Assembly (NCBI RefSeq): GCF_000143415.4 | Contig: NW_003314300.1 | Coordinates: 387,581-451,580, forward strand | Direction of reading: 5' to 3' | Length of the DNA: 64,000 nt | Source: Selaginella moellendorffii | Lineage: Eukaryota; Plantae; Lycopodiophyta | Shown here: piece by piece, positions 1-64,000 of the stretch | Layout of the letters: every line of letters starts with the position of its first letter | How positions within the stretch are numbered: the stretch's first letter is position 1 | Program-made: the position numbers and the translations under genes | The notes under the pieces: model-generated | What the model was told of the DNA's origin: nothing | Seen by the model: only the letters and a program-made list of their open reading frames with translations | Databases searched by the model: none

Positions 1-308
1 CAATCAATTGCAGAGGATAGCGATTCCAAACAGTGAAGTCGATCACCAGACTGCCGTCCTAAGATGCTCCAGTTGCAAAATTCTCCTCAATATCGTACTG
101 GCAGTTGACCCTTTGACTCTTGTAAAAGTCAACATAGTATTATCTTCAAATTATGTGAGCTCATTCCTTAGACACCACATTTTCTTAACAACTAAGTTTG
201 TTTAACAGGTGTCAAGCTCAAAGCTACGTGTTGGAATCGACGTAGAACAGGTTTTCTTTCATCCCGAGAGCCCTCCCCCAAACTAGCTGAGAGATCCTTC
301 CATCCCAA

Positions 309-1664
309 ATGGTGAGGTCGGTGCCCGCCAATGAGAATCACATTCCTTCCGCAGTTGCCAGGCGAAGTGTTGCTTCCGGTAAGAAACTCGAATACAGAAA
401 AGATCTCTATACGAATGCATTGCTCCAGCATGGAAGAGCTACGCCATAGCAGCGACACTGGGTGTTCTTCTCTCGTGGGCTTACTTGTCTGGAGTGAAGG
501 CTCCGCCTCCTCGAATTTGCGGGCAGCCGAATGGACCTCCAGTGACCGCTCCAAGGATTGTTCTTAGTGATGGTAGAAAATTGGCTTACAGTGAAAGAGG
601 GGTTCCAAAGGAACAAGCAAAACACAAACTCATTGTTGTGCATGGCCTTGACGGGTCCAGGCACCAATCCCTTTCACTGGTATCACAGGTATGGTTTCTA
701 GGATTTTCCAAGATCGGTTTCAAGAATGAAACAAGCAACTCTTCTCATTAACTTCCACCGTGTTTTCTAGGAGCTTCTCGAGGAGCTGAGTGTGTACATG
801 GTGTCTTACGATCGAGCCGGTTATGGACAGAGCGACCCAAATCCAACACGAACCGTGAAGTCGGAGGCTTTCGACGTTGAAGAATTCACAGACCAACTTG
901 AGCTGGGACCAAAGTTTTACTTGGCATCTATCTCGATTGGAGGCTACACCGCTTGGTCTTGCCTTTACTACATCCCCCACAGGTAAAACGTTAATTCCAT
1001 ATTAGTTCTTTTCGTTTCGTTGTTCGGAGAACTAACTTTTCGCTATAGATTGGCTGGAGTTTTGATGTTCTCGCCCGTCACAAACTTTTGGTGGTCGAGG
1101 CTCCCATCCCGGGAAGCCTACAATGCGTTTCACACGCAGGCCATTGGAGACAAGCTCGCGCTGCTCGTCGCTCACTACACCCCCTCCTTCCTCTACTTTT
1201 GGATGACACAAAAACTCCTCCCAACCTCGAGCACCATGGGAGCGCTCCACTTACATTGCAACCCAATGGACAGGGACACAATACTCGGAGGAAAACCGGA
1301 TCCTGCTGTAAGTTTCAATACTCCCGATTGTTTCTATGATACTCATGTAGTTTTCATCGTCCAGATTGCCGAAGAGGCAATGCAGCAAGGGATCTTCGAG
1401 TCGAAAATTCGTGACAAGATGGTCATGTTTGGCAACTGGGAGTTCGACCCCTCGGACGTCCCGGATCCATTCCCGAGCAAGAATGGGTCGGTCCACATAT
1501 GGCAGGGTGACGAAGACTATCTCGTCCCTGTGGCGTTGCAGCGCTATGTCCATCGATCCCTCCCGTGGATCCAGTATCATGAGCTTGCCGGGGTTGGGCA
1601 TTTGCTCCATGCTGCGCCGGGTGTGACTGAGAAAGCATTTCGCCAGCTCTTCCAATCATCCTGA
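309..1664 (+). CDS. Alpha/beta-hydrolase fold protein with N-terminal membrane anchor (multi-exon)
   Basis: Spliced model starts MVRSVPANENH... (ATG 309; GT intron from 379, AG at 428). It continues through PPPRICG..GPPVTAPRI.LSDGRKLAY.E.GVP, VHG, YDRAGYGQSDPNP, nucleophile elbow SISIGG, and WQGDED/GVGH acid-His motifs, as in plant ABH family 1. Confidence 0.9.
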
Positions 1665-1840
1665 TACCCAATGAATACATCACTGTGTATGTCAACATAC
1701 GCTAATTTACAAAAATGTTTTACGGCCTTTCATTGACTTTGCATTGACTTTACATTGACCATGTTGACTTTCATAGAGCTTCAGGAGCAAAGGCTGGAAT
1801 CTTAGCGTTCCAGCTTCTCGGGAGCAATGCTCTTGCTTTT

Positions 1841-4030
1841 TCAAACGCTGGCCAGCAAGAGATCATACCCAGCGCCATCCCTGGCATCCATCCTCACCAG
1901 ATTCTCAAACGCGGCTCTGGCGAGATCATAGCTCTCCCACCGCCGGCAAGAGCTCAAGATCGTCCTCCACGCCACCGCATTCGCCCGGAAGGGCATCGAT
2001 CGCAGCAGCTCCACCGCGGCATCCAGCTCGTTGGCTCGACCCAAGAGATCCACCATGCACACGTAGTGCTCCATCTCCGGCTCCACGCCATACCTCTCCG
2101 CCATCGCCGCGAAGAACTCCTTCCCCTTCTCCACCAGCCCGCCGTGGCTACACGCCGCCAGCACGCTCTGGATCGTCACGGCGTTGGGCGCCACTCCGTC
2201 CTCGACCATCGCTCCAAACAGCGCGATCGCGCGCTGGGACTCGCGGCTGTGGGCGGTGATGATCGACGTCCACGCGATCACGCCTCTGGATCCAGCGCCA
2301 TCGAAGACGCGATCCGCGAGGAGGAGAGCTCCACACTTTCCATACGCGTCCACCAGCGCCGCCACTAGAATCTCCTCCTCCGCCAGCCCCGACCGGCAAA
2401 TCTCGCCATGGATCACTCGCGCGGCGTCCAACGCCGCCGCCATCGCCGCCGCCTTGAGCCCCGCCGCGTAGCAGTGAGCGTCCGGCGCGATGGAGCTCGC
2501 GCTCGCGAGGATCATGCTCCAGAAGAGATCCAGCGCCGCTCCAGCCTCGCCACTCTCGCAGCACGCCAGCAGCAGCGACGTGATCGCCACCACGTCGCAG
2601 CGATCGATCGACTGGAAAGCTCGCCGCGCGTCGTCCAAGCTCCCACACTTGGAGTAGAGATCCACAAGCGAGCTCGCCACCTTGCTCGAGACGTCTAAAG
2701 CTCGGGAGTGGAGCTCCATCCCTCTCTCCAGAGCTCCAAGCTTGACGAGCTTGCCCTCGTCCATCTCCACGCTCTCCTCACGGGCCGCCATAGCCATGCA
2801 AGCTTTGAGCGCTGGAAGAAGAATCGAGCCACTGCCGCCACCGCCGCCACTTGGATCTTGTCTCATCCATTCAAGAGCTAGCTCCACGGCGAGCTCAGGC
2901 GCCTCGTTCTCCGCATAGCCGAGCACCAAAACGTTCCACGACACGGAAGTGTGAGCCGGCATCCTATCGAAAACCCGGCGAGCATCGACCAAGCTTCCAC
3001 ACTTTGCGTACATTCCCAGCAAGCTGTTGGCCACGAAGGTGTCCGAGTCTTGTGAAGATCTCGCTGCCTGAGAGTGAATCGCCATCCCGGTTTCCAAAGC
3101 TTCCAGCTTTCTTGCATCAAACGCTCGGGAGCTTCTTGCCAAGACTGTCTTTCTTCCATCAACCTGGGCGCTCTTTCCCGGGAGAGTTTCCATCCTTCTT
3201 CCATCGATCTGTGAGCTATCTTCCTGTTGAGAGCTCCTTGCCGAGGCTTCCATCTTCCTCCCATCCATCTGCGGCTTTCTTTCTGCCTTTGTTCTGTCTC
3301 TCTGCAAGGCGATTGTCGTGCAAGCCTTGAGAGCAGCGACGAAAGCTCGAGCGTTGGGAGCGCAGCCCCGGCGTTGCATGCTCCCAAACAGCTCAAGCGC
3401 CGTCTCTCCCTGCCCGTTGTCCGCGTAGCCGAGCATGAGAGCGGTGTAAGTCACAACGTCGCAGCTGGGCATCTTGTCGAAAACTCGCCGAGCCAGCACC
3501 AAGCTCCCACACTTTGCGTACATGTCCACGAGACTGCTCGTCACAAAAGCGTCCGACTCGCAGTGCACCATCGCTGCCTGTGAGTGAATTTCGAGGCCTT
3601 GCTCCAGAGCTCGCAACTTCAAACGAGCTCCGTCGCGACTTTGTTGCTCAGCTTCTTTCGCTGCCAAGTTACTGCAAGCTCTGAGGGCGGCCACGAAAGT
3701 TCCAGCATTTGGAGCGTAGCCTCCGAGTTTCATGTGGAAGAAGAGCTTGAGAGCGAGCTCTTCTTCGCCATTGCTTGCGTATCCCAGCATGAGAGCGTTC
3801 CAGAGAACCGTGTCCTGGTTGAGAGTCGAGTCGAAAACCTTTCGTGCCTCCCCCATGCTCTCGCATTTTGCGTACATGTTGATCAAGGAGGTGGCGATGA
3901 ATGTGTCCGACTGCAGCCCGATCTCGGTGGCTCGAGAGTGAAGGATTTTTCCCGTGCGGAGGTCTCTTGAGCTCGTGCATACCTTCAGCGCAGCAAGTAA
4001 CTTGGATCTCGCTGCTCCGTTTGCAAGCAT
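1841..4030 (-). CDS. PLS-class pentatricopeptide repeat protein with E domain, no DYW
   Basis: Intronless ORF with repeated SLVDMYAKCGSL..ARRVFD.M...D.V.W..L..GYA motifs and C-terminal LAACSHGGLV...EHYVCMVDLLGRA...MPF...W..ILSSC. The first in-frame ATG is at 4030. Confidence 0.9.
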   Translation of the reverse strand: MLANGAARSKLLAALKVCTSSRDLRTGKILHSRATEIGLQSDTFIATSLINMYAKCESMGEARKVFDSTLNQDTVLWNALMLGYASNGEEELALKLFFHMKLGGYAPNAGTFVAALRACSNLAAKEAEQQSRDGARLKLRALEQGLEIHSQAAMVHCESDAFVTSSLVDMYAKCGSLVLARRVFDKMPSCDVVTYTALMLGYADNGQGETALELFGSMQRRGCAPNARAFVAALKACTTIALQRDRTKAERKPQMDGRKMEASARSSQQEDSSQIDGRRMETLPGKSAQVDGRKTVLARSSRAFDARKLEALETGMAIHSQAARSSQDSDTFVANSLLGMYAKCGSLVDARRVFDRMPAHTSVSWNVLVLGYAENEAPELAVELALEWMRQDPSGGGGGSGSILLPALKACMAMAAREESVEMDEGKLVKLGALERGMELHSRALDVSSKVASSLVDLYSKCGSLDDARRAFQSIDRCDVVAITSLLLACCESGEAGAALDLFWSMILASASSIAPDAHCYAAGLKAAAMAAALDAARVIHGEICRSGLAEEEILVAALVDAYGKCGALLLADRVFDGAGSRGVIAWTSIITAHSRESQRAIALFGAMVEDGVAPNAVTIQSVLAACSHGGLVEKGKEFFAAMAERYGVEPEMEHYVCMVDLLGRANELDAAVELLRSMPFRANAVAWRTILSSCRRWESYDLARAAFENLVRMDARDGAGYDLLLASV

Positions 4031-4280
4031 ACAAGGATGCAAAGGCTGCAAAACAAAGACATGACAAAATTCACCAATGCTTTAGCTGAATGAAAGTGCA
4101 AGGTACCTATATCACTGTTGAAGGCATTTGGGTCGAAGCAGCGCAATCCAAAAGAGCAGCAAAACTTCATCAATCTGCAACAAAACCCTAGAGAAGTTCC
4201 TCCAACAGAAGTCTTAGTCTTTGTTGTCAATCTTTCAATTAAGAGATTAAATAAAAGAATCGTCTTGAAGTACCTATCTT

Positions 4281-6004
4281 TCACTCTGCGATGGAAATTG
4301 CAACCGCAGTTCCGATTCCACAGGTTAATGCAAACAGCTGGAGCAATGTGCTCTTGATAGAGCTTCCTTGCTGATGCATTTCAGGTATAACTCCTGCCAA
4401 GGAGATGTACAAAAAGCCTCCGGCCGTGAACGCCTGCAAGAGTTTCTAAAAGTCAGTTGCGGTCCATCTCGTAAGATTTTAATACCTCAATCACTGATGA
4501 CTGCTCGGGATTGGCCCCAAAAACCAGCGCCTGGATTGAGTTTCAACCATATGAACACCACAAAACCGAAATGGCTAGCTAGCTACACATACCACGGCAG
4601 TGCCAGCCAAAGCAACCAACGCAGACAAAAAGTTGAATGCCAAAGCCTTGAAAACAGTGAAGCCAGATCTTACAAGAATTCCAAAATCTCCAACCTGAAA
4701 TATACGAGCAATTAAGAAAGCAGCAATGCCAGGAGAGTTATAACCTCTTGAGGAAGCTCGTGGACAAGAAGGAAGAACGTTCTGGACCAACCTCCTTTTG
4801 TTCCATATAGAAGAAAAGCTGCTCCTATCGCCATTCCGTCGGTGAAGTTATGCTGCAAAAATAACGAGCTTAAAGTATGATACGAGCATTCCAAACCATA
4901 CCACTCCGTCGGAGAACAGGTTCAGATAACCCAGCACAAGTTTAGATCCATCAGCGTTCTTCTGTGCTTTTTTCTTCTTGGAATTTTTTGGAGGGATCTT
5001 TTCAGTTTCCTGAAGCGAAGTTTGTTCGTTGAGGAGAAACAAAAGAGCTTCAGGAAAAACTTACAGAACTTTTGTCGGAATCAGGTGCTTTACCATCATT
5101 TTTTTTGGGATGGTGGTGATGTGAATGCGAAGTTTGAAAACCGTGCTCCTCGACGTAGCGCACTATCTTCTCAACCATGAAGAACAGTAAAATTCCGGCT
5201 GCGCAAAAGCATATTACTGTTATCAGAAAACTTCTTACAACAATTTTACGTACCGAGAACACAAAGTCCAGTTGAGATCTCCTTAAGCGAATGAGCGTGA
5301 CCTCCGTTATCATGATCGTGTGAATGATGGGAATGAGAGTGCGAATGCGTAGAATGGCTTGAATCTCCAAACGCGTGAGGCAGCTGGTGGAGGAACGCAT
5401 CGCCCATCATGGCACCTCCCTGCCGGTAAAATTCTAAGACACGTTCTAAGAAACCACGTTTAAGAACTTACTCCAAATGCCGCCAAAGTGTTCACAAAAT
5501 TCGCAGGAGGAGGTCCTTTAGCTGCAAAGATCGAGCTGGTGTTAGAGAAAAAAAGTTCCATGCAAAGGAAAAAAAGAAGCTCATCGTACAGGAAATCAAA
5601 GGGACCGTCGCGAGACAGATGAGAGAAACCAGGCTCACCAATAACGAACTTCCCATCGCGTAAGCCCAGAGCTCTACAGAGGAAAACAAATAGAGCATTA
5701 AACCCTACGCTATAACCCATACTACAAACATACCAAATTTCGAGAGCTCGCTCCTGGAATCCTCAAACTCCGAGCTGCCGAATCCAAAGCGCTTGAGATC
5801 CTCCTCTTCCGCGAGCTCCTCCGGTAGCAGACTGTGGTCGTCGTGATGATGATCATGCGAAGAATGTGAATGAGCATGGTCGCGGGAGTGATGATGCCCG
5901 CCATGGCTGCAAGAATGCGAATGCTCGCGCTCGTGAGCTGCGGCGAGGAGAGATCCGCTCGCTGCCGAGACGACGACGAGCAAAACGAGGAATGCGCGCT
6001 CCAT
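4281..6004 (-). CDS. IAR1: ZIP-family (LIV-1/ZIP7/IAR1-type) metal transporter, multi-exon
   Basis: Signal peptide MERAFLVLL, His-rich N-terminus, HNFTDGMAIG and HELPQEVGDF motifs, and C-terminal AFTAGGFLYISLAGVIPEM...AISIAE* (stop 4281-4283). Confidence 0.9.
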
Positions 6005-6050
6005 CGCGCATCTAGGGCTCCTCCTCTCGAGCAGGGAAATAAAAAACCAG

Positions 6051-6123
6051 TGACCACGGTGGGATTCGAACCCACGACCTTTGGATTCGAAGTCCAGCGC
6101 GCTATCCACTGCGCTACACGGCC
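6051..6123 (-). tRNA. tRNA-Arg(UCG)
   Basis: Minus strand reads GGCCGTGTAGCGCAGTGGATAGCGCGCTGGACTTCGAATCCAAAGGTCGTGGGTTCGAATCCCACCGTGGTCA (73 nt). It has A and B boxes, anticodon loop CTTCGAA, and a downstream T-run Pol III terminator. Confidence 0.93.
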
Positions 6124-6894
6124 TGGCGGAGATCATGGCAAACTGCCAAACTCCCGCCGGCTGAGCCCCTTGGTCAATTTAGTCAACTCTTGGCCCAGTC
6201 AAACGAATTCCAAGAGGAGAGAAAGAGAAATCTAGGTCTTGCTCGCCCACCGCTTCGTGAAATTTTGATCTGGGCACTCCAACAAGAGGCGAAGAACACC
6301 ACATTGAGGTACTCGCGCGTGAATTCTTAGCTTGGATTGTTCTGGCTTGAATACATTTCTTCCCACATGATCTCTACAAAACTTTGTTTTCCAGGTAGAT
6401 TCTCGTAGAAAGTACGCGCTTCGAAAGAAATGCGCACGAATTCTCTACGCTAAGAAACGCTGTCTACTTTTCTCCATAAGTATCTCGTCGTCTCCATTTC
6501 TTTCCCAATTTCCACTCGAGGTACGCTATCCTTTGGTCAAAAGCTTCTTTTTTTTCCTTCTTCCTCTTTTGTTCGTGCGTAAGCACTACGTAAGTGTGAT
6601 CGAGAGATCTCTCGCATGGTTTGGCAGTGAATTCGTGTGCTTGTGTGTGTGTTGCTACCATTGACGGTGGCTGTCGCTGTGGCCCCTCCTTCCACTTTGT
6701 CCTTTCTTCCACTCAGTGGAGAACATCTCATTCGTTTTCTGGCGAGAGCTAAAGTTGTGGAGCGATAGCCTGTGCGTGTGTGTGTGTGTGTACTTTTGTT
6801 CCTCTTCCTAAGGCTGCGCCCCCTTTGTTTCTCATTGTTTTTGCTCGTCCCCCTTTTCAACAGGCTCCGGGTTTCCATCGTCGCTGCGCAGAAA

Positions 6895-7486
6895 ATGGCT
6901 TCTTTTCGCAAGATAGTGCTTGCATCACTACTATCATGCTTGCTCCTCGCCGCTGTTGCCACTGAAACCGAAGGTAGAGCGAGCCTTTCTCTCTTTTGTT
7001 TTCTCCTTTTTTACTCTAGAACCGATTGTGTTCCTGATTCTTCCGTGGAATTCTAGCAGATGAGAGCTTGGTGGCAGCACAGGACCAGGTAAAAACTCTT
7101 GTTTTCTCGTTTTTTCGTACTGTTCTTTAGCCGCGTGATAGGATCTCTTTTAACTTTCATTCGTTCGTATTGCATAATCTCACCCCCACTGTGTCTTCGC
7201 CTTTCGAGACTAGTAGATGAGGTAAAAAGCTCTTTTTCTTTTTGCTGCGTTTCGCCACTGTTCTTCGCGTAATCTCCAGTTATTAAAGCTCTTCGTTTTC
7301 GCCAAAGAACTTATACTTCCTATTCTTCAGGCTCTTAACTTCGACCGTGGATTCGCCATGGAACAGATGCTATCACGGATCCAGAGCAAAAAGCTTCGTC
7401 GCGAGAGAAACTTGGTCCACACAAACGACTACGCCGATCCATCGCCAAACACCGATCCAAAGCGCGGCCCGCCGAAATCAGGATAA
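6895..7486 (+). CDS. Small secreted PSY-like tyrosine-sulfated peptide precursor
   Basis: Exons 6895-6973, 7057/7060-7088 and 7331-7486 give signal peptide MASFRKIVLASLLSCLLLAAVA... and C-terminal ...RRERNLVHTNDYADPSPNTDPKRGPPKSG*. DYxDPSxN matches the PSY motif. Confidence 0.8.
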
Positions 7487-7834
7487 GTATAGAACTCGTT
7501 GGAAGCGCGTGTAAATTTACTCTACGCGGATATCAAGTCCATGGTTGTTTTATACATGGCTGACTCTTTGGCTTCCTCAAAGGAAGCATAGTGTGTTTTG
7601 CTGGCCAGCATCAACAATGAATCTATAATATACAAATGGTTTGTGGCTTATAATGCTGGTAGAATAGTGTTCTATCAATTTATAAGCAGCAGCTTGCAGA
7701 GAGGCCAGCCACAATATATGACCACTTTGATGGTGTGAGCTGACCGAGTGGAACAAGTGCTGTTGTAAGAGCTAGGGAGAGCTAGGGAGAGTTTAAATGT
7801 GAGTGTGGAGCTTCCGGAGAAGCATAGAGAAAGC

Positions 7835-8196
7835 ATGGGCGTGTTTGCGAGAAGCATGCGTTTGCTCGTTTGTCTCATGATCTTTGCTGCAGTGTTGATC
7901 TCACAAGCTGAAGTTGAAGCTTTCAAGGATGGAACAAAAGGTAACTTTTTCCGTGGTGTTCTTCCTGCTAAGATGAATGCAAGCTTAAAAAGAGTCTCTT
8001 TTGTTGCTCACAGTGGATAAGGGTTCTTTGCCAAGGAAGGTTGTGAGGAATTTCAAAATGCTGGTAAGTTCATTCTCAGATCTTTTGAGATGTTTAAAAT
8101 CTGTGGAGCCTTGTTCTGCACTTGCAGGAAGATAAGAAGTACCATTCAATTCATGTCACTGATTACGATGACCCTTCACACAACACACGGCCATGA
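7835..8196 (+). CDS. Small secreted PSY-like tyrosine-sulfated peptide precursor
   Basis: Exons 7835-7940, 8014-8063 and 8128-8196 splice in frame to 74 aa: signal peptide ... EDKKYHSIHVTDYDDPSHNTRP*. Confidence 0.8.
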
Positions 8197-9519
8197 TAAG
8201 AGAAAGAACTCGGACCCCCACTGTCTTTCAACTCCTTGTTCTCCCCTTCGACTATCTTTTGTCCTCGTAACTGAGTTTAACAAAATCAATGTTCAGAATA
8301 TTCTATGAAGATTTATAATTCTTACATGCTTAAGAATAATCGAAATCCCTAGTAGTATAGTTATGAACTCTTTAAATTCAATATGACATATGATACAGTG
8401 GATTACAGTATGTTATATATATAGTTAGTATTAGAAAATAGTATGCAAAGATGGATTTGTTTTTGTCACAACAAGAAATGAATTTACTTAATTTACAATT
8501 TTTTGTCCAAAAAAAATATTAATTTTTTTTAAAAAAATATGACATATATTTTTGTTGTAATCATTAATTAAAGCTTATAACTCGAGGAGTTAATACTTTT
8601 TGGCTCCATGCCTAAAATAAAATATGAAGATATATTTATATATTTTTAACACATACTTTAGTAGACCTTTCAATATAGTAATTATATATATTATGTAAAT
8701 TAAATAAATTTTAATATTACTTAATTCAAAATATATTATATAACTTGATAATTTTACTAAATCTTTCTATTGGTATTGATACCAAGATTTCTTTTAGGAA
8801 AGTTTTTGAATTTGACGTTTGATGTATTGAATATTTTTTATAATTTTCTATATTTAGAATATTTAATATAAAAATCATTAACTTTTGATTCTGTATATAA
8901 TAATAATAATGATTATATTAATTTAATTTTGATTTGATCAATAAACAAAATCACTATGGTGATTTGATGTGAATTTGAAGGTAATATTTAAATTTCTTGA
9001 GATCACTCTTTACATAAATATAAATAAATAATAATTATTTTTATGCTGTCAGATGGGGTGCTTAATTCATAAAAGTTTTGCTAAATCAACTAAGCTTTAG
9101 CCCTTAAATAATAGATTTTTTTTAGATATTTAATTAAATATAACCTTCATATAGATTTTACTTGAAAAAACATTAAAGGTCATATTTATTTAATTATATT
9201 TCATCATCTATAAAAAATAAATATCTAAATATTTAAATTTCTAATCTTTAAGAGAACATATTTTATGTTGTTTTTTTTGAAACTAAATAAAAGTAACTCA
9301 TAAGCAAGAGTTTAATCAAAAATTAGTATTTTAGATTATTAAATTATTTATATTTATTAATATTTAATGAATATCGTCCAAGTACTTTTAATAATTTTTA
9401 TGTTTTAAAAAATTAAAACTTCTTAGAATCGGTTATCTATTTTAAACATCAATAAATCCTCTATTTTAACTTATTTAAAAGGAAAACAAAATTCTTGAGT
9501 TTCTATTGTTTTGGGAGTG

Positions 9520-10358
9520 TCATCTCCTTCTATCATTGTCTCTTAATCGCCTGCCATCATCATCAACACGGCTCTCCCTTCTCGGAGATCTCTTCCGAGA
9601 CTCTAAACGATGCCTTTCACCTCTCGACTCGTCGTGTCGATCGTGTTTCCACTTTGTCTCGTCGTCCGCTCCCCATCCAGTGTTCTTGTTCCTCTGAAGA
9701 AACAAGTTAAAGAGACAAATGTAAACATCTGAACGATTCAACTCACGTTTTCGTCGTGTGAGAACTTGCAGGAATCGCCCCGGCTACAGCTTCCGCGCTG
9801 GAACTCGTAGCAAACACCGTTTTCTTCTCGTTTCTTCTGCCGCTCTTCCTCGTCTTCCTCTTCTTTCTTCCGATACTTTCTCACATGATCCACACGCAGC
9901 GTGCGTCCAGCGACTTGAGCTCCATTCAGATTATCTGTGCATCAAATCATCAATCAACCAGAAAGTTTCGGAAAAAATCCAGAGAAACTTACTCACCCAC
10001 GGCAAGTGTGGTGCTTCGTTGATCTTCGTACGCGAGAAATCCATAGCCCTTTGATTTCCCGGTACCTTTGTCGCGAATTAAATTCACATCCACAACTTCG
10101 CCGTACCTATCCCCCCCCCCCCCCCCCCCCCAAACAATCGATAAGAGCGAAGAAGCATAGAGATCTAAACGAAAGAATCACTTACTGTGCAAACACCGCA
10201 AGAATATCGCCCTCGTTGAGCTCGTACGCTAGCCCGCCAAAGAAAATGTAGGCCGAATCCTTGTACTCGGCGTGCCAGGATGCAGACTCGGCGATCCCAG
10301 ACGCACTCTCCCGGGCAGTGATCTTCTGGAGATTCTTCACCTGCGTCAAGGGATTCAT
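9520..10358 (-). CDS. RBMX2/Snu17(IST3)-like RRM + CCCH zinc-finger splicing factor (RES complex)
   Basis: Spliced translation: MNPLTQVKNLQKI...SWHAEYKDSAYIFFGGLAYELNEGDILAVFAQ|YGEVVDVNLIRDKGTGKSKGYGFLAYEDQRSTTLAV|DNLNGAQVAGRTLRVDHV...CYEFQRGSCSRGDSCKFSH, followed by an R/D-rich tail. Confidence 0.92.
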
Positions 10359-10626
10359 CCCTCAAGAACCCTAATTTCAAGAACCCTAACACAAAGGGCA
10401 AAAGTGGGTTTATAAGAATATGCGAATCTTAGTTAAAGATTCGCCCTCCACTTTAGCTAACACGTGAGTGACGTACGGCGCGCTCGATCGTGGAGCTTTA
10501 AACAAAGGCTAGCTAGAACACGAAAAAAAAGAGACTAGAACGCGGCTAGCGCGAAGTCAAATAAATGAAAATGGAGGAGCTTCTCATTGTTTGTTCCTTG
10601 GATCTTCTCATCTTTCGTATAAGATC

Positions 10627-10912
10627 ATGGCAGCGCAGCAGCGTTTACTTGCGATCATTCTCTTGGCGATCCTGGTGGGAATTTCGCTGCTAGCAAATTC
10701 CATCTCTGGAGCTGAAGCTCGTCCACTGGATCATCAAGGTCTGTGTGAACTTTTCACAATGTTTTCCCTTGAAGATCTTCCATACTTTGTTCTTCCCAGA
10801 CGATCACTATCGTTCTCTCGTCGAGGAAGACGGGGACTACGCACCGACGTCGAACCAGAGAGATTTCCAGAAGAGCCACGGACCTGTGTCTTCCAAACAT
10901 CCTGGAAACTAG
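10627..10912 (+). CDS. Small secreted Asp-Tyr peptide precursor (divergent PSY/RGF-like)
   Basis: Exons 10627-10738 and 10800-10912: signal peptide ending AEA-RPL, then DDHYRSLVEEDGDYAPTSNQRDFQKSHGPVSSKHPGN*. Confidence 0.7.
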
Positions 10913-10990
10913 AGAGTAAGCTCTACACTGTGTCCATCCAGTACCTGGTTTTTCCTGTGAAAATCTATGTAGACTATTTCTTCAAGTGTT

Positions 10991-11920
10991 CTACAGTCCC
11001 AATTCCCTCTCAAAGTCGTCGTCCTCTTCAAAGAGTTTGATGAAGCGAGCCTGCTGTTCTTCGCGTTTCTTCTGCTGCCACTTCGTGTAGCCGACGATGC
11101 CGAGACCCGCGACCATGAGAAAGCTAAAGAGGGCCACCAGCGCTGTGATCGCTGCTCTTCCATGGCCGGAAGAGGGAGCTTGAGGCTCGTCATTGCTAGA
11201 ACCTGAGTCTGGAGCGTCTAGCAACAAAACGAAAGGAAAGTCATACAAGGAAAGCAAGCAAAGAAGGAAGAACTCTCACCGAGCGACTGAAGAAACGTTG
11301 CATTGAATTCACCCTTTTTGAAGTGGAAGTACCGGCCACTCTTGTCGAAATCGTCTGGGCAGAGCTCCCACTCGTCGAAAACGCCGTCTTTGAGGAACTC
11401 GTTCTTCTCATACACTCCACACCGCTTGCATCTCACACCGACGAGCGATGTAAGTGGCTGAAGTAAATAAAATAGACTTGGATGAGAACTCTAGAAAAGA
11501 AACGATCGAAGCAAGCAGAAAAACTATCGAGACTAAAACTTGGATGAGAACTTTCGAAAAGAAGCGATGATCATCGCAGCAAGCAAAAAAAAATCGAGAC
11601 TACACTATTTGGAGCGAGCAAACTTACTTGCCAGGATTCATGGCCAGCAAATTTGTAAATCCGGTCCTTCTCCTTCACATCGGGCAAATCCACCTTGTTC
11701 TCGTCCCTACACTTGAAATACAAACTCGGCTTGTGCCCCAGCCATTCGTGCGTCCGGAAAATCGCTAGCGATTCTAGAGTAACATTCTGCGCAGAGACTC
11801 CTACACAAGAAAATCAACAATCTCGCCTAGAAATCGCCAGAACTATCCATCATACGCACCTAGGCAGCAGCTGATGATCTCCAGCGCGCACAGCGCGATC
11901 CAGCAGCGAAGAGCACCCAT
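10991..11920 (-). CDS. Uncharacterised plant type-I single-pass membrane protein
   Basis: Signal peptide, then VTLESLAIFRTHEWLG...YFKC...LPDVK...ESWQPLT...CKRCG.YE...FDEWELCP, a TM helix, and tail KKREEQQARFIKLFEEDDD. Confidence 0.8.
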
Positions 11921-12022
11921 TCTCCTCCCAAACCCTAATTTCCCCGATATATTCTTTTAATATTCTTTAAGATTCTATATGAGCTGCCGCCTTGGCATTT
12001 GGCCAGCGTTTAGGGTTCCTCG

Positions 12023-13200
12023 ATGGAGCCATCGCCGACGATGCTGGATCCTGGCGTGGGAGTTCTATCCCCGGGCGTGGCTTCGGGCGCGGGGATCACA
12101 TCCGGATTCCCGCAGTGCGTCGCGGCGACGAGCGCTGGCGCGGGATTCAAGCAGAACGTCTTCATCCTCCGCCACGGCGAGCGCCGGGACGATGTCGACA
12201 AGGAGTGGCTCGCGAATGCGTCGCGTCCCTGGGATCCGCCGCTCACCGATGCGGGTAAGAAGCAGGCCTGGAATGCGGGGAGGAAGCTCCGGCTCGCGGG
12301 ATTTGAGATCAACAGAGTTTTGATCTCCCCGTATCTTCGATGCGTCCAAACGGCTGCCGAGGCGATCATGGCGCTTTGCGTGAATCAGACTGATCTGGGG
12401 AACGATAGCAGCACTGGAGTTGTGATTGATCCCTCCAAGGTGAAGGTAAGCAAGCAAGAACTTTTCCTTTCTTCTCTCCCTTGTGCTTTTCGTCTCAAAC
12501 TTTTTTCTTTTCTTCCTTGAGCTGCCTCTTGTCTTTCTGGGAGTGCTTGATCTCAAACTTTTGCTTTGTTTTCCATAGGCTTCGATCGAGTTTGGTCTCT
12601 CGGAGGTCATGAACAGCATTGCTATAAGATTTCCACGCTCCTCTCCGGATGTTCCTTGGATACTTGATCTTGGCGAACTCCAGTCACTGCTGCCCGCTGG
12701 AACTCTGGATGCAGTGGCACAGTCTATGTGGCCACAGGTACTGTTCTTTCGCTTTTCAAGGAGAAAAGAATTGATTTTTTCGTCCTTTTAGCTGCCAGAA
12801 TGGCCAGAGGAAACCGAGGCTTCTCATGTGAGATACGGGAAAACTTTCCGAGCGGCCGCTGATAGGTTCCCCGGAGAGAACATCCTGTGCGTTACACACG
12901 GTACTTTTCTATTCTTCTTGGCCCTGTCAACCGAGAAACGATAAGATCACGCGAAGAACTTTTCGTGTTTCTCATCATTGGTTTTGGTTTTGCTTGCTTC
13001 CAGGTGAAGGAGTCGCAGTTTCGGTGTCCCACTTGCAGCCAGTGCTGGTCTACGGCGTCGACTACTGCGCTTGCTCGCACTGGCAACGCACAGTCCGAGA
13101 GATCGATGGAAAGCTGAGCGCTGGCGAGTTCGAGCTTCGCACGGAGCCGCTCGAGTCGGGTGTTTTGTTCGGGGACGTTTTCAAAGAAGTTCCCGCGTAG
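12023..13200 (+). CDS. Histidine phosphatase / phosphoglycerate mutase-like protein (multi-exon)
   Basis: LRHGER catalytic motif, WDPPLT, SPYLRCVQTA and VTHGEG across GT-AG introns. Confidence 0.88.
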
Positions 13201-13460
13201 AAGAGCATACAAAAATACTTGTACGATATTGGAATGGAGCCACGATTCCAAAGAATAATCTCGTGAACTTAATTACAAAGAATAATCTCGTGTTCTTGAA
13301 AGAACCAAGTTTCCAGGAAGTAAAGTTTACTCTCTTTTAGTGGAAAGTTACGTTATAATCCATCAACGTAACAGCCACGGCAGCGTGAGAGCGTCCGTCC
13401 ACGACGTGAATCGTGGAATATCGAAGAGTTATTTTCAGCATTCGAGGCAGAGAGACGACT

Positions 13461-14951
13461 ATGGTGAAGAAGCGATGGGTCGGGAACTCGGTGGTGATCC
13501 TTCTCCTGGCACTCTTCTTCTTCCGAGAGATCATCGTGGACACTTTCTTCCCTCTTGGCACCTGGACGAGGACGAGTTCTTCCACAGACCCTTCACTCCT
13601 GATCCAAAGGTCTGCTGCTCTTCCCGTAGCTCCAGTCCCGCTGAGACAAGCCTTCGCAGGAAGAACTCTCAACGTCTCCGACCGTGTTCTAGAGCTAGCT
13701 CCTCCGGGGATTAGAACAGAGTTCGAGGAGAACAGGAACGTCGACGGCTATGGACTCACAGTCGTCAGAAACGCTTGCTTTCTTCCTGGAGGAGAGATCG
13801 TGTTAGTAAACATCACAGACGAGTACCTCAACCAGACGCTCTCGGCATCGCCCAAGCTCCAGGAACTCTGGAGCGCCGGTTACAATTCCACTTGCGGGTG
13901 GTGCCAGAAGACCGGTTCGCAGCTCTCGCCGGAGGCTCCAGAGGGCGCTCGGTGGATCCCCGGGAACACCACCCACATCCTTCCATACTTGGGGAACGTC
14001 TTCCACAACTTTGCCGAGCGGATCTGGCCACACCTGGCGTCGCACCACCCCCCGCTCAACCAGACAGCCATGCAGCCGATCAATCACTTCCTGATCCACA
14101 AGTTCACCACCTGGATCGAGCAGGCCGACGCCGGAAACCACGAGCGCGAGAACTTCATGCTCCAGTTCCGGGTACTGGCCGAGCTCTCCCCCGGCTCGGA
14201 CTTCGTCGTCATGGACTCGGCCGGCCAGAACCACCCCGTTTGCTTCGAGCGGATCACACTGTCTTGCTCCTCCTGCGACCGGATGTCCACCACCCTCGGC
14301 CACCAAGTCTTCTCGGCCTCCATCACCTCGTACCGCGAGGCCGCCTTTAAGTTCTTCGGCGTCCCGGAGCCAGCGGTCTCGGCTCCACCCCGGCCACTAA
14401 GAGTAGCGTTCTACGGCCGCAGTGACACGAGAAGACGTCGAGTAGCAAACGCTGGCGAGGTGATGGAACACCTCCGAGCTTGGGACAGTCCACCGCTTGA
14501 TATCCTCTTCCTGGACGAGCTTCTTTCGGACAAGCGTTACAACCAGACCATGCCGGAGGCGGTGGCGCTCTTCTCACACACCGATGTGCTCGTCACTGTT
14601 CATGGAGCGAATACTTGGGCGACTATGTTCATGCCACGCCGTGCTGCTGTGATCGAGATATACGGCCCCTGCGGCCCCGGGACTTGGATCGACAACGTCG
14701 CGAGAGCTCTCGATCTTAAGCACGACACGACGTCGAATCCATGGCGAGACAAGGTGGCCTCTCCTCTGGCTGGAAACACCACCCAGTGTGAGGGAGCTAT
14801 ACAAACTCCAGACTTCACCTTGGATACGATCAAGCTGGACGAGGCCATCGCAAAGTTGGCGCTGCCTACGGGGCCCTTGGATCGGATTCCACTGCACTGG
14901 TTATACGACTGGAAGAAACGAGCGTACGCTACTCACTTGGTGGAGGGGTGA
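13461..14951 (+). CDS. Glycosyltransferase family 61 protein (type II membrane, intronless)
   Basis: N-terminal TM anchor, NVFHNF, RRRVAN, and DVLVTVHGANTWATMFMPRRAAVIEI (GT61/DUF563 signature). Confidence 0.8.
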   Translation: MVKKRWVGNSVVILLLALFFFREIIVDTFFPLGTWTRTSSSTDPSLLIQRSAALPVAPVPLRQAFAGRTLNVSDRVLELAPPGIRTEFEENRNVDGYGLTVVRNACFLPGGEIVLVNITDEYLNQTLSASPKLQELWSAGYNSTCGWCQKTGSQLSPEAPEGARWIPGNTTHILPYLGNVFHNFAERIWPHLASHHPPLNQTAMQPINHFLIHKFTTWIEQADAGNHERENFMLQFRVLAELSPGSDFVVMDSAGQNHPVCFERITLSCSSCDRMSTTLGHQVFSASITSYREAAFKFFGVPEPAVSAPPRPLRVAFYGRSDTRRRRVANAGEVMEHLRAWDSPPLDILFLDELLSDKRYNQTMPEAVALFSHTDVLVTVHGANTWATMFMPRRAAVIEIYGPCGPGTWIDNVARALDLKHDTTSNPWRDKVASPLAGNTTQCEGAIQTPDFTLDTIKLDEAIAKLALPTGPLDRIPLHWLYDWKKRAYATHLVEG

Positions 14952-15259
14952 CTAATCAAAGACGAGTTCTTTCGTGGTTTTCCTGAAAGCAGCCATTCTT
15001 TCAATAAAGTTAACATCCAGATCTCAGGAAACGTTACCCATCGAAGTAGCTCTAGGAAGAACACTCAAAAAGAAAAGTGTGAGAGAGCATGAAAAAAACC
15101 AGAGTGTTCACAGGCACCACACGCTGTCACCAACAAAAAAAGAGCAAAAACACCGTCACCTCTTTACTGGAAGAAAAGGAAAACATGCCTGGACTTTTCG
15201 AAAGAAATTCTTTTTTTCTTTCTTTGATCAGCTGCTAACGCAGCGGTAGAGACCACTGC

Positions 15260-16974
15260 TCAACACGAGTAAAGCACCGGTTGCGAAGTGTCAGTGCTTC
15301 GGGGGAGCGATAGATGCCGCCCGACGAGAAATGGCTCGTGCATGACGATATATGCTGCGTTGAGGCTGCACGGAACGCAAAGTTAGAGAACACTCAAAGT
15401 TCATGGATATGGCTTCTCTACTCACGTATCAATGTCGGGTGGCGTCAAGGGATCGAAAACCTCGTTGTTAGGATCATACATTGCATACGGATCGCCCTGG
15501 CAGTGGCAGAGAAAAACTTAAATCAAGCAAGAACAATGTTTTTCGCATTTACCGGTTGCATATAGCCTCCATATCCTTGGTAGCCTTGATATCCAGCATA
15601 ACTATACGTAGAGTCTTGGCCTTGTGTGTATCCATAGCCATCGTATCCATATCCATAATAGCCCTGAGATGGATCACCACCCCATCCAGCGGGATACTGT
15701 CAGAGAAAAATTATTTAGAAGAAGTAAAAACACCGAAGAAGAAAAAGAAAAACATCTGAGAAACCTGTTTATTTGCGGTTCTCCCCCACGACAATCTGAT
15801 AGCTTGCTGCCTGATCATGGTACCATGAAGTTTTCCTAATGCTTCCTCGGCGCACGATCTGACAAACGAGTAAAAGGTTTTCTCTCAATACAAAGCTTGC
15901 AAGTGTCGGCAGTGCTACCTGTGAGTAAACTGGACAAATCCACAGCCTTTCCCCGGAGGTATCTTGACATAAACAAGCTCGCCAAACTCACCAAAAGTTT
16001 TCTGGAGCTCCTCCTCGGACACTGCGGGGTCCAGACCACCAACAAATATCTACCAGAAATAAAAGAGGAAGCATTAGAAAAGTGCAAGAGAGAAAAATTC
16101 TGCTGGACTCACGGTTGTGTTGTTCGGATCATTGTCGTTTGGCACATTCTGTAGAGGTGAAGTCGCAAAAGTGGTCACTGAAAAAGAGAGAGACGAAGAA
16201 AAAAGCTGTGAGCTACGTTGATAGAAAACGAAGAAACTCTCACCTTTTTGTGGAGCTGGCGCGCTCGGGATCAAAGCCTTCTTCGGAGTAGCTGCATTAA
16301 TCCGCATGGGACGGCTGGAGCAGTAGATCCCATTCATCTCGGACATGGCCCGGACCCTCTCCGAGTCGTCGGCAAAGCGGACGAATCCATAGCCTTTGGA
16401 GCGCCCTGTGGCGACGTCAGTGACGACTTTAGCACCTCTAACAGACGGGTACCGCGTTCTAAACGTCTCCTGGAGCATATAGTCGGTCACGTCGGGTGCC
16501 AGGTCGCCGACGAAGATGGAGTTCTCGGGGCCTCCCTCGGGGCGGCGCTCGCCAATCCCAAAGTAGGCCCAGTTGAGGCGGAAGAGCTGCTCGGTCTGCG
16601 GCATCTGGGTGCCCGTGAACGCCGTCAGCACCCTCTCGGCGCATGCATGCGACGCAAACTCCACGAATCCATACCCCTCGGGGAAGCCCGACGCCTTGTT
16701 CCTGATGATCTTGGCGCTCACCAGCTGCTAGAGCAAGAATGCCGAGCGACGCGGTGCCACAAGCGCCAAGAAGAGCGAAGGATTTAGCAAAGGAAAGAAA
16801 GGGAAAACGAAAGAAAGAAGGCGATCGATGCATTCTTACCTCGCCAGTGCTGCTGAAGATGGAATTGAGGTAGCTCTCATCCATCCAGTACTGGAGATCG
16901 CCTACCCACAGCGTCTTCATGTCGATCGGCGGCTGCTGGCTCCATTGCTGCGCGCTCGCGTCGGGCGAATGCAT
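15260..16974 (-). CDS. RBP45/47-family three-RRM RNA-binding protein (RBP47B'-like C-terminus)
   Basis: KTLWVGDLQYWMDE, GYGFVEF, SIFVGDLAPDVTD, KGYGFVRF, a third RRM and a Y/G-rich region. Tail reads DPLTPPDIDTLNAAY...YSC* (stop 15260-15262). Confidence 0.9.
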
Positions 16975-18869
16975 CTCACTGACTGACCTAAAAGCACCCC
17001 TTGACCTAAAACGTTAAAACCAAACGAGAAATAGGGAAACGGAAATGAAAAATGCTCTATCTTTTTACTATATTTTTATAGAGATTGAAAACAGATATTT
17101 AGTAAAGAAAATTTATAAATATATATTAATTTAATTAATTAATATAATATATAAACTATTTATTTGAAAATGAATATGGTCCATTTATTCTTGTTTATAA
17201 GCAAAAGTCTAAACCTTAACTAATATATCTATTAATCAATTACATTGGTGAAAGTAAGGGATAATAAGACAAAGTTTTTTTAACAATATTTTCCTTGATG
17301 CTCAAGATTGTGCCTTTTTTTTATTATTTTGTTCTAGATTTATGTTAGTTTTTTGTTAAATCTAGAATTATAATTATTAAATCTATTATTCCTTTTCAAT
17401 CTTAATTACATTTTTTTCCTACATCATACCATGTCATCATCAATCAAAAAGTATATCACTTAAGACTATTGATGTTACTTCATTAGATCAAGGTTTTAAT
17501 ATTATGGGGTGTGATTATATTAATATTTTACCCAACCTTGATGTATTGCTATTATCATTTTATATGGGATGTGATTATATAACATTTTTTATTCTTGATG
17601 TCCTACTATCTTTTATTGATGTTGAGTATGATTATAAATTTTAATGGGACTCACAACCAGAGAAATGCACCCAATTCAAAACTTTGGTAAAAGTGATTCA
17701 ACCTTTGAATAGGGGAATATTTAATGCTAAAATTGATCAAACACTAATAAAAAAAAAAGAAATATTATTTTCTTTATATAATCTTTTCTGACCTTTTCAT
17801 TTCTCATGTGTTTTTTTTTTCTTCCTCTTCTACATCATTTCCTTTTCCTATCATATCAATTGTTTATGACTTTTATAACATTCTTAGTTTGTTGTTGTGT
17901 GTTTTGTGTTCTCTTCATACTAATTTAGATGTTAAACATAATTAATTGCAAAGTTATGAATGGAAAATATTTAAAGATTGAACTTATGGGAAGATAATGT
18001 ATATTAACTCAAGTGGATTTTTAATATTGATAAATTACTTCAAAACGATAATAATCAATTGAAGACTTTATAGAGTAAGTGTCAATTTTTAAATTTATTA
18101 TATGATTCTTTCTTTTTGCCTTCTACATTTTTATTTTACTAGTGCTACTAAAAAGTTCTTTTATTCACTTGAGAATGTGGATTTTTTTTAATTTTCCCAT
18201 CTCAAGTGTTGAATTTGATGTTTAGAAGGTTGAGTGTGTAAATATTTATTTTATAAACCTTTATTATCCAAATTTTTTGCTTAGATGGAATTTTTTATAA
18301 GAAAAAGTCCCTTATTAAGCTTTTAAAACTTATATGAAATAGATTTATTTTTAGCTAAGAAAAAGTCAAAATAATTATTATATACCTCAGTAACTTGTTA
18401 TGCTTTTCAAAAATCCTTCAGCTTTTCTCATATCTTAAAAGAACTTCACATCCAAAAGAACATAAAAATAAAATTTTTAAATTCATAAATTTAATAAAAA
18501 GGATTTTAATTATGTTTTGCAATTAACTCCTTTATATATTGCATCTCAACATAACAATTGTTAAAATGCTTCAAATTTTACAACACAACCATTTACTCAT
18601 GTGTACCTTAAAAATATATAAAATTCTAACCTAAAAACTCTTATGTTAAAACTTTATAAAGAAAATAAAAGCTTTCTTTTCCTTTTAGTTAAAAGTTGGT
18701 TGGCTAGCATACATTTTTTGAAGTATTTAAAAACCCACTATTCAAAAAAAATTTAAATAGTTTTTAAGGTCTTGTTTTGCATTCTTTGATATTCTTTAAA
18801 AAATTAAAAAGGTTTTAATTCTCTTTTTGTTGATCTTTAAGAGTATATTAATTGCTAAAGTGTTAAACC

Positions 18870-20150
18870 TAACAGAAAATATATTTGTGTTACCCAAAAA
18901 TTTTATATATATTTTTTGATAACTGGACTTAGGATTTGAAGCCATAGTTAGTTGAAAACTAAATACACAATAAATCCCATTAATCACCACTTCTTTAATG
19001 GCATTTAGTATTTCATGAACTTTATTTATAGGAAAATGCAAAATCATTTCACTTCCCCCTTCAAACTTTTTATAGTTGAATTTTTTATTAAAAAATTTCA
19101 ATTAAATTTGGGAGCAAAAAGTAAAAATTGCATATCCAAATAAAACATATTTTTTTTACTAGTTAGATTGTCACATCAATGCTAAAGTGTATAATTTAGC
19201 ACAAAATACATTTTTATTGTAATCTAAACCACTTTAAAAATTTTATATGTGTATTTTGATAAATGAATTTGGGATTTAAAGACACAGTTATTTGCCAACA
19301 ATGCATATAGTAAACCCCTTTAATTACAACTTCTATAATGGTATTTAGTGTTTTTTGAACTGTATTTGTAAGCAAATGAAAAATCATTTCACTCCTTCCT
19401 TCAAATTTTTTTTAATTAAATTTTTCTTTAAAAACTTAAATTGTTTTTGGTTTCCAAGCCTAAACATTTAGGAGCATAAAACAAGAATTGCACATACAAA
19501 TAAAATATATTTTTTTTAATAACCAGTCTGTTACATTAGTGCCAAGATGTCTAATATAACACAAAATATATTTGATTGTCAGCTAAACATATATCAAACC
19601 CTATTAATTACCATTTCTTTAATAGCATTTAATGTTTCATGAGTTTTATTTATAAGAAAATGAAAAATCATTTTATTTCTACTTTCAAATTTTTTTTAGT
19701 TGAATGTTCTTTTTAAAACTTGAATTGTTTTTGTTTTTCAAGCCCAAGTTTCAATTAAATCTAGGAGCATAAAGCAAAAATTGCACATCCAAATAAGACA
19801 CATTTTTTATACTAACTAGCTTATTACATCAGTGCCAAAATGTCCGATCTAACATAAAATACATTTATATTGCCCTCGAAACTATTCTAAAAATTTTATA
19901 TATGTATTTTGATAAGTGAACCCGGGATTTAAAGTTATAATTAATTAACAAAACACATAGTAAACTCTATTAATCACCACTTTTCTAATGGTATATAATG
20001 TTTTATGAGCTTTATTTTTAAGCAAAATAAAATCATCTCACTTCCCCCTTTAAGTTTTTTTTAGTTGAATATTTCTTTAAAAACTTGAATTGTTTTCATT
20101 TTCCAAGTTTAAAGTTCAATTAGATTTAGGAGCATAAAACAAAAATTACA
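18870..20150. repeat. Degenerate AT-rich tandem repeat, ~4 units of ~280-365 bp
   Basis: Block AAAATCATTTCACT(T/C)C..CTTCAAA.TTTTT.AGTTGAA...GGAGCA.AAA..AAAATTGCA.AT.CAAATAA recurs near 19040, 19380, 19663 and 20029. Confidence 0.75.
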
Positions 20151-20559
20151 ACAACAAAATTGCATCATTTTACATTTAAATTGTTATATAGGTTTATACA
20201 ACATTTTGTAAATAGTTGTGAATGATATATGAAGTTTTTCTATGATTGAAAATGCATCCCATATTATCTCTAAATGGAAAATAAATGCTCAACTAAATTA
20301 ATATATTTATTATTTGAGAGCTTGGGATGGGCATAATGTAAGGGATTTTTGTTGAAGGCTCAAATAGGAGATTCAAATGGTAAAAAGTTAAGAGGAAAAA
20401 GATACAACATGTTTACAAAGTTTCAAAATAATTTAATAATGAATATTGAAGATTTATGGCTTAAAAGTTTTAATAAATTTCAAATTTTGAGTATCACTTA
20501 CGAAAAATAATGGGGGAAGGAAACAACATTTAAAAAATCTCATTAAAAATGAATGAAAC

Positions 20560-21010
20560 ACCATAGGAGTAATAAAATAACATTTTAGTGGTAACATTTG
20601 CAAATACTTCGATTAACATTTGGAAGATGAAAGCAATGTTTGGAAAGAAAAGTAACATTTTTGGAAAATGTGCACACAACACTTGGATGAAGGAAATACT
20701 TAGAAAGGATGCAACAGAAGCAACACTTGGTAAGTATACAATAACACTTGGATGGATGTAACACTTGGTGAAAATGCAACACTTGATAGCAATATAAAGA
20801 TGGAGGAAATACTTGGTGAAGATGTAACCTTTAGTGGTAATATAAAGATGGAGGAAACACTAAGATGCAACACATTTAGAGCAACAATTTGATATAACAT
20901 TTGGTGGCAACACTTAAAGGTAACACTTGGAAGTAACACTAGAATGCAACACTTGGAGCAAACTTAGAGGCAACATTAAGATGAAACACTTGAATAAGGC
21001 AATACTTGAA
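20560..21010. repeat. Degenerate minisatellite built on AACACTTGG/AACATTTGG
   Basis: About 20 occurrences of (C/T)AACA(C/T)TT(G/A)G at irregular 10-25 bp spacing. Confidence 0.7.
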
Positions 21011-21167
21011 ATAATAGGTAGAGATGAATAAATGTTGCATGTATAGGGGATTTGTATATTTCCTTTTCAATACTAGATTTGGAGGAAATTTGTGATATTT
21101 TTCTAGTCTCTATGGCAAAGTTAAAACTTTTTCGAAAATGAGCTAGCATACTTATCCCATATAGGAA

Positions 21168-21495
21168 TGTAACACATATGATCATGGGATGAGATTTAAA
21201 TATATTATTACCATGGATCTTTAAAACTTTGGAGGATAAATGAGGATAAAATAACCATTGTAAAGGCTTTGTTATCAAGCAATTACCTCTTTTCCAATTA
21301 ACTTAAGAGAAGAGAGATAGGGGGTGTTACATGTGGTATCAAAACAAATGGCACATGTTTAATTCTTATTGATTAATGGCTGTTTAAATATAATATACTC
21401 TTAAGGAGCATTCACGGATGAAGTTATCTACCATGGGATTGCGGTAAGGGAGGGCAGGGAGACAATGAGTGTAGTGTATGTGATCATAAGATGGT
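21168..21495 (+). mobile_element. TRIM-like non-autonomous LTR element (LTR, PBS, short internal region, truncated second LTR)
   Basis: 164-bp LTR 21168-21331 with inverted ends TGTAACAC...GTGTTACA, a degenerate tRNA-iMet PBS TGGTATCAAAAC at 21334, a purine tract, and a second LTR start TGTAGTGTATGTGATCAT at 21470. Confidence 0.75.
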
Positions 21496-23964
21496 TTGTT
21501 TTGAGTTCACTTAATTTAAATCTAAGAGTTGCAATTACATCATTATTAGACATCATTTTGGCACTAAAGGCACCTTAGTGGTGGAATGCTCTATAATGAA
21601 TTTCACATGTCATAGAGCATAGTAGGTGATTTCAAGTTTTGTTGTGAAATCACTTGAAAGTTAAATGACTGAAGAGCTATATTAAGCATTTATGTTTGTA
21701 GTTTCACTAGTTTCATTTTGTGGAAGTGTTTTCTGGATGTTTTATTTAGTCCCTATGAAACATTGGGGAATATACATATACATTTCAACAAATATGCGGG
21801 ATTCTACCAAGCATTTCCACCAATTGATTTTTGTCAAATTCGTCACAAAGAGACTGATATGTACAAAAATGATTGGTTTTAATATTTCATTCATGACCTT
21901 TCCACCATCAATAATGAAAAAGATTGTTTCCGACAACCTTCTAACCCATTCAGTTATTTTGTCCATGTCCTCTTGAATTCTAGCAAATAACTCAAGCTTT
22001 ATTGGATCATGGAGGAATGTAAAAATGAGAGAAGTGTATAAAGACATTAGAGAGCATGCAAGCAAATACTTGATATAGGATAGGATATACAAGTTTTCTA
22101 GCACCAACTTCTACTCTCAATTTTACATCTTTCACAACTTCTATATTGTTAGGGCCTAGATGCTTAGCTCTAGCATTTGTATCTTCTGAAGAAGAGAAAG
22201 CATGTTCTACAAAGACACCCTATTCCATGCAAGTTGTTATCCATCTCCTCTATTTCTCCTAGAGCTTCTATGGATGCATTGGCTGTCCAAGATGTCATGT
22301 TGTAACCCTAATTATGCAAGAATTCATAAACATGATATCATAGGTACACATCTAATTTTATCAACATACTAGATATTGCCAGCAAATGCTAGGTATGCAC
22401 ATAAATCATCAGATAGATATGAAATTTGTGCTTTGTTCATTCAAGTCAATTAAAGAAATAATTACAATGATGCTATAGAATGTCAAGCATGTAGCTTCCA
22501 GTGCAAAGTCATGCAAAAAACCAAGCTGGAAGTCAGAACTATCCAGCATAGCATAAGAGGCTTTAGTGGTGGGAACTCATGAACCAAGGCAAGTCCATTT
22601 ATTAGTACATTTTATTGATGAGTTAGAGATGGTTGCTAGCCGAATTATATTTTTCACCAAACATTATTTAAGGGTTTTAAAATCTGTAATAAGGTAAAAA
22701 AACAAAATTTGAAGGAAAGAGGTGATGATATTTGTGAGACCCTCTATGAAACATGGTTCTTAGTTTTAAATTTGAAGTGTTGCATGCAAAGCCACTTGCT
22801 ATGTAAGAATAAACTGCAAAATAGATTTGCTGCCTGTTGGGAGAAAGAAGTGGTTGCAATGTGAAGGCAGTGAGTGATCTTGATTCCTGAAATAAAAATC
22901 TCCAAAGAAACCCTGATTGCCATTATCTTTTACCTGAAATTAAGATTAGTACTCTCCCGCTGGATTCTATGCTCCTGCAAGATGTGCTCTGTGTCAGAGA
23001 GAGAGAGCCACTCAGAAAAAAAAATGGCTGGACACATCTCACTCACACTTCCAATCCACCAGCCCACTGCTTGTGCTGGCTGTGAGCTAAACAAGCAGTA
23101 AAGCCCTACATGCATGGTACAATTGTCAATTCCCCTTCTTCCCTCCCGACCACCATGTCTGCTGCCCATTGGCTGCAAAAACATCCACTTGATTTTTCTT
23201 GAGAGCATGTCTTCCAAGGCTGCTAGGATCTGATGGCTCCCAGAGGCTGGGCTCTTCATTTTTATGGTAGTACAAACTTCAAAGTTTTGCCTTCTTACCA
23301 AATATTTTGAAACTTCTAAATAACACTCGATAAAGAATATTTATAGAGTTTTATTTCATACTAGTTCTTCAATAAACTAAAAATTTAAATCAGTTAGTAG
23401 GGGCACTGACTTTGGCTCCCATGCTGCTGAATGGATGGGCCGCAGGACCAATGGAGGCTTTCTGATCAGATTTTGACCTCCTCGATCACAAGAAAACATT
23501 ATGAAGGACTGCTAGGCCAAGTTTTGTACTAGTCCCTAGGGGACATTTGGGAGTAGTGTACATATCGCATTGCATCATGGATCACAAAAAGTTAATTTTA
23601 TATAATAATTTAGCGAGTTTAACAAGAAAAAACCTATTTGAATTCTTACTGGTCTAATGCTTGTCAAACCATCAGAAAAAAAGCTCTCAATATTCATGGC
23701 AAAGACAGATATTAATCTAGGTCTTTGTCTTTTAGTTTCTGTAATTTTATTCTTTCACTCCTCAATGTACAATTGCAGCTACTGTGCTTGGAACATAAAA
23801 TGCTATTTGCCATAGCAAGAGCAGAACACTTACATTTGCCAACCATATAATGACATTCAAGAGTACACCCAGCAGGTTTCTGGAACTTCGTTTCAAGAGG
23901 GGATAATAGCAGATCTAGTTGCCCATAGTTGACAAACACATCCGCATGATTGTCATAGTAGATC

Positions 23965-25000
23965 GCCACCCCATCACTCACCTTTCGCCTTACCTCTGAA
24001 TGGATCGGACGTATTGTCACTCTCTGGAAGGCCAGGTCACTGACAGTACGGGGATGCTTTGTGAACTACAATGACGTTGTTACCTGGCAGAAGCTCAGGC
24101 AAAAGTGGGTTGAAGCTCCGAGACAAGCCTTCTCCTGCCGCCTCTAGTAGTTGACGTTGTTGGCGGACAAGGCGTGATAGTCTTATACAAGGGCGAGGTT
24201 AGCAACATGACGGTCGAGCTTTGCAACATGGCAGTTATAGAGGCGAACATAACAATGGTGGCGAGACGCCGCAAGCAAAATGTATATGTCGAGGACGATG
24301 TTCTTCAGACGGCACTACCTCTATACACTGGCATAAAGGCGTCCGTGCCCATACAGCTCCAAATTGGCCACCTGGATTCGCAGACACTCGAAAACTCCAC
24401 TCAATCTTTGGACGAAGAAGCTTTTCTTCATGTTCACTATGCAGGTACGTATCCAGTTTATCTTGTGGAACTAACAAAAGGACATTTTTACAGGTTCTCG
24501 CACTCCTGAAAGGACTGACGAAGAACTCTCCTGATAGACGGCTGACTAGTCGTTTGAGGCTTCGAGTTCTTCAAGGCCTTCGTCTTGTCAATTCGCAGCT
24601 GCTGTCGATGGATATTCCTCTTCAACTAAGCAGTACTCTCCCTAGCGGACACTGGCAAGGCCGAAGCAAACGCCTGGATCCTTACAGTCAACGAGTTCTC
24701 GAGCTAGAGCTGTGGAATGGGACGGACGCTTTCTTTGAAGTGACAGTGGCCGTCAAAGGCGAAGAACTACGTGCCGGCACAAAAGTTGATAGGAAGCACT
24801 GTGCACGAGTGCTGGTCCCGTTGGAAAAATTCAAAGCTCTGGAGCACAGGAAGTGACCTCCATGATTGAGGAGCTGTGCTCGAGCATCTGCGTGAGGTGG
24901 TCGTCAGGGAAGAGCAGCAGCGGCGAGCTCCACTTGAAGAATGCACTCCGCGAGGCACTGAAAGACTCGTCCTCCTTCCGGATCCACTCGTATGCATTCT
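23965..25000 (+). pseudogene. TRS120: Internal fragment of TRAPP II subunit TRS120/TRAPPC9, disabled
   Basis: Matches the plant TRS120 central region: IVLYKGEV, LQTALPL, LHVHYAG, RRL..L.LRVLQGL..V..QLLSMDIP, RVLELELWN.TD.FFEV, TKVDRKHCARVLVPLEKFK, ICVRWSSGKSSSGELHLKNAL. It has frameshifts, a premature stop at 24854-24856 and no N- or C-terminus. One intron is retained (~24445-24493). Confidence 0.8.
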
Positions 25001-25479
25001 CTGGGAGAGGTAGTGCACAGGATTTAGCTGTTCTTCCTAGTTTCAGGAGAGTCAGTCCCACGTCTGATCCAAAGCTCTCAAGGTTATCTCACAAAGAAAA
25101 AACTGACTTGCCAGTGTGCTTGCTCCAAAGATGTCCCGGCAAGCGACACTGAGCGACACGGCCACGTCCTCGGCCGTGTTGTTCTTGACGAGCATCTAGA
25201 TCGGGACGAGCTGGTTTGGAACGTCCTCCCCACCTCCACTCACCAAAAGGTTAGGGTTCTTCACAAGTAAATCTTGTCTTCCTTTTGCCTTTTTGTCTTT
25301 ATATCTCAACCTCCTCCACCCAAAAAGTTTAGCAGCAAGTTTGTGGGTTTGCAAGGTTTTCTCTAGATCTGATATTCAAGCTCCAGCCCAAAGTGTTATC
25401 CCACGCCCAAGTTTCAAATTAGCATAATCAGTACTTTGTTAGAGGCTACAACATTTTTGTTGTTCTCTGAACCTCTAGT

Positions 25480-25830
25480 TGTCCAAGGACAAAATGACTA
25501 CCTGTTTTGATGATATTGATTGGGTTCGCTCTGTGTGGTCGTGAACAAGCTCTCAATGATAGTGTTTGTGTTGGCCGGTAGGAGGATGTTAAGGATCTTC
25601 TTGTCACCATGGATGATCCTGTGGATTTTCAGAATGCTGTCAACAAGGCTGTGCATGTGGACAAATTGAGAGTGGTGTTAGGAGAGTTATCAACCACTAC
25701 CTACATCTAGTTTGCCTGTACCTGCACCTGCAACTAGACCTGTGCCTATGATGCCATTTCACAATCTAGTCCCCTCTTGCATGTGGAACATCAGCATCAA
25801 TGGTTTGTGCTTATATTGTGGATCCATGTC
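25480..25830 (+). mobile_element. Degenerate Ty3/gypsy Gag remnant
   Basis: EDVKDLLVTMDDPVDFQNAVNKAVHVD (25582 on), PVPM, and zinc-knuckle start INGLCLYCGS (~25796-25825), interrupted by stops and frameshifts. Confidence 0.65.
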
Positions 25831-26559
25831 TCTATCAAGACTATAGGCAAAGAACACAGGACTAGAATGAAAGACGAGAGAAAGCTAGCAAGAAAACACA
25901 AGAAGATCAGCCCAAGACTAGTGTTGATTCAATTCAAAGGTTTGTATAAGTCTGTTAAATTTTGCTATCACCACCAATAAAAATAGTATGTGCCATTTGA
26001 CTAACACAGCCTGCAGATAAGTAAGTCTAGAACCTGATCTCAAGTGATAGAGTGTGCTCAATAAAGATAGTTACCACTATAATTATTGATAGTGATGGCT
26101 GATCTATTTCTCAAATTTTAAAAGAACCACTATTTCTCAAATTAAATAAATATCACCAAACAATGATAAATGCATAAATCATTCTATTTTGGTATGCTTT
26201 TTATTGTTTGGAACTGCATCTTCAATAATATAATTTAAATAAAAAAGGATGCAAACAACTAAATTAGTATTTACATCATCTTAAATCATGTGAAACTTAT
26301 ATATAAGATAATATAAAAAGAACAACTTGATTTCTTTTAAGCAATATTGATGCATAGTAAGAAAAACTTAAAAGAAAGAATTAACTATAATGTTAATAAT
26401 AGTCTCTGAATGCATTACTAAATTGTAAAGTCCTTAGTTTTGATTTCCTGGGATGTCATCTGTCCCAGTACTACTAAAATATAAGGAAACTTAACTTCTA
26501 CTATTACAAAATATTTAATTAATTAAAAAAAGAGTATTTTTACCTTTATCTTTGAATAT

Positions 26560-27000
26560 TAATGGTTCTTATACATATGTGATTTTTTGCATAATGAATT
26601 ATTATAGGATAACCATATAGTGGAACTTAACCCTTGGACATGTATGCTATAAGCAATAGAGTGGGATTTGAATTTTAGGGCCTTAGGCCATTGAATGAAG
26701 GTACAAAGCTGAAATTTTAAATGTATAGGTAATGAGTGAAAGAACATGAGTACAGAGCAATATTAGAACAATCCTAGAGCATTTAACATTTTAATGTTAA
26801 AATTAACATGCACAACAAAGCTAAAAAAGTTTAATCTTATTTTAGCAATTTAATGAAAGGAAATATGGTATAGAGCTTAGGCTTAAACCCAAGCCAAATG
26901 CGGAAAAAAAATAAACATGATAAGGAGCTAAATAATATCTTAAGATGATCAATTATGTTCAACTTACTCACTATCTTTATTAAAACCCTTTATACACCCA
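26560..27000 (-). mobile_element. Fragment of the long LTR family also at 28.9-29.8 kb and 61-63.5 kb
   Basis: ATAGGATAACCA...TGGAACTTAA...GCCATTGAATGAAGG...GAGCTTAGGCTTA.ACCCAAG is collinear with 62470-62900. Confidence 0.7.
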
Positions 27001-28013
27001 ACCCAGCCTAATCAACCCACCTCACTTAAGAATTTATTCCTTATACTCATCTAACTAAGTGTTAAAGCACTTAAAAAAAAGAGAGTAATAACAAGAACCA
27101 ATAATATTGACTTGCTATCATGGCAATAAAAGAAAAATATTTGAAATAATTCACCAATAGATAATTTTTTATACCCATAATCATATTCATCTATCAATGG
27201 TAATATATACAATTATTGTTGGAGAATAATCCACCATCCCAAAGAATGATAAATCTTCTATTATTAACAATTATTAAGACTTTTAATAACAATAGCCCAA
27301 CCCCCAACCTAAACTTTTTTATACTTGCTTTTCTTTATAAGAGAATACAACCCAACCAATTACTACCAACAAGCATTGTGGTAAACAAGGATGCAAAGGG
27401 TTTTGGGATGTAGAAGGATCAAGCTTCAAGCTAGATTGTTTGTAACCCATCTTTAAGTGGTGCATAACTCATAATATAGTATATATTCTATGCTAGGTTG
27501 TGATTTAAACATTCTCTAAGCATTTATAGCAAATATATATTGAATGCAATGAACACAAAAGATTTTAGTAATTTTTTACTAAAACTCATATGAGTATATT
27601 TATTTAGTAAAAATAGTAAAACTTAGTAACAACTAAGTATAGTACCTTTTAGTGCTATAGATTTGGGAGTGTAAGTGTTTTTTGTAATGAACTTTCCTTC
27701 ATAAAAATGGCCTTCTATAATCTGAGGACAATGAATAATACCACCACAAAGCTATCCACACACAATCCAACAAACTAAATATTACTTACCATAACCAAAG
27801 AGTAATGGAGATCTTGATCAAGAGAAAGCTTAATAAACTTAAGTGAATGAAACCCAAATGCCAAGTAAACTTCAATAGTGAGAGGAGGAACACTTTAAAA
27901 AACCAAAACCCTAACTCACTTTCTAGTTAATTGCTTAAGAGCTAAGAAAGTTATGACCCAATTGCATAGCACTAGAGAAAATATAAGAGAAAATCATAAG
28001 TTCACACTCTCTA

Positions 28014-28600
28014 TGTAGTGCGTATGATCATGGGATACATACTATCACAATGAATCCTTAAAACCTTGGTTTAAAGGGAGAGATATAGAGTGTGGTATAT
28101 GTGGTATCAGAGCAAATGACACAAGTTCAATACCATTAATTAATGGCTATTTAAAATATAATATACCCTTGAGCAAGGTATATTTCTAAATCTAAAATTA
28201 AAGTCATACATATTAGGCATCTATGAGTATTCCTTCATCTTATGTGGAAATGGAAGTTGATTGGCTTAATAAGGGTTATTAATTAATAGTTAATAGTGAA
28301 TAAGGATATGAACATCTCTAAAGGGGGGTGAGTGTGTATTGCGCATCTATAAGTATTCCTTCATCTTGTAAAGCANNNNNNNNNNNNNNNNNNNNNNNNN
28401 NNNNNNNNNNNNNNNNNNNNNNNNNNNNNNNNNNNNNNNNNNNNNNNNNNNNNNNNNNNNNNNNNNNNNNNNNNNNNGGGGTTATTAGTCAATAGTCAAT
28501 AGTCAATAAAGACATTGACATCTTTGAAGGGGGGGTAAGTGTAAAGCATGTGATCATAGAATGAGAATTGGATATATTGTCACTATGGATCTACGCTATT
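28014..28600 (+). mobile_element. TRIM-like element(s), same family as 21168
   Basis: Internally deleted LTR 28014-28099, perfect PBS TGGTATCAGAGC 28102-28113, PPTs AAGGGGGGTGAG (~28321) and AAGGGGGGGTAAG (~28527), and an LTR start TGTAAAGCATGTGATCAT at 28540. The element spans the N gap. Confidence 0.7.
28376..28477. other. Assembly gap
   Basis: Run of 102 N. Confidence 1.
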
Positions 28601-28727
28601 ATTATATACAATCTAGTATGAAAAAGTAATTAAAATCCAGACCTAAGGGATAAATGTGAAGCCATATGAACCAAACATATACCCATTCAAATCATCATTT
28701 TCATCAAACCAAACTCTTAAGCATACA

Positions 28728-28889
28728 TATAGTGCACTCTATCTCTCTTCCTTTAAACCAATTAAAAAAGGGGTATTTGTTTGATAAAAGAGCTTTTAAT
28801 GGTTATTTTATTTCCATTTATCCCCCAAGATTTTAAGGATTCATAGTGACAATATATTTAAATCTCATTCTATGATCACATGTATTACA
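28728..28889 (-). mobile_element. Solo LTR of the TRIM-like family, inverted
   Basis: Reverse complement TGTAATACATGTGATCATAGAATGAGATTTAAATATATT...GAGAGATAGAGTGCACTATA aligns end to end with LTR 21168-21331. Confidence 0.75.
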
Positions 28890-29764
28890 ATACAACCAAG
28901 GTGTAAAGGAATTAGAGCACAAAATGACTCTAAGCATTCAACTCAAGGTGCGAAGGAGTATGAGCACGAACCAATGTTGGAATAGTTTTAGAGCTTTTAG
29001 CATCTCAATGCCATGACTAACACGCAAAAATGAGCCAAACCAAGTCTAGGGTTATTTTAATATATCGATAGCTTAACATAAGGATATAATGCTCCACCAA
29101 TTAGAGCTTAGGCCTAGACCCAAGCCAAATATAGAACAAAGACAAACACATAAATAGAAGCTAAACTATAGCTCTAATTATGCCTTATTTACCCACTATC
29201 CCTATTATGCCTCCCCCCCCTATTTTGGGCTTTCACTTTAGTCCCAGGAGTTAGTTTCTAGGACAATTACAAAAATTTACCAATATGGAATAATGTTAGA
29301 TTGCGAATCTAAGAGTGGGAATAACATTATTGTGTTTAGAATAATCTCTACATTCTGTAAATATGCCCAATTAGTAAACCTAGACATTTTTTATAAATAG
29401 CTAATGGGACTAAACAAAACTAACACATGGGGAAATGATAGTGAGAGTGTCTTGGTGGACATAATAAATTATCACCTAACAAGTATTAAGGGACCAATTA
29501 ATATTGTAGGGGTTCTTGTCAAATTAATATAAAATAAAACAAAAGAAAACTAACAAATTAGGCTAAATATACTTGGCTAAATAGACATTTAGCCTTATTC
29601 TCATTTGACCAAGTACAAATGAAGTTAAGTTTATTATCATTTAAACAAGAGGGATTAATAAATGGTCTAGTAATACCAACCTCCTATCGTCATAATAATA
29701 CAGAAAGAATATCTAAAAGGACTTGCCGACAGGTAACTTTTGATACCCAGTCATATTTATGACA
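28890..29764 (-). mobile_element. Degenerate long LTR (chromovirus-like family)
   Basis: Collinear with 62600-63511 (e.g. TTAGATTGCGAAT, ATAAATAG..A.TGGGACT, ATACCAACCT..., GTCATATT..T.ACA end). Confidence 0.7.
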
Positions 29765-31032
29765 CTCTATCACCTAAGAACTTTAAATATAAAATTTAGA
29801 AATTACAACCAAATACTTAGTAATACCTATATTATGATTATGCAAAGGAATCAAAGGAGGAATAAAAGAATCAATAAGAATATATATACATGCAGTCCAA
29901 GCTCTAGATATAGTTGTGGCATTTAGGTTGTGATATAGAGATCCAAAGAGAACTAGAAGAAATCAACATTATAAAGAGGAAGGCAATGATAGAAAAACCA
30001 TGCCCCTTTCTTAAAGCAATTAATAATGTTCTTAGAATATTTTTAGTTCTAATGAGAGATTACACTTAGTTTTTAGTGTGTTTTAGAGTGTTTTTGAGAG
30101 TATTGATTGTAGTTCACAATTGGCCACTAGCAACAGGGCATCTATGAGCAATCTTATGAAGTATAAATTGACATTACACCATCCTTCTATCCAAAAAATA
30201 AAAAAACTTCAAGAAGTCAAGTTTGGTGGAATATTTAGAGTTTTAGCTAAGCTATTGCATAGAACTTGAAAATCCTATGGACCATTAACCTATAAAATAT
30301 AGTTGTTGACAACTATGACAAAAATAAAACCTAAAGCTATAGCATAAACATCAATCAATTGCAACTTTATATACAATTGTTAAATGCTTAAACTAACTTT
30401 GAAATTGTAATTCTAAACCAAAACAAGGGATTTCAAGGGCAAACATAATTTACCAAATACCACTGCAGTGAATAATAAATTCCACTTTTATGTTTACCTT
30501 TCAATTAGTCTCACAAGAACTTATTTATATGTCTTCTTTCTGGTTAACCCTCTGAGACTTATATTACACAACCTTTATCATGTTTAGCATTGCATATAAA
30601 AAGTCAAAATCACTCCATTTGTCCCCTTTATACTTCTTATCCCCTTTGTGAAGGAAAAAAATGTTTTGAAATGCCAACTCCATTTGGACTCATTGTACTT
30701 GGTTATTTATATTCATCCTCACTCTTATTATATTTGTTTAAACTTGCTACACTCATCTTTACTTCACAATTTATATCATCAATCCTTGGTCCACTGAAAA
30801 AAAAGTTTGAAGTGTCTGGGCCAAAAAAGAGAATATTATGAAAAATTAAAGAAGAAATATTATGGAAGAAAAAATGACATTGGAATTTTTAGTAATTTTC
30901 AAGATAAAAATAGGAAAATAAAAAGAAGGAAATGTGAATTCCTTCGCACAGTTGTGAAATTGAGAATAAAGATTAAATCCTGCTCAATTACTTTTATTTC
31001 TACTTCTCAACTAAAATGTCTTTTTTTTATTG

Positions 31033-33633
31033 TTATTGTGCTGTGATGTCTCTGGCCTTTGCCGGCTCCATCAACTTTTGCGCATCCTCAACCCTGCCAA
31101 GCTTGATCAAGCTCTCGGAAAGGATCCTAAACGTCTCCGGGTTTGGCACCGCGCCGCTCTTCCTCGTCGCCTCAAACACCGCATAAGCCTGGTCGATGTT
31201 TCCCGTCTTGCAAAGCCCTCCAACGAAGCTCACGCAGCTCACGGGATCCAGCAAGAACTTCTTCTCCCTCATCTGCTTGTAAACCTCCAGAGCTTCGTCC
31301 AGCTTCGTCGCTCGAGACAGTCCCGCGATGAGGATGCGATACGTGCAAGAATCAGCCGCGAGACCTTTGGTTCCCATCTCCGCGACGAGCTCGTTCGCTC
31401 GGCCCAGCTTCCCCAGCTTGCAAAACCCATCGATGAGCGTGTTGAAAGTCACAATCGTTGGCTGCAAGCCTGCGCCGCCGGACATCTCCCTGTAGAGCTT
31501 TTCGGCCTCGTCCATGCTGCCCCTCTTGCAGTAGCCGGCGATGAGCGAGTTGTAGGCCACCGCGTCCGGGGGAATGCACGCTTGAGTCATCTTCTCGAAG
31601 AGCTCCCTGGCTTGGATCACCTTCTCGGCCCGGCAAAGCCCCGAGATGAGAGTCGTGTAAGTGTACTTGTTTGGCTTGCATCCGGCCTCGAGCATGCTGC
31701 CGAAGACTTCCAAGGCCTTCTCCAGTTCCCCCGTGCGGCACAGCCCGTGGATGAGCGTGCTGAAAGTGATCACGTTTGGGACGTAGCCAGCAGCTCGCAT
31801 CGCCTCGAAGAGCTTGCAGCCTTCTTCCACCCTTCTGGCTTTGCATACCGCGTCGAGCAGCGTGTTGTAAGTCACCACGTCCGGAGAACACGAGTGGCTC
31901 TTCATCTCGGCGAACAAGGTGTTGGCTTGCTCAAGCTGGCCGGAGGAGCACAGGCCGTGGAGCAAAACGTTGTAAACGGGGACGTTTGGTTGGCAGCCGT
32001 GCTTGGGCATCTGCTTGAAGCGTTCCGAGGCATCTTTCACCTTCCCCGCTTGGCAGAGGCCGAGTATGAGCTCGTAGAACATAAGTCTGTCCGGGTGGTG
32101 GCCGCCTCGAATCATCTCGTCGAACAGGCTGCTCGCGTGGTCGACTCTCCGCGCCTTGGCTAGCGCTCGAACGAGGCTCGAGTACGCCTGCATGGACGGC
32201 GTCTGTCCTCTCATCACCATCTCGGACAGGATCTTCAAGGACTCGTCAAGCTTGCCAATCTTCGCGAGGCCGTGGATGAGAATGTGGTACGAGACGTTGT
32301 CCGGCTTGTATCCGCTTTCCACCATATGTTGGTATACTTCTCTCGCCTTCTCCATGTTGTTGGACCTCGCAAAGCCTTGCATGACGCCGTTGAAGGCAAA
32401 CACATCGGGGTTACACCCGGCTGCCATCATCTCTTCCAAAACTTTGTAGCTCTCCTCGGGCTTTGCCTCCTTCACCAGGCTCTTGATGATGGAGCTGTAA
32501 GTAAAGACGTTGGCCGCGATGTTCTTGTCTCTCATCTCGGACAAAAGCTTCCTGGCACCTTCGGTGTTCCCCGAGCTGCAAAGCCCGGATATGAGAGTGT
32601 TGTAAGTCCATCTATCCGGCTCCACTCTCTTCTCGCGTTTCATACTCTGGAACAGATCGAGAGCCTTTCCAAACTCACCAGCGTTGCAGCGGCTGTTGAT
32701 GAGGACGTTGTAAGTTACGAGTGACGGTACGCAAGACTCGCTCTTCATCTTCTCGAAGACTTCCAGTGCCTGTGCCAGCATCCCCGCTTTAGCCAAGCTT
32801 TGCACGACGAAGTCATAAGCGTCACCACCTATAGCACACTTGGCCTTGCTCATTCTTTTCAAGATCTCGTAGACGCGAACTCCCTTTCCGGCTTTCCCAA
32901 ACGCTGCAACGACGGCCGACCAAGTCTTGGACTCCACGGCCACCTTTTGCGATCCCAGGCAGTCTAGCACGCTCTCGATCTCTGCGAGACGCTCCTCCGG
33001 CTTCGCTGCGAGGAGCTGGATCAAACTCTCCAGCGTCGTCGAGGATCGAGGAGCAAAGTTGGATGCTACCATCGTCTTGAACGCGTCGAAGGCCTTGTCC
33101 GTGGAGTTCGTCGCGACGAGAATCTCGAGAAGAACGTTGTGGACATCCTTCTCAGCCATGAAACCATTCTCTGCCGCGATCATGGCCTCGCAAGCCGGTA
33201 TCAAAAGCTTGGATCGACCATCTCTCACCAAGCTGTGAAGAACGAGCTTGAAAGTTTCCTCGTCCACGTCCAAGAAGCCCGGGCCGCGCTGCTGGATCTG
33301 CTGGACGAGCTGGTTCACGACTCTCTTCTGGGCATCGAGGGAGACGCTGGAATGAGAGTAACCGCGCTGGCCTTCCACCCAGCTCAAGAACTTGAGCGCT
33401 ACTCGGCGATCTTTGATGGATTTCACGACCTCCACGGCATGCTGGGGCTCTACAAGGCCAGCATTTAGACCCTCGAGCCTCTTCGCCGTGTCGGGCGTCC
33501 ATCCCCCACTGAGAACGCGGCCGATCGTCTCAACCACGTCGATCTTCTTGGAAATCTTGGCCCTTGTGCTCGCCAATCGCGACTGGAAATTCCTGGAGCT
33601 GCTACTTACCTGATTGTAGCACGAGCGTAACAT
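31033..33633 (-). CDS. P-class pentatricopeptide repeat protein (866 aa)
   Basis: Intronless, with about 17 canonical 35-aa repeats (PDVVTYNTLI.GLC..G..E.A..LF.EM) and an organelle-transit-like N-terminus. Confidence 0.95.
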   Translation of the reverse strand: MLRSCYNQVSSSSRNFQSRLASTRAKISKKIDVVETIGRVLSGGWTPDTAKRLEGLNAGLVEPQHAVEVVKSIKDRRVALKFLSWVEGQRGYSHSSVSLDAQKRVVNQLVQQIQQRGPGFLDVDEETFKLVLHSLVRDGRSKLLIPACEAMIAAENGFMAEKDVHNVLLEILVATNSTDKAFDAFKTMVASNFAPRSSTTLESLIQLLAAKPEERLAEIESVLDCLGSQKVAVESKTWSAVVAAFGKAGKGVRVYEILKRMSKAKCAIGGDAYDFVVQSLAKAGMLAQALEVFEKMKSESCVPSLVTYNVLINSRCNAGEFGKALDLFQSMKREKRVEPDRWTYNTLISGLCSSGNTEGARKLLSEMRDKNIAANVFTYSSIIKSLVKEAKPEESYKVLEEMMAAGCNPDVFAFNGVMQGFARSNNMEKAREVYQHMVESGYKPDNVSYHILIHGLAKIGKLDESLKILSEMVMRGQTPSMQAYSSLVRALAKARRVDHASSLFDEMIRGGHHPDRLMFYELILGLCQAGKVKDASERFKQMPKHGCQPNVPVYNVLLHGLCSSGQLEQANTLFAEMKSHSCSPDVVTYNTLLDAVCKARRVEEGCKLFEAMRAAGYVPNVITFSTLIHGLCRTGELEKALEVFGSMLEAGCKPNKYTYTTLISGLCRAEKVIQARELFEKMTQACIPPDAVAYNSLIAGYCKRGSMDEAEKLYREMSGGAGLQPTIVTFNTLIDGFCKLGKLGRANELVAEMGTKGLAADSCTYRILIAGLSRATKLDEALEVYKQMREKKFLLDPVSCVSFVGGLCKTGNIDQAYAVFEATRKSGAVPNPETFRILSESLIKLGRVEDAQKLMEPAKARDITAQ

Positions 33634-33730
33634 CGCTCGCCATCGTCATCGCGGCCTCATCTCTCTACCCTAGCAAAATTCGTAGGGTTCTTCGCGACCA
33701 TGAGCTGGGCACTTCTTCAAGAAATCTGTG

Positions 33731-35899
33731 ATGCCTGTCCAAATTCCATCCAAGAGAGCGCCTTCACACGATGATCTAGCTCGTCTTCTCCAATCGTGCA
33801 CGGATCTTGAGCGCGCGAAGCGTATCCACAGCCGGATTCACGACTCGACCGCGCACGGGAGTGGCATCATTCTCGCAAATCTCTGCGTTGCGATGTACGC
33901 GCGATGTGGCAGCATTGCCGATGCTAGAGCTACATTCGATTCTATCAAGAACCCTAATGTTTTCTCCTGGAACATCATCCTTGCAGCATATACCCGGGCA
34001 GGGCATCTGGATCAAGCCCAGCGTTTGTTCCATGCCATGCCCTTTTGGCAGCGTGACGTGGTAACATGGACGACCATGATTGCTGCGTACGCTCAGAACC
34101 AACGGCTCGATGAGGCCCAAGCTCTCTTTCTCTCCACTCCCGAGCACAATGCTGTCTCCTGGAATGCTATGATCCAAGCATATGCTGCTTGCGGATATCT
34201 TTCCAAAGCAAAAGCTTGCTTTAATACCATGCCGGCTACCGATATTGTTTCCTGGAATATACTTTTATCTGCTTACGCCGAAAGCATGTTACTCGAGGAC
34301 GTAACTTTACTTTTTAACTCAATGCCTCAATGGGATCTTGTGTCCTGGAATACGTTCCTTGCAGCAAATGCCCATTCTGGGCATCTGTATTATGCAAAGC
34401 GCATATTCGATGAGATGCCCGAGCATGGCTCTTGCTCGCGCAGCGTCATGATCTACGCCTACGTTCACGCTGGATCCGTAGAGGACGCCACGAAAAACGT
34501 ACCTCTCGGGGAAGACGATGTGGCATCTGGCAACGCGATTATCAGTGGGTGGTCACAGGCGGGAGATGTCCAACGAGCAAAGCTGGCGTTCGATTCCATG
34601 GGCCGCCGGGACCTAGTGACGTGGAATGCCCTCCTCGCCACGTACGCACACAATGGGATGTTAGTAGCAGCGGCTGCTACGCTGGACAAGATGCCCGAGA
34701 GTGACGCGGTGACGTGGATCACCATGATCTCTGCCTACTCACACCACGGCCACGTAGAGGAAGCCGAGAGGGTGTTTGCATCAGCGCCTGGCGGTAACAT
34801 GATGACGTGGAATGCCATGCTGTCGGCGTATGCCCACAACGGGCGTGCCGCGTCAGCGGAGTCCTTGTTCCGTACGATGCCACGTCGGGACAGGGTGTCG
34901 TGCAATACAATGATCGCTACGTTTTCACAGGCGGGAAAGCTGGGAAAATCCGAGGAGGTGTTCTTTGAGCTCTTATCGGATGAGGAGAAAGGAATAACTT
35001 CTTGGAACGCGATGATCGAGGCGTATGCCCGAAATGGTCATCTTGGAGACGCTCGAAAGCTCTTGGAGCTCATGCCCGAGTGGAACGCGGTAACCTGGAC
35101 GACAATGCTTGGGGTTTTTGCCGATGCTGGCCTTGTAGAAGACGCAAAGTCCTTGTTTGATCTAGCACCAGAGAAGGATTGCGTGTGCTGCAATGCTATG
35201 ATCCAAGCGTTTGTAGTAACTGGGCTCTTGGAAGAAGCGGAAGCAATGGTTTCGAGTCTTCCTTATGCCACTATATATGTTTGGTCAACGATGGTGGGAG
35301 CTTATGCAAACAGTGTAAAACTCCAGGAGGCCGAGGCTATGTTCTTTGCTATGCCAGAACGGAATGTTACGTGCTGGAACGTTTTGATAACAGCATATGC
35401 CACAAATGGGCAATTAGAAACATCGAGAAAAGTCTTTGATCGCATGCCAGAGAGAGACGTAGTTTCATGGTCGACGTTAGTCTCCTCATTTGCTCACGGA
35501 GGCCATCACTGCGAAGATTCCATGGGTATCTTCCGGGACATGGAATTGGAGGGCGATTGCGCTCCAGATGCCATATTCTTCTTGAGCATATTGAATGCTT
35601 TTAGGCAGCAGGGATTAGTGGATCAAGCATCACATTTTTTCACGTTGATGAGTGTCGAGCATGGGATTTTGCCATGGCAAGAACACTACAATGCGATGGT
35701 GGACACTTTGGGACGAGCAGGGAGAATAGCAGCAGCAGAAGAGCTCATAAACAACATGCCATTTGAGTCCCAAGTGGCTGTGTGGGGATCGCTCCTCACA
35801 TCTTGCAAGCGTTTTAGTGACAGATCCAAGAGGGCATCTTTGGCTTCCAAGAATATACTTGAAATGGATCCCACAAATTGTGCCCCGTACCTTTTATAG
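33731..35899 (+). CDS. PLS-class PPR protein with long run of 31-aa SS motifs and E domain
   Basis: Repeated D.VSWN.M..AYA..G....A...F..MP units and C-terminal EHYNAMVDTLGRAG...MPF...WGSLLTSC. No DYW domain. Confidence 0.92.
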   Translation: MPVQIPSKRAPSHDDLARLLQSCTDLERAKRIHSRIHDSTAHGSGIILANLCVAMYARCGSIADARATFDSIKNPNVFSWNIILAAYTRAGHLDQAQRLFHAMPFWQRDVVTWTTMIAAYAQNQRLDEAQALFLSTPEHNAVSWNAMIQAYAACGYLSKAKACFNTMPATDIVSWNILLSAYAESMLLEDVTLLFNSMPQWDLVSWNTFLAANAHSGHLYYAKRIFDEMPEHGSCSRSVMIYAYVHAGSVEDATKNVPLGEDDVASGNAIISGWSQAGDVQRAKLAFDSMGRRDLVTWNALLATYAHNGMLVAAAATLDKMPESDAVTWITMISAYSHHGHVEEAERVFASAPGGNMMTWNAMLSAYAHNGRAASAESLFRTMPRRDRVSCNTMIATFSQAGKLGKSEEVFFELLSDEEKGITSWNAMIEAYARNGHLGDARKLLELMPEWNAVTWTTMLGVFADAGLVEDAKSLFDLAPEKDCVCCNAMIQAFVVTGLLEEAEAMVSSLPYATIYVWSTMVGAYANSVKLQEAEAMFFAMPERNVTCWNVLITAYATNGQLETSRKVFDRMPERDVVSWSTLVSSFAHGGHHCEDSMGIFRDMELEGDCAPDAIFFLSILNAFRQQGLVDQASHFFTLMSVEHGILPWQEHYNAMVDTLGRAGRIAAAEELINNMPFESQVAVWGSLLTSCKRFSDRSKRASLASKNILEMDPTNCAPYLL

Positions 35900-36231
35900 C
35901 ATTTGAGTATAATTAAGATGTTTTCCTTATTCCTAAGGGTACATTTTTAACTTAAATTTAGGTCAAGTAAAAATTGTTTTAAATTTTTGTCCCTAAAAAG
36001 ATATGTCTTAAAAGAAAAAGTTATCACCTTAACTTAAGTATTTTTTAATATGCTACACAATATGAACAAAGGATTTAAGTTTGAGTGAATCATTTTTAAA
36101 ACACCTTGTATATTGCTAATATTTTTAAATTTTGTCCTTAAGCCATAATAATGAATTATAAAGTTGTTAGGCTATAGTGATAAGTTAAAATTTTATTAAT
36201 ATTAATTGAGGATTACTTGAATTATAAAATC

Positions 36232-36232
<1 letters not shown>

Positions 36233-36258
<26 letters not shown>
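36233..36258. repeat. (TA)13 microsatellite
   Basis: Direct reading. Confidence 0.9.
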
Positions 36259-36263
<5 letters not shown>

Positions 36264-36729
36264 ATGGTAAATAAATATGTTTTAACAGAAAAAAAGATTA
36301 TATTCTCTAGTATCCCTACCACCTGACTACTTGAATAGTTAAATTAATTTTTAGTAAATTACCTTTAATATTTTTTTAAGCTTTAAATAAATACATTATG
36401 TATTTATATTGTTTTTGTAATTCATATATGAATCTATTGTATATTTTAGTTACAAAACTACATATAAGTGATCTCTCAATGGACAGTTTGCCATGTTCAA
36501 TTCACGCATTACAATTGAATCTTCTTCGGCTTAATCATCATATTTTTCAATTGTGAAAAGAAAGCAGAACTTTTTATTTTCTTTTCACACTATTTTTTGA
36601 ACTTTAACTGTTGAAAAATTAATTTCAAACTCGTTTTTTCCTACTATTGAATATTTTATGTTTAATTTATTATCTAGAAGAGACTAAAATATTTGGAGGA
36701 TTTGTCAATAAACTCTCTTGATTGGATTA

Positions 36730-37235
36730 CTTCAAAACTAAATTGAAGGTTAAAGTAGTTTAAATAGTAAAAATTTATTAAAAATTTTGTGGTAAATACT
36801 TTTTAAAAAGTTTAATAATAATTTGGAATCAAATGGTGAAAATTTTAAAAGGATGGATAGAATATTATTACTGCTAACAAGTATATTATTAAGTACATGT
36901 AAAAACTCAAAAATTAATTTTATATCTATAAAGTAAAATTCATTATGAATCCACAATTCTTTAAAAAATTGATTGAGTTTCAAGATGTTTATGAGGCTTA
37001 TAAACATCTTAAAACTCAATAATTATTTTTTAAATTTGCATATATACAATTTTAAATCATGGAAAAAATATGTATTAATCATTATGCTTTATATATCTTA
37101 GCATAACAATAGCATAACAAAATAATATTTATGAAAATTAAGAATGCATAATACACATATTATTTCTTCTAAAATGCTTTTAAAATATATTAAATTGAAA
37201 AAAAAACATTTTATCCTTGTGCTTTAGAGGAGCTC
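36730..37235 (+). repeat. AT-rich dispersed repeat, copy 1 (copy 2 at ~40688-41040)
   Basis: Shared blocks TAGTAAAAATTTATTAAAA.TT.TGTGGTAA, AAATTTTAAAAG.ATGGAT.GAAT, TTATAAACATCTTAAAACTCAATAA, TATATCTTAGCATA and TTGTGCTTTAGAGGAG. Confidence 0.75.
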
Positions 37236-39212
37236 TTAAGTGTAATAATTTATTTGGAAATAAATGATAATATAAATTATTATGTAAAATTTTAAATTTT
37301 AAATGGGAAACAAGCAATAAGCTGAAATGAGTTGTAAACAATGCAATTGGATTAGATTAAAAGGTTTTTGCAAGTAATAGTCAATAAAAACTTTTATTTT
37401 GGAAAAAATGATGTTTATATAGAAATTAGATAGGAAATTTTCTAACTCTAATCAAATTGAGAAGTGATTTCTAAGATTTTGATATTTAAAATTTACTTTG
37501 AACAAAAGAAGAATATTTTAATTTTTACTTTCTATGTACTCAGATTTTTGGATAGAGCCAAATATTACTTGGTTTAAGTATTTCTAATTACTATATTGCT
37601 ACTATTTTTTTGGAGCATTTTAAACTTGTAGTGAAAGAACACTTCTAGTATGTAAAAATTACACTTTGTCAAATACCCTCTTGTGCTTTTTTTAGTGTTA
37701 TTTAGATTATTTTTTATTTTTCAATTTAGCTGCTTATTTATTTCTTTTTCCTGATGCCTTGGCTTGCTTTGCTTTCTCTTTTGTCTCTAAACATAAAATA
37801 TACTTGTCATTGGTGAGAGATGCCCCATAAGGTATCAGGACAAATTGTTATCACACATGAATTTGTGATTAATGCATGACAAATATCATCAAATGTAAAA
37901 CTATTAGTGGTGGATCTTCTCTTCCAATGCTTAAGTTCTCAACATCTTCTCCCAAGCTCATGGCAAGAAGAAATATCTCCAAGATGTCATTCTTACTATT
38001 GAGATTTGCATACAAACAAATAAAAAAAGGTGAGAACTCTTTTTTGGTACGTGATTGAAAGTATCTTTCACATTTTCAAGGATCCATTGATGTTAGATGC
38101 ATAGGATATTATCTAGTCTTCTTGAATCCAACTACAAAGTTTTTTGGTAACATGGCCTCATCCATAAGCATTTCAATTAGCACTTTTGTAGGAGTAAAAG
38201 AAGAATTGCAATAGGAGATTCAGATGGGATTGTTTTAAGTAGAAAGCATAAGTGTAATCTGTAGGCTTCACATCAAGTGTTCCGACATTTTCACAAGCTT
38301 ATATAGTAGCTTCAAGAGACACCTTTTGTATCATCTCTTTAACTAAGCTCTAGTAGCTTGTTAGAATCTTGATCTTGATTGTTTGTTTTGTTTATGTTAA
38401 AATCTCAAGTTTTGTATTTAAATTTCTTGGATTGTTCTACTTCATGCTTGTGATTCCCTTCAATGTTGGATTTTTAAGTTTTAAAGTTGTAATTCTTGAA
38501 TGGGTGAGTTTCAAGATTATAATTTTTTAAAATGGCTGGTGTAACCCTTAGGTCACCATTATTATGGAAAGCACTTGCCTTTAATCCAAGATTGCCACGT
38601 CAGTTGCCTATGATTATATTTATACATTGAAGTTTTATTATTATTTCACAAAGAGTGAATTTAAATATTTCTTTAGTGTACAATAGCTGGTGCCCCAAAA
38701 CTTTCCACAGCAGACTTTTCCTTGGACAAGTGAGGTTTGTGGGGCGTTAGTGAAGCAGGTCTGGAGCCTCTAGCGGCACCACAAGATGAACATGCACGAT
38801 GGGTAAAGCTTTTGAAAAACTTTTCCAGGCTACTATTGTTACAATGTTTCACGTTGCACAAAGGCCTATGATGTCTAGGCAACCTTGAAGGCCACCTACA
38901 AACAGCAAGCTCTAGCCAACATGGTGTATACTTAATTTAAGTGACTATGGTGACCATGGACATCGAAAAATTCCCCCAAAGATCACTTGACAAAAAACAA
39001 GATGGATATGTATGTGGAAAAGAAAGAGCGGGGCAAAATTCATTCAAGAATCTAACCTCAAAAAAAGTATATGAAAGCGTGTGAGGATTTCTGTAAAAAT
39101 TGTGAGAACTGGGTGGAGCTATGAGATGGCTTGGCGGGAAATTTTAATAAACCCTTTGAGCATATTGGAATATCCGCTTTTATATACCAGGGGTTAAAAG
39201 GTTAGGACATTC

Positions 39213-40573
39213 ATGGAGAGAGCAGAGGCTGCGAGGAAACGGCGGCGCGTAGCCGGGTATGATACAGGGGAATCCTGGCAGCAGATCAAGGCGCTAAATT
39301 GCAAGGATCTACTCAATCCCAACCAGGTGACCATTGTTCCTTACATGGACACTCGTAATCGAGGCTCTTTCCTTTTCGTGGGGTCACCGGACATGGATGA
39401 ATTGCTGTGGCACTGCCTGTCTCTTAAACCCGGGCAAGAGCTTGTTGTTGTCGGTCCCAAGGGCACCGGCAAAAGCTGCCGGTTAAGGGCAATGGCTGCC
39501 GCGCTGGCTCGGAGAAGAGTGTGATCGTTTGCGTGTGGAACTTGGAGAGTGCCAGCTCGCCGGCTGTGTTGCTGCGATGGCTACTTGATGGGCTACGCTT
39601 TGCATACTCGGGCGCGGACGAGCACAAGCCGGTTCTCGAGGCTCTCGAGGCTCTTTGGAGAGTGGGCGTGAGCGTAGCGAGGCTTCAAGAGTTTCTCAGG
39701 GAGAGGGCAGCCGCTGGTGACGATTTTACATTCGTTGCTGACGGTGCCGAGGCCCTGGATACTCGCGATTACAGTGGCACTAAAAAAGTGGACTCGAAAG
39801 AGCTGAAAGATACCTTGTTGACGCTCGAAGCCATCGTTTCTCCTTACAAAATCGTGTGGGGCGTGTCCCCGGAAGCGAGCCAGGCAGAGGCTGCCGACTC
39901 GGAGCGAGTAGCGATCTATTGTGTCGGAGGTTTTACCAAGGTTTGATCGTTTCTATACTTCTCGTGCTCGCCAACTAAATCCCGGCTGCAGGAACAAAGA
40001 GAAGTCTTTCTTCTTCACTCCGTGCTGGGAGCCGTCGTAGCTGGTGATATGCAGCGGACCAAGGACATGGATTTCTTCGCTGGTTTCCATCCCCAGTTTC
40101 TGGACGAGCTGGATGGGGCTTGCATGGAGATAGCTCGGATCAAGCAGGCAGGCGGACGCAAATCAAGACTTTTGTGGGGCGACACCGTGAGACTTGCTCC
40201 ACCAGTTGAGTTGGAGCCAAATGAAGTCTCTTTGCTTTTGAAAGATGAGGAAGATTGGCAGAGGGTGCTCCTGGAGTTTATCAATGGACGAACAATGTCT
40301 TTCGTCCGCAGGTCAGTCCAGCAAGTCGTGCGAATGTTGGACAATGCAGAAGCTATATGCAACTTCCATGGGAGAACGCAAACGATCGATAAGGATCCAA
40401 GGTACTCTGTATCAGAGCACGAGTTCTGCTCGTGTTTCGTGGAGCAGATCTACATGGAGGAGTTTCGAAAGGCCCGAAGCTGTCGTCAGCAGGAGCATGC
40501 AGCATGGTGGAATATGTTAACAGGTACGTATGACTGGCAAGCAAGACTAAAAGGCGAGAACTCCAGTGCATGA
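39213..40573 (+). pseudogene. P-loop NTPase (Crinkler-associated NTPase-like), one frameshift
   Basis: Walker A GPKGTGKS, Walker B FTFVADG, GGFTK|EQ across intron 39941-39991, and FAGFHP. A frameshift at GAGTGTGATC (~39520) separates the two Walker motifs. Confidence 0.65.
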
Positions 40574-40687
40574 TGGAGGAACGCATTCGCTAGCAGAGCT
40601 TGCTGCCAACTTTCGTATTTTAGTATAAATAAATCTTAAATGAAGCTTTCCAAAAAGCTGAAGCATGGTTTCAAAAACCACTCAAAT

Positions 40688-41040
40688 TGTGCTTTAGAGG
40701 AGTGCAATATACATCGAAACCAAATTTGAAGTAATTTAATTAGTAAAAATTTATTAAAATTTATGTGGTAACAACTTAAGAAAGATTTAGTGATGATTTG
40801 AAATCAATTGGTGGAAATTTTAAAAGAATGGATGGAATTTTAAAAGTTAAGTTTATGTTTATAAAGAATAAGTCATTATGAATCTTTATAAACATCTTAA
40901 AACTCAATAAAATTCTTTTAAGTTTATGGAGAAAATACACTAATCATTATGTTTTTATATATCTTAGCATAGCAATAACATACTTTCAAAATATTATATG
41001 TTAAGTTGAAAAGAAATTTTTTATTAATGCATTATAAATT
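40688..41040 (+). repeat. AT-rich dispersed repeat, copy 2
   Basis: Shares the blocks listed for 36730-37235. Confidence 0.75.
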
Positions 41041-41204
41041 TCAAGAACATTTATGATAAAAATATATCGTTTTTAAATTCTACTTAACATTTTTAATATC
41101 ATTTATTAAAATTAAAAATGTGAAGTCTAAATCGTAGCCGTACATTTCTGTATTTCATTTCCATATTCCAATAGAAACCCTAAAACTTGGAGTGTGAGAA
41201 TGCG

Positions 41205-44200
41205 ATGAGGGCGATCGTTGTGGCGGGGACATGCAGCGGGGCGGGCAAGAGCAGCATCGCGCTCGGCCTCATGGCGGCCTACACGCGCCGCGGCCTTCGC
41301 GTCCATCCATTCAAGATTGGCCCCGGTGAGTGATAAATGCTCTTGAGCTCTAAGATTCCTACCTCCTCCGCGCTCTAGATTTCTCGGATCCAATGCATCA
41401 CAAGGCCGCGACGGGGCATGATTCTTACAATCTGGATAGCTGGATGATGAGCAGGCGAGTGAAAATCTCAAGAACTCTGCGCGAATTTTGATATTCTTGT
41501 TTGGCCTTTGTATTCTCCAGAGAGGCGAACCAAGCGTGCTTCATTCGATGCGCTCCAGCTACTGACGTTGCAATCGTGGAAGGAGTCTTTGGAATGTTTG
41601 ATGGCCGCGATGGGAAATCCGAGGCCGGAAGCACTGCCGAAATGGCCAAGATTTTGGGAGCTCCGGTCCTTCTCGTGCTTGATACCAGAGGATTCGCTCG
41701 AAGTGCCGCAGCTTTGATTCGAGGATACACCGCTTTCGATCCAGAAGTCACCTTTGCTGGAATTATCTTCAACAAGGTTTGCTACTAAGTTTTCTCGTTC
41801 CTAGTTTATCTTTTTTCTTGTTTTCTTCTTCTATGTAGCTGGAGAGCTCCGCTCACAAGGCTTGGCTTATGGAAGCTGTGTCTGCCATCGATTCGAGCGT
41901 TAAAGTTCTCGGTGGCATTCCTATCGTAGACGGCTTGCATTTGGCTGAGAATCAGTTCTACCCGAGCCTGAGTGGTGAAGAAGCAGTACCGGCGAGCTAC
42001 ATTCAAGTTTTTGCCGATTTGATTGAGCATCACGTCGACTTGGATGGTCTGTTAGAGGCTGCCGGTGTGTGGAAGCCAAAGGGTGGCACGAACTTTTACT
42101 TGGAAAACTTCCGTTCAGCGCCACCTTATGCCAAAGTCCGCATCGGAGTCGCGAGGGATGCTGCCTTTTGCCTCTATTACCAGGAGAATCTCTCGTTGCT
42201 TCAAGGTAATTACTTCGTGTTTTCGTGTTTGTCTCTCTTAAGTTGCGGATTTCTTGTCCTTCTGACAGACGCCGGAGCAGAAATAGTTTTCTTTTCACCT
42301 TTGAAGGACTCCCTCCCGACGAGACTGGATGCTATTATCTTTGGAGGCGGCTATTTGGAGCATCACTTGGAGAAGCTATCTCTGAACAAGAAACTCCTCT
42401 ACGCGGTGCGAGCATTCGCTGATGCCGGAGGAATTATCTATGGAGAAGCTGGAGGCGCTATGTACTTGTCACAAGGCATCGAGGTATGGTGTCCAAATTT
42501 TAGTTCTTGCGTGGTGCTGAATGACGTTGTCCCTTGCAGACAGACAAGCACCAGCCGTTCACTATGTGCGGCGTTTTTCCTTTTTGGACACGAATGAAAT
42601 TAAGAGCGACAACAAAAGAATATGTCAAGGTTTGTTTGGTTTTCATTATTTGCTTCTTCGTTCGACATTATCAAGAATAAACAGGCAACAACACAAGAAA
42701 GTTGCGTATTGTTTCCTCCTCATATTGGCGAAATTCGCGGATACATGTTAAACTGTAGCGAGGTCTTTTGGCTGCAGGCAGATGGTATAAACATCTGTCC
42801 GAGAGGGTACGCCAGTTTATTTATTTGTTTATTGTCATTTTGATTTTGTGAATTGCGACAGGTTCGTGTTGAAGTATGAAACCTCAGAAAAGATGGAAGA
42901 AGTAGAAGGCTACATGCAAGGAAATGCAATGGCTACGTTTGCGCGGCTTCATTTCGGCAGCAACCCGGCTATAGTTCACACTCTCATAGACCGCTGCAGG
43001 TTTGCTCATTCGCCTTCGCTCCTAACTTCTGACTTATGGCTGAAAAATCTTCCAGAATGGATTCGTCCAAAGCTGCTGCCGTTGCCGCTGCTTCTGCTTC
43101 TGCAGTAGCGCATGCCGGCCCAGCAGCAGCAGCGGCCGCTGGCTCCGCTGCAGCAAGAGCTGTGACAGCGGCCCTCGGAGAATCGAGGGAGATGTCCCCT
43201 TCCCGTATGGAACGCACAAAGTTTCACGGCAAGCTATCTAGTGGTGACTGGAGTGAGCGCGGAAGAGATCCGTTTAGGAGACATACAAGGTCTCTCAGTA
43301 CAAGTCCTGTTTACACACGCCTTACTATCGACGAGGAGTGTCCCGACATCGAAGTTGACATCAAAGAGACGACTGAGGATGGCTCTTCTGCCAGGATTGC
43401 AAGGTCTAAATCCGAGGTTTGGGATGCTCGCGGACAGGATGCTTTGTCCCCACAAGATCTTACAGAGGTTGTCACGTCGATGGATGATCAGTTCATAAGT
43501 GAGGAGGGTCGAGCAGCTGGGCGACAGTGTTTAGTGACGACGACAAGAAGAATGGACCCGAATCAAGGCATTTATGTGCCTTTCACCGTGAAAGTGATAC
43601 CACACAAGATCGTGTCGCTCTTTCCAGTGGCTACAGAGATCCTTCTTAAGCTTGGTAAAGTTTCCTTGTTTTTCTAGTAAAGTTGTAATAGTGACACACG
43701 CTTTTAGTTTCTGGCAGGGGCTGGACACCGTTTGCTTGGGGTGACCGATGCGTGTGATAAGCCGGCTGGAGTCAGAATGGGACGACATATTGTAAGTGTC
43801 GTGTTTTGCGCTTGAAAGGTTATTTTACTATGTTCATGAAAACGTATATTGCAGGTGTGTCGCAACCAGCAGCGATCCAGCATTGGGAAGGAGAATGAGT
43901 TGTCGTACAAACTCGATCTCCCATGGCTTTCGAAGACCAAGCCTCATTTGATTATCACTCAGGTTAGAAAAGTTCTTTTGAGAATGTCATAACGTGAGGC
44001 TTTTGTTCATGCAGAAAGTGTGCTCTCTGTGCTACATGGATAGCAAAGACGTGACTGAAGAGATTACCAGAGCAGGCCTCCAAGATACGAGGCTGTTCGT
44101 TGTAAATCCACACACGGTACGAGGAAATCTAGCTCTCCATAAATCGGTGCTGATTTTCACTCCTTAGTTATCTGATATCTGGGCATTCATCATGGATCTT

Positions 44201-44813
44201 GCGGACATGCTGGGTTTGTACAAGGAAGCCTGCCAACTTATAAACTCCCTCCGACTCCGCTTGAGAAGAATCGCTGCTAGTGTCGCTGTCCATCACCAGC
44301 CGAGACTGCTTCTCCTTCAAGGCCTCGATCCGCTTACTCTCGGGGGCCGATGGATTGCGGAGATGGAAATCCTGTCCGGTGCCTACGACGGCTTGCAAAA
44401 ACCAGGCTGTGCGTCTGAGAGGCTACACTGGCAACGTATCACATCCTACGCTCCCGAGTTTATTATTCTGGCTCCTTGTTCCACATCCGTCGAGCAGACA
44501 TTGTCCGAGGTACTTGTTTACGATTCCCCATATCTTTGTCTGCTGATTTTCGTGCTTCCAGGTGCACAAGCTTGCCAGACAGCCGGGGTTTTGGTCCGTG
44601 CCGGCGGTGGAGTGTCGACAAGTCTACATTTGCGACGGATCATACTTCAGCCAACCCGGTTTGAGGGTGGTGGAGGGAATGGAGCTTCTGGCTCACATCC
44701 TCCACCCATCTACAGTCTCGGCTCCATCTGCCAGTGGAGTGCTGAAGCTTTCGCTCAAGCCGGGGCAAAAATGCCGTCCAGAGGAGCTCTACAGGCACTT
44801 TCTAGTCGAGTGA
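41205..44813 (+). CDS. Fusion: cobyrinate a,c-diamide synthase (CbiA/CobB)-like + linker + BtuF/TroA-type cobalamin/Fe-chelate binding domain, 14 exons, ~953 aa
   Basis: Exons 41205-41325, 41379-41454, 41521-41776, 41839-42205, 42269-42483, 42540-42629, 42685-42806, 42862-42999, 43056-43654, 43718-43791, 43855-43962, 44015-44116, 44168-44509 and 44562-44813 sum to 2862 nt, open throughout. CbiA motifs: AGTCSGAGKS, FKIGPDFSDP, NLDSWM, VEGVFGMFDG, STAEMAK.LGAPV.LV.D, ARSAAA..GY..FD, IGVARDAAFC.YYQEN, FSPL.D, GGGY.E, EGY..GN..A..LHF. Binding-domain motifs: KIVSLFPVATEIL..LG, P.LIITQ.VC.LC, P..IILAPC, PAV...VY..DG.YFSQPG.R.VEG.E.LA.ILHP. Confidence 0.88.
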
Positions 44814-46007
44814 AATGGTGGTGTATCAGGTACTTTGCTTGTTTCTTTCCTTTACTTTCCTTCTCTTTCCCGGCTGCTCGAAGCCACTGAGTGCTCACGG
44901 ACTTTGCGGCGTGGTTTCTCGCAGGATCGTGATCAGACATTCGCTCCCAGGGGCCCAACCAAAGATTAGTGGGTTATGATCAAGAAAAAGACCCAACCAA
45001 TGTGCGCATCATGACTGCTGCGTGCTAAAAAGAAAGAGAAGAAGAACGAACACTCCCTTGGTTGGAGATTTGGAGAATTCAATGCATCTTAAAGGTAAGC
45101 AGCAGTCGCTGTTCAAGCTAGAGTTCGATTGACTATTGAATTCTCTTTTTTGCTTAAATTTTTCTAGAAGCCCATGATGGTATCAATCGACCTCAAACCG
45201 ACCCATTACAGAAAGTGGAGGAGATAGCAAAGCATGACGCAAAACGCGGGTGCCATGCGAGCCGTCCGATCTAGGGCTTGGAACTTTGACAAAAGGTGGC
45301 AAATAAGGATCTTTCTTTAGTCCACTGGCGTGATATTTCCAAACTTCCATGTGACTTGCCCATGTTCGCGTGCCGAGATTGTCAAAAAATGGGCTCGAAA
45401 GTTTCCAAGAACCGAAAGGGAACAAAACAAACGAGCGAGCAACAAATTTAACGAACGAATCAAGCAGGAGTGTGGACGGACGTCGTGAGAGCAAGAGCAG
45501 GGAAAAAAAAAAGAAAAAAAGAAAGCACTTTGAAACAATGGAAAGAAAAAATAGACAACCATGTTGTCAAACATTTGTATTCCAAGGTTGCATTTTTTGG
45601 GGGGCCCCGCCTGGCAAATTTAGCGATCACGTAGGATGACGTTGGCCGGGGTGGCGGGGTGGGATATAATATAATCTCTCCAACTTTTAGGGTTCTTGCG
45701 TGGCTCACATTTTCAAGAACCTTTTCTCGCTTGGCTTTTTTTCCGCTGTTTGTTGGAGGGTGGTGCCACTGCTGTGATCGATCCTCCGCCTTTTTTCTTT
45801 CTCACAGTAGTGATGTTGAGAGTTTTCCAAAAAGTCAAACTGGTGGGGAGGATGCTAGACTGCGACGAATCCATAGAGATGAAGATCGAAGAATGCAGGG
45901 ACAAGAGATTGGCGGTGGTGGGATTAGCTTAGCCGATCCATCGATCGATTACCAAACGAGGAAAGATTCATAGAGAGGATTTGAATTGGAGGCAAGAAAA
46001 GAAAGAC

Positions 46008-47867
46008 ATGAGTCGATCGAATAGGAGGGTCTACCCACCGGGAAAGCTTCCACTCCAACACCCTCTGTTCGTGGAAGAGGACCCCCCAAACGACGAGAAA
46101 TCAAGGTGGGCGACTGCGCCTCCCAACAGCGGCGGATTTGAGAGCCCTGTGATCGCCGTCCCTTTCAAATGGGAGCTCGAGCCAGGTGTTCCCAAACAAA
46201 AGCTCGATCGCCAAGAACACCAGCAGCGCTGGAGGAGAGACGAGGAGGAGCTGTTGGCGAAGAAGAGCCCACCACCACCAACTGCTGACCGGGCGACGGT
46301 GGTCGAAAAGGATCTCCAACAGAGTGATCATCCTGGGAAAGCCTCCCCGTCGCCATCGCCATCGCCATCTTCCTCCTCCTCCTCCTCCTCCTCCTCTCTT
46401 GCTCCACCCCCGCGATTGATGGTGATAAGCAGCAGCACTGGTAGAAAAGCTGGGCCGGCGCTCAGCTCTCCTCGCTCTCCCAGATCCATTTCCCTGTCCC
46501 GCAAGATGAAAAGCTTGCTCCAGGGGAAGCTGGCATCGCCCAGGAAGATCTTCTCGGAGCAGCAGCAGCAGCAGCGCTCGAGCCTGTGGGAGTGTGAATC
46601 CGGAAAGGTAGTCCAAGAGTTGGATCGTCGCGTCGAGGAAGAACTGGTGGACCGCCGGTGCTGCGTTTCGAGGTGTTGCTCCAGCAACGATATAGTCTTC
46701 GAGGGAGAGCTTCTCGATCTTCATCATCAGCCGAAGCATCCACCACCACCAGCGCCGGCGGGATCGATGCCTTTCAAGAACATGTCCAGCATGCTCCTCG
46801 AGCTCTGGTATGGCGGTGGAGGATCCAGCTCCGAGTTCCCGAGAAGTCCTATCCCTGGCTTTTTCCGTGACGAGTTTCCACTCCAGAGCTCCGGTGGCTC
46901 TAGCACTGCGAGTAGTAGCGAGTTTCCAATCCAGAGCTCTGGTTCTAGCACTGCGAGTAGTAGCAAGAGCATTGCCTCGCCCGTGACAAGCTCGTCCTCT
47001 TCTCCCAGCGACCTGGAGAGCCCCGGTAGCAGCACGGACAACTCGCTCGGCAGCTTCTCCAGCAGTGACTCCTCCTCCCACCACGACCACCACCATCAAA
47101 TCTTGCACGTCCCCCGCCACGACCACGAGTTCCAGACGAGCTTTGATTCCTGCGACGAAGTCAAGCTCTTCGGTTACGCCTCGGACGACGACGAGTACGG
47201 CGGTGGCTTCGACTTCGCTGCCGCCGCCAGCCGCGAGTTCTTCGCCAAAAACTTCTACTACCACTCGGACAGGTTCCGCGTCGAGTCGTGCGACTCTCCC
47301 TCGCTGCTCGGCGTCAAGCAGCTCGCTCGCTCGGCAGTGCCAGTGCCACCGCTCCCCAGCGCTCTCAAGTCGGGGAAGAACTCCAAGAAGTGCTTGAAGA
47401 AGGTGAGGTTCGCCTGTGTCGAGGAAGAAGTCGAGCCGGAGAAGGCCGAAGATGGTCCGGAAGTTGACGAGGAAGAGGATGATGAACTCGTGGTTGCTTC
47501 GCCATCGCCGACGAGTCCTGCTCTGTCCCGTTTCTCGTCGAGGCCAGCGTCGCGGTTCTGTAGCATCGAGGAGGACGACGATGGCGGCTTCTACCGGGAC
47601 TCAGACGAGCTCTCCTCCGAGCCGTGCAGTCCTTCACCTCGTTGTGCCAGACGAGATCCATCTCAACTCTTGCTGCGGATCATCCAAGCCGATGCCGAGT
47701 CCAGCCGGAAGAACAAAGGCGCTCTTAAGGTACGATCTTCTCCATACTCAACGAATTTTCTTTTGTTTCTTTCGTCTGGTTTCTTCGGTTCGTTCTCTAA
47801 GTTGAAAGCTGACGGCTCGTTTTTTGTTTGTGCGCAGTCTATGTTTGGTTCACGTTCGCGCTGGTAA
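46008..47867 (+). CDS. Ser/Pro-rich intrinsically disordered plant protein with VPFKWELEPGVPK (DUF688-type) motif
   Basis: Long open frame, low complexity, the conserved VPFxWExxPGxPK motif and KKVRF. Probable last intron 47730-47837. Confidence 0.7.
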   Translation: MSRSNRRVYPPGKLPLQHPLFVEEDPPNDEKSRWATAPPNSGGFESPVIAVPFKWELEPGVPKQKLDRQEHQQRWRRDEEELLAKKSPPPPTADRATVVEKDLQQSDHPGKASPSPSPSPSSSSSSSSSSLAPPPRLMVISSSTGRKAGPALSSPRSPRSISLSRKMKSLLQGKLASPRKIFSEQQQQQRSSLWECESGKVVQELDRRVEEELVDRRCCVSRCCSSNDIVFEGELLDLHHQPKHPPPPAPAGSMPFKNMSSMLLELWYGGGGSSSEFPRSPIPGFFRDEFPLQSSGGSSTASSSEFPIQSSGSSTASSSKSIASPVTSSSSSPSDLESPGSSTDNSLGSFSSSDSSSHHDHHHQILHVPRHDHEFQTSFDSCDEVKLFGYASDDDEYGGGFDFAAAASREFFAKNFYYHSDRFRVESCDSPSLLGVKQLARSAVPVPPLPSALKSGKNSKKCLKKVRFACVEEEVEPEKAEDGPEVDEEEDDELVVASPSPTSPALSRFSSRPASRFCSIEEDDDGGFYRDSDELSSEPCSPSPRCARRDPSQLLLRIIQADAESSRKNKGALKVRSSPYSTNFLLFLSSGFFGSFSKLKADGSFFVCAQSMFGSRSRW

Positions 47868-48079
47868 CCGAGAGTTCGTTTGAAAAGCGAGAGAGCTTGA
47901 GCGTCTCCAATTTTGTTTGATACCAAGAGGTCCGAGAGAAATAACTTTAAAGATATATGGCTTCCAAGTGGGAAGGAAAGAAATCCCACATCTCTGTACA
48001 TGTCTCCCACACCAAAGAATATTATATACGCGTTTAAAAGTGCACGACTTACTTGGACAATGGTGGTGTTGTGCGTGCT

Positions 48080-50414
<2,335 letters not shown>

Positions 50415-50978
50415 TCACGAGTGGCTAGGAAGACGCCATAGCATTGCGTGCTATCTAAGAACCCTAAAAACAGAGATGAAAATATCAACCTTTTGCCCTT
50501 GGAAGAAATGAATATACCTAGAATATGCTAATACTAGCTTAGTTTCATGTTTTATTCTAGTCAATGTTTTATATTTCCCAATGATTATAACTTAACAACT
50601 TATCAACTTATCAATTCAATTTTATGGGCACTACAAGACGTGAAACCAAGACATACATACTGCAGAATTTCTAGAGAAATAACAAGAATATACTAAATCA
50701 ATCTAGAATAATGTGAGGGGTTCATATACTAACCGCCCCAAAATGTTAAAAAGATGTTTAAACTTAATTTACCCAAATCATAAACTCAATCTAGAACGAT
50801 GTGAGCCGTTAGATGAGAGCATATACTAGAACATACTCCCACCACCTTTTTCAGTACAGATGTTGGTTATTTTGACGTTTTCGCGTTTCTAGCATGTTGT
50901 GTGTCTTGTAGCATTCACCTTTAACATCGGGATAAGAGCTCCGCGCACCACAAGATTTTCATTGTGCCTGCACAAGCA

Positions 50979-52488
50979 ATGGGATCATCGTCTCCTCCGC
51001 AAGAACTAGTCCATTTGGTCGCGGTTCCATGGGTGATCCCAGGTCACGTAAATCCGCTCCTCCATCTCTGCTCCAAGCTCGCCGCGCTGGGCTCCTTCCA
51101 GATCACATTCATCAACACCTTCGAGAATCACGAGCGGATGTTCAAGTCGCGGGAGCCCATCACCCGCGAGGGCATCGATTTCGTAGGAGTCTCGGACGGG
51201 ATGCCGGAGCGCGGTGCCAACGATCATCCTCCCCCCGGGATGGAGGGACTGAAGGAGGTGATCAAATCCAGCGACGGATTGCAGCGCGGCGTGGAGGAGC
51301 TGCTGGAATCGATGATCCATGAGCGAGGGATTCCAATCAAGGCGATCATCTCCGACCTTTTCCTCCACTGGATCCAGGACATTGCCACCAGATTCAAGCT
51401 CGTGAGAGTGGCATTCTCCACGACCTCTGCGACCTTTGATCTCGTCACGCTCCACATGAGGAGGCTTCGATCCGAGGGATTCGTCCCGGTCAAGAGTGAG
51501 TTCTCGAAGATCTTTCTCGTGATGTTAACTTGGATCTCTCCTAGATCGCACAACTGGAGACAAGAAGATCGATTTCTTCCCTGGAATCCCATCGTTCTCG
51601 CCATTTGATCTTCCCCTGGCCTGGTACGAGGAGCACCCGATCATCCCCTTCTTCGAGCCGCCCTACGAGCGTCTCTTCCAGGCCGATTGGATCCTCTCGG
51701 GGACGTTCCAGGCGCTGGAGCCGGACATCGTCTCGATCTTCCACCACCACTACGGCGTCAAGAACTACCTCCCAATCGGCCCCTTTCTCCCCGACGAGCA
51801 CATGCATGGCTCTGGCGATGGCGGCCAGGAAGACCTCCGCGCCGCGCTCTCTAGCGAGGATCTCCGCTGCCTGGAATGGCTGGATTCGCGGCCCAACTCC
51901 TCGGTGCTCTACGTCGCGTTTGGGAGCATCGCGGTCATGCCCAGCGATCAGTTCCAGGAGCTCCTCCACGCGCTGGATCACTGCTGCGCCGAGAAGAATG
52001 TGGGCGTGCTCTGGTCGATACGGCCCAATCTCGTGGATGGCGAGTTCCCGCGCGAGATCTTCGATGCGTTCCTGGAGCGCAGTGGCGATGGCGCTTGCGT
52101 CGTGTCGTGGGCGCCCCAGATGCGCGTCCTCCGCCACGTCGCGGTGGGCGGATTCATCACGCACTGCGGATGGAACTCGGCGCTCGAGGGGATGTGCGCG
52201 GGCGTGGCGATGATCGGGTGGCCGTGCCTGTCGGAGCAGAACCTCAATTGCTCGTTCCTGGCCAAGAGGAAGCTGATGCTGCGCGTCAAGGATCACTCCA
52301 GGGACGGGATCCTGGGGCGAGAGGAGATTGCCAGAGCTGTGGACGAGCTCATGCACGGAGAGATTGGAAAGGAGATCCGGGCGAATGTGGGCGCGGTCAA
52401 GATCGAGGCGAGGAAGGCCGTGGCCACCGGTGGAAGCTCGCACGGCAATTTGCAAGCGTTCGTCAATGCCCTAGCTTTCAAAGTTTGA
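50979..52488 (+). CDS. UDP-glycosyltransferase (GT1), 2 exons
   Basis: GHVNP catalytic His, and PSPG box WAPQMRVLRHVAVGGFITHCGWNSALEGMCAGVAMIGWPCLSEQ. Intron 51496-51544 restores the frame. Confidence 0.93.
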
Positions 52489-54206
52489 CCCAAGTGTATA
52501 ATGTCACATCCACATTCCGTGTTTTCTTCAAATACTCCAGCGACGATCTAAGAACTAAAAGGATCCACAAATGAGAAAGACAATCTATCAACACAATGGA
52601 AATAAAGTTTTTAAACACACAAGAGCTCAAAGTTAATATACTTGCCTTTAGCATACATGAATGACCAAGAATGTGGCAAGAATTTATCCATGCACATGAG
52701 TCATATAGGCATATTCCTGTGCTAATAGCAAGAAATTGCTAGACTGGATTAAATAGTCGATTGGGATAAAAATACTTTGATAAAGAGATAGACATTCTAA
52801 CAATGAGAGACAACAGCAGCAGTGTGGTCGAATTTGGATGTGTTGAGTGCCCAGAACATTGTAGCAAATGTTAAACCACCCCCCTGCAAATCATAACATC
52901 TCGACACTCTTGACAACAGTTGGAGAAAACAAATGACATAGTTAACAACTATAAAAAAAAAAATGTAGATCCACTAACCAGTAAACTTTGGTCAAACATT
53001 CATGGAGGCAAACACTATGGTCATATCAATAAGGGAGGGGTATTCACTGTGCAATATTAAAGAAGAAAGTTGCTCCCTTAAATCTTGGATAGGAGCTGCA
53101 TAGAAAGAAACTGTAACAATCCCGCAACAATAGCAGTGATATTACCTTCCAAACAGTGTTCTGTCCTTGCATAATTGTGACACTTTTTTTCTGCTATTAA
53201 GCTTCTAAGTTTTGTAGCAATCAGATTAAATAAACTTACAATAGGCAAAAATTCACTGAGGTGATCTCAGTAATAGAGCAACTGTTTGACAACCTACATA
53301 ACCTCTATAATCACAAATGCAAGGACATGACAATGATAAACGTTTTGGGAAGCCAGCTTGCTCAAACTCAATGCTCTTTTAGACTTAGTAAAGAACAATG
53401 AAGTTGTGAATTGCTGCAGTCACATACAACAAAATACTGTACTGGACAAGATTGCATATCAAGAACACATCAATTCCTGGTTTCACTGCAAAACACTGTT
53501 GAGTTTGAGCAATGAAAGGCATACATCAAAGGAAAACATCACCTCTCACCTGTTGAATCTCTCTGAGAGCCTTTCCAATGTGAGCAACAATAGCTCTAAT
53601 GTGTTTGTTGGGCCTGTAATAAAGAAAACCTCCTAAACCCAAAAAATAGAATCTAAATTGGAATAAAAAGCCTTTACTCTTTTAATTATATATGGCAAAG
53701 CTTGTACTTAGGGCAAGCTCGACCATAGCGCTCAGCCCGTGTCTCCGCTCTCAAATGTGCAAGGCGAGCATAGCATGGAGAGCTCATCTCCAGTGCAAGT
53801 TCTATGATGATCACTCGGCACAGGAGATACTTGTCGCCACCGTGTTGCTTGGGGCAGAGTTATTGATCATGGTGTTGAATCCCAGTAGCACTAAGAAAGT
53901 ATGGATGATTCTTCCTCCTCCGCCCGACACCCATGCGTGTGCAAGGCAGGGGATTGAACAATGGGAAATCGGTGCGCGTCTTTGGTTCACACACGAATCG
54001 ATGGAGCGCCCCAGCGTCAATGCTGTGTCCTCGAGCTTGATGCATTTTGTCTAAGCTTATAAACTTCCTCATTCTTGTTCTTTGGATTAATATTTATCAG
54101 CTTACAAGAATATCGTAAATGCATTGTTTTGGTGTTTAGTCCGTGAGAATCAGTCAAGGTTCTTTGAGTTTGGTATACTGTTTTGTCGCTCAACATTAAC
54201 TTTGAC

Positions 54207-56745
54207 CTAATTTTTTGAGTTTGGAAGTATTTCTCCCCCTATGCCGTCCTTCGTCTCTACCGGGATCGCATCCAGATTTTGGGATGGCTCGCTGCATTCC
54301 GGGGTGTTTCCTTCCGCTTTGTGTGCCTGCAAACCAAAAATCCTCGCGAGATCCACCCATTGCTGCATCAAAAGTTTGCTTAAGAATGCAAAACAGAAAA
54401 TATCGATCCAATCTTACCTGCGTTCCCCAGTACGAGTTGGCTGTTCGTGCGAGGAATGAGAGTATGTTTCCAGCGAGAGGCGTCGACGCCAGAAAATAAT
54501 CTGCAATCCAGTGCTCTACTACTCCAGCGACGATCTAAGAACCAAAAGATCCACATCTTAGAACGAATGAAAAAGAAAGACACTTGATCAACTTACCTGG
54601 TATCTCAAGTTTGCCGAGAGGCCGAGGAACGTAGCATAGACCGCAGCGGTCTTGAAGATCGGAGATCTCTTGTTTGTCACTCTGGGAGCCAGCTCTGGAT
54701 TGAGTTTCCGCCGAAGATCCAGGTACGCGTTCGTGAGTGACAAAGTTCCTACGCTGGAGATGAATCCTACCGAGAAGAGCTTCACTCCTCCAAGTACAAC
54801 CGCGAGAAAACGTGTACTCGGATCCCAGTTCGTGCCAGTGTGAGCTCTCTGGAATGCGTTGTCTGGGATTGATCCTAGAAATCCCTCTAGGCCACCGACG
54901 GCCGATTCATCGTTGAAAACTCGAAACGCCAGCCTCGGAGCTGGGAGCCAGACCGTGAAGAAGTCGACGACCGATCCCCTCACCGTGTCGGTGATAACGT
55001 AGTCCAGCTCTTTCCAAAACCTGTCTTTCCTGCGCTCGTACTGTGCTATGAGTGTGGTGGTGATCGAGATGGATTCCTCGATCGCTAGCCTGTGAAGAAA
55101 TCGTGGATCGGCAAGCAATCTTTCCCTCAAACCCTGCCAAAAGTCATGCGTGAGTTAGTGGTTCCTGGAAAAGATGAAAACAAAATGCACCTGGAACCTC
55201 TTTGTGAGTTCTGCTAGAACCGGGTGCTTGTCCAGATCGAGAAAACTCTGGAGAAGCTCTGGTGATATCACTCCTCTCTCTAGTCCTGCTTGTAAATCCT
55301 ACAAAAAAGAAAGAAATCCATCAGTCCAGGAATGAAGTTTCAAGGACTAAGCGAAACCAACCTGCGGCAATGCTTCGCGCCTCCTGCCGGCGGCACTCAT
55401 CACGCGAGCAACTTCAGCACGATCAAAGCAGTTCCTGACACAAACTTTTGCCGCTGAGTACCACAAAAAGTCGGCCTGTGGCAGCTCTCCTTCTTTGCGA
55501 ATGTGCTGCCTCTCGGGATTCAGCAAGATCACAGCCTGTGTCTTCTTCGGCAGGATTGGTGCAATCCTTGACGGCAAGCCCGATCCCTTAGCTCCATACT
55601 GGACGTGCGAAGCGCCGGTTATGACAACCACTAGACCAACCGTGCCCGAGTCCACGAGTGCCTGACGAACAACTTGAGCCATTGTGTGATCCTGGACAAT
55701 CCGAGCTTGAGCAAACCGGTAAGGTCCTGGGCCGAAAGGAACCGATGCATTTGCGAGAACATCCGGCTGCAAAGACTGCTGAAAAATCTCGTACGAGAGT
55801 GCCGAACCGCGTTTGATCGGCGGACTGTATCGCTTGCGGTCGCCAACGCTCAGTCCCTGTATGCCTTTGGTTTGAACAGTGCGAAGAACTTCCGGTGGAG
55901 CACCGCATGCCATGAGTCTCACTCCATTGTCTCGGCAGTACTCCAAGAGTGGCTGGTATTGCTCCCAGCGTCCCTCGGGCCAGTCGAGTACTTGAGCCTT
56001 GAGATCAGCACTGTCGGAGCTGCGAAGAAACTATCAGTTACTCATTCACGACTTTATTTCGCTATAGTCACCTTTTGTTCATGAACTGATTGAGCGATCC
56101 TTGAAGAAGGCATGGAAACGCTTCGATCGCTAGAGTAACAGGTCTCTGCTGCTCGAAACATCTGTCTCGCAAAGCTCTCACGACTTCCAGCTCCAGCACC
56201 TGCGAACTAGACGCAAGTCCATTCTCAGATCATTCTCCAAGAGAAAAACGAAGAACTAAAGTATCAAAGTGTCGGACCTTATCGTCGGGATCCGGCACAC
56301 GCTCCGCCTCGCCAAGGTACACCACCCGAGAAGCCAGGAGCTTCTGCCATACTCGATCGCGGTTGCTCGCAATCGCTACAGGCTCTCCCAGCACCAAGGA
56401 GTCGTAAACTCGAGACTCGGCAGCTTTGTCTTCCTCCCCCAGAGACCAGAGCTTCCTCTTCTCCTTCCCGCTGGTTCCAGCCGGAGCATTCTCCACAGCT
56501 CCAGCTCCCTGGTTTTGCAAGGTCAGCGGCAAGAGAAGCGAGGCCCCCAGTAGAATCCTCCTTGTCGGCTGGAACTGGAATCCCCCTCCATCACCCTGGC
56601 ACGATTCATCGCGGCTGCACCGAGCGACCAATCTGCTCGCAATTCTAGTGTACCTCACAGCGATCCAGAAGCTTGAGCGGTGGCCGGATAGCTCGCGAGG
56701 ATGTAGAACCGATGCCGCCGAGCTCGCGGAAAGCGCTAGCGCCAT
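54207..56745 (-). CDS. RETICULATA-RELATED 5/6-like plastid protein (ChaN/Tiki-like domain + DUF3411)
   Basis: Transit peptide with twin-Arg [71 protein letters not shown] and [14 protein letters not shown]. Confidence 0.9.
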
Positions 56746-56884
56746 CGCATTGCCCTAATCATCCATGGCGAGCTTGAAGGAGAGATTTGGATGGAGCTCG
56801 CGGCGCTGGCATCAGCGCCCCAGATTGACCGATCGATCGCGTGTCGCCTTTGCCCTCGTGAGGAGAGTGTCCGGCCATAATCCC

Positions 56885-56977
56885 GCCACGTCACGCCGCG
56901 ATAGGGGCTGCCACGTGTAGGGCTGATGGGGCATACCCTGCCGACGTGACAGGCGATGCCGGCAATCCGCCACGTCA
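56885..56977. promoter_or_regulatory. Cluster of ACGT-core (G-box/ABRE-like) elements in divergent promoter
   Basis: GCCACGTCA (56885), GCCACGTGT (56910), GACGTG (56943) and GCCACGTCA (56969) within 93 bp. Confidence 0.55.
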
Positions 56978-57079
56978 GCGTGACCATTCGAGAGCTTCAT
57001 CCCCAGAGAGAAAAGAGAGAGCGCGCCCAGGGCAAAGGCGAGGGTGGAGGCGAGCAGCTGAGGCGCGCCTTCCACAAGA

Positions 57080-58616
57080 ATGGGGGGCGGCACGGACAAG
57101 ATCGGCGATATCGCCGGGCATTTGCTCTCGGATGAGTATTGCAACAAGCATCTCAAGGGGAAGCCGACGATGAAGAAGACCAAGCAATCGCTCTCCTGCT
57201 TCGATCAGACGCTCCCAGTCTCGGTAAGCGATCTCTCCTCGCCTCGATCTCTCTCTCAGGGCGCGCGCGCCGCTTGTGGAGACACCATTTCCTGGTTTCT
57301 CGCGGATCGGCGCCATCGCCAGGGTTTCTGGGGATTCGGCGATCGCGGGGTCGAATCCCGTTAGCCGCAAGTCTTAGTTTTTTCCTCGTGGGATTTGAAC
57401 GTTTGCCCAGCTCTGGACGACTCTCACAAGTACTTTTTTTTTTTTTTTTTCTTTGTTGGCAGATACAAAGGAAGGCCGGACGTCACAATTTGTGTCGGCT
57501 CACCGGGAAGGATTTGCCGTATTGGTCTTCCAACAATGAGTATAGGTGAGTGAGCTTAGATCCTTCTCTTTTTTCTTTTTTCTTGAGCTTTTCCTAGAGT
57601 TTTTTTCTTGGCTTTCAGCTGACAATCTTTGTGTTACAGACATAAGATGCCGAAAAAATATCCCAGCGACTTTACACGCAAGGGAGACGGTGAAAGAATC
57701 AAGCGGGGAGAGCTGCGTAAGGCTCCACCGAAGGCCGAGCCTCCAGTGGCTGGAGCATACAAAGCTCGCGACAATCCCCCCAACACTCTTGTAAGAAGAA
57801 GTGCCCAAGGCCCACGGGGATTTTCTTAAAGATCAACTGTAAATGAACTTTCTTTCATATTCTTTTTTCTCCTTTTTCGCTTGCTTGCCACTTAGATGCT
57901 TACTGACATTTTGTTGTGGTTTCCAGTTCAGGAAGCTCTACGAAAGAGGTGACTTGCCGCTCAAAGTAGATCACGGGAGCGCCAAGAACACCATCACTTG
58001 GAAGCTCGACATAAACAAGATGGACTACCACCACTATCTGCCAATCTTCTTCGATGGTATTCGGGAAAAGGAGGATCCATACAGATTCATTGCTGTCAAG
58101 GGTTGTGAAGATCTGCTGAAGGTAAATGTCTCGTACCATTTTCCTGTGGAGCGTTTTAGCTAAAGGCAGTTCGTCCAGGCAGGAGAAGGGAAAATCTTCC
58201 CTGTAATTCCGCAGTTGATTATTCCCATCAAGACCGCTCTCAACACTCGGGATCCATCCGTGATGAACATCACTTTGCAGGTAACTGTGAGTCTGTCCTT
58301 CGGAATTATTGTTTTGGTTCTTATTCCCGCAAGGTGGGAGGGTCTCTTGCAGCTTATGATGAAGCTCGTCCAGTCTGAGAAAGACGTGGGGCAATCTCTG
58401 GTTCCTTACTATCGGCAGCTCCTCCCGATCCTCAACATTTTTAAGAACGACATCCCAAACATTGGCCACAACATCGATTACGCGCAGCAAAAAAAGGCTT
58501 GCACGGGAGAGCTTGTACAGAAAACTCTCGAGATGTTTGAGCAACACGGCGGAGAGGATGCCTTCATCAACATCAAGTACATGGTGCCGACGTACGAGTC
58601 GTGTGTTATTGGGTGA
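57080..58616 (+). CDS. PACRG: Parkin co-regulated gene protein (flagellar axoneme inner-junction protein)
   Basis: NPPNTL|[12 protein letters not shown]...[56 protein letters not shown] and [19 protein letters not shown]. Two upstream exons (57080-57222, 57463-57545) splice in frame, so the start is less certain. Confidence 0.92.
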
Positions 58617-59858
58617 TTAGTCTTTCTTTTTTTCTGAGATACAAAATGTTTATGGAGCAATACATTAAACACATTTAACGATGTTATAATAATAAGTAAA
58701 TAAATAAATCAAGATTTTCTTTTAACTCAAATATGTTGTTGTGCCATTATTTTATCAAAGGTACAGCAAGGGGGTGTGCTAAACAAAGTCAAAAACTTTA
58801 TGTACATAATAGGTATTATACCAGATATTCTCATAAATTCCATTCTCACAAATCTGAGTTTATATTTCAGCCATGAATATACTTTACTTAAGAGTATATC
58901 AATTAATATATGCTAATTTCAATTATTAAATACACTAATGCTCTCTTTCAAATATACATATTGGTTTATATATTTAATTTATAGTTATTAATAAAATATA
59001 CTGTAGAATTGATCATAAGCCCATTGGCTATAGAATACAAATATTATTTTAATAAATAAAATTGTTTTAATTAACTAAAAGAGATAATTATTTAAAATAT
59101 TTTGTAAAATATAAAATTATAATTTTCTTATTTACAGTTAAATTTATTTTCAACAAATTCAGCAGTAAAAGAATCTTCATGTTTATAACAATCTGCAAAT
59201 GACCAAAATTCTAATCATGATCACCTTTAGTTTTATATTCTGCAGTGTTTGGAAAAACAACTAATTAATAAAGCTTATAATTTATTCTAAAATCAACAAC
59301 TTAGGATTTTGATCTGTTCCAATTTCAAGGAATAAGGATTTCTTATATATAAAAACATTTACATCTCTATCATACTTATCAAAATAAATATTTAAATCAC
59401 AAGTCACAAGTTTTTCTAAAGAATCATTCAAATAATTAATACCTTCATTTTAACCAGGATCTAGTTAAATATAATTTAGAGAAATATATAATGTGAGAAT
59501 AAAATTGGATTGATCAATTAAATATACTAAAAATACACACTTCTTCCCTCAGAGGAAAAAAAAGAGGTAAAGTGGTGAATGTAGTATGCTCTTCTTTCTT
59601 TCCTTTGTTTTGGAGAAGTGTTAGATGCATTGATTGATGTGAATTCTTGTCAATGTTATGGGGGCTAGTGCTTATGTGGCTCTTCACAAGAACCCTCCCC
59701 TTATGAACAGAGCCCAAATTTTATGCTCAATTTTAAATATCCAACTATTCATTATACTATTAATTCATTTGTGTGCCATTTGGATATTATAGAAGACATG
59801 TCCAATGTCATTGGCATTTCTATAAATATTAAATATTTTCTTTAAGGGTTATTTCTAA

Positions 59859-60308
59859 ATGAAACTCTTAATTAGTATTATAATCTTATGTAGTTTGAGT
59901 GTTCTGCAATGCCTTGGTTATTCAAGTCCAGCTCTAGAAAGATGTTATGATAGGGAGCCACATAGAGAAGTTTCTATGGGTTTTGTATGTCAGTCTATAC
60001 GTCAATTAACCTTACGATGGGCAGGATCACCTTATCATACTACTTATGTAATACTAGGAAGAGGTTATAGAATTTATATGAAAGTAGAAACATGGAGAGC
60101 TCATGATCAAAATAGGAATGTTACTGAAAATGATATTGTTGAAGCTTTTAATTTTATTATTAGAAATTGCATATCTCGTGGCTATGGTGGAGAAGTTTTT
60201 TTCCAAGATCAATCTATTTTTATAACTATACACATATTACCAAGAGATGAACTGTCTACACTATTAAATATTTTTCCAGAATCAATCTTGAGTGTTTGTA
60301 ACTTTTAA
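59859..60308 (+). CDS. Orphan small secreted Cys-containing protein, intronless (149 aa)
   Basis: A 450-nt open frame in very AT-rich DNA with a clear signal peptide (MKLLISIIILCSLSVLQCLG) and TATAAATA at 59821. Confidence 0.6.
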   Translation: MKLLISIIILCSLSVLQCLGYSSPALERCYDREPHREVSMGFVCQSIRQLTLRWAGSPYHTTYVILGRGYRIYMKVETWRAHDQNRNVTENDIVEAFNFIIRNCISRGYGGEVFFQDQSIFITIHILPRDELSTLLNIFPESILSVCNF

Positions 60309-60959
60309 GTGATAGTGGTTGCTATTGATTATTTTCTAAATCCAAAATTTTTAAAGAGGGAAAATTGATTTAGATGATACATTAATAATATCAAAGCTAT
60401 ATTACTATAAAATATTTTATTTAATAAAAAATTACTAGTGTAATCATTGTATTGATGTAGATTTTGCTCCAAATGTGCTTAGGCCTTCCAAACTGACAAA
60501 CAGCTCATACATATTCCTTGGAGATGTCAAGAGCTTGTCATCAAGAAGGGAAGATGACAAAACTACTAATAAATTACTAAAACAATAGAGGAAAAGATCT
60601 TAAAAACCCCATTTTTATTAGGCTATAAAAACTAATCTAGTTTGACCCAAAGCTAATCCATAAATTTAATTTAGTTATGGGTATATACTAATTCTATATA
60701 CCCATATATGTGTATAGTTGGTATTGAGTGCAAATCCTATGAGCAAAGTTTTGAGGTTTGACTTGCACTTTGGCCAATAATGGTGAATATATTTCTCAAG
60801 AGATAGCAAATATATCATATCATCCCCCCCTCTAATGCTGAGAACTGAGCAACAACTGAAAGTGTGCAATACCAAGCTTAGATATATATCATTAATGAAA
60901 ATTTGCAACCAGCTTAATTAAGCATACCTAGCCTTAGAAGGAGTTTTTGTTTTATTGTT

Positions 60960-63511
60960 TTGCACTAGCTAATAACAAAAACACTTGCATATTGAACATT
61001 AGTCCATTAATATCACTATATAATAGCTTATTATGTTTGGCCAACACCTTTACTACCATGCTTATATATTGGTTCTATTTCAGTCCCATTAGTTATTTAT
61101 GAAAAGTATTTAGGTCTGTCAGTTAGGTATATTTATGGGATGAAAAGATTGTCTTGAATACAATAGTATTATTCCTATGTCCAGATTTGCAATATAACAC
61201 CATTATATATTAGTAAGTTTTTGAGATTGTTAATTCCTAGATTATGTATAGTTGACTTACCTGAGACATTGTTTAGCTTCTCGCTAGGCATGTTTATCCA
61301 TGTTTTGCATTTGGTTTGGATCTAAGTTCAAGTTTAAAATCATACTAGGTGATAATATCCTCATGTTAAATCATTAATATGTTGAAATATCACTAAACTG
61401 GCTTTATTTTATATATTAGTTTTGGCACTAGGATGCTAAAAGCTTTATGACTATTTTAGTATTTCTTTGTGCTCATATTTCTACTTCCTTTGGATATACG
61501 TTTGGGAGTTTAGCTTCATCTCTTCATTTAGTAGACCAAGTCCCTAACATTTAAGTCTTACTTGATTATCCTTGACACATGTATCCATGAGTTAGATTCC
61601 ATTTGATGGTTATCCTAAAGTAATTTACCATAGGAAAACCACATGCTATATTTGGTATTAGAAACTATATTTAAGTGAGTATTGTATAATGAGATTGGGC
61701 AATTAATCTTATTGCAAATTCAGAGATAAAAATAATGATCCAAGTGAGTATATATTTAGTTGTTATAGCTTTGCATATGTCCCTAAGTACAGATTTTAGT
61801 ATGTACTATTTTATACCATATTGTATGAGCTTTTGCTTGGACTTATTAATTTGAGTTGCTCACATAATATGGTATAAAGAGGTAACTAAAATCCATACCT
61901 AAAGAACAGCTGCAAAGTCATAACACCCAAACGTGTACCCACTCAAATCATTAATTTCATCTCTATATATGTAACAAAATTAATTGCCCAATCTCATTGG
62001 ATAATACTCATTAAGACTCATTCTCTTATACCAAATGTAGCACATGTCCTTCACCATATGGTGCTTTACTATAGGATAATCACAGAGTGGAACTTAAACC
62101 CCCACATGCTAAATGCCATATGTCCAAAGGCAATGGAGTGGAACCCATTTAGCTCCATTTTGTGTGATGGTTTTGGCATTGGGATGCTGGATACTCAGGA
62201 GTTAATTTTTGGGACATAAATATGCTTAATTAGCAAATATAAACACTTCCATAAATAACCATTGAGATTGGATAGGACAACATATAAGGCATGATAGTGA
62301 GTGTATCTTAATAGACATAATAAGCTATCATTTAGCAAATATTAAGGAACCAAGCTCAATATTGCAAGGGTTCCTAATACTATCAAGTGTAAGCCAACAT
62401 ATAAATTTCTCATACCAGGTTGACTATGTTGTAGCACATGTGGTTTTCACTCTTTATCCTATGATGATTTACCATAGGATAACCACGAAGTAGAACCTAA
62501 ACCCTCAATGTGCCACGTGTCATATGCCACATGCCATATGTCAAATGACAATGAAACAAAACCTGAGTTTCAAGGCCTTGAGCCATTGAATGAAGGAATA
62601 GAGCTAAACTCCTAAGCATGGAGCCAAAGAGCGAAGGAACCAAAGCATGGAGTGACTTAGAACAATATTAAAGTATCTAGCATCCTAATGTTATAATTAG
62701 CATGTAAAACGGAGCTAAATGAAGTTTGGTGCTATTTTAGCATATTGGTAGCCTAATTTGAGGATATGGGTACTCCATCGATATGGAGCTTAGGCTTAGA
62801 CCCAAGTCGGATGTAGAACAAGGATAGACACATAAGTGAGAGCTAAACTATACCTCAGATTAATCAGCCATGCTTAACCTATTCACTATCTTTACTTTAC
62901 ATTTGGAACCCCCAACCACCCCTCCCCCCCTTGAGGACCACACATTTTGGACTTTCACCCCTTGTCACCTTTAATACCAAGAGTTAGTCTTTGGAATAAG
63001 CACAAAAGTTATTAAATGTAGAATTGTGTTAGATTGCGAATTTGGACATGAGACTAACACCATTGTGTTCAATACAATCTTTACATTTTATAGATATACC
63101 AAAATAAATTAGCAAATCTAGACACTTTCTATAAATAGTAATTGGGACTGAATAGGACCAACACATGAGGCATGATAGCAAAGGTGTTTGACAGACATGG
63201 TAAGCTATCATCTGGCAATATTGAAGGACCAAGCTCAATATCGCAAGGGTTCCTAATACTAGTAAGTGCAAGCCAACATGTGAGCTTTTCATATTGAGTT
63301 GAGTACGCTCAACAAAAAACACATAGAAGTTCCTACTTTATATTCATTCAACATAAGTACATACATGATAATCAATTTCTCAACTAGATTAGGTGGAAAC
63401 TAATAAAATGTCTAGCAATACCAACCTTCTGTTATTATGGCAGTAAGGAAAATATATCCGAAAGGACTAACCGACAAATAAATATTGATACTTGTAGTCA
63501 TATTCGTAACA
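60960..63511. mobile_element. Head-to-head LTR-derived copies forming an imperfect palindrome; right copy is a minus-strand 3' LTR
   Basis: Inverted symmetry centred at ~61843. On the minus strand the LTR starts TGTTACGAATATGAC at 63511, directly after a G-rich PPT (63512-63525). Confidence 0.7.
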
Positions 63512-64000
63512 CTCTCCCCCCCCTTAAGGAAGATTGATGTCCTTATCAATACACACTCTAGTCTAAACCACTAATAAGGAAACAACTCTAGAAAAAGTTC
63601 ATGGTGATCACACTATGTAAGAAATGCACCAACTTAAATAAGTTAGAGTAACCTCTCCATCTAATACAAATGTGCTACAACTTAGACACCTTCTGACTAT
63701 AACTGATAAGGAAATGATTAATGGAGTTAGCTGCATATAAAGAACCAACTCCCTGAGGTGTCGAAGGCTAAAGGATCTCTGAAAGCATGACCAAAATGAT
63801 AAAGAGTTCATTGGATGAGATTGAATCATAGATCAAGTTCGAGACTGACTTTGAGACCAAGTTCGAGACTGAATCCAAGTCTGAGTCCGAGTTGGAGACT
63901 AAGTCTGAGGTCGAGTCCGAGATTGAGTCCAAGATCGAGTCTGAGACCGAGTCCGAATACTAATACAGGTCATAGGGTGAAAGCCCAAAGCGTGTGTCTC
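63512..64000 (-). mobile_element. 3' internal remnant of chromovirus-type Ty3/gypsy element
   Basis: PPT, a degenerate chromodomain-like frame (YAANSI...KL*HICIRWRGYS), and an upstream hexamer repeat encoding SDSVSDSILDSISDS. Confidence 0.5.

What the first reader, a model, noticed from the sequence alone, without database searches (positions are those of the whole stretch)
41205..44813. Land-plant CbiA/CobB-BtuF fusion: candidate cytosolic corrinoid/tetrapyrrole-handling system
Seen: hand-splicing 14 exons gives one uninterrupted ~953-aa frame. Intron 43000-43055 (phase 2, AG|A) joins the CbiA C-terminus (LHFGSNP...DRCR) in frame to an Ala-rich/disordered ~190-aa linker and then a complete class III periplasmic-binding domain. 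The ORF track shows only disconnected pieces. Established: in prokaryotes CbiA/CobB amidates cobyrinate during B12 synthesis, its paralog CfbB amidates Ni-sirohydrochlorin, and BtuF-type proteins bind cobalamin for import as separate exported proteins. Land plants are not known to synthesise or require B12. Inference: 13 introns argue for a long-resident nuclear gene of prokaryotic ancestry rather than contamination. The Met leads straight into beta-strand 1 (MRAIVVAG), with no transit or signal peptide, so both modules would be cytosolic. It may salvage, remodel or sense microbial corrinoids, or act on an endogenous metallo-tetrapyrrole.
Basis: partly seen in the sequence, partly recalled or inferred. 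Interest (0 to 1): 0.92.

Follow-up and report, generated by a model that had tools for sequence, protein, structure and literature searches.

The report
Plant CobB enzyme fused to binding domain
A spikemoss nuclear gene joins a bacterial-type vitamin-B12-pathway amidating enzyme to a four-cysteine "binding-protein" domain; the same uncharacterised fusion runs from green algae to ferns, hinting at corrinoid handling in plants thought to ignore B12.

Summary
Fourteen exons (41205-44813, +) splice into one 953-aa frame. It equals RefSeq XP_024539831.1 ("uncharacterized protein LOC9659294", Selaginella moellendorffii) at all but one residue.

The N-half scores as a CobB/CbiA cobyrinate a,c-diamide synthase (382 bits, cutoff 254). 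The C-half is a confident class III binding-protein fold.

- **Not land-plant specific.** The fusion occurs in lycophytes, mosses, a liverwort and green algae; fern and Chara records are partial or split. An Ostreococcus-like alga has it as one uninterrupted ORF. A haptophyte has it too. No seed-plant hit appeared.
- **Not BtuF proper.** The C-domain belongs to a leaderless prokaryotic family with four near-invariant cysteines (156 of 160 members). Selaginella keeps all four.
- **Corrinoid link, recurrent but minor.** Some members sit in cobalamin-riboswitch operons with cobB, cobQ and TonB receptors, yet only 1 of 73 reference-genome loci has a riboswitch.
- **Dead glutaminase.** Selaginella has Ala334 for the nucleophile Cys and Arg444 for its partner His. 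Mosses and most algae keep the Cys.

Best reading: an ancient cytosolic corrinoid salvage or repair protein, partly degenerate here. Function is untested, and I found no paper on it. The scan also noted the allelic copy elsewhere in this genome.

The parts
41205..44813 (+). Whole coding region: 14 exons, 953 codons plus stop (LOC9659294 isoform X1)
   Evidence: Hand-built model identical to P0335 / XP_024539831.1 except residue 67
41205..42135 (+). CobB/CbiA synthetase (ATP-binding, dethiobiotin-synthetase-like) domain, aa 1-250, exons 1-4. P-loop GTCSGAGKS (aa 8-16), GPDFSDP (aa 39-45) and IVEGVFGMFDG (aa 84-94) are intact
   Evidence: Pfam CbiA and AAA_26. NCBIfam CobB equivalog 382.5 bits against cutoff 254 for aa 1-462. 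Motif alignment with bacterial enzymes
42136..43056 (+). GATase_3 (CobB/CobQ-type glutamine amidotransferase) domain, aa 251-462, exons 4-8 and the first base of exon 9
   Evidence: Pfam GATase_3 76.5 bits over aa 252-450. 62% identical to Diphasiastrum in this domain
42448..42450 (+). Codon 334 = Ala at the position of the glutaminase nucleophile Cys (GEAGGAMYL against bacterial ECGGLMYL)
   Evidence: Alignment. Both Selaginella alleles carry it, since residue 334 is not among their 13 differences
42944..42946 (+). Codon 444 = Arg at the first His of the conserved YVHLHFGSNP motif. That His is the one I take, from memory of HAMAP and GatD, to activate the Cys
   Evidence: Alignment. The role of this His is recalled, not tested
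43000..43055 (+). Intron 8 (56 nt, phase 2, GT..AG), which joins the enzyme half to the linker
   Evidence: The same junction appears in RefSeq isoforms X1, X2 and X3
43057..43590 (+). Linker, aa 463-640: Ala-rich predicted helix 466-501, then about 135 disordered residues
   Evidence: Full-length AlphaFold2 model, pLDDT 25-31 over 505-640. Length and sequence are not conserved among orthologues
43591..44810 (+). Leaderless class III binding-protein-like domain (Peripla_BP_2), aa 641-953, exons 9-14, with a conserved C-terminal tail ...LKLSLKPGQKCRPEEL..
   Evidence: Pfam 30.1 bits against cutoff 27.5. AlphaFold2 pLDDT 91.6, pTM 0.89. Foldseek finds 4m7o, ShuT, PhuT and BtuF at E 1e-17 to 1e-12. 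Tree places it among the leaderless prokaryotic members
43753..43755 (+). Cys674, first of the four family-defining cysteines (in GVTDACDKP)
   Evidence: It aligns just before the D-Y-P loop of exported binding proteins
44021..44032 (+). Cys725 and Cys728 (ITQKVCSLC), the CxxC of the family. Exported relatives have a gap here
44477..44479 (+). Cys860 (ILAPCS), the fourth conserved cysteine, in the C-lobe
44168..44224 (+). First 19 codons of exon 13 (LSDIWAFIMDLADMLGLYK). RefSeq isoform X2 skips them, and isoform X3 is truncated just upstream, after exon 12. Homologues align from the start of this exon

Best explanation
This is an intact Selaginella nuclear gene under selective constraint. It encodes a cytosolic two-module protein that has been inherited vertically in the green lineage since before streptophytes and chlorophytes split.

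Module 1 is a bona fide CobB/CbiA-type ATP-dependent a,c-diamide synthetase. Module 2 is a member of a leaderless (cytoplasmic) prokaryotic family of class III 'periplasmic-binding-protein-like' proteins. That family is defined by four cysteines lining the inter-lobe cleft.

The most likely ancestral job is salvage or repair of exogenous corrinoids. Module 2 would hold a corrinoid, or a metal or Fe-S centre acting on one. Module 1 would activate the a and c acetate carboxylates with ATP and amidate them, using ammonia supplied by the glutaminase domain.

In Selaginella the glutaminase nucleophile and its partner His are gone. The protein could therefore amidate only with free ammonia, or it now acts as a binding or chaperone protein. 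The synthetase motifs and all four cysteines are kept.

Shown: gene structure, domain identities, phylogenetic distribution, loss of the nucleophile, the four-Cys signature, and the B12-operon context of some prokaryotic relatives. Inferred: the ligand, the reaction, the cellular location, and whether any enzymatic activity remains.
For: Gene and fusion. All nine long relatives tested have the same three domains. A Mamiellales-like 640-kb contig, flanked by Tic110, PP2C and Mod_r genes, carries the fusion as one uninterrupted ORF.

Enzyme half: CobB equivalog 382.5 bits against cutoff 254. It is 42-49% identical to bacterial cobyrinate a,c-diamide synthases, and the ATP and substrate motifs are intact.

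Vertical descent: in both the CobB and binding-domain trees the eukaryotes fall on one side of a branch (97-100 SH-aLRT), with the order Chara, Closterium, then bryophytes and lycophytes.

Constraint: haplotype dN/dS is 0.30 overall, 0.18 in the synthetase and 0.10 in the binding domain. Identity to Diphasiastrum is 52-62% across the domains.

Leaderless family: prokaryotic relatives start at beta-1. At least 588 species-level matches were found. The four-Cys pattern CCCC occurs in 156 of 160 members and in Selaginella.

Corrinoid link. cobB lies 13 nt upstream, co-directional, in a Bathyarchaeia clade, beside genes for an ECF S-component, DUF4430 and an alpha-toroid protein. L161 reads cobalamin riboswitch, TonB receptor, cobB, DUF6580, binding protein. 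L141 reads riboswitch, binding protein, cobQ, riboswitch, TonB receptor, exported BtuF, cobB. Riboswitch operons also occur in L011, L142, L145, L149 and L156. These B12-context members fall in at least six clades of the family tree.

Fold: nearest solved structures are the tetrapyrrole-binding subgroup ShuT, PhuT, RhuT and BtuF.

Precedent: the only known algal B12-uptake protein, CBA1, is also BtuF-like in fold (PMC10828217).
Against: The B12 context is a minority feature. Only 1 of 73 reference-genome loci of the family has a cobalamin riboswitch within 6 kb. Only 1 of 80 has an adjacent cobB. Most members have no conserved neighbours and no permease.

The cobBs that sit next to the binding-protein gene form their own clade and are not sister to the eukaryotic enzyme.

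Mosses, lycophytes and ferns have no known B12-dependent enzyme. Dorrell et al. 2024 found such proteins only in hornworts and liverworts.

These eukaryotes are not known to have the rest of the corrin pathway. Amidation at a and c would therefore help only with corrinoids that lack just those amides, and no such nutrient is known to me.

Four cysteines in the cleft are not how BtuF or the heme binders hold their ligand. They could instead bind a metal ion.

The nucleophile Cys is lost in Selaginella, Diphasiastrum, Riccia, Tetraselmis and Hariotina. The cysteine site is eroded in several land plants.

AlphaFold2 gives no confident arrangement of the two halves (pTM 0.57).
Confidence: 0.45

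Rival explanations
1. In land plants the protein is a pseudo-enzyme or relic. After B12-dependent metabolism was lost, the ancestral corrinoid function decayed and the protein was kept for a non-catalytic role (binding, scaffolding or sensing). That role is unknown.
For: The nucleophile Cys is lost in both lycophytes (Ala, Ser) and in Riccia (Gly); in Selaginella the partner His is lost too. The four-Cys site is eroded in Diphasiastrum, Riccia and Pteridium, and partly in mosses. No seed-plant protein appears among the best 120 of 5047 CobB-domain hits or in the binding-domain searches. Between the two Selaginella haplotypes, GATase and linker show dN/dS near 1 on very few changes (Fisher p = 0.04 against the other domains). 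Dorrell et al. 2024 describe stepwise loss of B12 proteins in land plants.
Against: Over deep time the GATase domain is as conserved as the synthetase: 62% against 55% identity between Selaginella and Diphasiastrum. Synthetase motifs and all four cysteines are intact in Selaginella. Mosses and Chara keep the nucleophile. The haplotype counts are tiny, one synonymous and four non-synonymous changes per region.
Confidence: 0.25
2. The substrate is an endogenous acetate-bearing tetrapyrrole such as sirohydrochlorin, siroheme or a precursor, or another metallo-tetrapyrrole. The protein would then be an eukaryotic counterpart of CfbB-type chemistry, not a corrinoid enzyme.
For: The CobB family includes CfbB, which amidates Ni-sirohydrochlorin; the N-half scores 333 bits on that model. 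The nearest solved folds of the C-domain include heme binders (ShuT, PhuT, RhuT, BhuT) as much as BtuF. The gene persists in plants without known B12 enzymes.
Against: The CfbB score is far below its cutoff of 560, while the CobB equivalog cutoff is passed. In plants siroheme is made in plastids (textbook knowledge), whereas this protein and most orthologues have no N-terminal extension; the Chloropicon extensions are acidic and coiled-coil-like. Every informative prokaryotic context points to cobalamin, through riboswitches, cobQ and BtuB-like receptors. I know of no amidated siroheme or heme reported in plants.
Confidence: 0.15
3. The C-domain is a cytosolic metal or Fe-S module (TroA-like metal receptor logic), not an organic-ligand binder. 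It would deliver or sense a metal such as cobalt, or carry an Fe-S cluster for redox chemistry on the product of the enzyme half.
For: Four near-invariant cysteines sit on loops that line the cleft in this fold. A bacterial relative gives a weak hit to the NCBIfam 'helical backbone metal receptor' model. Two points rest on my own knowledge. In the aerobic B12 route the product of CobB is the substrate for cobalt insertion. In the anaerobic route the next step is a cobalt reduction.
Against: The spatial clustering of the four Cys could not be checked, because no coordinates are returned. Several eukaryotic orthologues have lost two or three of the cysteines and still keep the domain. No metal-related neighbours recur in the prokaryotic loci.
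Confidence: 0.12
4. These are two adjacent genes (CobB-like and binding-protein-like) wrongly merged, or bacterial contamination of the assembly.
For: If intron 8 is retained, the frame stops at 43106-43108, and ATGs at 43036 and 43057 could start a separate product. No transcript data could be examined here.
Against: RefSeq isoforms X1-X3 all span the junction. The fusion is conserved in more than 10 lineages, one with an intron-free single ORF. The gene has 13 spliceosomal introns, plant PPR neighbours and a second allelic locus with the same structure.
Confidence: 0.03

Closest known systems
[quoted passage not shown]
   Same: The N-half has the same two-domain build, a DTBS-like ATP-dependent synthetase followed by GATase_3. 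It is 42-49% identical to bacterial enzymes and passes the curated equivalog cutoff. The P-loop, GPDxxDP and EG..DG motifs are kept.
   Different: It is eukaryotic, nuclear and intron-rich, and it occurs in organisms that do not synthesise B12 (Dorrell et al.). It is fused through a roughly 180-aa linker to a binding-protein-like domain. In Selaginella the nucleophile Cys and its partner His are replaced by Ala334 and Arg444.
CfbB, Ni-sirohydrochlorin a,c-diamide synthase of coenzyme F430 synthesis (NF033195)
   Same: Same family and the same chemistry on the a and c acetates of a tetrapyrrole. The alignment runs full length.
   Different: It scores 333 bits against a cutoff of 560. The organisms are not methanogens, and no other Cfb gene is implied.
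BtuF, the periplasmic vitamin B12-binding protein of the BtuCD-F importer (PDB 1n2z, 1n4a, 5ysc)
   Same: Same class III two-lobe fold with a long backbone helix. Foldseek gives E about 1e-12 to 1e-14 and TM about 0.6-0.8, and the profile match has E 1e-14 to 1e-28.
   Different: There is no signal peptide and no partner permease. A CxxC insertion sits where exported relatives have a gap, next to the position that I recall as BtuF Trp66. The BtuF equivalog model is not matched by the Selaginella domain. Heme binders match equally well.
Leaderless four-cysteine Peripla_BP_2 proteins of bacteria and archaea (about 300 aa, motif TQ[EG]LC[D]VCA; uncharacterised as far as I could find)
   Same: The eukaryotic domain is nested in this family in the tree. 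It shares the absence of a leader and, in Selaginella, all four cysteines. Some members are encoded with cobB or cobQ under cobalamin riboswitches.
   Different: The prokaryotic members are stand-alone proteins, and the fusion to CobB was seen only in eukaryotes. Most prokaryotic members show no B12 context.
CBA1, the cobalamin acquisition protein of Chlamydomonas and Phaeodactylum (PMC10828217)
   Same: It is an algal protein with a predicted BtuF-like fold and a proven role in B12 uptake.
   Different: CBA1 has a signal peptide and is ER-associated, and it has no enzyme domain. Its reported distribution differs: candidates occur in hornworts and vascular plants but not in mosses or liverworts. 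No sequence comparison could be made here.

Membership tests
[quoted passage not shown] | Whole-domain score above the curated equivalog cutoff (NF002204, 254 bits) | tested here: met
   382.5 bits for aa 1-462. TIGR00379 gives 350 bits against a cutoff of 261
[quoted passage not shown] | ATP-dependent synthetase domain with P-loop, GPD(Y/F)xDP and (I/V)EG..(F/Y)DG motifs | tested here: met
   GTCSGAGKS, GPDFSDP and IVEGVFGMFDG align with the bacterial enzymes
[quoted passage not shown] | GATase_3 domain with the nucleophile Cys (ECGG) and its activating His | tested here: not met
   Selaginella has Ala334 and Arg444. The Cys is present in Physcomitrium, Ceratodon, Chara, Closterium, Trebouxia, Chloropicon, the Ostreococcus-like alga and Diacronema. 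The role of the His is recalled, not tested
[quoted passage not shown] | Amidates (hydrogeno)cobyrinic acid as part of a B12 synthesis pathway | not testable with these tools
The rest of this genome could not be searched. The literature says only a subset of bacteria make B12, and vascular plants and mosses lack the B12-associated proteins surveyed
CfbB Ni-sirohydrochlorin a,c-diamide synthase | Score above the curated cutoff (NF033195, 560 bits) | tested here: not met
   333.2 bits
Peripla_BP_2 / class III (TroA-like) binding-protein fold | Pfam PF01497 above the gathering score | tested here: met
   30.1 bits against 27.5 over aa 647-897 of isoform X1. Orthologues score 31-54 bits
Peripla_BP_2 / class III (TroA-like) binding-protein fold | Two alpha/beta lobes joined by one long helix | tested here: met
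   AlphaFold2 pLDDT 91.6 and pTM 0.89, with helices 133-147 and 150-171 of the domain between the lobes. 182 PDB matches at E <= 0.001; the 50 best listed are all binding proteins of this fold
BtuF (vitamin B12 ABC transporter substrate-binding protein) | Exported (signal peptide) and partnered with BtuCD-type permease genes | tested here: not met
   The domain is internal to a leaderless protein. Prokaryotic relatives start at beta-1 and have no recurrent permease neighbour
BtuF (vitamin B12 ABC transporter substrate-binding protein) | Score above the BtuF equivalog cutoff (NF002894, 234 bits) | tested here: not met
   No hit for the Selaginella or Riccia domain. Bacterial relatives score 30-42 bits
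BtuF (vitamin B12 ABC transporter substrate-binding protein) | Binds cobalamin in the inter-lobe cleft | not testable with these tools
   Only indirect evidence exists, namely the B12-operon context of some relatives. The cleft loops differ because of the CxxC insertion
Leaderless four-Cys Peripla_BP_2 family (uncharacterised) | No signal peptide, and four conserved cysteines (CD.P, TQ.xCxxC, PC) | tested here: met
   Selaginella has C674, C725, C728 and C860. The CCCC pattern occurs in 156 of 160 prokaryotic members
Leaderless four-Cys Peripla_BP_2 family (uncharacterised) | Groups with the leaderless members and apart from exported BtuF-like copies in a tree | tested here: met
   Exported copies form the outgroup (100 SH-aLRT). 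The eukaryotic clade lies inside a starred set of 101 rows that is otherwise made up of leaderless prokaryotic members (quick tree, no root inferred)
CBA1 (algal cobalamin acquisition protein) | Sequence homology to CrCBA1 or PtCBA1, plus a signal peptide | not tested
   No CBA1 sequence was available by reference. The reported distribution differs

The most novel reading that the evidence does not exclude
Green algae and non-seed land plants (mosses, liverworts, lycophytes, ferns) carry a dedicated cytosolic corrinoid salvage or repair enzyme. A four-cysteine binding domain captures microbial corrinoids that lack the a/c amides, and a fused CobB re-amidates them. This would mean that plants regarded as B12-free still take up and process corrinoids. 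It would also mean that the leaderless four-Cys binding proteins of bacteria and archaea are a new class of intracellular corrinoid carriers.
Probability: 0.25. Interest if true: 0.9.

Novelty: new variant of a known kind. Interest (0 to 1): 0.7.

Why it matters
B12 is made only by some prokaryotes, and how eukaryotic algae process the corrinoids they take up is barely known. CBA1 is the only uptake protein characterised so far. Land plants are textbook non-users, although a 2024 survey found B12 proteins in hornworts and liverworts.

A conserved, near-bacterial CobB enzyme fused to a binding domain, present from picoalgae to ferns, gives a concrete and tractable gene for asking two questions. 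Do these organisms repair or salvage corrinoids? And why do plants without known B12 enzymes keep the gene?

The work also exposes an uncharacterised, widespread prokaryotic family: leaderless four-cysteine binding-protein-like proteins, found in at least 588 species. In several lineages the family sits in cobalamin-riboswitch operons with cobB or cobQ.

If the corrinoid reading is wrong, the gene is still a clear case of a bacterial-type enzyme whose catalytic residues erode lineage by lineage while the protein is retained.

Tried and rejected
1. Word-indexed homologue search with the binding domain alone found nothing. With the full protein it found only 7 proteins. The representative search with exon 13 was what opened the family.

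A six-sequence bacterial alignment worked.

3. The recurrent neighbours in the 80 reference-genome loci (HAD hydrolase, squalene/phytoene synthase, amine oxidase, Memo, UDG) are seen mainly in the Nitrospira-group loci (L059-L064, L081). I take them as lineage synteny, not a functional cluster. No FecCD-type permease recurs.

4. Three single bacterial contexts (L001-L003) were uninformative.

5. The N-terminal extensions of the Chloropicon and env P0050 orthologues were checked as possible transit peptides. They are acidic, coiled-coil-like or Gly/Pro/Ala-rich, and I rejected them by eye. No predictor was available.

6. The gene downstream (45981-47864) was tested as a detached Kelch-DUF5522 module. 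It shows no similarity.

7. I tested whether the eukaryotic enzyme descends from a cobB next to a binding-protein gene. Those cobBs form a separate clade.

8. Per-domain dN/dS between the two haplotypes is suggestive but rests on 1-6 changes per class. I treat it as inconclusive for the GATase domain.

9. Sequence search of the PDB found no solved CobB, CbiA or CobQ relative, so catalytic roles rest on alignment and memory.

10. I did not build a home-made riboswitch model because the alignment was 275 columns.

11. Ten literature searches found only a passing mention of a CobB-like transcript in Chrysochromulina (PMC4057078). Nothing turned up on the fusion, DUF5522, DUF6580 or a cytoplasmic BtuF-like family.

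Full report
**1. The gene**

The region holds a eukaryotic gene with very short introns. I translated all three forward frames and fixed the exon ends at GT-AG sites. This gave 14 exons between 41205 and 44813, introns of 51-64 nt, and one open frame of 953 codons.

A search of protein representatives with exon 13 returned a 934-aa protein 97% identical to it. That protein's cluster holds XP_024539831.1, [quoted passage not shown], 953 aa. It equals my model except at residue 67, where RefSeq prefers a GC donor.

Two shorter isoforms share the junction. Isoform X2 uses a later exon-13 acceptor and lacks 19 residues. Isoform X3 is truncated after exon 12. Homologues align from the first residues of exon 13, so X1 is the conserved form.

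A second locus, LOC9648553 on scaffold GL377629, has the same structure and differs at 13 residues. The window's other genes are three PPR genes, an FtsH-like AAA protease and a GT61 glycosyltransferase, plus a tRNA-Arg. This is ordinary plant chromosome, not contamination.

**2. The two halves**

Pfam on isoform X1 gives CbiA, AAA_26 and GATase_3, then Peripla_BP_2 at 30.1 bits (cutoff 27.5) over residues 647-897.

[quoted passage not shown] They score 333 bits on the CfbB model, far below its cutoff of 560. They are 42-49% identical to bacterial enzymes of Acidobacteria, cyanobacteria and Desulfobacterota.

The C-terminal domain, folded with 57 aligned relatives, gives pLDDT 91.6 and pTM 0.89. 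It matches solved class III binding proteins. The best matches are an uncharacterised Staphylococcus protein (4m7o), the heme binders ShuT, PhuT, RhuT and BhuT, and BtuF of Vibrio and E. coli. The fold is therefore certain, but the ligand class is not fixed by it.

The full-length model has confident halves. Residues 466-501 form an Ala-rich helix and 505-640 are disordered. At pTM 0.57 there is no confident arrangement of the halves.

**3. Where else the fusion occurs**

Nine of nine long relatives tested have the same three domains in the same order. Named sources are listed below.

| Group | Organisms |
|---|---|
| Lycophytes | Selaginella, Diphasiastrum complanatum |
| Mosses | Physcomitrium patens, Ceratodon purpureus |
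| Liverwort | Riccia sorocarpa |
| Fern | Pteridium aquilinum (partial transcript) |
| Charophytes | Chara braunii (two neighbouring gene models, CBR_g32415 and CBR_g32417); Closterium (enzyme half only, 484-aa model) |
| Green algae | Trebouxia (partial record, no clear binding domain), Chromochloris, Hariotina (no Peripla_BP_2 hit at E 0.001), Tetraselmis, Chloropicon, an Ostreococcus relative |
| Haptophyte | Diacronema lutheri |

On a 640-kb Mamiellales-like contig, flanked by Tic110, PP2C and Mod_r genes, the whole fusion is one uninterrupted 3096-nt ORF. That settles the two-gene question for the family.

Some marine algae extend the protein with a Kelch propeller and a DUF5522 domain.

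No seed-plant protein appeared among the best 120 of 5047 hits to the enzyme half, nor in the binding-domain searches. This points to loss in seed plants but is not proof.

Trees of each half put all eukaryotes on one side of a well-supported branch. Within them the order is Chara, then Closterium, then the land plants with the two lycophytes paired. This indicates vertical descent, not recent transfer.

Most orthologues begin at beta-strand 1, as Selaginella does. The extensions in Chloropicon are acidic and coiled-coil-like, not transit-like. A cytosolic location is therefore the likely rule, though no predictor could be run.

**4. State of the enzyme**

The synthetase motifs are intact. The glutaminase nucleophile is not: bacteria have ECGGLMYL and Selaginella has GEAGGAMYL (Ala334). 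The first His of YVHLHFGSNP is Arg444. I take this His to be the residue that activates the Cys, from memory of the HAMAP annotation and of GatD. Both Selaginella alleles share these residues.

| Nucleophile position | Lineages |
|---|---|
| Cys kept | Mosses, Chara, Closterium, most algae |
| Ser | Diphasiastrum, Tetraselmis |
| Gly | Riccia, Hariotina |
| Ala | Selaginella |

A sibling note on this window (s1-402862) reached the same view.

The domain as a whole is nonetheless conserved: 62% identity between Selaginella and Diphasiastrum against 55% for the synthetase. Between the two Selaginella haplotypes dN/dS is 0.30 overall, 0.18 in the synthetase, 0.10 in the binding domain, and about 1.1-1.3 in GATase and linker. 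The last two figures rest on one synonymous and four non-synonymous changes each (Fisher p = 0.04).

The gene is under constraint. Glutamine-dependent activity is not expected here. As I recall, ammonia-dependent activity is known for Salmonella CbiA, and it cannot be excluded.

**5. What the binding domain really is**

Its closest prokaryotic relatives are about 300-aa proteins that start at beta-strand 1 (for example MKICSLLPSSTEIV...) with no signal peptide. A scan of one genome per species found at least 588 carriers across Binatia, Nitrospirota, Chloroflexota, Acidobacteriota, Planctomycetota, Desulfobacterota, Thermoplasmata, Bathyarchaeia and others.

In a tree the exported BtuF-like copies fall outside. 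The eukaryotic domains form one clade nested among the leaderless proteins.

Four cysteines define the family: CD.P after strand 2, a CxxC after TQ, and PC in the C-lobe. All four are present in 156 of 160 prokaryotic members. They are also present in Selaginella (C674, C725, C728, C860), Chara, Chloropicon, the Ostreococcus relative, Tetraselmis, Chromochloris and the Kelch forms. Mosses lack one, Pteridium lacks two, and Diphasiastrum and Riccia lack three.

Exported relatives have a gap at the CxxC and a Ser or Asp at the first Cys. The label "BtuF" therefore describes the fold, not the family. The cysteines lie on loops that line the cleft in this fold. Whether they meet in space could not be checked.

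**6. Evidence for a corrinoid link**

Gene neighbourhoods of the leaderless family are mostly uninformative. Only 1 of 80 reference loci has an adjacent cobB, and only 1 of the 73 of them scanned has a cobalamin riboswitch.

The exceptions are nonetheless pointed, and they recur in separate clades:

- **Bathyarchaeia clade (13 metagenome loci plus L017).** cobB ends 13 nt before the binding-protein gene, on the same strand. Nearby are an asparagine-synthase-like gene, an ECF S-component, a DUF4430 protein and an alpha-toroid protein.
- **L161.** The order is cobalamin riboswitch, TonB-dependent receptor, cobB, DUF6580, binding protein.
- **L141.** The order is riboswitch, binding protein, cobQ, riboswitch, TonB receptor, an exported BtuF, cobB.
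- **L156, L142 and L135.** These place cobQ near the binding-protein gene: directly after it in L156 and 1-2 kb downstream in the other two.
- **L011, L142, L145 and L149.** These have riboswitch and receptor upstream on the same strand. Seven loci pair the gene with DUF6580.

CobB and CobQ are the two corrin amidotransferases. Repeated linkage to them, together with uptake genes and not with de novo synthesis genes, suggests an intracellular partner in the salvage of incompletely amidated corrinoids. The eukaryotic fusion is the same pairing made permanent.

There is a caveat. The cobBs next to the binding-protein gene form their own clade and are not sister to the eukaryotic enzyme. The fusion cannot be traced to such an operon.

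**7. Reading and its limits**

I favour an ancestral corrinoid salvage or repair role (confidence 0.45). Selaginella would retain a form that is constrained but dead as a glutaminase. The main arguments against are these:

- B12 context is rare in the prokaryotic family.
- Mosses, lycophytes and ferns have no known B12-dependent enzyme (Dorrell et al. 2024).
- No nutrient is known that lacks only the a/c amides.
- The cleft cysteines fit a metal or Fe-S site at least as well as a corrinoid site.

The rivals are a non-catalytic relic in land plants, an endogenous tetrapyrrole substrate, and a metal or redox module. They are scored in their own sections.

**8. Novelty**

The gene model is public but unnamed. 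I found no paper on the fusion. Koid et al. 2014 mention a CobB-like transcript in a prymnesiophyte. The B12 surveys of algae and land plants do not cover it. It is a new variant of known kinds: a CobB enzyme with an unprecedented partner and host range.

Noticed in passing
P0103 and P0147 (marine algal proteins; P0339 is an MMETSP transcript): A longer architecture, CbiA-GATase_3-Peripla_BP_2-Kelch propeller-DUF5522, occurs in some marine eukaryotes. P0053 and P0082 show binding domain-Kelch-DUF5522 without the enzyme half and may be partial. All four cysteines are kept in P0103 and P0147.
   Followed up: partly
L017:1228-6924 and related loci L086-L124: A Bathyarchaeia locus holds an alpha-toroid (TED/prenyltransferase-like) protein, DUF4430, an ECF S-component, an asparagine-synthase-like gene with a zinc ribbon, cobB and the leaderless binding protein. 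The toroid plus DUF4430 pair recalls the two domains of transcobalamin (my recollection). This may be an archaeal corrinoid uptake and amidation unit.
   Followed up: partly
L161:5409-5987, L145:5322-5978, L131, L140, L146, L152, L157: A DUF6580 gene lies directly upstream of the leaderless binding-protein gene in seven loci. In L161 and L145 the pair lies downstream of a TonB receptor and a cobalamin riboswitch. DUF6580 is a candidate inner-membrane corrinoid transporter or partner. No literature was found.
   Followed up: partly
L017, L095, L100, L141, L161 cobB genes: The cobB genes that sit next to the leaderless binding-protein gene, from archaea and bacteria alike, form one clade (99 SH-aLRT) apart from the other sampled cobBs. 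They may be a salvage-type CobB subfamily that travels with its partner.
   Followed up: partly
window:44117-44224: RefSeq lists three isoforms that differ at the exon-13 acceptor: X1 is full, X2 lacks 19 residues of the backbone helix, and X3 is frameshifted and truncated at 760 aa. The original JGI models (SELMODRAFT_110102 and _121224) stop inside the enzyme half by reading into introns.
   Followed up: partly
window:1844-4051 (-), 31036-33633 (-), 33728-35896 (+): Three large single-exon pentatricopeptide-repeat genes lie in the window. Two are back to back and divergently oriented.
   Followed up: no
window:6050-6123 (-): tRNA-Arg (anticodon TCG), 68.8 bits in Rfam.
   Followed up: no
window:45981-47864 (+): A 628-aa open frame directly downstream of the fusion gene has no Pfam match at E 1e-4. 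It is Ser/Pro-rich in part. The allelic locus has the same unannotated neighbour.
   Followed up: partly
window:49050-50369 (-) and 13413-14948 (+): An FtsH-like AAA protease exon (FtsH_ext plus AAA) and a GT61 glycosyltransferase-like frame.
   Followed up: no
L161:1033-1213 (-): A 6S RNA gene (60 bits) lies just upstream of the riboswitch-controlled TonB-cobB-DUF6580-binding protein operon.
   Followed up: no

What the first reader, a model, noticed from the sequence alone, without database searches (positions are those of the whole stretch)
42440..42960. Glutaminase half of the CbiA-like protein looks catalytically dead while the ATPase half is intact
Seen: the nucleophile-elbow motif reads YGEAGGAMYL, where bacterial CbiA/CobB has YAECGG.MYL (Cys to Ala). 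The downstream GHEFH motif reads GYMLN, and the ASY.H.HF motif reads ATFARLHF (His to Arg). The P-loop SGAGKS, FK.GPD..DP and VEG..G.FDG are retained. Inference: several targeted active-site losses with no frameshift suggest a selected pseudo-glutaminase. The protein would then be an ammonia-dependent amidase or an ATP-gated ligand sensor, not a standard B12 enzyme. The consensus motifs are recalled, not aligned here.
Basis: partly seen in the sequence, partly recalled or inferred. Interest (0 to 1): 0.78.

Follow-up and report, generated by a model that had tools for sequence, protein, structure and literature searches.

The report
Spikemoss CobB-like enzyme, dead glutaminase half
A spikemoss (Selaginella moellendorffii) gene that joins a vitamin-B12-pathway-type enzyme to a tetrapyrrole-binding-type domain has lost both catalytic residues of its glutamine-splitting half, yet it is intact, spliced and transcribed, so it most likely works without glutamine.

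Summary
The window carries Selaginella moellendorffii LOC9659294, a 14-exon, 953-aa gene at 41205-44813 (+). It encodes a CobB/CbiA ATPase, a GATase_3 domain, an Ala-rich linker and a BtuF/heme-type binding domain.

- **Lost residues:** the glutaminase nucleophile is Ala334 (GCT) instead of Cys. The catalytic His is Arg444 (CGG). Two more near-invariant residues are also gone (Pro303Leu, His398Asn).
- **Why this means inactive:** Ala at either of the two catalytic positions abolishes glutaminase activity in the solved homologue GatD.
- **What is kept:** P-loop, GPD..DP and VEG..G.FDG.
- **Not error or recent decay:** spliced transcript-like contigs from three studies, one DNA run and the genome's second locus (LOC9648553) carry the same codons. 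The lycophyte Diphasiastrum has Ser at this site, as does an unidentified plant transcript.
- **Not family-wide:** Marchantia, mosses, streptophyte algae and most green algae keep Cys. It was lost at least 6-8 times. In Riccia (Cys to Gly) the domain has dN/dS 0.09.
- **Open:** whether the protein amidates with free ammonia or only binds ligand.

The scan noted this fusion before, on this gene and on its second locus. No paper on it was found.

The parts
41205..44813 (+). Whole coding region of S. moellendorffii LOC9659294, 14 exons, 953 aa. Exons: 41205-41325, 41379-41454, 41521-41776, 41839-42205, 42269-42483, 42540-42629, 42685-42806, 42862-42999, 43056-43654, 43718-43791, 43855-43962, 44015-44116, 44168-44509, 44562-44813.
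   Evidence: The translation is identical to NCBI isoform X1, XP_024539831.1 = P0281. All 13 introns appear as joints in spliced contigs of three studies.
41205..42120 (+). CobB/CbiA-type ATP-dependent synthetase half (aa 1-245). The P-loop GTCSGAGKS lies at 41226-41252. GPDFSDP and VEGVFGMFDG are retained.
   Evidence: Pfam CbiA 56.4 bits and AAA_26 42.5 bits. NCBIfam CobB equivalog NF002204 scores 379.6 bits against a cut-off of 254. 17 of 19 columns that are at least 95% conserved are unchanged.
41944..41961 (+). Degenerate 'PERHLG' motif (aa 187-192 read AENQFY). It lies in a loop modelled with pLDDT below 50.
   Evidence: Leu191 and Gly192 are 96% conserved in Cys-keeping members. The Leu-Gly pair is intact in 172 of 180 Cys-keeping members and lost in 13 of 16 Cys-less ones. 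The phylogenetically corrected test is underpowered. Low-confidence segment 188-198.
42121..42997 (+). GATase_3 (CobB/CobQ-type glutamine amidotransferase) domain, aa 246-461. The fold is kept and the active site is lost.
   Evidence: Pfam GATase_3 scores 76.5 bits, against 107.6 for Marchantia. AlphaFold pLDDT is mostly above 90 across the domain. Foldseek matches GatD at TM 0.62-0.67, normalised by the GatD chain.
42343..42360 (+). GGGYLE (aa 299-304). The Pro of the GGGYPE motif is Leu303. The second locus also has Glu304Lys.
   Evidence: Pro303 and Glu304 are 100% conserved among 138 Cys-keeping relatives. Glu304Lys is seen in P0282.
42448..42450 (+). Ala334 codon GCT at the nucleophile elbow (motif YGEAGGAMYL, 42439-42468), in place of the catalytic Cys.
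   Evidence: Alignments. The residue sits between strand 329-333 and helix 335-340 of the model. No variant in the reads. The second locus has the same codon.
42736..42762 (+). RGYMLNCSE (aa 393-401). It is the counterpart of bacterial RGHEFHYSE and of RGQ.YH.SE in the fusion family. The conserved second His is Asn398.
   Evidence: That His is present in 180 of 209 sequences.
42944..42946 (+). Arg444 codon CGG (motif ATFARLHF, 42932-42955), in place of the catalytic His.
   Evidence: This column aligns to the HPE His of PdxT and to residue 189 of GatD. It is 98% His in Cys-keeping relatives. The second locus has the same codon.
43056..43590 (+). Ala-rich, low-complexity linker (aa 462-640).
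   Evidence: No family match. It has the highest dN/dS of the four parts in liverworts.
43591..44813 (+). Class III periplasmic-binding-protein-like domain (aa 641-953).
   Evidence: Pfam Peripla_BP_2 scores 30.1 bits against a cut-off of 27.5. The top PDB matches of the family profile are an iron-binding protein (4m7o), a vitamin B12-binding protein (5ysc), a periplasmic heme-binding protein (2r7a), hemin-binding HmuT and IsdE.
41455..41520 (+). Intron 2, a GC-AG intron.
   Evidence: The joint 41451>41518, which may lie up to 3 bases further on, appears in contigs of three studies. It gives residue Glu67 as in the NCBI protein.

Best explanation
This is the S. moellendorffii member of an uncharacterised eukaryotic fusion family: a CobB/CbiA-type amidoligase, a GATase_3 domain, a linker and a BtuF/heme-type binding domain.

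Shown:
- In this lineage the glutaminase domain has become a pseudo-enzyme. The Cys-His dyad is gone (Ala334, Arg444), as are Pro303 and His398.
- The domain is predicted to keep its fold.
- The gene stays intact and is transcribed.

Inferred:
- The loss is old. It probably passed through a Ser intermediate (TGY to TCY to GCY) shared with other lycophytes.
- The domain is kept as a structural partner of the synthetase half.
- The protein therefore acts without hydrolysing glutamine. Most likely the intact ATP-dependent synthetase half still activates a carboxylate of a tetrapyrrole-like ligand held with help of the C-terminal binding domain, and amidates it with free ammonia. Ammonia-dependent carbamoyl-phosphate synthetase I works this way with its dead glutaminase domain.
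For: - **Gene model:** equals NCBI isoform X1, and all introns are confirmed by spliced contigs of three studies.
- **Catalytic positions:** identified by profile alignment to PdxT and GatD. C94A and H189A in GatD are totally inactive (PMC5871853).
- **Conservation of the lost residues:** Cys334, Pro303 and Glu304 are 100% conserved and His444 is 98% conserved in 138 Cys-keeping relatives.
- **Second locus:** LOC9648553 carries the same codons.
- **Nearest relatives:** Diphasiastrum and transcript P0153 have Ser at this site and share the changes at 191, 192 and 303. The P0153 Ser codon is TCA, one step from GCT.
- **Evolutionary rate:** not raised in the domain, with a GATase/ATPase terminal-branch ratio of 0.83.
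- **Riccia:** the pair, both Cys to Gly, has GATase dN/dS 0.093 against 0.083 for the ATPase half.
- **Fold:** AlphaFold pLDDT 88.4 and pTM 0.89.
- **Synthetase half:** motifs retained, and the CobB equivalog scores 379.6 bits.
- **Location:** there is no N-terminal extension before the P-loop, so it is probably cytosolic.
Against: - No activity data exist for any member of the fusion family, and its substrate is unknown.
- Between the two Selaginella loci the GATase domain has 5 non-synonymous and 2 synonymous differences (pN/pS 0.71). One is Glu304Lys at a 100%-conserved site. This hints at present-day relaxation, though not significantly.
- Bryopsidales orthologues lost the P-loop Lys as well as the Cys yet remain conserved. 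The conserved job of the family may therefore be non-catalytic.
- From my memory of Fresquet et al. 2004 (PMID 15311923, not readable here), bacterial CbiA uses ammonia only at a Km of tens of millimolar. That is high for cytosol.
Confidence: 0.55

Rival explanations
1. Non-catalytic ligand handler. The whole CobB-like module has become an ATP-binding or nucleotide-gated scaffold that helps the C-terminal binding domain to hold, sense or deliver a corrinoid or tetrapyrrole. No amidation takes place.
For: - Bryopsidales orthologues (Ostreobium, Caulerpa, P0185) lost the nucleophile, the P-loop Lys (GAGSTT, GVGATS) and Glu86, yet remain conserved.
- In them the binding domain is the slowest-evolving part, with a binding-domain/ATPase branch ratio of 0.31-0.49.
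- The nucleophile was lost at least 6-8 times in the family.
- The binding domain has the lowest pN/pS between the two Selaginella loci, 0.10.
Against: - Selaginella keeps Lys15, Asp41, Glu86, Asp93 and 17 of 19 conserved synthetase columns. That would be unnecessary for pure binding.
- Most family members keep the complete catalytic set.
Confidence: 0.28
2. Glutamine-derived ammonia is supplied in trans by a separate glutaminase subunit that docks on the synthetase half, so the reaction stays glutamine-dependent.
For: Split synthase/glutaminase pairs exist in related systems (MurT/GatD, PdxS/PdxT).
Against: - No candidate partner was seen.
- The dead domain still occupies the cis position and is predicted to be folded.
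- The PERHLG motif, which tends to disappear together with the nucleophile, is also gone. This suggests the glutamine-coupled apparatus was dismantled rather than re-partnered.
Confidence: 0.07
3. Recent decay, a pseudogene, or a sequencing or assembly error confined to this assembly.
For: Several active-site changes are clustered. pN/pS in the domain between the two loci is 0.71.
Against: - The open frame has 14 exons, and the spliced contigs of three studies show no variant at the three codons.
- The second locus has identical codons.
- Each change needs two substitutions.
- Diphasiastrum and P0153 also lack the Cys.
- Across the whole gene there are 19 synonymous and 10 non-synonymous polymorphisms.
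Confidence: 0.04

Closest known systems
[quoted passage not shown]
   Same: Same two-domain module, a DTBS-like P-loop synthetase plus GATase_3. It scores 379.6 and 347.3 bits, above both curated cut-offs. The synthetase motifs are retained.
   Different: It lacks the Cys/His dyad, Pro303 and the PERHLG motif. It is fused to a linker and a binding-protein domain. It is encoded in a land plant, a group not known to make B12. It has introns and no operon context.
Ni-sirohydrochlorin a,c-diamide synthase CfbB (NF033195)
   Same: Homologous over the full module at 330 bits. CfbB shows that the fold can amidate a tetrapyrrole other than a corrin (PMC7242693).
   Different: The score is far below the 560-bit cut-off. 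CfbB uses glutamine. No F430 pathway is known in plants.
GatD, the GATase_3 subunit of the MurT/GatD lipid II amidotransferase
   Same: Same Pfam family and fold (Foldseek TM 0.62-0.67 normalised by the GatD chain). Its Cys94/His189 dyad aligns with positions 334 and 444.
   Different: GatD is a separate subunit and is catalytically active. The engineered C94A and H189A mutants, which mimic this natural protein at those sites, are inactive (PMC5871853).
Carbamoyl-phosphate synthetase I of ureotelic vertebrates (from my own knowledge, not tested here)
   Same: A synthetase that keeps a folded glutaminase-like domain whose nucleophile Cys is replaced, and that uses free ammonia.
   Different: The synthetase fold and the chemistry are unrelated. 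This is an analogy for the mechanism, not homology of the synthetase half.
BtuF, ShuT and HmuT class III binding proteins, and algal CBA1
   Same: The C-terminal domain matches Peripla_BP_2. Within the PDB it matches B12- and heme-binding members among the best hits. CBA1 is a BtuF-like algal B12-uptake protein (PMC10828217).
   Different: Here the domain is fused to a cytosolic enzyme and has no signal peptide. CBA1 homologues were reported absent from mosses and liverworts (PMC11439496), whereas this fusion is present there, so it is a different family.

Membership tests
CobB/CbiA a,c-diamide synthase (NF002204 / TIGR00379) | Whole-protein HMM score above the curated cut-off | tested here: met
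   NF002204 scores 379.6 bits (cut-off 254) and TIGR00379 scores 347.3 (cut-off 261.4) for P0281, which is identical to the window's protein.
CobB/CbiA a,c-diamide synthase | N-terminal P-loop synthetase domain with GxGK(S/T), GPD..D and VEG..G..DG | tested here: met
   GTCSGAGKS, GPDFSDP and VEGVFGMFDG are present. 17 of 19 highly conserved columns are unchanged.
CobB/CbiA a,c-diamide synthase | Glutaminase nucleophile Cys in E-C-G-G | tested here: not met
   Ala334 (GCT). The column is 100% Cys in 138 relatives.
CobB/CbiA a,c-diamide synthase | Catalytic His, the first His of S-Y-x-H-x-H-F | tested here: not met
   Arg444 (CGG). The column aligns to GatD residue 189 and to the HPE His of PdxT.
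CobB/CbiA a,c-diamide synthase | ATP- and glutamine-dependent amidation of the a and c acetates of (hydrogeno)cobyrinic acid, within a B12 pathway | not testable with these tools
Land plants are not known to make B12. Known B12-dependent metabolism is reported lost in vascular plants (PMC11439496).
CfbB (Ni-sirohydrochlorin a,c-diamide synthase, NF033195) | Score above the curated cut-off | tested here: not met
   330.1 bits against a cut-off of 560.
Eukaryotic CobB-GATase_3-linker-Peripla_BP_2 fusion family (unnamed) | All three domains in one polypeptide, orthologous to algal and bryophyte members | tested here: met
   Pfam finds all domains. Full-length relatives occur in liverworts, mosses, lycophytes, streptophyte algae and chlorophytes. 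Embryophytes form one clade. Most exon lengths match those of the liverwort genes.
Class I (triad) glutamine amidotransferase fold, GATase_3 branch | Strand-nucleophile-helix elbow fold | tested here: met
   Residue 334 lies between strand 329-333 and helix 335-340 in a model of pLDDT 88.4. Foldseek hits are CTP synthases, GatD and HisH.
Pseudoenzyme (maintained catalytically dead domain) | Catalytic residues lost while the domain stays under purifying selection | tested here: inconclusive
   - Loss of the residues is shown.
- Selection is shown for the Cys-less Riccia pair, dN/dS 0.093.
- Selection is suggested for Selaginella by the old shared loss and the unraised rate.
- The Selaginella two-locus comparison gives pN/pS 0.71 on 7 changes, p = 0.16.

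The most novel reading that the evidence does not exclude
The eukaryotic CobB-binding-domain fusion does not belong to B12 synthesis at all. It would be a cytosolic tetrapyrrole- or corrinoid-handling protein whose glutamine-hydrolysing apparatus (the Cys-His dyad, the GGGYPE Pro and the synthetase-side PERHLG motif) is a dispensable module. That module was shed independently at least six to eight times: in lycophytes, Riccia, Bryopsidales, Elliptochloris and others. The family would then be a natural experiment that maps the residues coupling glutaminase to synthetase in CobB-type enzymes, for which no structure is solved. It would also point to a function in land plants that needs only ATP plus ammonia, or only binding.
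Probability: 0.3. Interest if true: 0.72.

Novelty: new variant of a known kind. Interest (0 to 1): 0.56.

Why it matters
CobB/CbiA enzymes are textbook glutamine-dependent steps of B12 and F430 synthesis. Finding one conserved in plants that have no known B12 metabolism is already unexplained.

A natural, long-lived and expressed version with both catalytic glutaminase residues removed says that whatever the protein does in lycophytes does not need glutamine hydrolysis. The same applies to Riccia and several algae. This narrows the search for its function to two options: an ammonia-dependent amidoligase, or an ATP-linked tetrapyrrole binder.

It also provides ready-made controls for experiments, namely Cys-keeping Marchantia or Physcomitrium against Cys-less Riccia or Selaginella. 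The tendency of the PERHLG motif to disappear with the nucleophile offers a testable candidate for the unknown coupling or ammonia-channel element of this enzyme class.

Tried and rejected
- **First gene model:** my first model used a GT-AG intron 2 (41459-41524). The RNA contigs and the NCBI protein show a GC-AG intron at 41455-41520, so it was corrected.
- **PDB search with exons:** a sequence search of the PDB with the exon 4+5 translation found nothing. A family profile was needed. No CobB/CbiA structure appears to be solved.
- **Short exons:** exons 6, 7 and 8 match no Pfam or NCBIfam model on their own because they are too short.
- **The large representative search:** I used it once.
- **Literature:** searches found no paper on the plant fusion and no readable copy of the CbiA kinetics paper.
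- **Diphasiastrum DNA:** not on record, so its Ser codon is unknown.
- **Source of transcript P0153:** the organism behind SRR32617125/129/130 could not be identified. A second word search found no closer named relative. The tree places it weakly with mosses (support 61 and 77 in two trees). The AU test does not reject a clade with the two lycophytes (p = 0.12).
- **Selaginella pN/pS by domain:** too few changes to decide.
- **Nucleophile loss against PERHLG loss:** the independent-pairs test gave 3 pairs the same way, 0 opposite and 2 unchanged, p = 0.25. It is underpowered.
- **Link to known B12 use:** rejected. Mosses and Marchantia keep the Cys although METH is reported absent from them (PMC11439496).
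- **RNA editing restoring Cys:** rejected, because the RNA-type contigs show the genomic codon.
Full report
**What is there.** The window has eukaryotic, plant-like structure, with GC-rich genes in AT-rich spacers. Reading 40900-45300 gave a 14-exon + strand gene from 41205 to 44813 that encodes 953 aa.

- Contigs from three independent, apparently RNA-derived studies skip all 13 introns at the predicted places. They corrected one junction: intron 2 is a GC-AG intron at 41455-41520.
- The corrected translation is letter-for-letter NCBI XP_024539831.1, Selaginella moellendorffii LOC9659294 isoform X1.
- On that protein Pfam finds CbiA (56.4 bits), AAA_26, GATase_3 (76.5 bits) and Peripla_BP_2 (30.1 bits).
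- The NCBIfam CobB equivalog scores 379.6 bits against a cut-off of 254. The CfbB model stays below its cut-off.
- The P-loop starts at residue 8, so there is no targeting extension.

**The observation.** The quoted strings are present where stated: YGEAGGAMYL (aa 331-340), RGYMLN (393-398) and ATFARLHF (440-447). GTCSGAGKS, FKIGPDFSDP and VEGVFGMFDG are retained.

- A library-wide search with the in-frame exon 4-intron-exon 5 translation returned 2831 relatives.
- Among near-full-length relatives that keep the nucleophile (n = 138), Cys334, Pro303 and Glu304 are 100% conserved and His444 is 98% conserved.
- A profile of 19 intact GATase domains aligns the first His of 'H.HF' with the HPE His of PdxT. 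It ends its match to S. aureus GatD exactly at residue 189.
- In GatD, a member of the same Pfam family, C94A and H189A are 'totally inactive for glutamine deamidation' (PMC5871853).
- Selaginella therefore carries natural equivalents of both knock-out mutations at those sites. It also carries Pro303Leu, and His398Asn at the conserved second His of the 'GHEFH' block.

**Error or recent decay is excluded.**

- GCT and CGG are each two substitutions away from Cys and His codons.
- No variant at these codons is listed for a DNA run or for the spliced contigs of three studies.
- The genome's second locus, LOC9648553, was brought to my attention by scan note s1-411619. It encodes a 953-aa protein with 13 differences and the same GCT, TAC and CGG codons.
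- Across the gene the polymorphisms seen in reads are 19 synonymous and 10 non-synonymous.

**Family context.** The same fusion occurs in many lineages.

- Embryophytes: liverworts (Marchantia, Riccia), mosses (Physcomitrium, Ceratodon) and the lycophyte Diphasiastrum.
- Streptophyte algae: Spirogloea, Mesotaenium and Chlorokybus carry the full fusion. For Chara and Closterium only partial models (582 and 523 aa) without the binding domain were recovered.
- Many chlorophytes carry it too.
- Oomycetes, dinoflagellates and other protists have versions fused to Kelch repeats.

Most keep ECGG and H.HF. The nucleophile is replaced in the following lineages:

| Lineage | Residue at the nucleophile |
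|---|---|
| Selaginella | Ala |
| Diphasiastrum | Ser |
| Unidentified plant transcript P0153 | Ser (TCA) |
| Both Riccia species | Gly (GGT, against TGT in Marchantia) |
| Elliptochloris | Gly |
| Bryopsidales | Gly |
| Several unnamed algal groups | Gly or Ser |

On trees this is at least 6 changes among 59 fusion members and at least 8 among 195 relatives. Among the sequences examined, only the two Selaginella loci lack both the Cys and the catalytic His.

**Age of the loss.** Selaginella, Diphasiastrum and P0153 share further changes at 191, 192 and 303.

- Selaginella and Diphasiastrum group together with support 97-98.
- A clade that also includes P0153 is not rejected (AU p = 0.12).
- The simplest reading is one old loss through Ser, followed by Ser to Ala and His to Arg on the Selaginella line.

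**Is the dead domain maintained?**

- Long-term: with branch lengths fitted per domain on one topology, the Selaginella terminal branch is 0.476 (ATPase), 0.396 (GATase) and 0.386 (binding domain). This ratio of 0.83 is like that of Cys-keeping lineages.
- I rebuilt exact coding sequences for four liverwort genes. The Cys-less Riccia pair has dN/dS 0.083, 0.093, 0.218 and 0.173 for ATPase, GATase, linker and binding domain. Cys-keeping Marchantia has 0.144, 0.054, 0.166 and 0.194. A nucleophile-less GATase domain can therefore remain under strong purifying selection.
- AlphaFold models the Selaginella module confidently (pLDDT 88.4, pTM 0.89), with residue 334 at a strand-helix elbow. Foldseek finds CTP synthases, GatD and HisH.
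- Against this, the two Selaginella loci differ by 5 non-synonymous and 2 synonymous changes in the GATase domain, against 4 and 10 in ATPase plus binding domain. One of them is Glu304Lys. Fisher p = 0.16, so this is only a hint of current relaxation around the former active site.

**Mechanism.**

- Shown: no Cys-His dyad, an intact synthetase motif set, a predicted folded domain, and a tetrapyrrole-type binding domain. The closest solved relatives of that domain include B12- and heme-binding proteins.
- Inferred: the protein acts without glutamine hydrolysis.
- My preferred reading is an ammonia-dependent amidoligase, by analogy with carbamoyl-phosphate synthetase I. That analogy rests on my own knowledge.
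- The main rival is a non-catalytic, nucleotide-linked ligand handler. It is favoured by Bryopsidales orthologues, which have also lost the P-loop Lys yet keep a slowly evolving binding domain.
- A secondary lead is the synthetase-side PERHLG motif. Its Leu-Gly pair is intact in 172 of 180 Cys-keeping members and lost in 13 of 16 Cys-less ones. The phylogenetically independent test is underpowered, with 3 pairs the same way, 0 opposite and p = 0.25.

**Comparison and novelty.**

- By HMM score this is a CobB. By catalytic residues it fails two defining features of a glutamine amidotransferase.
- I found no paper on the fusion or on its dead variants.
- Dorrell et al. report known B12-dependent metabolism lost in mosses and vascular plants (PMC11439496). 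The family's role is therefore open, and Cys retention does not track known B12 use.
- I rate it a new variant of a known kind.

Noticed in passing
window 41455-41520: Intron 2 uses a GC donor (GC-AG). Contigs of three studies support it, and it matches the NCBI protein (Glu67).
   Followed up: yes
window 44830-44924: Probable 95-nt GT-AG intron in the 3' UTR. Contigs of three runs leave the genome at 44830 and continue with the sequence that follows 44924 (loose ends).
   Followed up: partly
window 44168-44224: NCBI isoform X2 (P0001) lacks 19 aa (757-775, LSDIWAFIMDLADMLGLYK), which implies an alternative acceptor inside exon 13. The contigs laid here show the long form. Isoforms of 760 aa are also annotated.
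   Followed up: partly
window 41100-41226: The AT-rich stretch just upstream of the start codon has about 20-fold higher summed contig depth in the DNA run (330 against about 17). This suggests a repeated element.
   Followed up: no
L008 (GL377629.1:978665-986250), second S. moellendorffii locus LOC9648553: A 98.6% identical copy with the same exon structure, either the other haplotype or a recent duplicate. It carries Glu304Lys at a position that is 100% conserved in catalytically intact relatives.
   Followed up: yes
P0178 (Ostreobium), P0150 (Caulerpa), P0185: Bryopsidales orthologues lost the P-loop Lys (GAGSTT, GVGATS), Glu86 and the nucleophile, and have Gln at the second His. The full-length fusion nevertheless remains conserved, with the binding domain evolving slowest.
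   Followed up: partly
P0169, P0171, P0173, P0176, P0179, P0180, P0183 (unnamed metagenome or assembly proteins of 1300-1500 aa): A clade that keeps the Cys but has Arg at the catalytic His position (SYARLHF / SYVRLHF, as in Selaginella). Its synthetase motifs are also divergent.
   Followed up: no
window 41944-41961 and relatives: The conserved PERHLG motif of the synthetase half tends to be lost in the lineages that lost the glutaminase Cys (13 of 16, against 8 of 180). It is a candidate coupling or ammonia-path element. The association is not significant after phylogenetic correction.
   Followed up: partly
P0188, P0058, P0194, P0288-P0290, P0295: Oomycetes, dinoflagellates and Triparma carry the CobB module fused to Kelch repeats, with or without the binding domain (Pfam lists).
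   Followed up: no
L004-L007 compared with the window: Most exon lengths match between Selaginella and the liverwort genes (121, 76, 256, 215, 122, 138, 74, 342 nt). The liverwort genes have 15 exons against 14 here, and their introns are far longer (genes of about 8-9 kb against 3.6 kb).
   Followed up: partly
P0285 (EukProt transcript fragment, 641 aa): A fragment related to P0153 also lacks the conserved second His of the RG..H block (RGFMCSSSE). It starts after the nucleophile, so its Cys state is unknown. Its organism is not identified.
   Followed up: no
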